Shown: positions 1 to 5,474 of the stretch, in pieces
Numbering within the stretch: position 1 is the stretch's first letter
How the letters are laid out: the number at the start of each line of letters is the position of its first letter
IMG/VR virus record: IMGVR_UViG_2698536677_000017
DNA from: a virus
Lineage: Duplodnaviria; Heunggongvirae; Uroviricota; Caudoviricetes
DNA: 5,474 nt
Reading direction: 5' to 3' (one strand)
Program-made: the position numbers and the translations under genes
The notes under the pieces: generated by a model
Told to the model about the DNA's origin: nothing
Databases searched by the model: none
The model's input: the letters and a program-made list of their open reading frames with translations, nothing else

Positions 1-46
1 GCCCTTTAATTTTTTCCCGCTCTTCTTGTGTAAATACTTTTGCCAT
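1..46 (-). CDS. 5' end of an unknown gene running off the window edge (first 15 codons, MAKVFTQEEREKIKG...)
   Basis: Seen in sequence: minus-strand ATG (complement of 44-46) preceded by GGAGG (complement of 52-56) with a 5-nt spacer, 15 nt downstream of the stop of the 62-832 gene; the frame stays open to position 1. Too short to assign a family. Confidence 0.4.
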   Translation of the reverse strand, partial: MAKVFTQEEREKIKG

Positions 47-61
47 AAGCGCCTCCGGCAA

Positions 62-832
62 TCACTTTTCCGATACAACACGGCGGGAAGAATCAGTAAT
101 CTGTCGAACAATATCCCGGTGCTTGTTCAGCTCCCGCAGCGCGGCGCAGACTCGCTCCCACTTCTGAACATCACTTTTCGCCCTGCGCAGCGCCAGGTTT
201 GCCCTGCGAAGGGACGGAAAAATCAGCTCATCTGCTTGCGTTTCGGTAAACGATGGCAACGGCTGCACAATGTCCGCCACAGTTTCTGTTTTAATTTCTT
301 CCTGTGTTGCGGCTTCCCGGACTGGTAACGCAGCACCTGCTGGCTGAGGAAAGGCCTTACCATCACTTTCCGTTACCAGCGCGGCTTTCGGCTCTGCTGG
401 TAAATTATCGCCCGGCATGCAGTAACGAAATTTACCGTTCTGATTAACGCGTGCCAGCCGCCCCGTTGCGGTTACCACCGCCAGCGTGGAAGCAACCTTG
501 CGAGTACTGACACCGAACTTACCCGCCAGTTCCTCACACGTTTTAGCCCCATCCTGACCGATAAACTCAATCATCATGTCTGCGGTAACTTTTTGTTCGA
601 CCTCCCCGGTCAGCATATCCTGTGCTTCAGATTTTACTGGCCGCTCTTCGGTTACCCGGGATTCACCTTCGCCAGCCAGAAACCAGGTGTGACCAGTTTT
701 ATCAACGACGCCTTTTCTTTTGAGTTCCCACAGCTCGTTGACAGCCTCTTCACGACTGATTCCAAGGCGAGCTGCCACCACATGTGAAGAGGCTTTTTTC
801 AGTGCTTTCAGTGCGTCAGATACGGTTTCCAT
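62..832 (-). CDS. Prophage protein, DUF1627/YdaW-like, with two winged-helix-like segments
   Basis: 256-aa ORF with ATG start (complement of 830-832) and GGAGG 8 nt upstream; it begins 21 nt after the stop of the DnaC-like gene, consistent with one operon. Two segments (AARLGISREEAVNELWELKRKGVV and CEELAGKFGVSTRKVASTLAVV) look like wHTH folds. Family assignment is from memory of DUF1627 proteins found downstream of replication genes in lambdoid prophages. Confidence 0.65.
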   Translation of the reverse strand: METVSDALKALKKASSHVVAARLGISREEAVNELWELKRKGVVDKTGHTWFLAGEGESRVTEERPVKSEAQDMLTGEVEQKVTADMMIEFIGQDGAKTCEELAGKFGVSTRKVASTLAVVTATGRLARVNQNGKFRYCMPGDNLPAEPKAALVTESDGKAFPQPAGAALPVREAATQEEIKTETVADIVQPLPSFTETQADELIFPSLRRANLALRRAKSDVQKWERVCAALRELNKHRDIVRQITDSSRRVVSEK

Positions 833-853
833 TAAAATTTCCTCCGGACAAAA

Positions 854-1569
854 TTACTTCACAACCCTCATATTGCTGACATTTGGACGCCAGCTATCCC
901 AGTTAAACGTCACCCATCGACCACCGTTCATGGTCATGCGGTCCATAATCCTCTCACCAAGAAGCGTACTCATTGCGGCATGATTCAGGTTTGTTAACAT
1001 CCCGACACTGCACAGTGATGCTGTCCGGCGATCAATTATCTGGTGCAATACCACCTGCTCGTTTTTCGTCTCCCGCTGAACGCCTATTTCATCCAGGACC
1101 AGCAAATCAACCCCGCAAAGCTCCTGTAAAAATTTTTCCCCGGATTTGCCGTTGTCGTAGCTGTCATGCAACACGCTCATGACGTCAGACACGGTGACGA
1201 TAATCACGCTGCGCCCCTTCACCATCAGCCGGTTGCCCATCGCCGCTGCAAGGTGATTTTTCCCGGTGCCACGGTCATCAGTTCGTCAGCTATGGATTTG
1301 GCCTGGCTCAGCGCGTATTTTTGCCCGTCGTTCTGCACCTGATAATTTGCAAACGAGCATTTGCTGTGCAGAGGCTGGATGCCCGAACGATTCAGGATTT
1401 TTTCCACCCGCAACTGGCGATTCTGGCGGTTAATCTCCTCGCTGCGTTTTCGTCCTTCAGCAAGTTGCCATTCCCGCCACTCCTCCACCGTCCGGTACGG
1501 TGGAACCGACCCCTGTGGTGCAAGTCTGCGAATACGTTCAAGAACCCCAACTGCCGCAATGTTTTTCAT
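854..1569 (-). pseudogene. DnaC-like helicase loader (phage replication protein, YdaV-like), disrupted by a frameshift in the Walker-A region
   Basis: Two overlapping minus-strand ORFs, 1225-1569 (N-terminal, ...NRSGIQPLHSKCSFANYQ...) and 854-1240 (C-terminal, ...VDLLVLDEIGVQ...MLTN...WVTFNWDS...), together cover a DnaC-like protein. The Walker-A core GTGKNHLAAA is encoded around 1238-1270 in the frame of the C-terminal ORF, but the N-terminal ORF reads through it out of frame (MTVAPGKITLQRRWATG then stop). The in-frame text just upstream (RTDDR) does not resemble the expected P-loop lead-in, suggesting an indel. Confidence 0.75.
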
Positions 1570-1575
1570 GACACG

Positions 1576-2538
1576 TCACCCCCTGAATCCCGGCGGTATT
1601 TCAGTGTCCGGTTCAGAAATGTGATTCACGCAACGCTGCGCAGGCGAACGCCCCAGGCGGATAACCAGTTCATCCCATTTTTCCCGGAGTTTTGCCGGAC
1701 TCATGATGTTTTTTACCCAGAACGAATCCCGCTGGAGACGCCCAAACATTTCACAAATTTGTCTGTGAGTTCTGCCATCCAGCATCCGCATTGTGCGAAC
1801 GTCATTGGCCCATGCTGTCCAGTTGGGTTCTTTCGGTCTAGTGATCTCGCCATCATAGCTGGCCGCCTGCTCGTAAAGACTCACGATTCGTCCCCAGATC
1901 CACTGTGCGCACACCAAATCTTCCTGACTTCCCCACTGGCGTTTTTTCGCACTGAACACAACCGCGTCAGGGTGTCGGGTTAAAAAATCCTGTTCAGCCG
2001 TCTGCGGGTCCGGTTGCGAAGCGTCCGGACAAGAAGATCTTTTATCTGACGGATCAGGTTTTAATACTGACGGATCGGGGTCAATCATCGCCCCCCTAAT
2101 CGGCAGTTTTTTATCAACAGTTGATCCATCAAAATTTGACGGGTCAACCGTTGAGGGGTCAATATTTGACGGGTCAACTGTTAACGGGTCATTTTTTGCC
2201 GGGCTAATTTTTCTTTTCGGTTTATATGACTCACGCGCCGCCGCCGCAGCTGCTTCGAGTTTTTCCACATTAAGCCGATAGATATTGCTTACATTACGCC
2301 CACCGACCTTACGCTCTTCCTTCGTCAGCCAGCCCTCTTTCGCCAGTTCTGCAATAGCCGATTTCACTGTGGATTCACTTCTTGCACCGATCTGACGCCG
2401 GATAGTTTCAATGGCAGGCCATGACACGCCCTCGTCATTGCTGTAGTCTGCAAGACGGGCCATAACCGCCACCCTGGATAAGATCATGCCGGTGAAGGCG
2501 CACCCTTCCCAGACAAGACCATGAAGCTTGCTGCTCAT
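1576..2538 (-). CDS. Replication initiator, lambda O-like / YdaU-like (N-terminal HTH DNA-binding domain, origin iterons inside the gene)
   Basis: Long minus-strand ORF. Start chosen as ATG (complement of 2536-2538) with a GGGGG SD-like run 4 nt upstream; an alternative GTG start lies at 2553. The N-terminus (MARLADYSNDEGVSWPAIETIRRQIGARSESTVKSAIAELAKEGWL) is HTH-like; the middle encodes DP(S/L)xxDPSTVD repeats matching the DNA iterons. Its stop is 6 nt before the DnaC-like start. Confidence 0.8.
   Translation of the reverse strand: MSSKLHGLVWEGCAFTGMILSRVAVMARLADYSNDEGVSWPAIETIRRQIGARSESTVKSAIAELAKEGWLTKEERKVGGRNVSNIYRLNVEKLEAAAAAARESYKPKRKISPAKNDPLTVDPSNIDPSTVDPSNFDGSTVDKKLPIRGAMIDPDPSVLKPDPSDKRSSCPDASQPDPQTAEQDFLTRHPDAVVFSAKKRQWGSQEDLVCAQWIWGRIVSLYEQAASYDGEITRPKEPNWTAWANDVRTMRMLDGRTHRQICEMFGRLQRDSFWVKNIMSPAKLREKWDELVIRLGRSPAQRCVNHISEPDTEIPPGFRG
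2047..2195. repeat. Iteron array (putative replication origin) inside the O-like gene, followed by an AT-rich tract to about 2230
   Basis: Seen in sequence: near-palindromic core TGACGG(A/G)TC(A) at 2047, 2068, 2137 and 2167, with variants TGAGGGGTC at 2152, TAACGGGTC at 2182 and TTGATCCATC near 2121. The last four copies sit at a regular 15-bp spacing. Immediately downstream is ATTTTTTGCCGGGCTAATTTTTCTTTTCGGTTTATATGA (about 2191-2230). Confidence 0.55.
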
Positions 2539-2560
2539 AAAACCCCCGAACACCGTGCTT

Positions 2561-2986
2561 TTAGTGCATCACCACAGCATTCCCTGCCGGGCCGCCGCGA
2601 TTCATCTGGTCATACAAAACAACCGCTGACGCAACAAAATCATCGACATCCTTCACCAGCCGATCCCTCCGTTCGACGATCTCACGGTAATATTCAGAAC
2701 TGTGGCTGCGCATACGGGCCACCAGCAAAGGCGGCATCGCCTTTTCGATCGCCGGTAACAGAGCCTGCATTTTTTTAACAGCATCAGGGGTGTCTTTCTC
2801 TACCCAGCGGAAAATTTTCTGGGTATTACGGGCCAGGGCTTCCGGATGGCTGTCGTCATACAGTTCCGGGAACGTCATTCCCAGCTCGAAATACGCTTTG
2901 GTAATTTTCGCAGCCGGTACTTTTTCGCCGTCCGGATGCGCCCAGACATTCATCGCCATGCGGATGTGTTCATGCTTGATTTTCAT
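2561..2986 (-). CDS. YdaT-like protein (Rac-type early gene; described either as a CII-like regulator or as a putative toxin)
   Basis: 141-aa ORF beginning MKIKHEHI..., ATG start with GGAG 7 nt upstream. Its start overlaps the stop of the upstream Cro-like gene by 4 bp (ATGA). Position (cro-like, then this gene, then O-like, then DnaC-like) matches the Rac ydaS-ydaT-ydaU-ydaV order. Family call is from memory. Confidence 0.65.
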   Translation of the reverse strand: MKIKHEHIRMAMNVWAHPDGEKVPAAKITKAYFELGMTFPELYDDSHPEALARNTQKIFRWVEKDTPDAVKKMQALLPAIEKAMPPLLVARMRSHSSEYYREIVERRDRLVKDVDDFVASAVVLYDQMNRGGPAGNAVVMH

Positions 2987-3285
2987 GAATCAACTCCATC
3001 AGATAAGCATGTACTACAATCACCTTCAGCATGAACTACATGTGTTTGCCCCAAACGAATGCCGCTCGCATACTCAGGCCAAATAAGCTCCCAATCATGG
3101 GGTCGTAGCTCCGCCCTACTTACTTGGCCTTCCGTCGCAGATTCGATCATAAGGGCGCGGGTTGGAGATATAGCTGTTCGTCCAGACGCCATTTGCGATA
3201 AGTAAGATGGCGATACACCAAGTCTGGCCGCGAATTTCTTAGCATCACCAACCCTTAATGATTTAATAAACTCTTTTAATGTCAT
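2983..3285 (-). CDS. Cro-like HTH regulator, YdaS family
   Basis: 100-aa ORF, ATG (complement of 3283-3285) with GAGGAAGG SD just upstream. The motif LGVSPSYLSQMASGRTAISPTRALMIESATEGQVSRAELRPHDW is typical of the YdaS/Cro-like HTH family. First gene transcribed leftward from the divergent operator region. Confidence 0.8.
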   Translation of the reverse strand: MTLKEFIKSLRVGDAKKFAARLGVSPSYLSQMASGRTAISPTRALMIESATEGQVSRAELRPHDWELIWPEYASGIRLGQTHVVHAEGDCSTCLSDGVDS

Positions 3286-3382
3286 ACCTTCCTCGGTTTA
3301 GTGTTTTTTTGCGAGTTTAGTGTTTAATAAACCATTAAGTCAAGTATTTGCTTGTTTAGTGATTACTAAAGATAATTACCAC
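3286..3382. promoter_or_regulatory. Divergent operator/promoter region (OR-like) between the Cro-like gene and the repressor gene
   Basis: Seen in sequence: three copies of the half-site GTTTAGT at 3296, 3315 and 3354. Two sit in palindromic contexts: AGTTTAGT-gttt-AATAAACC (3314-3333) and TTTAGT-gatt-ACTAAA (3355-3370). Candidate rightward promoter: -35 TTGCTT (3348-3353), 17-bp spacer, -10 GATAAT (3371-3376), placing the transcription start at or next to the repressor ATG (3383). Candidate leftward promoter: -35 TTGACT (complement of 3338-3343), -10 TAAACT (complement of 3314-3319), 18-bp spacer. Confidence 0.6.
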
Positions 3383-3754
3383 ATGCAAAAAAAAGAAATT
3401 CGCCGTTTACGTCTCAAGGAGTGGTTTAAAGATAAAACTCTGCCACCCAAAGAGAAGAGCTACCTATCTCAACTAATGAGTGGGAGAGCCTCGTTTGGAG
3501 AAAAGGCTGCCAGAAGAATAGAGCAAACATACGGGATGCCGGAAGGGTATCTGGATGCGGAATACGCAGAACAACCGGGGGTTTCTCCACCACATGCAGG
3601 GTTAACGTCTAATCAACTGGAATTATTGCAGATTTTTTCAGCCTTCCCTGAGGATGAGCAACGCCAGATAATCAGCGAGTTAAAGCAGAAAAAAGAATCA
3701 ATGGAAGATCTCATAGCGAGATGGATTGCGGCGCAAAAATGCCGCCGCGCCTGA
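3383..3754 (+). CDS. Prophage repressor, short HTH protein, DicA/RacR-like (no S24 peptidase domain)
   Basis: ATG at 3383 chosen over the GTG at 3320 given in the ORF track, because the upstream extension would cover the operator/promoter sequences. The N-terminal segment EKSYLSQLMSGRASFGEKAARRIEQTYGMPEGYLD is HTH-like; the C-terminal segment LTSNQLELLQIFSAFPEDEQRQI resembles the DicA C-terminal region as I recall it. No SD precedes the start and the -10 lies 7 nt upstream, so the mRNA is probably leaderless. Confidence 0.75.
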   Translation: MQKKEIRRLRLKEWFKDKTLPPKEKSYLSQLMSGRASFGEKAARRIEQTYGMPEGYLDAEYAEQPGVSPPHAGLTSNQLELLQIFSAFPEDEQRQIISELKQKKESMEDLIARWIAAQKCRRA

Positions 3755-3774
3755 GTTATAAAACCGGAGGAAAC

Positions 3775-3966
3775 ATGAATAGAGCCCTTTCACCAATGGT
3801 TTCTGAATTTGAAACCATTGAACAAGAAAACAGTTACAACGAATGGCTGCGTGCGAAAGTAGCAACGAGCCTTGCAGATCCGCGCCCAGCAATTCCCCAT
3901 GACGAAGTTGAGCGCAGAATGGCAGAACGCTTTGCTAAGATGCGTAAGGAACGGAGCAAGCAGTAA
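3775..3966 (+). CDS. Type II antitoxin, ParD/RelB-like ('stability determinant' type), partner of the downstream ParE-like toxin
   Basis: 63-aa ORF (MNRALSPMVSEFETIEQENSYNEWLRAKVATSLADPRPAIPHDEVERRMAERFAKMRKERSKQ). ATG at 3775 with GGAGG (3766-3770) 4 nt upstream; the upstream ATG at 3721 overlaps the repressor and has no SD. The stop TAA (3964-3966) is 1 nt before the toxin ATG. Small, acidic-to-basic profile and position upstream of the toxin are typical of antitoxins. Confidence 0.7.
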   Translation: MNRALSPMVSEFETIEQENSYNEWLRAKVATSLADPRPAIPHDEVERRMAERFAKMRKERSKQ

Positions 3967-3967
3967 A

Positions 3968-4246
3968 ATGTTACCCGTGTTATGGCTTGAAAGCGCAGAT
4001 ACCGACCTAGATGATATAACTAGTTATATTGCTCGTTTCGACATAGATGCGGCTGAACGCTTATGGCAGCGATTAAGGGGTTGTGTGCTGCCGTTATCCG
4101 AACATCCGTATTTATACCCACCAAGCGACAGAGTACCTGGCTTGCGTGAGATTGTAGCCCACCCTAACTATATAATTCTATACCGCGTAACAACATCAAG
4201 CGTTGAAGTAGTAAACGTGATCCACGCAAGACGCCAGTTTCCCTAA
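3968..4246 (+). CDS. Type II toxin, ParE/RelE superfamily
   Basis: 92-aa ORF (MLPVLWLESADTDLDDITSYIARFDIDAAERLWQRLRGCVLPLSEHPYLYPPSDRVPGLREIVAHPNYIILYRVTTSSVEVVNVIHARRQFP). The pattern W..A..DL..I..YI...D...A, then PG.RE......YII.YRV, then V.VV.V.H.RR at the C-terminus is characteristic of ParE/RelE toxins. ATG at 3968, 1 nt after the antitoxin stop. The ORF-track start at 3872 would overlap the antitoxin and is rejected. Confidence 0.8.
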   Translation: MLPVLWLESADTDLDDITSYIARFDIDAAERLWQRLRGCVLPLSEHPYLYPPSDRVPGLREIVAHPNYIILYRVTTSSVEVVNVIHARRQFP

Positions 4247-4265
4247 CTTTCACTACCAATAGAAA

Positions 4266-4310
4266 CATAACAACCGCAACGACTTTATCAAAAGCGTTGT
4301 GTTTGTTATG
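4266..4310 (+). terminator. Long hairpin downstream of the toxin gene (terminator candidate, or a regulatory palindrome)
   Basis: Seen in sequence: CATAACAACCGCAACG (4266-4281) pairs with CGTTGTGTTTGTTATG (4295-4310) across a 13-nt loop, giving a 16-bp stem with one mismatch and one G-U pair. A T-rich run (GTTTAGTTTTT, 4319-4329) follows, but only after a 9-nt gap, so it is not a textbook intrinsic terminator. Confidence 0.4.
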
Positions 4311-4316
4311 CCCCGC

Positions 4317-4358
4317 GGTTTAGTTTTTACTTGACTTAAGTTTAATGTTTATTAAACT
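4317..4358 (+). promoter_or_regulatory. OL-like operator plus rightward promoter candidate (PL analogue) for the ydfA-like operon
   Basis: Seen in sequence: GGTTTAGT (4317-4324) is identical to the OR copy at 3295-3302. A perfect palindrome AGTTTAAT-gttt-ATTAAACT (4339-4358) closely resembles the OR site at 3314-3333. Promoter candidate: -35 TTGACT (4331-4336), 16-bp spacer, -10 TAAACT (4353-4358), with the -10 inside the palindrome. Confidence 0.5.
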
Positions 4359-4537
4359 AAAAATACCAACCCACCCCGCCCCACAGAACGCAGGGAAATA
4401 CTTCGAGTTACCCGGCAGTGGTCAGGGGTTAAGTAGCCAGCCCGAGGCGTATGAACATGACGGCGGGAACACTTTGTATAACAGCGCAGCAGGTTTTTTG
4501 TTCCGCTACCCCGGCGTTAAGGGGAAATGAGGTCAAC

Positions 4538-4690
4538 ATGGATACGCTCAATCTTGGCAACAACGAATCTCTGGTATGCGGTGTGTTCCCTAACCAGGAC
4601 GGCACCTTCACCGCGATGACGTATACCAAAAGTAAAACGTTTAAAACCGCAGCTGGTGCGCATCGCTGGTTAGCAAGAAACACTGACTGA
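4538..4690 (+). CDS. Small prophage protein, DUF1391 family (YdfA/YdaF-like)
   Basis: 50-aa ORF (MDTLNLGNNESLVCGVFPNQDGTFTAMTYTKSKTFKTAAGAHRWLARNTD). ATG at 4538 with GAGG (4529-4532) 5 nt upstream; the in-frame upstream ATGs at 4451 and 4457 lack an SD. Family recalled from the Qin/Rac small proteins ydfA and ydaF, which sit next to the repressor gene in those prophages. Confidence 0.65.
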   Translation: MDTLNLGNNESLVCGVFPNQDGTFTAMTYTKSKTFKTAAGAHRWLARNTD

Positions 4691-4701
4691 TGAGGTTGAC
4701 G

Positions 4702-5040
4702 ATGGAATTTAAAGATTTACCTCCTTCAATCCAGGAGATTGCAGCACACACACTTCGTCATCGTCTGAACGAACTTGAATTGGAATCGGTAACAAAAAAA
4801 GACACTGATAATATGGCTCGCAATGTGCGCGATGCGTTTACTGGGCTGTTTTCAGATACAGCTTTAAATATCCATGGCACAGAGGATACAGCAAAACAAT
4901 TTGCAGAAAAAGAAGTGGAAGATCCCAGTTCAAAGAGCCAGAAACAGCCAAACAACCATGAAATTAACGAACTGCTTCTGGCAACAGGCTTCATAAATAT
5001 TAACGAATATGAACGCCGTAAAAAAATGTTATCTGATTAA
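4702..5040 (+). CDS. Hypothetical acidic protein, 112 aa, no recognisable family
   Basis: ORF with ATG at 4702 preceded by GAGG (4692-4695) at a 6-nt spacing. An alternative start is the ATG at 4690, which overlaps the stop of the upstream gene as TGATG. No hydrophobic segment and no motif I recognise. Confidence 0.6.
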   Translation: MEFKDLPPSIQEIAAHTLRHRLNELELESVTKKDTDNMARNVRDAFTGLFSDTALNIHGTEDTAKQFAEKEVEDPSSKSQKQPNNHEINELLLATGFININEYERRKKMLSD

Positions 5041-5223
5041 TCCATCAAGATATCTTTTTAGCATCAGCGTTTCTACGTTATTAAAACCATCAGATTTTAA
5101 CATAGCTTCGATTCGCTGATTTAAATTGCCAACTAACTGTTGATACTGAGTAGATGGAAGCATGTGTACCAGCTCCTTGAGAACACAATAACATGCACCA
5201 AGTTTTAACTCCTGCTCTGACAT
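5029..5223 (-). CDS. Hypothetical small protein, 64 aa, convergent to the previous gene
   Basis: Minus-strand ORF (MSEQELKLGACYCVLKELVHMLPSTQYQQLVGNLNQRIEAMLKSDGFNNVETLMLKRYLDGLIR). ATG (complement of 5221-5223) with a strong GGAGGA SD 4 nt upstream. Its 3' end overlaps the 3' end of the plus-strand gene by 12 bp. The upstream in-frame ATG at 5235 in the ORF track lacks an SD. Confidence 0.6.
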   Translation of the reverse strand: MSEQELKLGACYCVLKELVHMLPSTQYQQLVGNLNQRIEAMLKSDGFNNVETLMLKRYLDGLIR

Positions 5224-5474
5224 TTTATCCTCCATTGAGGTTACTGGTTGAGAATGGAGACCTCTCGTGACAGCGTGTGGTCGAGCGCCGGACACGGATA
5301 AGAATCCGGCACTGACAGTTTACTGAAAGGATATTTCCCTGAAAAGTCAGACCATAACGCGAAAGCGTACGGCGAGGTAGCTGGTTCATAGATAGCCTGT
5401 CGTTAAATTTTCGTCGACCGTGCGCTTCCGGTTGTGGCAATCCGCGAAATGGCGCGGCGGTAAGTATGGCGGGG

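Follow-up and report, generated by a model that had tools for sequence, protein, structure and literature searches.

A DnaC-like helicase-loader gene lying in a stretch of 5,474 nucleotides (the whole of which is called the window here) has lost 31 bp at its Walker A motif and is left as two fragments in different reading frames, and we consider it rather probable that this is a real, apparently private deletion that inactivates the gene. The elements on which this reading is built are the following:

1569..1225, minus strand: N-terminal fragment of the DnaC-like gene, 114 aa (open reading frame list, translation and alignments)
1240..854, minus strand: C-terminal fragment of the DnaC-like gene, 128 aa (open reading frame list, Pfam, identity to the intact gene)
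1271..1272, minus strand: deletion junction, 31 bp missing (pairwise alignment with L001:5001-5747)
1270..1253, minus strand: remnant Walker A core, GGC ACC GGG AAA AAT CAC, encoding GTGKNH (sequence and frame analysis)

The original prediction, made from the letters of the window, was that the halves of a DnaC-like protein lie in different frames and overlap at 1225-1240, and the open reading frame listing confirms this arrangement on the minus strand, with an overlap of 16 nt. The N-terminal fragment consists of 99 native residues, which comprise the helicase-binding domain and the linker (equivalent to E. coli DnaC ~1-97 in the alignment to 6QEL), after which 15 residues are read out of frame (VAPGKITLQRRWATG) up to a TGA stop at 1227..1225. 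The C-terminal fragment comprises the AAA+ domain from just past Walker A to the native stop, including Walker B (LLVLDE) and the downstream motifs, with no P-loop; it is 100% identical to the corresponding part of the intact gene and matches Pfam IstB_IS21 with 36 bits against a cut-off of 24.1 (profile positions 116-208). The GTGKNH codons had been placed in the frame of the C-terminal fragment and described as read out of frame by the upstream one, and frame analysis agrees on both points, the N-terminal fragment translating them as VAPGKITL. They are, however, located 5' of the first start codon of the C-terminal fragment (the ATG at 1240, ten codons past the Walker A lysine) and, since that frame is open from 1285 only and contains no ATG, GTG or TTG before 1240, the GTGKNH core is present in neither of the two predicted products.

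On the gene strand, the missing 31 bp read AGTGCACGAATTTTGTGTTCAGCGGTAAAAC in the pairwise alignment with the intact gene, and the sequence across the junction is GATGACCG immediately followed by TGGCACCGGG. All 716 retained bases are identical to the intact 747-bp gene, the 31-bp gap being the sole difference between them. The deletion takes the last two bases of codon E100, codons 101-109 and codon T110, with the loss of the peptide ECTNFVFSGKT (E100-T110) and a shift of the frame by one base. In the alignment with DnaC the lost residues correspond to N98-P108, that is, to the hydrophobic FIFSG strand that runs into the P-loop and to G106-P108 of the loop itself; from general knowledge of the AAA+ fold, we take the FIFSG-type stretch to be strand beta-1. 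The first half of Walker A (GKTGTGKN) disappears with it, and nowhere in the window copy does a GxxGxGK[N/T/S] motif follow beta-1 in one frame with the AAA+ domain. The proposal that the lead-in to the P-loop is missing is thereby borne out and can be expressed as a 31-bp deletion defined against an otherwise identical gene, whose exact position, between 1272 and 1271, was located by the alignment to intact phage DnaC-like homologues that had been suggested for that end. Of the “small indel” postulated at Walker A, the indel stands and the adjective does not, given that ten whole codons and one base are gone, and not one or two slipped bases.

As to the way in which such a deletion may have originated, a base-by-base comparison with the closest allele revealed 0 bp of microhomology at the junction, with no ambiguity in its placement, and slippage between direct repeats was rejected on that basis. 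The copies of ACCGG that stand 33 bp apart in the common allele do not provide a way out, as slippage between them would yield ACCGGCACC and the sequence observed is ACCGTGGCACC. A hairpin-mediated deletion is not supported either, since the deleted region folds no better than shuffled sequence (z 0.64).

The intact allele came from a megablast search in which the 716-bp region was compared with 5,426 complete E. coli genomes, 1,412 of them giving a match; the best matches cover the whole query in two pieces that span 747 bp. In E. coli FDAARGOS_536 (locus L001) the gene is an uninterrupted reading frame of 747 bp and 248 aa (“ATP-binding protein”, WP_032202795.1), and the same intact allele occurs in other ST131-type E. 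coli genomes. Its product aligns to E. coli DnaC (PDB 6QEL) over residues 2-242 with an E-value of 2.8e-74, and the 56-aa N-terminal peptide of DnaC in PDB 6KZA is matched by its residues 2-57, a helicase-binding region that in the window falls wholly inside the native part of the N-terminal fragment (1569..1273). Walker A (GKTGTGKN) is found at residues 108-115 and Walker B (LLVLDE) at 166-171; in the window, Walker B and the C-terminal AAA+ motifs are kept in the C-terminal fragment, apart from any P-loop. The intact protein matches Pfam IstB_IS21 at 70 bits and NCBIfam NF009043 at 502.5 bits (cut-off 389) over model positions 1-248 of 248, and reaches 299.1 bits with the chromosomal DnaC equivalog NF005931, under the 357-bit cut-off of that model. 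Judged by these profiles, the gene is a phage paralogue of DnaC and not the host dnaC. Nor is the resemblance to DnaC a product of chance, to judge from the strength of the DnaC match and from the C-terminal fragment scoring above the Pfam cut-off by itself. Taken together, the alignment, the Pfam and NCBIfam profiles and the DnaC matches uphold the initial identification of a DnaC-like helicase-loader gene disrupted by an indel at Walker A. The binding and loading of DnaB and the ATPase activity would be ascribed to the phage protein by homology to E. coli DnaC only. The window copy, in turn, can be assigned to NF009043 by descent, but is a pseudogene, since it lacks an intact in-frame Walker A. 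The possibility of a family that naturally does without the lead-in to the P-loop was also considered, and it was rejected: the 11 intact homologues (the reference plus ten loci reached via the neighbouring DUF1627 protein) are all 248 aa long and all carry ...CTNFVFSGKTGT[G/R]KNH; at the equivalent place E. coli DnaC reads ...IASFIFSGKPGTGKNH.

The comparison with known systems delimits what the locus is. With the intact allele WP_032202795.1 (NF009043, PRK12377) it shares identity at 716 nt, the same neighbours and the same type of prophage, but it is devoid of 31 bp (codons 100-110) and encodes two fragments instead of one protein of 248 aa. The intact homologue, for its part, resembles E. 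coli DnaC (6QEL/6QEM; NF005931) in its full-length alignment, its N-terminal helicase-binding domain, a Walker A ending in GKN, Walker B and the C-terminal AAA+ elements, whereas it differs from it in that the phage gene adjoins a phage initiator and not dnaT, belongs to a paralogous subfamily and is disrupted in the window. The IS21 IstB helper ATPases (PF01695; PDB 5BQ5, 8Q3W) are members of the same AAA+ clade, as reflected in the Pfam match, but they resemble the phage protein weakly and in the AAA+ domain alone (E ~1e-7), no IstA transposase is encoded next to the gene, and the N-terminal domain is DnaC-like and not IstB-like. No close relative of the gene was found in the phage collection, where the best matches reach 79-85% identity and cover less than half of the gene.

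Over 100% of its length the window finds counterparts in ST131-type E. coli chromosomes, with matches that span 5,505 bp (5,474 + 31), and according to these matches it comes from a lambdoid (Rac/ST131-type) E. coli prophage. Following the gene strand from right to left, the genes encode a RelE/ParE toxin, a RelB/PaaA2 antitoxin, a DicA/RacR-like repressor, a YdaS-like cro (divergent from the repressor), YdaT, an O-like HTH_36 initiator, the DnaC-like protein, a DUF1627 protein and the start of a DUF977 protein. The initiator occupies the position immediately upstream of the disrupted gene:

1576..2553, minus strand: replication-initiator (O-like) gene with an HTH_36 domain, whose homologue in RefSeq has 320 aa

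Its stop codon is separated from the ATG of the dnaC-like gene by 6 nt. In FDAARGOS_536 the prophage adjoins potC and contains, in this order, integrase, excisionase, exonuclease, dicB, the replication module, RusA, an antiterminator, lysis genes, terminase, portal, capsid and tail genes. This reference prophage thus looks complete from the integrase to the tail genes, which means that the loader gene sits where it matters.

Some other elements of the window deserve a brief description. The initiator gene contains five iteron-like repeats with an exact spacing of 15 bp at 2114-2203 (unit ~TCAACnGTTGAnGGG), which are intact in the window, encode a repetitive DPSNIDPSTVDPSNFDGSTVD stretch in the initiator protein and are overlapped by a 33-nt near-palindrome at 2116-2182; iterons and near-palindrome probably constitute the replication origin of the prophage, which would lie within the O-like gene, as is the case in lambda. 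In the intergenic region 3286-3382, between the ydaS-like cro (3285..2983) and the repressor gene (3383-3754), GTTTAGTGTTT is present three times and an imperfect 24-nt repeat is found at 3308-3331 and 3347-3370, and these repeats look like putative operator sites of the divergent immunity region. Directly downstream of the repressor gene, the RelB/PaaA2-type antitoxin (3775-3966, plus strand) and the RelE/ParE-type toxin (3968-4246, plus strand) are encoded. Other variants of the prophage (L003 and L004) have a LexA-like S24 repressor and a P22 Cro in this region instead, a difference in gene content that marks the immunity region as mosaic. At the gathering thresholds of Rfam, no RNA family was detected in the window.

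Is the deletion present anywhere else? No copy of a 36-nt sequence spanning the junction turned up in 185,579 species-representative genomes, the JGI metagenome contigs or IMG/VR, and the 114-aa product was absent from a gene index of 153 billion positions. Neither search of the collection of 5,426 complete E. coli genomes gave a one-piece match among the matches listed, and the top ones listed consist of two pieces each, with a span 31 bp longer than the query. A recurrent or lineage-marking allele was rejected in view of the fact that neither the junction nor the 114-aa product was found in any collection searched. The 128-aa C-terminal product, by contrast with the 114-aa one, is indexed in 73 collection blocks, and the same allele was ruled out as its source in all of the ten loci inspected from these blocks. 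In L013 and L014 it derives from A5->A4 homopolymer errors, in fragment-rich assemblies with many broken neighbouring genes; in L017-L020 and L022, from contigs starting inside the gene; and in L015, L016 and L021, from other lesions. Therefore, these disrupted alleles of the same prophage gene have in common with the window that the same 128-aa product is called, but none of those examined carries the 31-bp deletion. A separate observation concerns GGCACCAGG in the same gene, which results in GT-R-KNH, where arginine takes the place of the conserved glycine that immediately precedes the lysine of Walker A. This lesion is found in four independent assemblies (L005:5233-5979, from CP056800.1, together with L015, L016 and L021), in the first of them within an otherwise full-length 248-aa open reading frame, and it hints that the ATPase function of the loader may be under relaxed constraint in some prophage copies.

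An allele seen only once raises the question of whether it exists at all outside the assembly. The strain might carry the intact 747-bp gene and the deletion might be an artefact of assembly, consensus or finishing, possibly because contigs were joined or a gap was closed at a repeat boundary, or because of a drop-out in a long-read consensus; we regard this as a possible but unlikely explanation. The allele being a singleton in every collection searched is in line with it, although a private mutation would fit equally, and a junction with neither microhomology nor a hairpin is less typical of a spontaneous deletion by replication slippage. In addition, 31 is a very common k-mer length of assemblers, which speaks for an artefact as an argument from coincidence only. 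In L017, L018 and L022 the contig starts within the deleted segment, 5-6 nt in from its right end, at (T)AAAACCGGCACCGGG, which corresponds to window ~1271-1277. Such breaks indicate that, among paralogous prophage dnaC-like genes, the conserved P-loop-coding block marks a repeat or mosaic boundary; since draft contigs of multi-prophage genomes break there, a wrong join would be likeliest at this point. Nonetheless, the 5,443 bases aligned to the closest genome outside the deletion contain 4 substitutions and not one indel, which sets the window apart from the error-prone L013 and L014, and three of these substitutions also occur in other assemblies. This points to a clean consensus and a natural variant, and makes a real private mutation more likely than an error of assembly or consensus. 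Furthermore, the same gene continues perfectly on both sides of the junction and no chimera with a paralogue is visible. The lack of junction microhomology also makes every junction-spanning k-mer novel, and de Bruijn graph assemblers would not be expected to place such k-mers inside a contig without reads supporting them. The fourth substitution (A at window 5284, T in four fetched loci) was seen in no fetched locus and is non-coding, upstream of a small gene at 5223..5029.

If the deletion is accepted as real, a different kind of alternative has to be weighed, namely that the split gene is still functional. One way to achieve this would be a -1 frameshift that fuses the two fragments, for which a candidate site exists:

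1264..1258, minus strand: G GGA AAA heptamer, in phase with the frame of the N-terminal fragment; a -1 slip enters the frame of the C-terminal fragment

This heptamer, which resembles the slip site GGGAAAG of lambda G/GT, has the phase required for a -1 slip, from which a 238-aa fusion ending at the native stop would result. The other way would be that the 114-aa fragment, which retains the residues equivalent to DnaC 1-97, serves by itself as a minimal ATP-independent DnaB loader at the prophage origin. The helicase-binding domain (HBD) of E. coli DnaC comprises residues 1-75, and the isolated HBD loads DnaB on ssDNA in vitro with about half of the wild-type efficiency and stimulates unwinding (PMC8213410), which lends some support to that idea. 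Even so, a functional split gene appears most improbable in either form. The fusion (...ELMTVAPGKNHLAAA...) would be devoid of beta-1 and of the GKTGT half of Walker A, so the ATP site of the AAA+ domain is not restored, and there is no stimulatory structure downstream of the heptamer (z 0.78), on both of which grounds a rescue by programmed frameshifting was rejected. The phase of the heptamer is peculiar to the deletion allele, the intact homologues reading the same bases in frame as GGG AAA AAT, and the heptamer seems incidental, an accident of reading these codons one base out of frame and hence a by-product of the frameshift itself; a conserved, in-phase X XXY YYZ site accompanied by a stimulator, as would characterize a programmed -1 frameshift, was not found. 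The ATPase activity of DnaC requires the Walker A lysine K112 and other AAA+ motifs, and the AAA+ motifs are described as crucial to its function in vivo (PMC8213410). Moreover, the allele is conserved in no other genome, and there is thus no sign of selection for it. It is likewise very unlikely that the 114-aa HBD fragment, expressed on induction, acts on the host DnaB, be it as a minimal ATP-independent loader or as a harmful, deregulated ring-opener. If it did, an ATP-independent loader would keep the prophage replication-competent, and the freed HBD fragment would be nature's equivalent to the engineered HBD of DnaC that has been examined in vitro.

Under the preferred reading, that of a real and private inactivating deletion, the consequences for the loader and for the prophage can be proposed with different degrees of confidence. 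The replication module consists of the ydaS-like cro, ydaT, the O-like initiator with its internal iterons and the DnaC-like helicase loader, and the deletion of 31 bp would deprive the latter of strand beta-1 and of the first half of Walker A, besides shifting its frame. What could still be made is the 114-aa protein, with an intact helicase-binding domain and 15 junk residues, and possibly also the P-loop-less AAA+ remnant of 128 aa, though it has no obvious ribosome-binding site. The loss of beta-1 and Walker A, together with the frameshift, implies that no product of the locus can hold an ATP-binding site, and the reading frames show in this way that the predicted AAA+ ATPase loader function of the phage protein is lost. 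After induction, the loading of the helicase at the phage origin would be impaired unless the helicase-binding fragment or the host DnaC compensates for it, and a replication-defective prophage is plausible. Several points call for caution about this defect: the window spans no more than 5.5 kb, the host DnaC is alignable over the full length of the phage protein, the N-terminal fragment keeps the whole helicase-binding domain, the isolated DnaC HBD is able to load DnaB in vitro, and the initiator and the iterons are intact.

With regard to annotation, the locus should be described as one pseudogene (a frameshifted DnaC-like loader) and not as two hypothetical proteins, and the deletion calls for a caveat in that description. 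Its relevance is limited to work on the inducibility of the prophage in the source strain. Prophage replication genes are routinely inactivated in individual strains, and nothing in this locus departs from known biology, the deletion being an ordinary first step of prophage decay by pseudogenisation. If it is real, the copy of this widespread ST131-type lambdoid prophage that the strain carries would probably be impaired in self-replication.

Follow-up and report, generated by a model that had tools for sequence, protein, structure and literature searches.

A probable replication origin within the linker-coding part of a lambdoid prophage initiator gene

Introduction

Lambda, P22 and phage L carry iterons inside their initiator genes, and these iterons differ from one phage to another (PMC8022706; PMC7466680). 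A similar array of short repeats is found in a predicted initiator gene within a 5,474-bp stretch of DNA from a virus of the Caudoviricetes (IMG/VR record IMGVR_UViG_2698536677_000017; hereafter "the window"), and it raises the question whether these repeats merely encode a peptide or form the site at which replication of the prophage starts. Our literature searches (SfII/SfIV/SfV, lambdoid iterons, prophage initiators) returned only the general precedents of lambda, P22, L and the Stx phages, and no published binding, footprint or origin-cloning experiment on members of this initiator family was found.

Results and discussion

The initiator gene and its neighborhood

To judge from its sequence, the gene at 1576–2538 (minus strand) is a phage replication initiator. 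The ORF encodes 320 aa, with the start at 2538 as given by RefSeq for an identical locus, and residues 1–320 align with positions 1–298 of PHROG 391, "replication initiation O-like", as a full-length match (E-value 2e-115). RefSeq names the product only "helix-turn-helix domain-containing protein" and annotates no origin feature. According to the AlphaFold model, the protein comprises an N-terminal winged-helix domain (aa 1–105, window 2224–2538; pLDDT 75–88), which matches Pfam HTH_36, a disordered linker (aa 108–183, window 1990–2217; pLDDT <50), a helical C-terminal domain (aa 184–296, window 1651–1989; pLDDT 75–86), and a disordered tail (aa 297–320; pLDDT <50). HTH_36 (27.8 bits, cut-off 25) and a weak DnaD_N hit are the only Pfam matches, and the predicted fold of the N-terminal domain resembles that of MarR/ArsR-type winged-helix proteins. 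BLASTP aligns the C-terminal domain with φ80 gp15 (36% identity over 124 aa, aa 183–304; E-value 5e-26). Homologs are numerous: 914 were found at E ≤ 1e-10, with PF13730 present in nearly all of the 120 listed, the protein cluster has 3,163 member sequences, and the initiator region (at least 80% of a 1,101-bp query, window 1500–2600) occurs in 1,513 of 5,426 complete E. coli genomes.

An earlier, sequence-only reading of the window had called this gene "O-like". The term is apt for the architecture and for the C-terminal domain; it does not fit the N-terminal domain, which belongs to HTH_36 and does not match PF04492 (Phage_rep_O), the family matched by lambda O, φ80 gp15 and P22 gp18 with E-values from 6e-25 to 7e-38. 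Homology of the N-terminal domain to lambda O or P22 gp18 was undetectable by hhalign (probability 0.4% and 6%, respectively), and therefore the likeness to lambda is only architectural. A sequence search for a solved structure of lambda O found none.

The genes are ordered cro / cII-like / initiator / DnaC-like loader. The last of these (854–1569, minus strand), the presumed partner of the initiator, matches IstB_IS21 and PHROG 50 ("DnaC-like helicase loader"). When aligned with its intact counterpart in L001 (248 aa), the gene proves to have lost 31 bp between 1271 and 1272, beside the sequence coding for the Walker A motif (GTGKN), which leaves two ORF fragments; the best eight complete genomes listed each align in two pieces. 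Because the loader gene is broken, the copy of the putative origin in the window may not fire alone and probably needs a loader supplied in trans.

An array of 15-bp units in the linker-coding region

The motif TGACGGRTCA (with at most one mismatch) occurs eight times in the window versus 0.56 ± 0.74 expected, and none of 200 shuffled sequences reaches eight. Seven of the eight matches fall within 2047–2191, starting at 2047, 2068, 2122 (minus strand), 2137, 2152, 2167 and 2182; both the copies and the 15-bp spacing reported in the sequence-only reading are thus confirmed. A repeat search found five copies at exact 15-bp spacing (2114–2203), and TRF reported a period of 15 (5.2 copies), with a 30-bp super-period fitting better (84% matches, 2114–2212). 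We delimit the iteron array as six in-frame 15-bp units at 2116–2205 (minus strand), which are proposed to be binding sites of the initiator. On the coding strand the units read AGCCCGGCAAAAAAT (2191–2205, degenerate), GACCCGTTAACAGTT (2176–2190), GACCCGTCAAATATT (2161–2175), GACCCCTCAACGGTT (2146–2160), GACCCGTCAAATTTT (2131–2145) and GATGGATCAACTGTT (2116–2130). The half-sites TTGAC and GTCAA alternate every 7–8 bp, and each unit has two dyad centers (dyad scores 0.66 and 0.59 versus a median of 0.22). Two copies of GATCCGTCA lie outside the array, 21 bp apart, at 2047–2076.

The repeats are translated in frame on the minus strand (NDPLTVDPSNIDPSTVDPSNFDGSTVD ... DPDPSVLKPDPSD), so the DPSxVD-type linker described earlier is real. 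The array corresponds to aa 112–141 (gene nt 334–423), inside the predicted disordered linker. We propose that the pentapeptide repeat in the initiator is a by-product, the linker tolerating whatever the DNA sites encode. Other sources of constraint were sought in the same DNA: no overlapping ORF of at least 40 aa covers 2047–2230 in any other frame, and no promoter-like or terminator-like site was found in 1900–2600. In the intact prophage (25 kb) the motif recurs only once, at the junction of the initiator and loader genes, and is absent from the operator/promoter region and from the rest of the prophage.

The core block and DNA stability

On the promoter-distal side of the array lies a conserved core block (2026–2085, minus strand; aa 152–171, again within the predicted disordered linker), which we propose to combine initiator sites with an unwinding element. 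Its coding strand reads ATT GAC CCC GAT CCG TCA GTA TTA AAA CCT GAT CCG TCA GAT AAA AGA TCT TCT TGT CCG, and the two GATCCGTCA copies occupy 2068–2076 and 2047–2055, separated and followed by AT-rich DNA. The segment 2037–2066 in this block is the best candidate for a DNA-unwinding element: its ΔG (30 bp) is -34.2, whereas the window has -40.9 on average (sd 3.6). The stability profile averaged over the family and scanned between -210 and +155 nt relative to the anchor has a single minimum, +10 to +40 after the first GATCCGTCA (-33.7 versus about -41). This segment is on the same, promoter-distal, side of the iterons as the AT-rich regions of lambda and φ80, and its end, AAAAGATCTTC, resembles the ends of those regions.

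The AT-rich tract that the sequence-only reading had assigned to the origin (2190–2230; 2190–2233 as delimited here) precedes the array when the gene is read in its coding direction, and is translated as KPKRKISPAKN. The tract is indeed AT-rich (GC 0.33–0.40 over 2180–2229), and no other 30-bp window in the gene is less stable than 2204–2233 (ΔG -33.2). Its proposed role fares less well, as it is on the opposite side of the array from lambda's AT-rich region, codes for a Lys-rich stretch, and is restricted to a subfamily: the family average has no stability minimum at this position, where SfIV-type genes, the majority of the family, lack the Lys-rich stretch. The tract may be an accessory, subfamily-specific region that melts easily. 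The end of the array that is farther from the promoter has a third segment of low stability, TTTTTTATCAACAGTTGATCCATCAAAATT (2107–2136, ΔG -33.5).

Dam sites (GATC) are clustered in the 91 bp from 2036 to 2126, where four of them occur, at 2036, 2052, 2073 and 2123; the window as a whole has 3.1 per kb. Over the family, the density reaches 16.3 per kb within the core block and is 3.2 per kb in other parts of the gene. The block also contains a mosaic junction (2043/2044): the C-domain DNA (1583–2043) shares 86% identity with phages mEp460, HannyBb and PhiR42_1, and the matches to all three stop at 2043.

Conservation in relatives and selection on the DNA

We analyzed a family of 89 genes whose N-terminal domains are 52–100% identical to that of the window. 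The 15-bp array is present at the same place in all 89. Plaque-forming relatives such as SfIV, which is UV-inducible, carry it, so that the repeats do occur in a replication-competent relative. In a fixed region of the 89 genes, lag-15 identity is 0.48 versus a baseline of 0.24, and the N-domain control gives no signal. Across Enterobacterales relatives the position and the 15-bp phase of the array are kept; the number of units is not, varying from about 2 to 9, with close relatives differing by indels of whole units. The units of SfIV-type arrays are TCAAAATCTGAC. In the subfamily to which the window belongs, the lag-15 segmenter detects too few arrays, as the units there alternate at a 30- or 45-bp super-period, which makes the subfamily logos unreliable; these arrays were therefore read from translations.

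For codon usage, 350 units taken from 81 distinct arrays were analyzed. Ser at codon 3 of the unit is encoded by TCA in 307 of 331 cases (93%), compared with 15% elsewhere in the same genes, and Ser at codon 5 by TCT in 184 of 239 (77% versus 9%); Lys is always AAA (213/213), and Asp is GAC in 82% versus 44%. The residue at codon 5 varies (S/F/I/P/N/T/Y), with the third base remaining T or C. Restricting the set to 15 representatives at most 80% identical led to the same outcome (TCA in 45 of 51). Since synonymous sites of the array are fixed, selection acts on the DNA and not on the peptide.

The core block is conserved in a similar manner, with the consensus TTTnACCCgTCAGAATCTGGnGGgGATCCGTCAGTAAatTCAAaacaaGATCCAtcAg in 85 distinct genes and from genus to genus, third codon positions being near-invariant too; the fraction of identical codons is 0.79 in the block versus 0.38 in the N-terminal domain. 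Exactly one 21-bp copy is missing from the block in one close relative. Part of this conservation could stem from frequent recombination at the module junction, and several unrelated C-terminal domains follow the same core block among family members. The array always accompanies this N-terminal domain and its sequence type shifts with the N-domain clade, a co-variation that is confounded by co-inheritance because the two are physically adjacent. More distant HTH_36 initiators, from Min27, Vibrio phage D62, ZF40 and S107, carry at the same place 3–5 palindromic repeats of other sequence, spaced by 21/24 bp, which in D62, ZF40 and S107 are followed by two copies of GAACCAGTCA.

Alternative explanations

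If the repeats were only a disordered (DPSxV)n linker, with the DNA repetition left by slipped-strand duplication and playing no role in cis, one would expect what is seen of the predicted disorder, of the slippage-like shifts by whole units, and of the reading frame, which all units share. A constraint on the peptide, however, leaves synonymous codons free, and it is these that are fixed, as the TCA, TCT and AAA counts demonstrate. The bias moreover persists in lineages at most 80% identical, in which synonymous sites of the N-terminal domain have diverged; at codons 2 and 5 the residues vary freely and the bases are constrained; and a peptide repeat does not need units with dyad symmetry. 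We therefore regard this explanation as very improbable. A hairpin in the initiator mRNA, or a cruciform in the DNA, controlling translation or mRNA stability could also have been the selected feature, since the sense RNA of 2100–2215 folds to -37.7 kcal/mol (z = -7.9 versus shuffles) and the repeat search finds 33-nt arms with 79% complementarity. Yet such folding is to be expected of every tandem array of dyad-symmetric sites, which deprives the score of independent value, and the iterons of lambda have the same folding property (PMC7466680). As the number of units ranges from about 2 to 9, the family does not conserve a fixed hairpin; the window has no match to a known RNA family in Rfam, and we give this idea hardly any credence.

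It is improbable, if somewhat less so, that the conserved DNA, chiefly the GATCCGTCA block, is no origin element and only a crossover point for swaps of N- and C-domain modules. The mosaic breakpoint at window ~2043 is located right at the block, and the block precedes several unrelated C-terminal domains in the family, both of which agree with such a role. It leaves unexplained, however, the dyad-symmetric 15-bp array, the stability minimum and the GATC enrichment, as well as the layout of distant initiators, where repeats plus a short pair are retained with other sequences. A junction and an origin are also compatible: the homologous DNA for the C-terminal domain starts just after the AT-rich region in lambda and φ80 too. 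Finally, the sites could be bound by a different protein (a phage regulator or a host factor, for instance, or SeqA in the case of GATC) and act in regulation or copy control, not in initiation. The core block has a 5-fold excess of GATC, and a perfect DnaA-box consensus is nearby (2261–2269). Against this, such a box is found in just 2 of the 89 family genes and the number of boxes in the window is at chance (9 versus 11.2 expected), so we consider the box coincidental and reject an involvement of DnaA. The constant association of the array with this N-terminal domain, its change of type with the N-domain clade, and the restriction of further motif copies in the prophage to the initiator/loader junction likewise point away from another protein, and the chance that the sites serve one seems to us quite small.

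A model of the probable origin

Taken together, we conclude that window ~2026–2233 is very probably the cis-acting replication origin of a lambdoid prophage, located within the linker-coding part of its initiator gene. The repeats occupy gene positions matching those of the sites in lambda O, φ80 gene 15 and P22 gene 18, which supports this assignment; the sequence-only reading, which had also placed the origin inside the initiator gene, gains from this position and from the codon-level signature of selection on DNA. A lambda-style layout is already known, and here it is found in an initiator family that had no prior origin annotation. A 15,977-bp circular plasmid record containing only the prophage early region was discarded as evidence of autonomous replication, the initiator in it being frameshifted (maybe by a sequencing error).

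We envisage that transcription from an early promoter of the rightward type, ahead of the cro-like gene, would both supply the initiator and traverse the origin. The predicted winged-helix domain would then bind the array dyads TTGAC-NN-GTCAA / GTCAA-NNN-TTGAC, probably as dimers, as well as the better conserved GATCCGTCA sites at 2047–2076. Cooperative filling of these tightly packed sites might distort the DNA and melt an adjoining segment of low stability, with 2037–2066 as the best candidate and 2204–2233 as a possible second one. The C-terminal domain, homologous to φ80 gp15, would bring the phage DnaC-like loader and host DnaB to the opened DNA. Through the cluster of four GATC sites, Dam/SeqA may control firing. 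The 15-bp spacing sets neighboring sites on nearly opposite faces of the helix, and hence a lambda-like wrapped complex is not a simple assumption.

A tentative and, in our opinion, somewhat unlikely extension is that HTH_36 initiators use a two-part origin unlike ori-lambda, the variable array providing specificity or copy control and the near-invariant core being the true initiation site. The array would be clade-specific, with 15 bp here and 21–24 bp in distant relatives, and packing at 15 bp could place dimers on alternating helix faces and produce a filament, not a wrapped O-some. The core, a GATC-rich pair of GAWCC(N)GTCA sites flanking AT-rich DNA, would be common to clades that differ in iteron specificity and in C-terminal domains, and could be a common element for unwinding and helicase loading, perhaps recognized in single-stranded form or gated by Dam/SeqA.

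If our assignment of the origin to the linker-coding region is right, the winged-helix N-terminal domain, the in-frame palindromic array and the GATCCGTCA pair together offer a rule for annotating origins in many Enterobacterales prophages. In cryptic prophages such an origin would mark the expected start of escape replication. The gene is also a natural case of dual coding, in which constraint on synonymous sites reveals a cis element within a gene.

Comparison with known origins

Theta plasmids such as pSC101, P1, F and R6K have winged-helix Rep proteins, iterons of ~19–22 bp, an AT-rich region and DnaA boxes, and GATC clustering like that of the core block is known from P1 oriR and from oriC. 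The locus described here shares with them a winged-helix initiator, tandem direct repeats and an adjoining AT-rich region. Unlike in the plasmids, the probable origin lies within the coding sequence of the initiator, the period is 15 bp instead of ~19–22 bp, no DnaA box is conserved, and the initiator has one winged-helix domain joined to a phage-type C-terminal domain.

The phage origins are closer in layout. Ori-lambda consists of four ~19-bp dyad-symmetric iterons and an AT-rich region within O, and the O protein binds them through its N-terminal domain. In lambda as in the window, the repeats fall within the initiator ORF and equally far along it as a fraction of its length (O nt 349–433 versus nt 334–423), the dyad-symmetric repeats have an A-rich center and encode the inter-domain linker, and a gene of the helicase-loader type comes next in the order cro / cII-like / initiator / loader. 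Lambda differs in its Phage_rep_O N-terminal domain, for which hhalign detects no homology to the HTH_36 domain, in having four sites, where the window has six units and another two to three sites outside the array, and in using P as the partner instead of a DnaC/IstB-type ATPase; the sites of lambda, φ80 and P22 are 20–24 bp apart, in contrast to exact 15-bp tandem units. Gene 15 of φ80 shares the homologous C-terminal domain and has four annotated gp15-binding sites inside it (nt 365–441), followed by an AT-rich stretch that ends in AAAAGATCTTCG, where the window has AAAAGATCTTCT; its N-terminal domain is Phage_rep_O and its iterons are of the GGAAAnnnTTCCCGAAAAC type at 21-bp spacing. In P22, a rep_origin is annotated inside gene 18 (nt 353–497), and the gene 18 origins of P22 and phage L were derived by the same kind of inference as ours; gp18, however, has Phage_rep_O, its gene is followed by one for a DnaB-type helicase and not a DnaC-type loader, and the repeats are unrelated. 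The accepted picture of lambdoid replication is thus left unchanged, and would be extended to a second family of DNA-binding domains.

Genomic context of the candidate origin

The window comes from a lambdoid E. coli prophage of the Rac/YdaS-YdaT type and represents its immunity and replication region. The minus strand of the window carries a Cro-like YdaS-family gene (2983-3285), a cII-like YdaT-family gene (2561-2986), the gene for a 320-aa initiator (1576-2538; for an identical locus, RefSeq sets the start at 2538), a gene for a DnaC/IstB-type helicase loader (854-1569) and a DUF1627 gene (62-832). Three plus-strand genes divergent from the cro-like gene (3383-4246) encode a PaaR2-like regulator, a PaaA2 antitoxin and a ParE toxin, the 123-aa regulator occupying the usual place of the cI-type repressor. 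An essentially identical prophage adjoins potC in E. coli strain FDAARGOS_536, and at least 80% of a 1,101-bp initiator-region query (window 1500-2600) is present in 1,513 of 5,426 complete E. coli genomes. We consider it very likely that the initiator gene contains a lambda-style origin, in which the initiator would bind at 2116-2205 and 2047-2076 and the DNA would most probably unwind at 2037-2066; binding, unwinding and replication are each inferred for this origin.

Compared with the intact 248-aa gene of FDAARGOS_536, the DnaC-like loader gene has suffered a deletion of 31 bp between 1271 and 1272, beside the Walker A coding sequence, which splits it into two ORFs. Because of this deletion the window's own copy of the candidate origin is probably silent unless the loader is supplied in trans. 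Among the complete E. coli genomes listed, the eight that match best each align in two pieces and so appear not to have the deletion.

A repeat array under selection at the DNA level

The sequence-only reading had placed an iteron array inside the O-like gene, and its repeats are where it reported them: TGACGGRTCA occurs eight times in the window with at most one mismatch (0.56 expected; eight reached in 0 of 200 shuffles), seven of these copies lying within 2047-2191. Repeat search and TRF detected five copies spaced exactly 15 bp apart in 2114-2212, with a stronger super-period of 30 bp, and in codon register six coding-strand units (GAC CCG TCA AAT ATT and variants) extend across 2116-2205. 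Two copies of GATCCGTCA (2068-2076 and 2047-2055, coding strand), spaced 21 bp apart, lie in what we call the core block (2026-2085). The motif is absent from the other 25 kb of the prophage save for one copy, TGACGTGTCA (1569-1578, one mismatch), exactly at the overlap of the initiator stop and loader start; the intact prophage has this copy too, and it may be due to chance. Dyad symmetry is centred at two points in the array unit (scores 0.66 and 0.59, median 0.22), so that the array is a run of TGAC/GTCA half-sites alternating in orientation every 7-8 bp. Its strong predicted hairpin (z = -7.9) follows automatically from the tandem palindromes.

Repeats of this kind could be maintained by selection on the linker peptide or on the DNA, and codon usage within the units discriminates between the two. 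The unit consensus is GAC-nCn-TCA-AAA-TCT (350 units from 81 distinct arrays). Serine at codon 3 is TCA in 307/331 cases and at codon 5 TCT in 184/239, against backgrounds of 15% and 9% of Ser codons in the same genes; lysine at codon 4 is always AAA (213/213), and aspartate at codon 1 is GAC in 82% (background 44%). At codons 2 and 5 the amino acids are highly variable and the bases still constrained. TCA still accounts for 45/51 in 15 representatives whose N-domains are at most 80% identical to one another. Selection on DNA sites bound by a protein would predict such a pattern; selection on the linker peptide would not.

Conservation of the array among relatives

We compared phage relatives with N-domains 51-72% identical (SfIV, SfII, Flotzy, YeP1, φP27 L17, 716R3, Kp4866-6), 80 prophage loci (54-78% identical) from Enterobacterales contigs, one genome per species, and a further set of 80 near-identical viral contigs. 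Every full-length relative possesses an in-frame array of 5-codon period that follows the winged-helix domain directly. In 89 genes, lag-15 identity measured across one fixed region (gene nt 286-435) reaches 0.48, compared with a baseline of 0.24, and the N-domain control gave no lag-15 signal. The suggested check of whether homologous genes keep repeat number and phase thus comes out positive for phase and position; the number varies from about 2 to 9 (median 4.5). Between close relatives the difference is exactly a single 15-bp unit or a single 21-bp GATCCGTCA unit, and homologues 88-90% identical have lengths of 320, 315, 310 and 305 aa. The array also occurs in a replication-competent relative, since SfIV, which carries it, is UV-inducible, forms plaques and has been propagated (PMC3851460). 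Arrays of the window's subfamily show super-periods of 30 or 45 bp; the Edwardsiella ictaluri and E. anguillarum genes are exactly one 45-bp (15-aa) block apart (333 vs 348 aa), so gain and loss affect higher-order units as well.

Core block and candidate unwinding segment

Aligned at the first GATCCGTCA, 85 distinct genes have the consensus TTTnACCCgTCAGAATCTGGnGGg GATCCGTCAGTAAatTCAAaacaaGATCCAtcAg..Aaaaaa and almost invariant third codon positions in the core block. In gene pairs with N-domains at most 70% identical, same-amino-acid codons are identical in 79% of cases in the core block vs 38% in the N-domain. GATC is five-fold enriched in the core block (16.3 vs 3.2 per kb), with four sites in window 2036-2126. 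A role as a recombination junction may account for some of this conservation.

Two segments compete for the role of unwinding element. A family-averaged duplex-stability scan from -210 to +155 nt around the first GATCCGTCA revealed one clear minimum, 30 bp starting 10 nt after it (-33.7 vs about -41 kcal/mol), corresponding to window 2037-2066. The AT-rich regions of lambda and φ80 lie on the same, promoter-distal side of their repeats, and the end of the segment, AAAAGATCTTC, resembles the ends of those regions. The sequence-only reading had pointed to an AT-rich tract at 2190-2233, and its low stability is real: 2204-2233 is the least stable 30-bp window of the initiator gene (-33.2). However, this tract precedes the array when read in the coding direction, encodes a Lys-rich stretch restricted to the window's subfamily (Erwinia, Mixta, Edwardsiella and Morganella relatives), and its minimum has no counterpart in the family-averaged profile, which together argue against a conserved unwinding element; it may aid melting in the window's lineage. 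We prefer 2037-2066.

A perfect DnaA-box consensus, TTTTCCACA (2261-2269, plus strand), is located 30 bp beyond the AT-rich tract at 2190-2233. It is probably fortuitous, being found in 2 of 89 family genes (the window and one close relative), with the DnaA-box count in the window at chance level.

Domain composition of the initiator

The initiator matches PHROG 391 "replication initiation O-like" over its full length (E 2e-115) and Pfam HTH_36 at its N-terminus. In an AlphaFold model built with 30 homologues, aa 1-105 (pLDDT 75-88) fold as a winged-helix domain and aa 184-296 as a helical C-domain; the linker between them (aa 108-183, pLDDT <50) and the tail are disordered. The predicted N-domain fold resembles MarR/ArsR-type winged-helix proteins, which typically bind palindromic sites as dimers. 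The C-domain shares 36% identity with its φ80 gp15 counterpart (E 5e-26), and the φ80 record annotates four gp15-binding sites within gene 15; the N-domain shows no detectable relationship to the Phage_rep_O N-domains shared by lambda O, φ80 gp15 and P22 gp18. The initiator is therefore a mosaic of a different origin-binding domain and a φ80-type effector domain. DNA similarity to phages mEp460, HannyBb and PhiR42_1 is confined to 1583-2043 and ends at the edge of the repeat region, which is consistent with such a composition.

The extreme C-terminus (aa 300-320, window 1579-1641), AQRCVNHISEPDTEIPPGFRG, resembles that of E. coli DnaT (14/21 identical, E about 0.01; PDB 2ru8, 6aep, 9zbt), which accounts for relatives being labelled "primosomal protein I". 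IPxGFRG is the ending of many family members, and host replication proteins may dock on this tail as a shared peptide.

Distant relatives and database records

Distant HTH_36 initiators (N-domains 34-42% identical) are encoded by Stx phage Min27, Vibrio phage D62, Pectobacterium phage ZF40 and Salmonella phage S107. Their genes have 3-5 palindromic repeats of different sequence, spaced 21/24 bp, e.g. CCTAGTGACAAAATGTCACCA (D62) and GGGGCAGGAGCTGCCC (Min27), which come immediately behind the winged-helix domain at about nt 270-420 of each gene and are thus positioned as in the window. In D62, ZF40 and S107 a pair of GAACCAGTCA copies, 17 bp apart, comes next. Because these initiators have their own repeats at the same position, and three of them a short pair thereafter, the comparison suggests that the whole superfamily has a common layout, in which palindromic repeats specific to the clade precede a short conserved pair. 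Different N-domains go with different repeat sequences, as is also the case among lambda, φ80, P22 and L (PMC8022706).

In the φP27 GenBank record (AJ298298, 1501-2427) the HTH_36-type initiator L17 is annotated "unknown" and precedes a DnaC-like gene. For "P27", the O protein has been described as lambda O bearing two substitutions, together with six iterons of the lambda type (PMC7466680); the two sources appear to describe different replication modules. NZ_CP148542.1 (15,977 bp, circular), a deposit labelled as a complete plasmid of E. coli, contains solely the early region of the window's prophage (from repressor, cro, initiator and loader to Q, holin and lysozyme). It has been assigned no plasmid replicon type, and a C-run in its initiator gene is frameshifted, which may reflect a sequencing error. 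The record may represent a prophage fragment that replicates autonomously, or may have arisen as an artefact of assembly. The 15.2-kb circular record OR902858.1 looks like an excised e14 element (icd fragment, mcrA, invertase, tfaE), and its CDS 3701-4252 is a truncated member of the window's initiator family (67% identical over aa 1-79).

Comparison with known origins

Our literature search found no experimental work on the window's initiator family, and the origin proposed here is unannotated in RefSeq; the chief value of the present analysis lies in annotation and in a clear example of dual coding. Known lambdoid iterons are spaced by about two helical turns, whereas the window's array is packed at 15 bp, so the geometry of the complex cannot be assumed from them. 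Origins inside initiator genes are textbook knowledge for lambda, φ80 and P22. For phage L the same location was inferred from sequence (PMC8022706). The window's origin would be another such case, distinguished by the family of its DNA-binding domain and its tighter repeat period.

Follow-up and report, generated by a model that had tools for sequence, protein, structure and literature searches.

A ydaS-ydaT gene pair in the immunity region of a CP-933P/Sp12-type Escherichia coli prophage very probably constitutes a Cro-like/CII-like regulatory module

Introduction

Do the two overlapping genes that face the repressor gene in the immunity region of a lambdoid prophage encode a toxin-antitoxin pair, or do they encode regulators that resemble Cro and CII? 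This question is raised by a 5,474-nucleotide stretch of viral DNA (Caudoviricetes; IMG/VR record IMGVR_UViG_2698536677_000017), the whole of which is referred to here as the window. A preliminary description had regarded the pair as a divergent copy of ydaS-ydaT for which either function might apply. For the CP-933P system of E. coli O157:H7, the choice between the two has been settled (mBio 2021; Acta Cryst D 2023; NAR 2025), with YdaS and YdaT recognized as Cro/CII-like regulators (PMC8630535, PMC9986795). As we report below, the gene pair in the window is real and was correctly located, but it represents this already known system. Judged by their kinship to the CP-933P proteins, Cro-like YdaS and CII-like YdaT very probably form a regulatory module and not a toxin-antitoxin pair.

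Results

The overlapping ydaS and ydaT genes

Both genes are located on the minus strand. The coding regions were taken from the list of open reading frames, and the two short signals were read from the sequence:

2983..3285, minus strand: ydaS, 100 aa, ATG start, Cro-like HTH regulator
2561..2986, minus strand: ydaT, 141 aa, ATG start, CII-like transcriptional activator
2983..2986, minus strand: ATGA, overlap of the ydaS stop and the ydaT start
2994..2997, minus strand: GGAG, Shine-Dalgarno sequence of ydaT within the ydaS coding sequence

The plus strand reads tcat at 2983-2986, which corresponds to ATGA on the coding strand; the ATG of ydaT occupies positions 2986-2984 and the TGA of ydaS positions 2985-2983. 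The overlapping minus-strand pair is hence present exactly as first described. GGAG (2997-2994) is separated from the ydaT start codon by 7 nt. A 4-bp overlap of the same type is also annotated in the three other loci that we fetched, namely an O157:H7 genome (L002), a Rac-type locus (L003) and a locus in which the same ydaT is fused to a different cro and a LexA-type cI (L004); the overlap is therefore a conserved feature and not a product of chance. Since ydaT possesses its own GGAG/ATG start signal, lying inside ydaS and overlapping its stop codon, the two proteins are probably made by translational coupling.

A Pfam search assigned the 141-aa protein to the family YdaT_toxin (PF06254) with 37.3 bits against a curated cut-off of 21, so that the proposed relationship to YdaT holds in a profile search. 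The 100-aa protein was assigned to YdaS_toxin (PF15943; 46.5 bits, cut-off 30) and additionally to HTH_3 (29.8 bits, cut-off 23). PHROGs places YdaT in phrog_163, 'CII-like transcriptional activator' (E 1.9e-46, residues 1-128), and YdaS in phrog_35, 'transcriptional repressor', and homologues of YdaT are annotated as 'activator protein cII' in phage records. The toxin names used by Pfam ('Bacterial toxin ydaT/YdaS') and PGAP contrast with these CII-like designations. No NCBIfam model matched YdaT, and the NCBIfam matches of YdaS to HigA and of the repressor PaaR2 to DicA remained below the curated cut-offs.

Sequence matches in the PDB connect both proteins to solved structures. YdaT is identical to CP-933P YdaT (8bt1, entitled 'YdaT_toxin domain-containing protein') at 137 of the 140 aligned residues (2-141; E 2.6e-91) and also matches a crystallized homologue from an O6 strain (3c4r; E 3.4e-80). 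YdaS is identical at 99 of 100 residues to 8c7k ('Phage antirepressor protein Cro') and matches a truncated construct, 8co2. The crystal structure of CP-933P YdaT consists of a POU-like HTH domain and a long helix that assembles into a four-helix-bundle tetramer; a protein comprising only residues 1-96 no longer binds DNA (PMC9986795). This is not the CII-like fold that the preliminary description had considered for the 141-aa protein. Transfer of the fold from 8bt1, a solved homologue, by sequence identity predicts that the YdaT protein of the window possesses the POU-like HTH domain, the long alpha2-alpha3 loop and the C-terminal tetramerizing helix; the conserved R60 of the recognition helix and the hydrophobic core residues I103, L110, V111, V114, F117, V118 and A121 are all retained.

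Relationship of the window to prophage CP-933P

We compared the window with the O157:H7 genome, and differences are given below with the window residue first. YdaT carries three substitutions (V62L, E63D and K71E, CP-933P YdaT thus having L, D and E at these positions), YdaS a single one (T92A) and PaaR2 likewise a single one (V67G; window position 3582, codon 67), while PaaA2 and ParE2 do not differ at all. This amounts to 99% identity for YdaS and 98% for YdaT. At the DNA level, ydaS-ydaT shows six differences, the 97-bp paaR2-ydaS intergenic region is 100% identical, and the segment comprising ydaT, ydaS and the operators is 99.3% identical in the O157:H7 copies. Gene order, ATGA overlap, 97-bp operator region, the YdaT operator OM, PaaA2 and ParE2 are all found in CP-933P (Sp12) as in the window, and each of the primers used for CP-933P constructs (12 of 12; supplement of PMC8630535) matches the window exactly. 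Because of this near-identity, the copy is not a divergent one, as had been assumed, but in essence the CP-933P/Sp12 immunity region.

Of the three YdaT substitutions, two (V62 and E63) fall at the C-terminal end of recognition helix alpha3 (Ala50-Asp63); both changes are conservative, and both residues are shared by the O6 homologue 3c4r. The variants found in the window (V62/E63/K71 in YdaT, T92 in YdaS) would be expected to behave as the CP-933P proteins do. That the V62/E63/K71 allele might have gained host targets or toxicity, as known for the YdaT protein of the Rac prophage, is a smaller possibility.

The window as a whole and the chromosomes of ST131-type and related E. coli strains show 99.9% identity. 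At least 80% of it is held by 457 of 5426 complete genomes, and at least 80% of the ydaT-ydaS-operator segment by 589 genomes; at an identity of at least 99%, this segment is matched in 533 complete E. coli genome records (best place per record). Sequence comparison thus identifies the window as the immunity region of a lambdoid E. coli prophage of the CP-933P/Sp12 type, with its closest relatives in ST131-type genomes. The flanking prophage is unlike CP-933P: the nearest genomes are of the ST131 type, its DnaC-like gene is frameshifted, and other genes are found past the promoter PL.

Escherichia phage Evi shares the ydaT-to-parE2 stretch with the window at 95.6% identity. The paaA2 gene of this phage is recorded only as encoding a hypothetical protein, and no coding sequence is annotated at approximately 5397-5675 of the Evi record (L005; LR597642.1), where the match to the window spans the position of parE2. 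This segment is probably an unannotated ParE toxin gene.

The repressor operon and the replication genes

The neighborhood of the gene pair comprises the following genes:

3383..3754, plus strand: paaR2, CI-like repressor, 123 aa, starting with MQKKE as in PMC8630535
3775..3966, plus strand: paaA2, antitoxin, 63 aa (Pfam PaaA2, PF21217, E 1e-19)
3968..4246, plus strand: parE2, toxin, 92 aa (Pfam ParE_toxin, E 1.9e-16)
1576..2538, minus strand: lambda O-like replication initiator, in the same operon downstream of ydaT (coding sequence of L001, the best-matching genome; Pfam HTH_36)

According to the gene map, the rightward operon begins with ydaS, which diverges from the repressor gene and shares its operator region. 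The placement of a Cro-like and a YdaT-like gene at the head of the early-right operon, opposite the repressor and then a ParE gene, is consequently borne out by the map and by Pfam. PaaR2 falls into phrog_5736 ('transcriptional regulator') and matches the DicA family weakly; its gene is leaderless in CP-933P (PMC8630535). The parE2 gene had been taken for a separate target beyond the repressor, but it belongs to the operon of the repressor itself, paaR2-paaA2-parE2, in which it comes third, after the antitoxin gene. ParE2 is neutralized by PaaA2 and not by the repressor.

Inside the O-like gene, five overlapping 30-nt copies with 15-bp spacing are present at 2114-2203 and a 33-nt inverted repeat at 2116-2182; they encode DPSxxDPSxVD protein repeats. 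The repeats at 2114-2203 look like origin iterons within an initiator gene, as in lambda O/ori.

Further downstream, 31 bp (GTTTTACCGCTGAACACAAAATTCGTGCACT; L001 13272-13302) are missing from the window at 1271/1272. The deletion shifts the frame of a DnaC/IstB-like ATP-binding gene just N-terminal of the GTGKN P-loop and splits it into two minus-strand genes, 854-1240 and 1225-1569, with open reading frames of 128 and 114 aa, respectively. All 25 of the best-matching genomes listed align to the window in at least two pieces, and the break in the best match is this 31-bp gap; the deletion is therefore either private to this strain or an assembly error. If genuine, it would disable the replication module of the prophage. 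With its DnaC-like gene frameshifted, the prophage is probably defective, and its switch may have ceased to govern the choice between lysis and lysogeny.

Operators and promoters

Primer mapping, a promoter scan and motif searches placed the following control elements in the window:

2976..2993, either strand: high-affinity YdaT operator OM ('YdaT-box'), TTGATTTTCATGAATCAA, centered on the ATGA overlap
2958..3077, plus strand: equivalent of the PRE933P reporter fragment, reading towards paaR2 and antisense to ydaS (F-PRE/R-PRE primers)
3015..3020, plus strand: TACAAT, candidate -10 hexamer of a PRE-type promoter, the sole TAnnnT on the plus strand of the fragment
3286..3382, either strand: divergent control region of 97 bp with the promoters PR and PRM, PaaR2/YdaS operators and GTTTAGT repeats
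3343..3314, minus strand: PR hexamers TTGACT/TAAACT (promoter scan)
3310-3383: PR/PRM fragment (exact primer mapping)
4247..4364, plus strand: equivalent of the PL933P promoter/operator fragment (exact primer mapping), with one SNP relative to O157:H7
4331-4358, plus strand: PL hexamers TTGACT/TAAACT (promoter scan)

The high-affinity operator OM of CP-933P has been defined by motif and footprint as 5'-TTGATTN6AATCAA-3' (PMC9986795), and the YdaT-box of Rac has likewise been established by motif and footprint (PMC11879457). TTGATTN6AATCAA has one perfect match in the window (2976-2993) and none in 200 shuffled sequences. The ATGA overlap falls into its 6-bp spacer, so that the operator coincides with the end of ydaS (codons …GVDS*) and the beginning of ydaT (codons MKIK…). 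We also considered that the palindrome at the junction might form an RNA hairpin gating ydaT translation; this idea was rejected, the segment 3020..2950 folding with -14.8 kcal/mol against a shuffle mean of -14.2 kcal/mol (z = -0.22).

The paaR2-ydaS region of CP-933P has been footprinted (PMC8630535), and both OM and the OR operators are perfectly conserved between the window and O157:H7. The hexamers of PR and PL are alike, in agreement with the CP-933P report (PMC8630535). One C/T SNP relative to O157:H7, at 4311, is found in the PL fragment upstream of its operators.

F-PRE maps to 2958-2977 and R-PRE to 3059-3077, both exactly (supplement of PMC8630535). The fragment that they delimit differs from its CP-933P counterpart by one T/C SNP, at 3012, 3 nt upstream of the candidate -10 hexamer. 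A sigma-70 promoter scan that required both hexamers found no plus-strand site within 2958-3077, which is consistent with an activator-dependent promoter. If TACAAT (3015-3020) is the -10 element of PRE, the center of OM would lie at about -42.5, where activators that replace the -35 element typically bind, and YdaT may act from there. A different geometry is given in PMC9986795, where OM is located 'downstream from' the promoter and holds an alternative start; the placement of PRE933P relative to OM is inconsistent among the published accounts.

The YdaS tail (codons 77-100, window 2983-3057) is absent from the truncated crystallization construct 8co2 (residues 1-76). Since the same DNA carries the PRE fragment and the YdaT operator, this tail may be constrained more by DNA signals than by protein function.

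Comparison with Rac and lambda

The Rac prophage of E. coli K-12 resembles the window in possessing a repressor gene, a divergent cro-like gene and a ydaT gene that overlaps it by 4 bp. It differs in lacking paaA2-parE2. The YdaT-box at the Rac junction is nearly the same as that of the window, and from it a reverse promoter within ydaS is activated; the YdaT proteins of Rac and CP-933P cross-activate, and both stimulate this YdaT-box promoter equally in vivo (PMC11879457). YdaT of the Rac-type locus is only 30% identical to that of the window, and sequence comparison detected no similarity between its Cro-like partner and YdaS. Moreover, the racR-ydaS intergenic region and the promoter of the host gene rcsA are additional binding sites of Rac YdaT, which is toxic; none of this applies to CP-933P YdaT (PMC11879457). 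A bicistronic ydaS-ydaT message has been shown for Rac, and the two genes are described as an operon for CP-933P.

A 40-bp block at the junction (2963-3002) comprises the Shine-Dalgarno sequence, the ATGA overlap with the YdaT box around it, and ydaT codons 1-8 (MKIKHEHI). Rac-type prophages and several phages retain it at about 95% identity, although their flanking genes are highly divergent. Homology to the window ends at 2991-3002 in many E. coli genomes and phages, ydaT then being joined to other cro and cI genes. Such breakpoints are the classic mosaicism of lambdoid phages, the operator here marking a module boundary. Because the block is so well conserved despite divergent YdaT and unrelated Cro-like proteins, and because breakpoints cluster within it, it may serve as a linker for the exchange of immunity modules among heteroimmune lambdoid phages. 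The common box would in addition enable YdaT of one prophage to act on the repressor promoter of another in the same cell, and vice versa. We regard this joint reading as rather unlikely.

The genes of the window occupy the same map positions as those of lambda, with cI followed by the divergent cro-cII-O genes, and competition of a Cro-like protein with the repressor at common operators is a feature of both lambda and the CP-933P-type switch. YdaT is like lambda CII in being a tetrameric activator that acts on a reverse promoter located between or inside cro and cII and directed towards the repressor gene. It is a 222-symmetric tetramer with POU-like HTH domains whose target is an inverted repeat; that of CII is the direct repeat TTGCN6TTGC (PMC9986795). 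No CII chain was found among the PDB sequence matches of YdaT with E<=1. YdaT therefore works like CII without being a member of the lambda CII family. CP-933P further differs from lambda in having four operator repeats and not three, a repressor, PaaR2, that is devoid of an autocleavage domain, and no known analogue of CIII (PMC8630535).

Proposed mechanism

The data available for CP-933P allow us to outline how the pair would operate in the window. PR, located on the minus strand here, would drive one message covering ydaS, ydaT and the O-like and DnaC-like genes. YdaS, as the Cro analogue, would contend with PaaR2, the CI analogue, at the operators of the 97-bp region and thereby set up a bistable switch. 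This competition has been demonstrated for the CP-933P proteins: both repress PR, PRM and PL, low levels of PaaR2 activate PRM, high levels repress its own operon, and two heritable expression states (bistability) result, one or the other of which is lost in stop mutants of paaR2 or ydaS, as seen in growing cultures by flow cytometry and microscopy (PMC8630535).

YdaT, translated from its own GGAG/ATG over the ydaS stop, would assemble into a tetramer and, as a functional analogue of CII, bind the palindrome TTGATTTTCATGAATCAA across the ydaS/ydaT junction. Binding would turn on the silent reverse promoter of the PRE type (2958-3077) and direct transcription antisense through ydaS to paaR2-paaA2-parE2. 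PR, PRM and PL do not respond to CP-933P YdaT, whereas PRE933P is silent unless activated by it (PMC8630535); by analogy with this 98% identical protein and with Rac YdaT, the YdaT protein of the window should bind the box and activate the reverse promoter. Since CP-933P YdaT 'does not seem to affect' PaaR2 levels (PMC11879457), the output of PRE is less clear than that of CII action in lambda.

Discussion

The names under which the two proteins are filed, Pfam 'YdaT_toxin' and 'YdaS_toxin' and PGAP 'toxin YdaT family protein', invite a reading as a type II toxin-antitoxin pair, or as two toxins, silenced by the repressor. YdaS indeed matches HigA antitoxins, albeit weakly and below threshold, and toxicity is known for induced YdaS and YdaT of Rac, where racR is an essential gene (PMC5700377, PMC5700373, PMC11879457). 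We consider this reading hardly credible here, as CP-933P YdaT, 98% identical to that of the window, exhibits no toxicity (PMC8630535) and forms a tetramer that binds DNA sequence-specifically at a mapped operator (PMC9986795). The toxicity of Rac YdaT operates through the rcsA promoter, which is activated by the Rac protein only (PMC11879457). Growth defects do follow prolonged overexpression of PaaR2 and YdaS, but they resemble those caused by other overexpressed prophage regulators (PMC8630535). A neutralizing interaction between YdaS and YdaT has not been reported; the two proteins occupy separate DNA sites, the intergenic operators and OM, respectively, and their genes follow the order and position of lambda cro-cII-O. 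Since the pair in the window is 98-99% identical to the crystallized and tested CP-933P pair, the question of toxin-antitoxin versus Cro/CII is answered for the window as well.

The Cro-like/CII-like reading also bears on the proposal that the repressor restrains two growth-inhibitory functions, YdaS/YdaT and ParE2, whose release would make its loss lethal. We judge this quite improbable. It draws on the essentiality of racR in Rac, which is relieved by deletion of ydaST (PMC11879457), on repression of PR and PL by PaaR2, which at high level also represses its own operon, and on the slower growth that follows prolonged overexpression of YdaS (PMC8630535). However, paaR2 stop mutants of the cloned CP-933P immunity region, carried on a reporter plasmid and read by flow cytometry and microscopy, grew in the ydaST-on state, as did about nine tenths of the wild-type reporter cells; the fraction of SOS-positive cells did not differ between the two states or from that of the controls, and no SOS induction by ParE2 was seen (PMC8630535). 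Together with the absence of YdaT toxicity, these results do not sustain the proposal. Derepression would raise PaaA2 along with ParE2, as parE2 is co-transcribed with its antitoxin gene; were derepression in the native prophage harmful, PL-driven genes such as dicB (downstream in L001) would be the likelier cause. It might finally be argued that the pair is a decaying, non-functional remnant, given that the adjoining DnaC-like gene carries the 31-bp frameshifting deletion and that CP-933P itself has been called cryptic (PMC9986795). Both open reading frames are intact, though, with just one substitution in YdaS and three in YdaT, OM and OR are perfectly conserved, and the CP-933P proteins work both in vitro and in vivo; with the module retained at an identity of at least 99% in 533 complete E. 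coli genome records, and at least 80% of it in 589 genomes, we hold decay to be very improbable.

The window thus reveals no new biology; what it calls for is a correction of annotation. The toxin label is out of date for proteins of the CP-933P type, which regulate a bistable prophage switch; a ParE toxin-antitoxin addiction module is likewise under the control of this switch. Several hundred complete E. coli genomes, ST131 clinical strains among them, carry the same regulatory module at an identity of at least 99%, and correct naming therefore avoids false counts of toxin-antitoxin systems.

Follow-up and report, generated by a model that had tools for sequence, protein, structure and literature searches.

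The 97 bp that separate ydaS from paaR2 (3286-3382 of the window, the whole 5,474-nucleotide stretch of DNA analysed here) are, by their sequence, the right-operator region in the immunity switch carried by a lambdoid prophage of the CP-933P/Sp12 type. We consider it very probable that the region works as a CI/Cro-type switch, in which back-to-back promoters share four 18-bp operators and the repressor gene paaR2 is expressed from a leaderless mRNA. Experiments have already characterised the locus in full, on a sequence identical to this one: the 97-bp paaR2-ydaS intergenic region of prophage CP-933P from strain EDL933 was studied by Jurenas et al. (2021, mBio, PMC8630535). The prophage switch in the window is a published one and has a toxin-antitoxin pair under its control as well; the annotation is confirmed as correct.

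In the mechanism that we propose, two back-to-back sigma-70 promoters would share the four 18-bp operators, whose half-site is GTTTAGTAA. The leftward promoter (TTGACT-18 bp-TAAACT) would drive ydaS-ydaT, coding for Cro and CII analogues, and the weak rightward promoter (TTGCTT-17 bp-GATAAT) would drive paaR2-paaA2-parE2. The rightward transcript would start on the A of the paaR2 ATG (3383), so that the repressor would be made from a leaderless mRNA without a Shine-Dalgarno (SD) sequence. PaaR2, the CI analogue, and YdaS, the Cro analogue, would compete for the overlapping operators: at low concentration PaaR2 would decrease PR and increase PRM, while induced PaaR2 or YdaS would repress both promoters. 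The preference of YdaS for the PRM side, and of PaaR2 for the PR side, would make the switch bistable. A transcript of paaR2 from the YdaT-dependent promoter PRE933P would be leadered, with the AUG internal and without an SD, and would count against this mechanism.

The assignment of the locus is based on direct comparisons. All 97 nt of the intergenic region (3286-3382, equivalent to OR933P, with the divergent promoters PR933P and PRM933P) match E. coli O157:H7 Sakai Sp12 and EC4115, and Sp12 of Sakai is identical to CP-933P (PMC8630535). In addition, the 30 EDL933 locus primers listed in Table S3 of PMC8630535, including those used for EMSA and footprinting, all match the window with zero mismatches (FL1, FL2, F-PRM, R-PRM and Footprint1/2 are among the 30); these primers span 3244-3330 and 3358-3443, the other 27 nt being covered by the direct comparison with EC4115 and Sakai Sp12. 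Over 2540-4364, the window and Sakai Sp12 differ at 9 nucleotides, none of which is in the operator region. The segment 2900-4300 is 100% identical to chromosomes of the ATCC 25922 type, and most of it is present in 583 of 5,426 complete E. coli genomes. In the annotation of Sakai Sp12, a "phage repressor protein CI" stands beside a "phage antirepressor protein Cro". Such identity makes it very likely that, in the strain from which the window comes, transcription starts at the same position, on the paaR2 ATG, and that the same proteins bind.

The genes on both sides are those of the characterised prophage. On the minus strand, ydaS (2983-3285) codes for a Cro analogue of 100 aa that contains an HTH (Pfam YdaS_toxin and HTH_3), of which 99 residues are identical to the O157:H7 protein, the variant being A92T; its ATG is preceded by a normal SD, GAGGAAGG (minus-strand sequence). 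Next comes ydaT (2561-2986, minus strand; Pfam YdaT_toxin), whose product is the CII analogue (PMC8630535, PMC9986795). The ydaT products of EC4115 and ATCC 25922 have one and the same RefSeq accession, WP_000693943.1, and 5 nucleotide differences between the window and O157:H7 lie inside this gene (2776-2807). Phage replication genes are found to the left of ydaT, according to the listing of open reading frames and to Pfam. On the plus strand, paaR2 (3383-3754) codes for the CI-analogue repressor, made from a leaderless mRNA; the open reading frame encodes 123 aa, one less than the 124 aa given in the original prediction, and 122 of the 123 residues are those of O157:H7 PaaR2. The variant, G67V, is just past the N-terminal region that is conserved in the family alignment. 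It is followed by paaA2 (3775-3966; Pfam PaaA2) and parE2 (3968-4246; Pfam ParE_toxin), both on the plus strand and both annotated in RefSeq, which form a toxin-antitoxin pair co-transcribed with paaR2. The window and OR933P/CP-933P of EDL933 (the same as Sp12) likewise share the order ydaT-ydaS / paaR2-paaA2-parE2 / PL region, the operators, the promoters and the leaderless start; they differ in the host strain and by the substitutions G67V in PaaR2 and A92T in YdaS. The variant proteins presumably act like those of O157:H7. No RNA family was detected by an Rfam scan of the whole window, which indicates that a riboswitch or an sRNA does not explain the region.

The original prediction had called for mapping of 5' ends, binding assays and promoter fusions, all of which, the half-site mutations excepted, are published for the EDL933 locus, with the predicted outcome (PMC8630535). 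By 5'-RACE, the +1 of PRM933P is the paaR2 start codon, and the transcription starts agree with the predicted PR933P and PRM933P (PMC8630535); primer F-1-PaaR2, which was designed from the RACE-mapped +1, starts at 3383. The N-terminal sequence of PaaR2 is MQKKE and the intact mass of PaaR2-His is 15,081 Da, which showed that translation of the leaderless mRNA begins at the paaR2 AUG (PMC8630535). The mass that we computed for EC4115 PaaR2 with a His6 tag, 15,081.0 Da, coincides with this value. EMSA and DNase I footprinting showed that the region is bound by PaaR2, which protects about 78 bp, and by YdaS, which protects 65 bp (PMC8630535). Autoregulation and repression of the promoter on the Cro side, which had also been predicted, are borne out by gfp fusions, in which PaaR2 and YdaS each repress both promoters (PMC8630535). 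A low level of PaaR2 appears to lower PR activity and to raise PRM activity; the authors drew this from the leaky expression that preceded induction. In the reporter data, YdaS has a preference for the PRM side, PaaR2 for that of PR (PMC8630535). PaaR2 has no peptidase motif, forms octamers and has "low sequence similarity" to lambda CI (PMC8630535). PaaA2 has no detectable DNA-binding motif, regulation being achieved by PaaR2, YdaS and YdaT (PMC8630535); its only Pfam match is to the PaaA2 "stability determinant" family.

Regarding the operators, the published set consists of four inverted repeats of 18 bp at equal intervals, with the half-site consensus GTTTAGTAA, of which IR1 lies over PRM933P and IR3 over PR933P, while IR2 and IR4 each retain one good half (PMC8630535). 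We find the four sites starting at 3296, 3315, 3334 and 3354, about 19-20 bp apart. IR1 (GTTTAGTGA and TTACTAAAG, 3354-3371) is the best-conserved palindrome: each half fits the consensus at 8 of 9 positions, and the site has 2 mismatches to the ideal 18-mer GTTTAGTAATTACTAAAC. IR3 (GTTTAGTGT and TTAATAAAC, 3315-3332) has halves that fit at 7/9 and 8/9, and 3 mismatches to the ideal 18-mer. IR4 (GTTTAGTGT and TTTTTTGCG, 3296-3313; 7/9 and 3/9) keeps one conserved half and is located in the 5' untranslated region of ydaS. The degenerate IR2 (ATTAAGTCA and AGTATTTGC, 3334-3351; 6/9 and 2/9) lies between the two -35 elements; its coordinates are assigned here, not in PMC8630535, and correspond to the best register near the expected spacing of 19-20 bp. 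When the ideal palindrome is searched with at most 3 mismatches, only 3315-3332 and 3354-3371 are found (0.00 expected). The heptamer GTTTAGT occurs at 3296-3302, 3315-3321 and 3354-3360, and again at 4318-4324 in the PL/OL region, so that the window has 4 copies where 0.57 would be expected, and none of 200 shuffles gave as many. The three half-sites that had been noticed in the 97 bp are therefore real, starting at 3296, 3315 and 3354, but the operators number four rather than three, evenly spaced by about 19-20 bp. As for the two inverted repeats with a 4-bp spacer that had been proposed, the one at 3355-3370 (TTTAGT-GATT-ACTAAA) is indeed a perfect 6+4+6 repeat, while the element at 3314-3333 is imperfect, its 9-bp halves fitting the consensus at 7/9 and 8/9. 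Their predicted placement is right: the first lies in the spacer of the rightward promoter, which IR1 occupies, and the second overlaps TAAACT, the -10 of the leftward promoter, as does IR3.

Jurenas and co-workers pointed out that, for the contacts of PaaR2 and YdaS, direct repeats, which they called "operators", may count besides the inverted repeats (PMC8630535). It could then be that the recognition units are the direct repeats of about 24 nt, TTTGC(G/T)(A/T)GTTTAGTG.TTA.TAAA ("operators OR1-OR3" in PMC8630535), or that each protein reads another type of repeat. Such direct repeats do exist, since 3308-3331 and 3347-3370 are 83% identical with a spacing of 39 bp, and both types of repeat were noted in PMC8630535, where the choice was left undecided. 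We nevertheless find this explanation rather unlikely: inverted repeats are the normal target of HTH dimers, IR1 and IR3 are near-palindromic, and across the related loci it is the dyad GTTTAG...CTAAAC that forms the conserved core, while its flanks vary. We favour the inverted repeats as the operators, and we infer which single repeat each of PaaR2 and YdaS contacts.

The promoters that these operators overlap are divergent. The leftward promoter, of the PR933P type (3314-3343, minus strand), has its -35 TTGACT at 3343-3338 and its -10 TAAACT at 3319-3314, separated by 18 bp, and drives ydaS-ydaT; a consensus promoter scan found it with 9/12 matches. The rightward promoter, of the PRM933P type (3348-3376, plus strand), consists of the -35 TTGCTT (3348-3353), a spacer of 17 bp (3354-3370) and the -10 GATAAT (3371-3376). 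It had been put forward as the best rightward promoter, and its geometry and the published +1 at the ATG speak for it; its weak point is the -35, which shares only three of its six positions with TTGACA. The rightward promoter was missing from the output of the same scan, and we attribute this to the poor agreement of the -35 and not to the absence of a promoter. With such a -35, PRM activity either needs activation or is simply weak.

GATAAT is followed by six nucleotides, TACCAC, and then by the paaR2 ATG at 3383, so the spacing from the -10 sets the rightward +1 on the A of the ATG. None of the motifs GGAG, GAGG and AGGA is present in the 20 nt upstream of this ATG. The prediction of a leaderless repressor mRNA without an SD is thus vindicated, by this absence and by the published 5'-RACE and MQKKE N-terminus. 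That a real leaderless gene could be found from the letters of the DNA alone validates this kind of reasoning.

The other way to read the 5' end of paaR2 is that the mRNA is leadered, that translation starts at an in-frame GTG at 3320 to give a repressor of 144 aa, and that GATAAT is not a functional -10. The open reading frame delimited mechanically does run from 3320 to 3754, and many public automated gene calls are 144 or 150 aa long (P0001 and P0002). We give this reading hardly any chance of being right. The published N-terminus is MQKKE, the intact mass fits 123 aa plus His6 and the +1 published from 5'-RACE is at the ATG. RefSeq annotates the 123-aa form, the members of the family align from the same methionine, the upstream stretch is kept as promoter and operator DNA, and an upstream in-frame start is absent at most homologous loci. 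A 144-aa product starting at the GTG at 3320 is ruled out for the identical O157:H7 sequence by the N-terminus, the mass and the family alignment. Outside RefSeq, the automated calls P0001 (144 aa, 231 database sequences) and P0002 (150 aa, 153 sequences) run paaR2 upstream through the promoter and operator DNA, a systematic misannotation of the leaderless start; automated callers often extend paaR2 to 144-150 aa because a leaderless start is not expected.

The leaderless start of paaR2 has a counterpart in phage lambda, in which the cI mRNA transcribed from PRM is leaderless. This parallel had been drawn beforehand and it extends to the distance between the -10 and the ATG, 6 nt in both cases. 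The lambda PRM sequence reads TAGATT (which we take to be the -10), TAACGT, ATG AGC ACA AAA AAG, to be compared with GATAAT, TACCAC, ATG CAA AAA AAA GAA in the window, and the early codons of cI and paaR2 are A-rich in both. In lambda OR, as in the window, divergent promoters share operators and transcription of the repressor gene begins right at its first codon. The published behaviour of the two systems is similar, with PR repressed and PRM apparently stimulated when the level of repressor is low (PMC8630535). There are also differences. Lambda OR has three operators (of 17 bp in the lambda record, 18-bp according to PMC8630535) and the window has four 18-bp sites, a contrast that was already made in PMC8630535. 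Lambda CI has an S24 autocleavage domain, unlike PaaR2, which is only 123 aa long and for which a Pfam search detected no family. The toxin-antitoxin pair of the window occupies the position of lambda rexAB, and the CII analogue is a protein of the YdaT family. The Rac prophage of E. coli K-12 has the same gene order, racR being divergent from ydaS-ydaT, and its two proteins belong to the same Pfam families, YdaS_toxin and YdaT_toxin; CP-933P YdaS and YdaT are only 26% and 31% identical to their Rac counterparts, respectively (PMC8630535).

In order to place the locus among its relatives, we scanned one genome per species, which gave 65 related loci, 57 of them with an assignable start codon. 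In about 36 of these 57 loci, from other Proteobacteria, the block formed by the -35, the operator and the -10 ends 5-7 nt, and mostly 6 nt, before the ATG; as the loci share kinship, this and the like counts are not numbers of independent events. The conserved block consists of the -35 TTGCTT, GTTTAG..ACTAA and a -10 that varies (CAAAAT, CACAAT, TAAACT, TAAAGT), and 32 of the roughly 36 loci have both a recognisable -10 hexamer and no SD. The sequence of the 6-nt spacer varies between loci while its length is constant, as expected if the +1 is required to be the A of the AUG. The leaderless layout looks family-wide, which we regard as a minor new observation. There are departures from it: in nine loci from Pasteurellaceae and Orbaceae, the distance from the -10 to the ATG is 19-29 nt and includes a GGAG or AGGA motif, which makes them putative leadered variants, and in the Photorhabdus and Xenorhabdus loci 54-85 nt separate the block from the ATG. 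Among single loci, those of Yersinia aleksiciae (L020), Proteus mirabilis (L030) and Caballeronia (L053) are predicted to be leaderless, that of Aggregatibacter segnis (L061) is predicted to have a leader of 13-20 nt with an SD, and the gap is 54 nt in Photorhabdus (L010). A distance fixed at 6 nt across many genera, with leadered exceptions, could guide work on leaderless repressors of lysogeny maintenance. We also note that in two Erwinia loci (L023 and L024) the 6-nt spacer is GGGAGG or AGGAGG, which resembles an SD but abuts the ATG and is odd for a layout of the leaderless type.

A divergent YdaS-like gene is present in 54 loci. PaaA2 and ParE2, on the other hand, were sought in the loci of the 65 related species and found in none, so that the association with a toxin-antitoxin pair is not a trait of the family. 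The residues S26, Y27, S29 and Q30 of the recognition helix are invariant across the family, which fits the conserved half-site. Given that the block is conserved across dozens of species, the idea that the repeats arose by chance in intergenic DNA that is indeed AT-rich, with a fortuitous promoter match, deserves next to no credence and is excluded by the repeat statistics: the half-site 9-mer with at most 2 mismatches is admittedly common (27 found across the window against 14 expected), but the excess of exact heptamers, which no shuffle reproduced, and the two 18-mers where 0.00 were expected speak against it, as do the published footprints that cover the region (PMC8630535).

The N-terminal domain of PaaR2 matches PDB entries 7NKV, 8C3K and 8C3L, deposited as "Phage repressor protein CI"; a literature search for papers citing 7NKV, 8C3K or 8C3L gave no relevant match. 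This domain is 57-83% identical to those of S24-peptidase repressors of 206-252 aa (P0061-P0118), which makes PaaR2 a close relative of SOS-type repressors whose C-terminal domain has been replaced. PaaR2 looks like a CI-type repressor in which the autocleavage domain has been exchanged for a C-terminal segment of about 55 residues. The S24 repressors of Serratia, Yersinia, Proteus and Erwinia have the same TTGCTT-GTTTAG..ACTAA block with its -10, 6 nt from the ATG, and a divergent YdaS-like gene 90-100 bp away. They differ from PaaR2 by their length (206-252 aa), by a C-terminal PF00717 domain, because of which they are presumably SOS-inducible, and by the absence of paaA2-parE2 downstream.

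We lean slightly towards the view that a single immunity module, defined by the leaderless PRM layout, the GTTTAG/CTAAAC operator and a divergent YdaS-like Cro gene, is spread over prophages of Enterobacterales, Burkholderiales and Nitrosomonas. This module would serve both S24-type repressors, which are SOS-cleavable, and short repressors of the PaaR2 type, in which the S24 domain would have been replaced; the -10 and the AUG would be kept 6 nt apart while the sequence of the spacer drifts, and Pasteurellaceae and Orbaceae would have inserted a leader of 19-29 nt with an SD. If this is true, the module offers a natural series in which to ask what keeps maintenance repressors leaderless, and the operator specificity is unusually broadly conserved among phage repressors.

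Two further elements lie near the genes described above. A PRE promoter activated by YdaT is located between ydaS and ydaT (PMC8630535), and the YdaT operator OM, whose motif and location are described in PMC9986795, is found in the window at 2976-2993 as a perfect dyad, TTGATT-N6-AATCAA (0.04 expected), at the overlap of the ydaT start and the ydaS stop, beside PRE933P. Beyond parE2, a PL-type promoter with similar operators has been described, PL933P sharing the -35 and the -10 of PR933P (PMC8630535). The corresponding PL933P/OL-like region (4318-4364, plus strand), just past parE2, contains IR-like sites at 4318-4335 and 4340-4357, the -35 TTGACT at 4331-4336 and the -10 TAAACT at 4353-4358; the hexamers are those of the leftward promoter, with a spacer of 16 bp versus 18 bp at PR. 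Primers F-PL and R-PL map to 4247-4364.

A perfect 9-nt inverted repeat, TTTTTTTGC (3304-3312) and GCAAAAAAA (3385-3393), flanks the operators, which puts GCAAAAAAA near the 5' end of both divergent transcripts. A run of eight A (3386-3393) directly follows the paaR2 start codon. In the homologue from Morganella psychrotolerans (L014, about 1491-1520), the equivalent A-run contains an apparent frameshift, which slippage, a sequencing error or a pseudogene could explain.

Escherichia phage Evi (L069, LR597642.1, 40 kb) carries the ydaT-ydaS/paaR2-paaA2 module with 98.3% identity. Its intergenic region has one substitution, 3308 T>C, and parE2 is not annotated in the record. A compensatory change within the 3304-3312/3385-3393 repeat was considered for this phage and rejected, since the substitutions at 3308 and 3388 do not pair. 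The presence of the module in a record deposited as a phage shows that the switch is not confined to cryptic prophages.

Last, the replication gene coding for a DnaC/IstB-like ATP-binding protein (854-1569, minus strand) is split in the window into two overlapping open reading frames, 1225-1569 and 854-1240. The gene is annotated as intact in ATCC 25922, and BLAST reveals a difference of about 30 nt near 1266-1283 and a 1-nt indel. The split frames and these differences suggest that the source strain probably carries it as a pseudogene.

Follow-up and report, generated by a model that had tools for sequence, protein, structure and literature searches.

A paaR2-paaA2-parE2 operon in the immunity region of a CP-933P-type lambdoid Escherichia coli prophage

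Genes and layout of the immunity region

We analysed a 5,474-nt stretch of viral DNA (Caudoviricetes, IMG/VR record IMGVR_UViG_2698536677_000017; hereafter, the window), in which a repressor gene is followed by an antitoxin gene and a toxin gene (Table 1). Read from 5' to 3', the layout comprises a Cro-like gene on the minus strand, a 97-bp operator region, the repressor, the antitoxin, the toxin, a hairpin, and a second set of operators with a promoter. This gene order had been proposed, together with its coordinates, by an earlier sequence-only reading of the same DNA, and all of the features were present as given. On its sequence, the region 3383–4246 with its flanks is the published paaR2-paaA2-parE2 operon (RAE2), which belongs to the immunity region of a CP-933P-type lambdoid E. 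coli prophage. Across the module (3286–4365), 3 of 1080 bases differ from an O157:H7 genome. The locus has been described since 2010 (Hallez), and was dissected in 2021 (Jurenas et al., PMC8630535) and in 2023 (Prolic-Kalinsek et al., PMC9986795). Both the locus and the way it is regulated have been published, as has the parallel with lambda cI-rexAB; the arrangement is already known and not new, and the opinion of the sequence-only reading that this was not a characterised arrangement did not hold. An Rfam search at E <= 1 that covered the entire window returned a single match, a chance hit to mir-250 inside iteron repeats, and no known RNA family in or around the module.

Table 1. Features of the immunity region, with positions in the window
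Feature	Position	Strand	Description
ydaT	2561–2986	-	Functional analogue of lambda CII; Pfam YdaT_toxin PF06254, E = 3.8e-09
YdaT high-affinity operator OM	2976–2993		TTGATTN6AATCAA at the ydaS/ydaT junction; exact match TTGATTTTCATGAATCAA
ydaS	2983–3285	-	Helix-turn-helix (HTH) protein, Cro analogue; Pfam YdaS_toxin PF15943 (E = 3.3e-12) and HTH_3
OR-type control region	3286–3382		97 bp; divergent PR- and PRM-type promoters, repeated GTTTAGT-type operator half-sites
PR-type promoter	3314–3343	-	TTGACT-18-TAAACT, drives ydaS-ydaT; consensus scan, hexamers as mapped in this analysis
PRM-type promoter	3348–3376	+	TTGCTT-17-GATAAT; putative hexamers read from the sequence
paaR2	3383–3754	+	123-aa repressor, CI analogue; ATG at 3383, TGA stop at 3752–3754
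paaA2	3775–3966	+	63-aa antitoxin; Pfam PaaA2 PF21217
parE2	3968–4246	+	92-aa toxin, ParE family; starts 1 nt past the antitoxin stop
Stem-loop	4266–4310	+	Begins 20 nt past the toxin stop; 21-nt arms, 81% complementary
OL-type operators	4311–4365		Overlap the PL-type promoter; direct and inverted copies of the OR repeats; GTTTAGT at 4318
PL-type promoter	4331–4358	+	TTGACT-16-TAAACT; consensus scan; reads away from the toxin-antitoxin pair into a DUF1391/ydfA-like operon

Residues 1–66 of PaaR2 are identical to PDB entries 7nkv and 8c3k (“Phage repressor protein CI”), and the protein matches PHROG 5736, a transcriptional regulator family (E = 2.3e-39). It shares 122 of 123 residues with the O157:H7 protein, the sole change, G67V, lying in the inter-domain linker. 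Its N-terminus, MQKKE, is that of the protein sequenced in PMC8630535, where this start was confirmed and where PaaR2 was shown to be analogous to CI and to be translated from a leaderless transcript of PRM type. The 123-aa protein has no Pfam match at E <= 0.01, hence no Peptidase_S24 autocleavage domain, and its C-terminal part weakly resembles the C-terminus of DicA (28.5 bits, with a cut-off of 101). The published PaaR2 is likewise without a peptidase motif and did not respond to mitomycin C (PMC8630535).

The pair downstream of the repressor had been called ParDE-type, and profile searches upheld the toxin half of that name and corrected the antitoxin half. ParE2 covers the whole Pfam ParE_toxin profile (PF05016; 89/89 positions, E = 1.9e-16, 60.9 bits, cut-off 23) and is identical at 92/92 residues to the crystallised ParE2 of PDB entries 5cw7 and 5cze (E = 7.1e-60 to 5cw7_B). 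The antitoxin matches PF21217 with E = 1e-19 (70.7 bits, cut-off 27), and its residues 2–63 are identical (62/62) to the crystallised PaaA2 of PDB entries 3zbe (chain A) and 5cw7. PF21217 was the sole match in a Pfam scan at E <= 0.01, which found neither a ParD nor a ribbon-helix-helix (RHH) family in the antitoxin; NCBIfam calls the protein RelB-family. The antitoxin is a PaaA-family protein, not ParD. Its ATG is preceded by a Shine-Dalgarno sequence, GGAGG, at 3766–3770. Both PaaA2 and ParE2 are identical to the O157:H7 proteins, while the divergently encoded YdaS and YdaT are identical to theirs at 99/100 and 138/141 residues, respectively.

Operators, promoters, and the repressor transcript

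The OR-type region is identical to that of O157:H7, and its length equals the published 97 bp. The half-site GTTTAGTNW occurs four times in the window, at 3296, 3315, 3354, and 4318 only; 0.34 copies were expected from shuffled sequences, and none of the 200 shuffles reached four. The OR- and OL-like operators of the sequence-only reading are borne out. The two regions are mutually inverted copies, with a 12/12 arm at 3335–3346 and 4328–4339. In DNase I footprints on the 97-bp region, PaaR2 covered 78 bp and YdaS 65 bp; PaaR2 repressed PR and PL ~45- to 100-fold and formed a bistable switch with YdaS, which itself binds and represses PR and PRM (PMC8630535). The same paper places OL1-3 beyond the toxin gene, reports repression of PL933P ~100-fold by PaaR2 and YdaS, and demonstrates Cro- and CII-like behaviour of YdaS and YdaT.

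A rightward promoter at OL, also proposed from the raw letters, was recovered by the consensus scan. Its hexamers are the same as those we assign to the PR-type promoter, in agreement with PMC8630535 on PL933P; PR933P was confirmed there by 5' RACE. The PRM-type site matches the consensus at 8 of 12 positions, under the scan threshold, as a weak promoter would. Its putative hexamers would make the A of the paaR2 start codon the +1 position and would give a leaderless mRNA, and the start found by 5' RACE is the paaR2 translation start (PMC8630535). The OM motif, for which PMC9986795 gives the sequence and a footprint, has no second match in the window even with two mismatches tolerated. YdaT switches on a PRE-type promoter, yielding an alternative transcript of the repressor-toxin-antitoxin operon (PMC8630535, PMC9986795).

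The sequence-only reading had noted a distance of 20 nt between the repressor stop and the antitoxin ATG and no promoter in between. The sequence and a scan for promoter consensus and terminators agreed with both points, and no promoter- or terminator-like site was found between paaR2 and paaA2. A hidden terminator in this interval was considered and rejected, as the GC-rich stem at 3728–3748 gave z = 0.28 relative to shuffles and has no T-run. An internal promoter for the toxin-antitoxin (TA) pair was not supported; the sole plus-strand match (9/12) lies inside parE2, at 3987–4015, and the total number of sites was within shuffle expectation. Since no promoter or terminator intervenes, and the gaps between the genes are 20 nt and 1 nt, the pair is expected to be made together with the repressor. 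Expression of the pair with the repressor had been anticipated, and it accords with PMC8630535, which, citing the expression studies of Hallez et al. 2010, reports that the TA genes and the repressor gene make up an operon. The leaderless PRM-type start of this operon was mapped at the paaR2 ATG (PMC8630535).

These elements make up the following circuit. PaaR2, the prophage repressor, binds the operators in OR and OL and turns off the ydaS-ydaT operon and the PL-type promoter; low levels of PaaR2 activate the weak, leaderless PRM-type promoter from which it is made. With the three genes closely spaced on one transcript, the TA proteins accompany the repressor whenever it is produced. The YdaT-activated PRE-type promoter is a second source of the TA transcript.

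The hairpin that had been noticed after the toxin gene is supported by folding; the segment 4240–4335, which includes it, has a centroid of -20.4 kcal/mol and z = -4.24 relative to shuffles. The repressor-TA transcript probably has its 3' end or terminator here, and the stem-loop is placed like the immunity-region terminator of lambda. It went uncalled in the terminator scan, and no U-run directly follows; the variant in E. coli RM8082 (see below) has a canonical stem followed by TTTTTT at the same relative position. No compensatory changes were found in the 4266–4310 hairpin among relatives that are either near-identical or unalignable, and the sole stem difference (phage Evi, position 4309) breaks a pair. 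Downstream of PL, a leader of ~95 nt (4366–4460) was considered as a structured put-/nut-like cis RNA, which was not supported (fold z = 0.44 relative to shuffles). This leader is conserved in relatives, and is too invariant for covariation.

Distribution and role of the toxin-antitoxin pair

The module was found in 595 of 5426 complete E. coli genomes (~11%), including O157:H7 and ST131-type strains, and at an identity of at least 99% in 574 E. coli genomes of O157:H7, ST131-like, and other lineages. ParE2 was found in 1 of 50,697 phage records; the isolated coliphage Evi carries the module. Related phages and prophages were compared for what fills the slot, as the sequence-only reading had advised. 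The slot is empty in all five (5/5) heteroimmune phage relatives sharing the PL leader; in these phages the repressor gene ends ~105–150 bp before the leader, and there is no space for cargo. A heteroimmune prophage of E. coli RM8082, by comparison, has a TA pair in the same slot and order (95% and 89% amino acid identity). The DNA-binding domain of its repressor, its Cro, its YdaT, and its operators differ, and the C-terminal domain of the repressor is 49% identical over 61 aa. Since the N-terminal domain, Cro, YdaT, and the operators are unrelated, the immunity specificity of RM8082 differs. The variant is possibly of the paaR1-paaA1-parE1 type. The repressor of phage Tritos, more distantly related but similar in layout, comes without a TA pair. 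Among 80 loci of other Proteobacteria, 76 carry PaaA-ParE pairs, and none has a PaaR2 homologue beside them. The empty slot in the heteroimmune phages, the pair in RM8082, and the PaaA-ParE loci free of the repressor support the view that the pair may be an accessory cassette.

A dedicated upstream regulator beside PaaA-ParE pairs in other Proteobacteria was considered and rejected. The neighbours of these pairs were heterogeneous, for example MutS-like and replication-protein-like; they were identified by a crude inspection of open reading frames (ORFs) that includes spurious high-GC ORFs, and are indicative only. In relatives, the neighbourhood also includes host-modifying genes that are expressed in the lysogen, among them dicB and kil.

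The biological question is what the TA pair does for the prophage or its host; it may serve retention, shield the immunity region from recombination, or exclude phages. PaaA2 has no detectable DNA-binding motif and is a substrate of the ClpAP and ClpXP proteases; ParE2 is reported to induce SOS and to co-localise with the nucleoid; and the locus stabilises a mini-F plasmid via post-segregational killing (PMC8630535). For identical proteins, the toxicity of ParE2 and its neutralisation by PaaA2 have also been published (PMC8630535); PaaA2 acts by forming a complex with the toxin. When the locus is lost, PaaA2 would be degraded by the two proteases and stable ParE2 would remain, leading to DNA damage, SOS, and death. 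Since PaaA2 is labile and ParE2 is stable, a cell losing the locus would die by post-segregational killing. The pair is most likely an addiction cassette that would keep the prophage, or more narrowly its immunity region, from being lost or replaced. The sequence-only reading had named three roles, of which prophage retention is the one with experimental support, from the mini-F result; the evidence for stabilisation concerns that plasmid and is not a demonstration on the prophage itself. Single-cell experiments detected no ParE2 activity (SOS) in either of the transcriptional states (PMC8630535), which counts against a proven natural role. The published experiments used other copies of the locus, whereas PaaR2 here carries G67V and the prophage has a broken DnaC-like gene.

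Addiction may also serve the pair alone. The TA genes as purely selfish cargo in a permissive slot after the repressor, securing only themselves and benefiting neither phage nor host, is a possible reading, though a somewhat unlikely one. It would fit the slot being empty in the five heteroimmune relatives and the rarity of ParE2 among phage records, as well as a steady state without phenotype (PMC8630535). Across Proteobacteria, the two genes of PaaA-ParE also form a mobile unit that occurs in diverse settings, some of them plasmid-like. However, the mechanism is the same as that of addiction and the beneficiary alone differs; sequence data cannot separate the two, and either is compatible with a module that is highly conserved in O157:H7, ST131-like, and other lineages.

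Exclusion of other phages would give the pair a different role. If an infecting phage silenced host transcription or induced proteolysis, PaaA2 would be depleted, ParE2 would be freed, and the infection would be aborted, as in a rexAB-like exclusion or abortive-infection (Abi) system. The position of the pair and its co-transcription with the repressor are as in lambda rexAB, but the Pfam scan gave no sequence relation to RexA or RexB, and none of the three proteins matched a family in PADLOC-DB v2 at E <= 0.01. The lability of PaaA2 to ClpAP and ClpXP is a property used by TA-based abortive systems; ParE2, however, was not activated under the conditions of PMC8630535. Lysogen-expressed host-modifying genes of the dicB and kil kind lie nearby in relatives, and the module is kept nearly unchanged in the 574 genomes, yet no phage-challenge result for PaaR2-PaaA2-ParE2 was found in the literature searched. 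We judge this reading to be decidedly unlikely. The wider proposal is that the pair is either a lysogen-expressed Abi or superinfection-exclusion module, functionally replacing rexAB, or an immunity guard that kills recombinants with a heteroimmune swap; we hold it to be unlikely. Evi is an isolated phage and not a cryptic prophage, which makes the exclusion and immunity-guard ideas testable with live phage.

That PaaR2 is not first of all a phage repressor but the DNA-binding part detached from a split antitoxin, and the locus an ordinary self-regulating three-component TA system near phage genes, is very improbable and already largely refuted; the authors of PMC8630535 raised the idea themselves, PaaA2 has no detectable DNA-binding motif, PaaR2 down-regulates the operon (PMC8630535), and the system was first described as a three-component TA (Hallez 2010, cited in that paper), but PaaR2 is also the strong repressor of PR and PL in a bistable switch with YdaS (PMC8630535), its operators at OR and OL flank the operon in lambda-like fashion, the same repressor C-terminal domain occurs in relatives, one of them with a different DNA-binding domain, the Tritos repressor of similar layout has no TA pair, and the 76 PaaA-ParE pairs of other Proteobacteria have no PaaR2 homologue.

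Taken as a whole, the locus is very probably best explained as the RAE2 operon, with a TA pair co-transcribed with the repressor and most likely acting as an addiction cassette between the repressor and OL/PL. Published work on near-identical sequence has shown that the genes form an operon with a leaderless start, that the operators are bound, and that the locus displays cross-regulation, bistability, and plasmid stabilisation; EMSA and GFP reporters for PRM, PR, PL, and PRE are among the evidence in PMC8630535. Since these experiments were done on near-identical sequence, the biological interpretation offered by the sequence-only reading is backed by them. A real, experimentally verified regulatory layout was reconstructed from raw sequence, and the case is thus a useful calibration.

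Comparison with known systems

The closest system is RAE2 of CP-933P/Sp12 in O157:H7, which is effectively the same locus; ydaS-ydaT, the YdaT operator, and the PL/OL set are common to both. Besides the G67V change in PaaR2, further differences were seen. The host background here is one other than O157, as over the full length of the window the best matches (99.9%) are to ST131-type and other human and water isolates; the sequence diverges from the O157 prophage downstream of ~4527; and the DnaC-like gene has a 31-bp deletion. In the RM8082 variant, the intrinsic terminator after the toxin gene is canonical.

Classical parDE systems (RK2, Vibrio cholerae parDE2, Caulobacter parDE1) share the ParE fold and family, and plasmid-stabilising addiction is found in both. 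ParE2 had weak matches to PDB entries 3kxe, 6x0a, 5ceg, and 8c24, with E-values from 3.6e-05 to 3.2e-03. In contrast to the classical systems, ParE2 reportedly neither binds GyrA59 nor inhibits gyrase in vitro (PMC10886550), and the antitoxin is PaaA, without a ribbon-helix-helix DNA-binding domain. On gyrase poisoning by ParE2 the literature is divided, given the SOS induction and nucleoid co-localisation noted above. Since PaaA2 has no such domain, autoregulation is left to a separate repressor.

RexAB of lambda is an abortive-infection and exclusion system. The cargo here is, in contrast, a type II TA pair with published addiction activity, and it has no sequence or family relation to RexAB; the Pfam scan of the 63-aa and 92-aa proteins gave PaaA2 and ParE_toxin only. 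Unlike lambda CI, PaaR2 has no S24 autocleavage domain. The likeness lies in the arrangement. In lambda cI-rexA-rexB, too, accessory genes stand between the repressor and OL/PL, the mRNA is leaderless, PRM is weak and auto-activated, and the genes are expressed in the lysogen. The analogy with the rexAB slot, which the sequence-only reading had drawn, is in agreement with the literature, where the locus is placed between the repressor and PL/OL (PMC8630535) and paaA2-parE2 “replaces rexA and rexB” (PMC9986795).

Identity of the locus

The crystallised ParE2 of E. coli O157 (PDB 5cw7, 5cze, 5czf) matches the 92-aa protein at every residue. Identity is likewise complete between residues 2-63 of the 63-aa protein and PaaA2 (PDB 3zbe, 5cw7), and between residues 1-66 of the repressor and PDB 7nkv/8c3k, whose title is 'Phage repressor protein CI'. 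When compared with the O157:H7 JEONG-1266 genome, PaaA2 and ParE2 were identical, YdaS matched at 99/100 residues, YdaT at 138/141 and PaaR2 at 122/123, its one difference (G67V) lying in the linker. Over the 1080 bases from the start of OR to the end of PL, there were 3 differences from the O157:H7 genome, and the OR region was identical. Judged from these protein identities and the small number of differences in 1080 bases, the locus in the window is paaR2-paaA2-parE2 from a prophage of the CP-933P type. Every feature of a PaaR2-PaaA2-ParE2 module that can be tested in sequence was found.

The sequence-only reading had described a ParDE-type toxin-antitoxin pair. The toxin half of this description stands, as the toxin belongs to the ParE family by profile as well as by its identity to the solved structure. 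The antitoxin half does not: when tested as a ParD, the protein did not qualify, and its family is PaaA. The gene order, coordinates, 20-nt gap, OR- and OL-like operators, hairpin and rightward promoter described in that reading all held on recheck. The window comprises a lambdoid immunity and replication region in an orientation opposite to that of the usual lambda map.

Features of the window, in order of position
Feature	Position	Strand or direction	Support
DUF1627 gene	62-832	minus	
DnaC-like ATPase gene, frameshift-split	854-1569	minus	
O-like replication gene	1576-2553	minus	
ydaT	2561-2986	minus	Pfam YdaT_toxin
ydaS, Cro-like HTH gene	2983-3285	minus	Pfam YdaS_toxin
Intergenic region (OR), 97 bp	3286-3382		
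PR-type promoter	3343-3314	leftward	consensus scan, TTGACT/TAAACT
paaR2, 123-aa repressor gene	3383-3754	plus	
paaA2, 63-aa gene	3775-3966	plus	Pfam PaaA2 PF21217, E = 1e-19
parE2, 92-aa gene	3968-4246	plus	Pfam ParE_toxin PF05016, E = 1.9e-16
Stem-loop	4266-4310		
Second operator/promoter set	4311-4365		
PL-type promoter	4331-4358	rightward	consensus scan, TTGACT/TAAACT
Rightward operon; first gene DUF1391 (ydfA-like)	downstream of 4365	rightward	

Judged against the best E. coli match (99.9% identical, with an intact 747-nt gene), the DnaC-like gene is broken: 31 bp are missing between 1271 and 1272, just upstream of the Walker A motif, and what remains is two ORFs (114 and 128 aa). The prophage probably has a replication defect. 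The O-like gene contains a tandem array of five to six 15-nt units (TTTGACGGGTCAA-like, 2114-2212) that resemble the origin iterons of lambda O; the sole Rfam match in the window, a chance match to mir-250, falls on these repeats. In the rightward operon, a 116-aa ORF (4690-5040, plus) has a match to PHROG 2151 that is confined to the first half (positions 1-101 of 212), and its counterpart in the best-matching genome is annotated in RefSeq as a truncated pseudogene. No N-like gene was seen in this operon. Alignment to the O157 prophage is lost from about 4527 and resumes at 5282, from which the content of the PL operon is judged to be mosaic.

Operon structure and control signals

In the cryptic lambdoid prophage CP-933P, the locus forms part of the immunity region (Jurenas et al. 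2021, PMC8630535), and its three genes form an operon down-regulated by PaaR2 (Hallez et al. 2010, as cited in PMC8630535). A 97-bp region contains two promoters that point away from each other, PR933P and PRM933P, as 5' RACE confirmed; PRM933P starts at the paaR2 start codon and gives a leaderless mRNA, like that of lambda cI, and sequencing of the PaaR2 N-terminus gave MQKKE (PMC8630535). PaaR2 and YdaS footprint overlapping operators made of GTTTAGTAA-type repeats, and PaaR2 at low level activates PRM933P and represses PR933P (PMC8630535). Beyond the toxin-antitoxin genes lie three OL operators and PL933P, which has the same hexamers as PR933P and is repressed about 100-fold by PaaR2 and YdaS (PMC8630535). 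A PRE-type promoter between ydaS and ydaT is activated by YdaT (PMC8630535), whose operator was mapped as TTGATTN6AATCAA (Prolic-Kalinsek et al. 2023, PMC9986795).

An exact copy of the YdaT operator motif occurs in the window at 2976-2993. The half-site GTTTAGTNW has 4 copies in the 5474 bases, 3 of them in the 97-bp region and 1 at 4318, while 0.34 would be expected from shuffles (0/200 shuffles reached 4). In part, the OR control region recurs in inverted form at OL, with a 12/12 arm (3335-3346 vs 4328-4339) and a 24-nt arm at 79%, and both hexamers are common to the leftward and rightward promoters. The PRM-type promoter most likely consists of TTGCTT (3348-3353), a 17-nt spacer and GATAAT (3371-3376); hexamers mapped in this way put +1 at the A of the ATG at 3383. 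The site is weak (8/12 vs consensus), as would be expected of a promoter dependent on activation.

The paaA2 ATG at 3775 lies 20 nt beyond the paaR2 stop (3752-3754) and is preceded by GGAGG (3766-3770), while the parE2 ATG is 1 nt past the paaA2 stop. Consensus scanning between paaR2 and paaA2 gave no promoter-like or terminator-like site, in agreement with the sequence-only reading, which saw no promoter there and proposed that the pair is expressed with the repressor. The published operon and leaderless PRM933P start bear this out (PMC8630535). A GC-rich stem at the paaR2 3' end was rejected as a terminator: its stability does not exceed that of shuffled sequence, and it lacks a T-run.

Beyond the toxin gene, the two arms of the hairpin are 21 nt each, and the 96-nt stretch holding it folds far better than shuffles (z = -4.24). 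It sits where a terminator would be needed to keep PRM transcripts from the PL operon. Because it has no U-run and no covariation support, we only infer that it terminates the repressor operon. The variant in an E. coli RM8082 prophage has a canonical stem followed by TTTTTT at the equivalent place. Within the hairpin, a minus-strand promoter-like site (TTGATA-16-TATGTT, 4264-4291, extended -10 TG) points into parE2 and could yield an antisense transcript; it matches the consensus at 9/12, and shuffles yield comparable numbers of such sites.

Distribution of the module

At least 80% of the module was present in 595 of 5426 complete E. coli genomes, including O157:H7, O111, O121 and ST131-type strains, and 574 genomes carried it at an identity of at least 99%; all places but one were chromosomal. 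ParE2 was encoded in one of 50,697 phage records, that of Escherichia phage Evi, a coliphage from infant faecal samples (PMC10910852). The Evi module is 97.7% identical, and its parE2 (LR597642.1, 5069-5347), absent from the record annotation, is intact and encodes a protein identical to that of the window. Thus, the module is not confined to cryptic prophages.

The sequence-only reading had also proposed comparing related prophages for what else fills the slot between the repressor gene and OL/PL. The conserved sequence downstream of PL is common to five heteroimmune phages (Tritos, 689R5, 666R9, 640R1, 683R6), and the slot is empty in all five, since only about 105-150 bp, enough for operators alone, separate the end of the repressor gene from that sequence. 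In the RM8082 prophage (2573-3474 of its locus), the same slot holds a PaaA-ParE pair, 95% and 89% identical. There, Cro, YdaT and the N-terminal domain of the repressor are unrelated to those of the window, and the C-terminal domain of the repressor shows homology (49% over 61 aa, E = 5e-18); this points to a recombination joint within the repressor gene. The RM8082 version may be the paaR1-paaA1-parE1 paralogue of CP-933M.

About 95 nt past the PL-type promoter (4366-4460, plus), the 5' leader of the PL operon, are near-invariant in O157, Evi, RM8082 and Tritos, although operators, repressors and cargo all differ among the heteroimmune relatives. This stretch has no Rfam match, and its fold does not surpass those of shuffles (z = 0.44). 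It may simply mark a boundary at which immunity modules recombine, or be a cis element that has so far gone unrecognised.

We surveyed ParE2-like loci in one genome per species across bacteria. Among the best 80 loci, all proteobacterial and with ParE2-like proteins at 47-74% identity, a PaaA2-like gene was directly upstream in 76, and none had a PaaR2 homologue. PaaA-ParE pairs of the same size are widespread (Acetobacteraceae, Acidithiobacillus, Pseudomonas, Bartonella, Burkholderiales and others), and on crude inspection their neighbours look heterogeneous. Together, the distribution, the empty slots, the RM8082 variant and the stand-alone pairs fit the suggestion of the 2021 paper that a mobile two-gene cassette was captured in an accessory slot behind the repressor gene.

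Role of the pair and comparison with known systems

As the cited papers have shown for a near-identical sequence, paaR2, paaA2 and parE2 would be read as a single transcript, with PR, PRM and PL under PaaR2 via the OR and OL operators. YdaS would compete with PaaR2 for the same sites, and YdaT would provide a second expression route, as shown in the same papers. PaaA2, for which they report cooperative binding to ParE2 and no detectable DNA-binding motif, would be degraded by ClpAP and ClpXP; over-produced ParE2 would induce the SOS response, and segregants would be killed on loss of a locus-bearing plasmid, all three being shown for near-identical sequence. ParE2 was reported neither to bind GyrA59 nor to inhibit gyrase in vitro (PMC10886550). 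The locus is bistable, and ParE2 activity was seen in neither transcriptional state (PMC8630535). The whole region stabilised a mini-F plasmid to the same degree as ccdAB; the authors regarded the pair as a probable addiction module that had inserted in the immunity region, and suggested that it limits rearrangement, including replacement through heteroimmune recombination (PMC8630535). We infer that, where it naturally lies, the pair makes it costly to lose or replace the prophage or its immunity region.

By sequence alone, a purely selfish cassette is indistinguishable from such a prophage-stabilising one. The pair might have a rexAB-like exclusion or abortive-infection role; PADLOC gave no match, and no phage-challenge paper was found in the literature searched. 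That PaaR2 is part of a 'split antitoxin' is largely excluded, because PR and PL are under its control, because its C-terminal domain has homologues in repressors with another DNA-binding domain, and because toxin-antitoxin pairs occur elsewhere without PaaR2.

The sequence-only reading took the arrangement to be uncharacterised, but the locus, its regulation and the rexAB comparison are published (PMC8630535, PMC9986795); therefore, its headline and most of its reasoning are published statements. The observation is confirmed and the interpretation supported, and the finding is already known. Residual novelty is restricted to putative phage-exclusion or immunity-guard roles for the pair. Small additions made here concern Evi as a carrier, the slot that heteroimmune relatives leave empty, and how widely the two genes are distributed. 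The rexAB position assigned to the pair agrees with the published account, in which paaA2-parE2 replace rexA and rexB, and PaaR2 replaces CI (PMC9986795). The pair is unrelated to RexA and RexB of lambda, which it resembles only in position and in co-transcription with the repressor. CI-type repressors contain an S24 autocleavage domain, whereas PaaR2 has no such domain.

Follow-up and report, generated by a model that had tools for sequence, protein, structure and literature searches.

The analyzed stretch of viral DNA, hereafter referred to as the window, comprises 5,474 nucleotides and, judging from its sequence, carries the paaR2-paaA2-parE2/ydaS-ydaT immunity region known from the prophage CP-933P (Sp12) of E. 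coli O157:H7 (Jurenas et al. 2021, mBio 12:e02947-21; PMC8630535). The plus strand encodes the repressor PaaR2, the antitoxin PaaA2 and the toxin ParE2 and, beyond the block at 4317-4358 that is the subject of this analysis, YdfA and a ydfC-like gene. On the minus strand, ydaS and the gene of the YdaT/CII-like protein are followed by genes for an O-like replication protein and a DnaC-like protein (Table 1). Residues 1-66 of PaaR2 are 100% identical to the PaaR2 N-terminal domain chains of PDB 7nkv/8c3k, and the paaR2 mRNA is leaderless (PMC8630535). The block starts 71 nt past the ParE stop codon (4246). The window shares 99.8% identity with the potC-adjacent prophage of E. coli ATCC 25922, in which the rightward operon goes on with dicF, dicB, an exonuclease gene, xis and int, and the same immunity region is found in phage Evi with 97.7% identity.

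Table 1. Features of the immunity region and their positions in the window.
Feature	Position	Strand	Basis and remarks
YdaT/CII-like protein	2561-2986	-	
ydaS, Cro-like HTH second regulator	2983-3285	-	Pfam YdaS_toxin/HTH_3
Immunity cassette: ydaS, OR, paaR2, paaA2, parE2, OL/PL	3003-4362		mosaic boundaries (approximate)
OR cluster, 97-bp ydaS-paaR2 intergenic region	3295-3371		motif sites 3315-3332 and 3354-3371; half-site GGTTTAGT at 3295-3302
PR promoter (PR933P)	3314-3343	-	TTGACT-18-TAAACT (consensus scan); points leftward into ydaS-ydaT
paaR2, CI-like repressor (123 aa)	3383-3754	+	phrog_5736 match (transcriptional regulator family)
paaA2, antitoxin	3775-3966	+	Pfam PaaA2, E = 1e-19
parE2, toxin	3968-4246	+	Pfam ParE_toxin; 100% identity to PDB 5cw7_B
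Published PL933P-gfp reporter fragment, exact counterpart	4247-4364	+	primer matches
OL site A, GTTTAGTTTTTACTTGAC	4318-4335	+	left half-site perfect; right half-site ACTTGAC holds -35 hexamer; 2 mismatches
PL promoter (PL933P)	4331-4358	+	sigma-70-like TTGACT-16-TAAACT (consensus scan); points into leader and ydfA
OL site B, 20-bp palindrome	4339-4358	+	18-bp core 4340-4357; spans promoter spacer and -10; 0 mismatches
PL transcript leader (putative)	4363-4537	+	87-89% identical in phages with other immunity
ydfA (DUF1391), first gene of the rightward operon in the window prophage	4538-4690	+	Pfam DUF1391, E = 1.6e-29

The first-pass annotation of the window had pointed out repeats that link the block to the region upstream of the repressor gene, and direct reading of the sequence bears this out. 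The octamer GGTTTAGT is present at both 3295-3302 and 4317-4324, positions 4339-4358 form a perfect 20-bp palindrome (AGTTTAAT-gttt-ATTAAACT), and the relative of this palindrome, AGTTTAGT-gttt-AATAAACC, lies at 3314-3333. A candidate recognition sequence had been proposed from these repeats. We scanned the window for it in the form GTTTARTN4AYTAAAC (GTTTARTNNNNAYTAAAC), allowing up to 3 mismatches and using 200 dinucleotide shuffles as control. Only four matches were obtained, two at OR (3315 and 3354, each with 1 mismatch) and two at PL (4318 with 2 mismatches and 4340 with none), compared to a mean of 0.79 in the shuffles, none of which (0/200) reached four, a result well above chance. The distance from the site at 3315 to that at 4340 is 1025 bp. 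Scans for the specificity of the motif covered the 40-kb genome of phage Evi, the 14-kb ATCC 25922 region and ~163 kb of homologous loci; in the complete Evi genome, sites with at most 2 mismatches are located only at OR (two) and PL (one).

Direct and inverted repeat families connect the OR and PL regions. The -35 regions of PL and PR have 12 nt in common that match perfectly in inverted orientation (3335-3346 and 4328-4339), and the hexamers of PL lie at 4331-4336 (-35, TTGACT) and 4353-4358 (-10, TAAACT) with a 16-nt spacer in between. The PL operators overlap this sigma-70 promoter, which faces away from the repressor operon, and their half-sites embed both hexamers. The right half of site A is weak, with its 2 mismatches, and occupancy of this site may need cooperativity. 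An Rfam scan of the whole window (E <= 1) returned nothing but a chance miRNA match, so that the block does not represent any known RNA element.

The same element has been studied experimentally in CP-933P. Jurenas et al. described an additional promoter beside parE2, PL933P, with three operators (OL1-3) and with -35 and -10 hexamers identical to those of PR933P; their plasmid map gives the order PL933P-parE2-paaA2-paaR2-PRM-PR-ydaS-ydaT (PMC8630535). A PL933P-gfp fusion was active and was repressed ~100-fold by PaaR2 and by YdaS, in assays that used overexpressed regulators in a K-12 host without the prophage. The OR region contains 18-bp inverted repeats (half-site consensus GTTTAGTAA), and both proteins were examined there by EMSA and DNase I footprinting, with protected stretches of ~78 bp for PaaR2 and ~65 bp for YdaS that cover the OR repeats. 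That paper reports no EMSA, footprint or 5' RACE of the PL region, and in the literature searched we found no later work on PaaR2 binding at PL or on OL-OR looping. For PL, the paper gives three 'operators' and four inverted repeats, a numbering that our map of two sites may not match (PMC8630535).

The published primers F-PL-SacI and R-PL-BamHI (Table S3 of that study) match the window without mismatch at 4247-4267 (plus strand) and 4343-4364 (minus strand), respectively, and hence the reporter fragment contains the whole block at 4317-4358. When compared with O157:H7 strain OK1, this block is identical, and so is the surrounding stretch 4240-4464 apart from a C to T exchange at 4311, outside the operators. 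The OR region, PaaA2 and ParE2 are likewise identical, and PaaR2 and YdaS each differ from their O157:H7 counterparts in one residue (V67G in PaaR2). PL933P with OL1-OL3 and the window block are therefore the same element, base for base across 4317-4358, although they reside in different host prophages, the window being nearest to the ATCC 25922-type prophage adjoining potC. The leaders begin to diverge at ~4465 and the first genes at ~4528, with ydfA-type sequence in the window versus unassigned ORFs in CP-933P.

The first-pass annotation had read the block as a second operator cluster that overlaps an outward promoter, as an OL/PL analogue under control of the same repressor, and had suggested reporter fusions to the 4331-4358 promoter. 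This reading agrees with PL933P/OL1-3 and with the comparative analyses below, and the suggested experiment was already in print for the identical sequence, with the predicted repression observed (PMC8630535). An inference drawn from the letters alone was thus right, and the window is now tied to experimental data. Three refinements have to be made. The Cro-like YdaS represses PL as well; binding at 4318-4357 is something we infer from sequence similarity and from the repression of the reporter; and the ydfA operon is downstream cargo of the window prophage, the first genes in CP-933P being different. That PaaR2 controls ydfA, dicF and dicB in the window prophage is an extrapolation, since CP-933P has other genes past the leader. 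As the identity of the block and its control by the repressor were published in 2021, with a reporter, this part of our work is confirmatory.

We then compared the locus with those of PaaR2 relatives, comprising 80 viral loci and 27 loci of different species with 43-76% repressor identity, among them Xenorhabdus, Photorhabdus, Yersinia, Morganella, Raoultella, Erwinia, Massilia and Mycoavidus. The 27 species loci were scanned with the relaxed motif GTTTANTN4ANTAAAC at up to 1 mismatch. A site was found in the 160 nt preceding the repressor gene in 24 of the 27, typically at -68 and -29, and 65 to 1661 nt past the repressor stop codon in 21 of them; none of these loci had a site inside the repressor gene. 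Altogether, 55 sites were observed versus 0.5 in shuffles. In loci free of cargo, the block is located 65-143 nt past the repressor stop codon, a spacing that fits the published proposal that paaA2-parE2 was inserted into a pre-existing immunity region (PMC8630535). The paired operator/promoter design recurs with or without toxin-antitoxin cargo, and YdaS-like genes are also present in homologous loci.

Alignment of 22 distinct downstream blocks revealed one layout throughout, with site A at the -35 and site B at the -10 hexamer. Site A, located ~22 nt upstream of site B, reads GTTTAnT-N4-ACTT(G/T)AC in the family, its right half being the -35 hexamer. Site B follows ~5 nt past site A and consists of GTTTAnTnnTTAnTAAAC and a T, so that the -10 hexamer TAAACT arises from its right half; its family-wide consensus across the 22 blocks is GTTTAnTa.TTAnTAAACT. 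As the half-sites contain the -35 and -10 hexamers, sites that are occupied must occlude the promoter.

Two groups of homologues deserve a remark on their own. In PaaR1-like loci (L056-L067; repressor 71-74% identical), an additional HTH gene (131-153 aa) is situated between the repressor gene and paaA/parE. The GTTTA-N8-TAAAC core is retained at the OR and PL sites of these loci, which differ at inner half-site positions (e.g. GTTTATACACAACTAAAT), differences that could underlie separate immunity from PaaR2 prophages in one cell. Some other homologues (L098, L100, L101, L103, L104, L107 and L108) are 209-222 aa in length, combining a PaaR2-like N-terminal domain with a longer C-terminal part, and keep the same operator motif and layout.

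At close range, the block was found once per genome in 590 of 5426 complete genomes, in which it is unannotated. Among 51 E. coli-type loci with a PaaR2 of at least 98% identity, representing 26 distinct and closely related sequences, changes cluster at 4309-4317 and beyond 4358. The half-sites of site B are unchanged in all 51, with few changes in the central spacer (4347 and 4350), a pattern that weakly suggests a function of site B.

Comparison with phages that have other repressors delimits the region. For Tritos, 689R5, 640R1 and 666R9, all heteroimmune, the alignment to the window extends as far as 2991-3002 and resumes at 4363-4372, with no alignment in the interval. Since all four lose homology there, ~3003-4362 represents an exchangeable immunity unit, the right edge of which lies only 4-5 nt beyond the -10 hexamer of PL. 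Each of the four phages possesses its own repeat common to its OR and PL regions. At least two different sets of downstream genes are found next to one and the same combination of repressor and block: the 42-bp block is exact in 13 of 18 loci with CP-933P-type downstream sequence, and a second mosaic joint at ~4528, just before the first start codon, separates CP-933P/Evi-type from ydfA-type sequence. The operators are hence co-inherited with the repressor and not with the downstream operon, and the leader is common property. We had also considered a put-like antitermination RNA in this leader and dropped the candidate, as the fold of 4364-4545 was no more stable than that of shuffled sequences (z = +0.5).

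Taken together, the stretch 4317-4358 is very probably the OL/PL control element of a lambdoid prophage with PaaR2 as its immunity repressor. The element consists of two adjacent 18-bp sites (4318-4335 and 4340-4357) of the GTTTA-N8-TAAAC type, like the OR sites, that are fused to a sigma-70 promoter, with TTGACT (-35) contained in the right half of site A and TAAACT (-10) made up of the right half of site B and one additional T. PaaR2, which presumably occupies 4318-4357 directly, would block RNA polymerase at these sites. In the lysogen, PaaR2 would silence PL together with PR, and the Cro-like YdaS can repress PL too. PaaR2 forms octamers in solution (cited in PMC8630535), and such octamers might loop OL and OR together over 1.0 kb. 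Once derepressed, PL would drive rightward transcription, probably from a start near 4365, through the conserved leader into the early-left operon, which in this prophage would extend over ydfA, the ydfC-like gene, dicF, dicB, the exonuclease gene, xis and int.

The finding that YdaS represses PL933P-gfp about as strongly as PaaR2, together with a YdaS footprint that overlaps the same OR repeats (PMC8630535), raises the question whether the block is mainly an operator for YdaS, with PaaR2 acting indirectly or only when overexpressed. However, leaky PaaR2 under glucose conditions already lowered the activity of PL933P, as it did for PR (PMC8630535), and the reporter host lacked the prophage and therefore contained no YdaS. 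The motif furthermore tracks PaaR2-type N-terminal domains across genera, even though YdaS-like genes occur in these loci, too. We hence regard a predominant role of YdaS as very unlikely.

A resemblance between 4317-4358 and 3295-3346 might also arise if a promoter alone had been duplicated, devoid of any operator function, and it is true that the -35 hexamer forms the centre of the longest exact match (12 nt) and that both promoters have the same hexamers. Yet a mere promoter copy does not account for ~100-fold repression by two DNA-binding proteins, nor for left half-sites that lie outside the hexamers and are nevertheless conserved from E. coli to Massilia, and the motif also occurs at 3354-3371, over the spacer of a different promoter, PRM. 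This explanation is thus extremely improbable. The position of the block directly after the toxin gene, in an AT-rich region, could finally hint at an autoregulatory site of PaaA2-ParE2 or at a chance repeat. But PaaA2 lacks a DNA-binding domain and regulation is exerted by PaaR2 (PMC8630535), the block is present in homologous loci without toxin-antitoxin genes, and a chance repeat is excluded by the shuffles, leaving either variant with a practically negligible probability. The preferred reading remains that of an OL/PL element controlled by PaaR2.

When compared to phage lambda, the design is alike in several respects. In both, two operator clusters with one common motif flank the repressor operon and each overlaps an outward early promoter, the maintenance repressor and a Cro-like protein both act on the operators, the interval from the repressor gene to OL accommodates accessory genes (rexAB in lambda and paaA2-parE2 in the window), and exchange involves the complete unit as an immunity cassette. 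The proteins and sites differ, however. PaaR2, which has no Pfam match, shows no detectable sequence homology to CI beyond the HTH fold. The lambda operator site is of 17 bp and its OL-OR distance amounts to ~2.4 kb, whereas the operator of PaaR2 is of the 18-bp GTTTA-N8-TAAAC type and the OL-OR distance is ~1.0 kb here. PaaR2 moreover lacks an autocleavage domain (PMC8630535).

The second system for comparison is the DicA/DicC-controlled dicB operon of the Qin prophage in E. coli K-12, and paaR2 has been noted to occupy the position of dicA (PMC8630535). Qin has an operon of the same type (ydfA, ydfC, dicF, dicB), and in both prophages the dicB-type operon comes directly after the gene in the CI position. 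The repressors belong to different families, the sequence of the DicA operator is different from that of the PaaR2 operators, and no toxin-antitoxin genes separate repressor and promoter in Qin.

The PL element sets which early-left genes of the prophage stay silent in lysogens, and by extrapolation the genes under PL in this prophage would include the division inhibitors dicF and dicB as well as genes for recombination and excision. The ParE2 toxin module sits within a phage immunity switch and is not self-regulated. We lean towards the view, with considerable reserve, that paired OR/OL sites with promoter hexamers in their half-sites are an ancient design of repressors with a PaaR2-type N-terminal domain, spread from Enterobacterales to Burkholderiales, to which paaA2-parE2 was added later as cargo, and that PaaR2 silences dicF/dicB in ATCC 25922-type prophages. 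If true, this would extend the 2021 study and overturn nothing in it. The comparative generalization is the sole new content of our analysis and is incremental.

Several further features were observed in the window. Between the parE2 stop codon and the operators, 4266-4310 can form a long imperfect hairpin (~18 bp, -20 to -23 kcal/mol, z = -3.8), which may terminate or insulate the paaR2-paaA2-parE2 transcript. Since no U-run directly follows its stem, we refer to it as a candidate and not as a proven terminator. A terminator of textbook form occupies the corresponding position in phage 689R5. At the other end, the last 193 nt of the window (5282-5474), located ~90 nt upstream of dicF (ATCC 25922 copy: Rfam 76.7 bits; locus L001, 8665-8716), show 95-97% identity in Evi, Tritos, 689R5 and 640R1 and may belong to the dicF precursor or to a control region of dicF's own.

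On the side of the leftward genes, the sequence TTGATTTTCATGAATCAA at 2976-2993, at the ydaS/ydaT junction, is an exact match to the main operator OM of YdaT, TTGATT-N6-AATCAA (PMC9986795), and the only one in the window. In the DnaC-like gene (ORFs 854-1240 and 1225-1569, minus strand), the window lacks at 1266-1270 31 nt that are present in ATCC 25922. The loss, in the context GGTGCC|GGTTTTACC...GTGCACC|CGGTCATC, shifts the reading frame of the DnaC-like ATPase close to the Walker A motif. The 30 complete-genome matches listed, out of 1,232 matching records, all align in two pieces and thus do not carry the deletion. The window copy may be defective in replication, or else the deletion may stem from the assembly. 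Inside the O-like gene, at ~2135-2195 on the minus strand, we noticed by eye four TTGACGGGTCAAC-like repeats spaced ~15 nt apart, which look like origin iterons within a replication initiator gene, as in the lambda ori.

Follow-up and report, generated by a model that had tools for sequence, protein, structure and literature searches.

Several described systems set a small gene against a neighbor of opposite orientation or beside a variable partner. In the Rac prophage of E. coli K-12, sieB is located in the opposite orientation to the flanking genes kilR and ydaF, and pore-forming colicins have immunity genes that run against the direction of the colicin gene itself. Polymorphic proteins combine a constant N-terminal part with a variable C-terminal part and are accompanied by a cognate small partner. 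Finally, the pL operon of bacteriophage lambda encodes CIII, a small helical protein whose inhibition of the host protease FtsH stabilizes CII and sigma-32. Here, we examine a small reverse-oriented gene in a viral sequence of 5,474 nucleotides (hereafter the window) in relation to each of these systems, and to the RssB anti-adaptor IraP.

The window comes from a Qin/Rac-type lambdoid prophage, of which it is the immunity and early-left region. In plus strand order it contains a repressor, PaaA2-ParE, a promoter-like site, a DUF1391/ydfA-like gene, a 112-aa gene and, in reverse, a 64-aa gene. The promoter-like site (4331-4358, plus strand) occupies the position of dicBp, and DicF and dicB are located just past the end of the window. 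The 112-aa gene (4702-5040, plus strand, stop codon 5038-5040) comes second in the dicBF-type early operon; an alternative start at ATG 4690 would yield 116 aa and shares one base with the DUF1391 stop codon. The 64-aa gene is located on the minus strand at 5029-5223, with its ATG at 5223-5221, its TAA at 5031-5029 and a Shine-Dalgarno (SD) sequence, GGAGGA, at 5228-5233, 4 nt upstream of the ATG. Its 3' end overlaps that of the convergent plus strand ORF by 12 bp (5029-5040). Re-reading the sequence confirmed what had been given in an earlier note on this DNA, namely the coordinates, the 64 codons, the SD sequence and the convergent 12-bp overlap.

The 64-aa ORF is a genuine accessory gene. 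The phrog_4987 profile aligns with the whole protein (residues 1-64 on positions 1-64 of 64, E = 3.1e-49, 166 bits), and because this match spans the full length, ATG 5223 is taken as the start rather than the upstream GTG at 5295. An 88-aa version beginning at the GTG and a 71-aa upstream ORF were both rejected; each lies inside the leader that precedes the gene, in frames that are not kept between lineages. The protein is annotated in RefSeq as WP_001295058.1. A search of 5426 complete E. coli genomes found a nearly identical gene in 152, and sequence from the surrounding 1075-bp region finds matches in 4561 genomes; as is characteristic of morons, the gene is variably present among otherwise related prophages, its place being taken by other cargos. 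Prophages that carry it occur in ATCC 25922, in the O104:H4 outbreak strain and in an ST131 isolate. That the ORF is non-functional, either a chance ORF or a decaying remnant, is extremely improbable. Such a reading draws on the shortness of the ORF, on the many spurious ORFs of similar length in the window and on a tblastn search of deposited phage genomes with the protein, which returned no match, but it is effectively refuted by conservation: the profile match is full length, dN/dS is 0.22-0.31 in three species pairs, the SD sequence and leader are conserved, homologs of equal length are found in four genera, and homologs of 65-67 aa have identities of 36-45%. The ORF is thus conserved in related prophages, a point on which the earlier note had made its proposal depend. 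A scan of GTDB species representatives with a protein pattern found no relative, PADLOC returned no matches for the 64-aa or the 112-aa gene, and a full-text search of the literature gave nothing relevant on WP_001295058, 8GKV or phage-encoded IraP. The AF2 model (pLDDT 80) predicts helices at residues 3-20, 24-44 and 49-62, in agreement with the small helical protein anticipated from the sequence.

The gene is one of about a dozen unrelated cargos that occupy a single reverse-oriented slot. The same leader precedes about a dozen unrelated families of small ORFs in enterobacterial prophages (18 cargo clusters in all, of which about a dozen remain once truncated variants are set aside), and each type of cargo comes with its own 3' end of the partner, that is, of the gene convergent with it. 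The overlap noted in the window is no one-off: convergent overlap or abutment with the preceding gene is the rule in the slot, at 0, -4, -11, -12, -29, -33 and -71 nt. The exchangeable cassette corresponds to 4910-5223 and comprises the variable 3' end of the partner together with the reverse cargo gene. It is limited on the left by coding sequence for the constant N-terminal domain of the partner and on the right by the conserved leader; in other prophages the right-hand homology starts at approximately 5216-5222. This arrangement resembles the early-left morons of lambdoid phages typified by sieB in its neighborhood, downstream of a DUF1391/ydaF-ydfA-type gene, in its orientation opposite to a repressed early operon and in its presence in only some related prophages. 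It differs in that many cargos are interchangeable in the slot behind a shared leader that extends as far as the ATG, and in that the cargo overlaps the preceding gene and has no detectable terminator of its own.

The leader is approximately 90 nt in length, forms three predicted hairpins and reaches up to the ATG, with the last hairpin pairing the SD sequence. Hairpin 1 (5287-5310, minus strand, GCCGGAUUCUUAUCCGUGUCCGGC) is nearly invariant across genera and is probably the 5' end of the mRNA. Its U.G pair is kept in 17 of 18 sequences, which favors the minus-strand RNA as the folded strand, and its motif is carried by more than 120 IMG/VR contigs and, among GTDB species representatives, by 5. 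Hairpin 2 (5259-5282, minus strand) is variable in sequence with its pairing kept, both sides having changed in 5 of 6 pairs (for example CACACG/CGUGUG, CUCCAU/AUGGAG, CCCAAC/GUUGGG). In hairpin 3 (5229-5260, minus strand), an anti-SD segment UCUCCAUU (5260-5253) pairs with AAUGGAGG (5236-5229), the 3' arm containing five of the six SD bases (5229-5233), which are therefore predicted to be occluded; the arms are invariant and 99% of cells are paired, with a loop that varies in sequence and length. The description of the SD sequence as strong consequently needs qualification: GGAGGA is invariant in 18 distinct leaders, but a conserved hairpin is predicted to hold it in base pairs. In the single-sequence minimum free energy fold, the SD sequence is paired in a local alternative hairpin and not in hairpin 3. 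For the leader as a whole, 94.7% of cells are paired, compared with 24-42% when partners are slid, and covariation is 0.178, a value that none of 500 shuffles reached, versus 0.062. The leader is kept even where protein identity falls to 36-45%. Rfam gave no match at gathering thresholds across the whole window, and nothing at E <= 10 in 5150-5474. Whichever reading of the small protein holds, this conserved and structured leader, for which Rfam has no counterpart and in which the final hairpin pairs the ribosome binding site, would represent a testable translational switch. By eye, a candidate promoter for the reverse gene can be placed at 5317-5345 on the minus strand (-35-like TTTTCA at 5345-5340, a 17-nt spacer, -10-like TAAACT at 5322-5317), and -10-like hexamers, some with TG, are seen 0-9 nt upstream of hairpin 1 in flanking sequences that are otherwise unrelated. 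A sigma-70 consensus scan upstream of the reverse gene in four lineages found no promoter above chance, and did not detect the candidate at 5317-5345.

The family of the protein had been considered unknown. It can now be given as phrog_4987, and profile comparisons indicate that this family is a distant relative of IraP (Pfam PF10796, Anti-adapt_IraP), over approximately residues 19-82 of the latter. Family members are 64-67 aa in length and align to IraP from residue 19 or 20 to residue 82 or 83, without the first 18 residues. PF10796 is the top Pfam match for five of six family members, against a gathering cut-off of 23.2 bits. The window protein scores 14.4 bits (E = 0.062), below that cut-off, and its relatives score 19.5, 20.2 and 24.5 bits; the last of these, the Edwardsiella protein P0008, passes, is named IraP in RefSeq and is linked to the window family at E = 2.6e-11. 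One relative, P0009, gave no match to PF10796. NCBIfam NF007598, the IraP equivalog with a cut-off of 78 bits, does not match the window protein, and the Citrobacter relative stays under that cut-off at 26.8 bits, a score that includes a doubtful N-terminal extension. The window protein itself thus passes none of the curated IraP cut-offs. No similarity was detected when the 64-aa and Citrobacter proteins were compared with K-12 IraP by BLASTP, and hhalign of the window protein with IraP gave a probability of only 27%.

The register also supports the relationship. HMM searches in both directions place family residue n on IraP residue n+18, with few or no gaps, across approximately 51-58 residues as far as a C-terminal Y-x-x-L-[LI]-[RK], and the real scores were equaled by 0-6 of 2000 and 0-12 of 1000 shuffles. 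After the 18-residue shift, the predicted family helices (21-38, 42-62 and 67-80) correspond to those of the AF2 model of IraP (2-38, 42-58 and 67-82), so that the three-helix architecture and the loop positions agree, the exception being the length of helix 1. Searches of PDB folds with the family model did not return 8gkv among the top matches, and IraP was absent from the results of phmmer and family profile searches of PDB sequences, which were limited to designed proteins and dockerins at E >= 0.04. Like IraP of Enterobacteriaceae (YaiB; PF10796, NF007598, PDB 8gkv), the window protein is thus small and all-helical, with three helices in shifted register, and the suggestion that it might be a small regulator or inhibitor fits this remote similarity of profiles. 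It differs in being 64 aa and not 86, and in having no N-terminal half of the long helix 1, the coiled coil that includes the L9 site; the in-frame sequence upstream of its ATG is non-coding leader, in frames that differ between lineages. Residues 1-35 of IraP form a predicted coiled coil that has been proposed to contact RssB, and L9S lowers IraP activity (PMC4428439). The genomic settings differ as well. K-12 iraP adjoins phoA, whereas the 64-aa gene is part of a prophage early region, in the interval from the DUF1391 gene to DicF/dicB, where a structured leader precedes it and its convergent partner gene bears a C-terminal tail.

This partner gene consists of a constant N-terminal domain of approximately 55-70 aa and a variable C-terminus, and resembles the N-terminal half of phrog_2151, 1363, 9419 and others. 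Homology to the 212-aa form in O157 stops at about position 4909 of the window. PGAP calls the 112-aa gene a partial pseudogene; its 119-aa Salmonella ortholog is full length with 56% identity over 112 aa, and its dN/dS is 0.39. The last 9 nt of the tail (EINELLLATGFININEYERRKKMLSD, 4960-5037, plus strand) and the stop codon that follows (5038-5040) are shared with the 64-aa gene. In three lineages, the last ~25 aa of the partner (including ELLLATGFININEY) are co-inherited with the IraP-like gene while being fused in frame to three unrelated N-terminal domains. The tail motif is present in 54 of 55 loci that have the IraP-like gene and in none of 118 other loci, counts that trace back to only 3-4 independent lineages. 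None of 5000 shuffles aligned as well as the tails of loci L008 and L012, and 40 of 5000 did so for the tails of the window and L008. Identity is 50% at the amino acid level and 60% at the nucleotide level, with changes mostly at third codon positions. In Edwardsiella-type prophages, the constant N-terminal domain bears the tail only where the cargo is IraP-like, and in Edwardsiella and a second Salmonella lineage the same tail is retained in frame despite unrelated left flanks. Because the tail is co-inherited in every lineage that keeps a partner, the 64-aa gene appears to be functionally tied to the gene that it overlaps, the two co-varying across backgrounds as cognate modules do. In Citrobacter the small gene is intact and the partner is reduced to a deleted remnant, so the small protein is not strictly dependent on its partner. 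Two further origins for the tail were considered and rejected: comparison with the IraP HMM, which would have suggested a split IraP in which the tail replaces the lost N-terminus, and similarity to a segment of RssB, as expected of a mimic, were both no better than in shuffled sequences.

An antisense relationship of the two genes at their 3' ends had also been put forward, and it is possible on the basis of the sequence arrangement. The overlap is 12 bp in the window and 0-71 nt elsewhere, and none of the lineages has a predicted intrinsic terminator at the junction, making transcripts that overlap at their 3' ends plausible. A terminator at the overlap, intrinsic or bidirectional, was rejected; the sole candidate, in E. 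coli, is a weak, AU-rich hairpin that has an A/U tract and is not conserved in Salmonella. Folding z-scores for the junction range from -0.85 to -1.9 and are not significant.

We tentatively favor, with somewhat less than even confidence, the explanation that the 64-aa product and the tail-bearing early protein form a pair in which the former is a small protein-binding inhibitor. This inhibitor would bind or sequester its target stoichiometrically in the manner of IraP, the most likely binding partner being the tail-bearing protein itself. The small protein would be made from its own leader, with the SD hairpin gating translation, and the tail-bearing protein would be made only upon derepression of the early operon, placing the pair under opposing control like an antidote or immunity gene arranged tail-to-tail with its target. 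If the small protein acts on the tail, the two genes would constitute a compact unit of control, portable between different early genes. Against this explanation stand the scores of the window protein below the IraP cut-offs, the intact small gene of Citrobacter beside a deleted partner and the failure to find a promoter above chance. Because the three tail-bearing proteins have unrelated N-terminal domains, a target function shared by all of them is difficult to envisage, and co-inheritance of the tail could simply reflect which sites are open to recombination. Pursued to its end, the latter argument gives an ordinary mosaic module, in which the two genes are unlinked in function, the small protein is directed at the host and the tail is carried along by flanking breakpoints. 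Sequence is indeed conserved on both sides of the variable region (the N-domain coding sequence and the leader), the partner 3' end is specific to each cargo type, and Citrobacter has the small gene alone, but we regard this as unlikely given that the tail is conserved as a peptide, is kept in frame next to unrelated left flanks, is joined to the Edwardsiella-type N-terminal domain only beside IraP-like cargo and is missing from each of the 118 loci whose cargo is different.

A genuine RssB anti-adaptor carried by a phage, which would stabilize sigma-S (RpoS) in the lysogen or during induction and for which the partner tail would be incidental, is somewhat less unlikely. It would account for the two-way, single-register homology to the IraP profile with its matching helix boundaries, and for the RefSeq name of the Edwardsiella member, and anti-adaptors are small and lineage-restricted. 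The absence of IraP residues 1-18, part of the coiled coil proposed for RssB contact, speaks against it, as do the scores of the window protein under the Pfam and NCBIfam cut-offs and the presence of iraP in every E. coli host; it also leaves the co-inheritance of the tail unexplained. Were RssB the target, common prophages would have a means of resetting the general stress response in their hosts, and a phage origin of IraP would be suggested. We consider it very unlikely that the arrangement serves chiefly at the RNA level, with convergent transcription, through interference or an RNase III-sensitive duplex, coupling the reverse gene to the dicBF-type operon. The 3' overlap or abutment is systematic in the slot, the junction has no predicted intrinsic terminator in any lineage and the reverse gene is directed at dicBp, upstream of the toxic dicF and dicB, but the length of the overlap is not conserved and no promoter was detected above chance. 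Purifying selection acts on both coding sequences at the protein level, the overlapped tail included, with changes mostly at third codon positions. This indicates a link at the protein rather than the RNA level, so that RNA effects would come on top of it and would not be the gene's raison d'être.

Quite unlikely, but wider in reach, is the idea that the IraP-like gene and the portable tail constitute a phage-borne system of tag and tag-binder. The tail would then serve as a movable signal for recognition or degradation, attachable to various early proteins, and the three-helix protein a mask, similar to an anti-adaptor, that is translated only once the SD-occluding leader opens. Chromosomal IraP would descend from the phage family by domestication and addition of an N-terminal coiled coil, and the leader would represent an undescribed riboregulator of about a dozen unrelated small prophage proteins. 

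Resemblance to toxin/immunity and polymorphic systems is seen in the constant N-terminal domain, the variable C-terminus and the co-varying small convergent gene; the present pair differs from these systems in that the variable part is only ~25-40 aa and in having no PADLOC matches. With lambda CIII the parallel is conceptual only, to a small early-left protein that would keep a host sigma factor from regulated proteolysis; unlike the 64-aa gene, CIII has the orientation of pL, and no sequence relationship is claimed.

Another cargo of the slot resembles the antitoxin family GhoS, at 21.2 bits against a cut-off of 21, which is consistent with a cargo of the antidote type. Located beside DicF and dicB, the slot marks a hotspot for swapping small host-directed proteins, and would be good mining ground for new small regulators.

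The 64-aa reading frame on the minus strand (5029-5223) lies where the earlier note had placed it, with its ATG at 5223, its stop codon at 5029-5031 and a GGAGGA Shine-Dalgarno sequence at 5228-5233, and it does overlap by 12 bp the convergent 112-aa plus-strand frame (4702-5040). Judging from sequence it is a genuine gene, because its match to phrog_4987 covers all 64 profile positions (E 3e-49), the protein has a RefSeq entry (WP_001295058.1), the gene is kept in related prophages (nearly unchanged in 152 of 5,426 complete E. coli genomes, with copies in Salmonella and Citrobacter), dN/dS across the copies of these three genera is 0.22-0.31, and homologues were found by profile search in Edwardsiella tarda (P0008, 67 aa, E 2.6e-11, 45% identity) and Salmonella (P0009, 65 aa, E 3.9e-5, 36% identity). 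The full-length phrog_4987 match also rules out an 88-aa form starting at a GTG. Only a handful of clusters came out of an exhaustive profile search covering 1.84 billion cluster representatives, so the family is real but small. The helical nature predicted for the protein is borne out by AlphaFold, whose model (pLDDT 80) is a bundle of three helices, at residues 3-20, 24-44 and 49-62.

Prophages of E. coli ATCC 25922 are 99.9% identical to the last 1.1 kb of the window, most of which is present in about 150 complete E. coli genomes; the 64-aa gene was found in O104:H4 2011C-3493 and one ST131 isolate. According to Pfam and the ATCC 25922 annotation, the minus strand carries replication genes, a YdaT-family gene and a cro-like regulator, while the plus strand carries, in this order, the repressor, a PaaA2/RelB-ParE pair, a DUF1391 (ydfA/ydaF-like) gene and the 112-aa ORF, followed by the 64-aa gene in reverse. 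Directly past the window end, the ATCC 25922 record has the sRNA DicF, dicB, a DUF1482 gene, an exonuclease, xis and int. The region is a dicBF-type early-left operon of Qin/Rac-like prophages, and in K-12 Qin ydfB and ydfC occupy the place of the 64-aa gene on the opposite strand. The PaaA2/RelB-type antitoxin (E 1.7e-19) and ParE toxin (E 4.8e-16) genes lie at 3721-4246 on the plus strand, with the prophage repressor on one side and the early-operon promoter on the other; this region in O104:H4 and O157 lacks them. A DnaC/IstB-like replication gene (854-1569, minus strand) is split into two ORFs, 854-1240 and 1225-1569, that do not share a frame, and its ATCC 25922 counterpart is a single 248-aa ATP-binding protein (823-1569 equivalent); the split could be a frameshift in the window's copy.

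The homology that other Qin-like prophages show to the window ends exactly at the ATG of the 64-aa gene, and the ~330 nt upstream, GGAGGATAAAATG included, are common to them. The proximal ~90 nt are kept in Edwardsiella and a second Salmonella lineage, though the protein is only 36-45% identical. This leader (5224-5345, minus strand; 5919-6003 in both L008 and L012, and present in L050-L053, all comparison loci) was found across Escherichia, Salmonella, Citrobacter, Edwardsiella and Pluralibacter, and is predicted to form three minus-strand hairpins. Hairpin 1 (5310-5287) is nearly invariant (GCCGGAUUCUUAYCCGUGUCCGGC), and hairpin 2 keeps its pairing while its sequence changes. In hairpin 3, UCUCCAUU pairs with AAUGGAGG, five of the paired bases belonging to the Shine-Dalgarno sequence, and the arms are invariant around a loop that varies in sequence and length. 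In a test of the predicted structure with 18 distinct leaders, paired cells amounted to 94.7% versus 24-42% with slid partners, and the covariation score was 0.178 versus 0.062 (no shuffle of 500 reached the real score), this test being silent on hairpins 1 and 3 because both never vary. Compensatory changes occur at five of the six pairs of hairpin 2, and hairpin 1 contains a conserved U.G pair, which points to the minus-strand RNA as the folded strand. These comparisons show a conserved, structured leader with a predicted pairing of the Shine-Dalgarno sequence.

Rfam has no match to the leader, even at E <= 10. Five GTDB species representatives carry the hairpin-1 motif (Escherichia albertii, two Edwardsiella species, Pluralibacter gergoviae and a contig labelled Chryseobacterium), as do more than 120 IMG/VR contigs among the matches listed. 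The locus labelled Chryseobacterium (L051) looks enterobacterial, and its label could reflect contamination or transfer. A consensus promoter scan upstream of the gene gave nothing above chance. By eye, -10-like hexamers (TAAACT, TATAAC, TATAAA, TATTAT and others, some with an upstream TG) lie 0-9 nt upstream of hairpin 1 in otherwise unrelated upstream sequences, and for this reason the mRNA probably starts at hairpin 1. Between hairpins 1 and 2, at 5284, the window differs by one base (GGCGCUCGAC) from ATCC 25922 and the IMG/VR copies (GGCGCACGAC). K-12 Qin (L002 3546-3700, the ydfC-dicF interval) retains hairpins 1 and 2 and has lost the Shine-Dalgarno sequence, ATG and cargo ORF; if the leader carries a promoter, this remnant may give rise to an RNA antisense to ydfC.

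Reverse ORFs of 61, 69 or 98 aa lie behind the common upstream sequence in other Qin-like prophages. Altogether 18 ORF clusters were found behind the leader, about a dozen of them distinct families of 30-112 aa once truncated variants are left out, which makes this a slot for multiple unrelated cargos, one of which is the 64-aa gene. One cargo is GhoS-like (21.2 bits against a Pfam cut-off of 21), GhoS being a type V antitoxin endoribonuclease. This cargo (MAKFTVRIELRD...; 94 aa, IMG/VR loci L054-L172) is overlapped by its convergent partner by 4 nt. In L050 and L053 (Edwardsiella) and in L051 the leader precedes a proline-rich ORF of 30-32 aa (MRINQFGGTERPRPDGQVPYRPTPAPKPKK).

The 112-aa partner is real as well, despite its PGAP label of partial pseudogene, with a collinear Salmonella orthologue of 119 aa (56% identity) and a dN/dS of 0.39. 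PGAP and the orthologues use ATG 4702 as the start; an alternative ATG at 4690, giving a 116-aa form, overlaps the TGA of the DUF1391 gene by one base (cTGATGa, 4688-4692), which suggests translational coupling of the two. The 112-aa ORF and the common 212-aa O157 form are homologous up to about 4909, and the exchangeable unit is therefore ~4910-5223, comprising the partner's 3' end and the reverse gene. Tail-to-tail packing of partner and cargo is systematic, the partner ending 0, 4, 11, 12, 29, 33 or 71 nt into the cargo, or exactly at its stop, across cargo families, and no terminator-like structure was predicted at the junction in any lineage.

IraP, an anti-adaptor that sequesters RssB and thereby shields sigma-S from ClpXP, is the sole specific lead from resemblance searches with the 64-aa protein; fold searches with its model returned generic helical bundles only. 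PF10796 is the top Pfam family for five of six family members, and the Edwardsiella member, named IraP in RefSeq, exceeds its gathering score (24.5 vs 23.2 bits). Against an IraP HMM built here, all six members outscore at least 99.7% of their own shuffles, and reversed sequences score ~0. In the other direction, IraP orthologues reach 5.5-15.4 bits against the family HMM, the real score being reached by 0-12 of 1000 shuffles for the six tested. Alignments in both directions are gap-free or nearly so and hold one register, residue n falling on IraP n+18, to both C-termini; so shifted, the family helices (21-38, 42-62, 67-80) can be set beside those of an AlphaFold model of IraP (2-38, 42-58, 67-82). 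The window protein itself scores 14.4 bits against PF10796, under the 23.2-bit threshold, the NCBIfam IraP equivalog model gave no match to it, and BLASTP detected no similarity to IraP. An hhalign comparison with IraP gave P 7e-4 and a probability of only 27%, and the family profile did not recover the IraP crystal sequence 8gkv from the PDB. These comparisons show kinship to IraP at profile level, and the two families are probably homologous. The same function is much less likely. IraP's first 18 residues have no counterpart in the family; they begin a predicted coiled coil (residues 1-35) proposed to contact RssB, in which L9S lowers activity (PMC4428439). Since the Pfam and NCBIfam thresholds are missed and length, N-terminal coiled coil and genomic context all differ from those of IraP, the protein cannot be filed as IraP; a short, phage-borne relative of the IraP fold describes it better.

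The tail of the partner, its C-terminal ~25 aa (4960-5037), accompanies the IraP-like cargo in every lineage with a partner, as …HEINELLLATGFININEYERRKKMLSD in E. coli, …HETNELLLAMGSINFSEYDRREKMLSDQPIKISF in Salmonella, …RERLLLDAGLISMAEFTSKYGSI in Edwardsiella and …RDSLRLDIGMMSMAEYTSRHGTNFTD in the second Salmonella lineage. It stands in frame on three unrelated N-terminal parts: the MEFKDLP domain, a phrog_12693-type domain and an Xre-type HTH protein. Between Edwardsiella and the second Salmonella lineage, tail identity is 50% at the protein level and 60% at the DNA level, with 7, 8 and 14 differences at the three codon positions, so that third positions dominate; the E. coli tail resembles both less closely, with the register unchanged (match reached by 40 and 164 of 5000 shuffles). 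Where the cargo is the GhoS-like gene, Edwardsiella-type prophages have the same constant N-domain without the tail. A motif derived from the tails was scanned across 173 loci (3.0 million six-frame residues) and occurred 54 times, in 54 of 55 loci with an IraP-like gene and in none of the 118 others, representing only three or four independent lineages because most loci are near-identical copies. The exception is Citrobacter, where the partner is a deleted remnant and the small gene is intact. By this distribution the overlapped tail can be assigned to the cassette, co-inherited with the IraP-like gene. Two further ideas, the tail as IraP's missing N-terminus and the tail as an RssB look-alike, were tested and dropped.

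We tentatively favour a reading in which the 64-aa protein pairs with the tail of the convergent early protein in an antidote- or immunity-like manner under opposing control. The protein would bind or inhibit stoichiometrically, with the tail as its most probable partner; it would be expressed from its own leader, against the direction of the repressed early operon, and hairpin 3 would gate its translation. The main alternative, that it targets RssB as IraP does, draws on the profile kinship and has the absent N-terminal residues to set against it; we consider it rather unlikely, and the two readings are not mutually exclusive. A purely mosaic cassette, with no functional link between its genes, is unlikely, the joint occurrence of tail and IraP-like gene standing against it. 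The earlier note had proposed a small regulator or inhibitor with antisense coupling through the 3' overlap. As an added layer such interference is plausible, because no sequence feature would stop either transcript ahead of the overlap; as the main function we regard it as quite improbable.

Reverse-oriented accessory genes in lambdoid early-left operons and tail-to-tail antidote arrangements are both known. The combination of a hairpin leader shared by many cargos, an IraP-like cargo and a portable tail appears to be undescribed in the literature and databases searched.

A second conserved convergent pair joins a 200-212 aa protein, composed of the MEFKDLP N-domain and a ~120-aa C-domain ending ...YIYAEHGPLWIDW, to a 69-aa reverse gene (phrog_4274), at 2503-3351 in the O157:H7 locus L015 and 5688-6500 in the Salmonella locus L016; the stop codons abut, exactly 0 nt apart, in all 24 loci seen. 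In L016 this pair lies in tandem with the IraP-like pair. The L016 early operon also contains three tandem units of C4 antisense RNA, IsrK sRNA and Phage_ASH (1923-3437), and a single C4 antisense RNA (5181-5268) lies downstream of the IraP-like gene in L012. Upstream of the L016 leader, a stretch with homology to the E. coli pre-dicF spacer, without a DicF match, ends in a terminator (4647-4664, minus strand).
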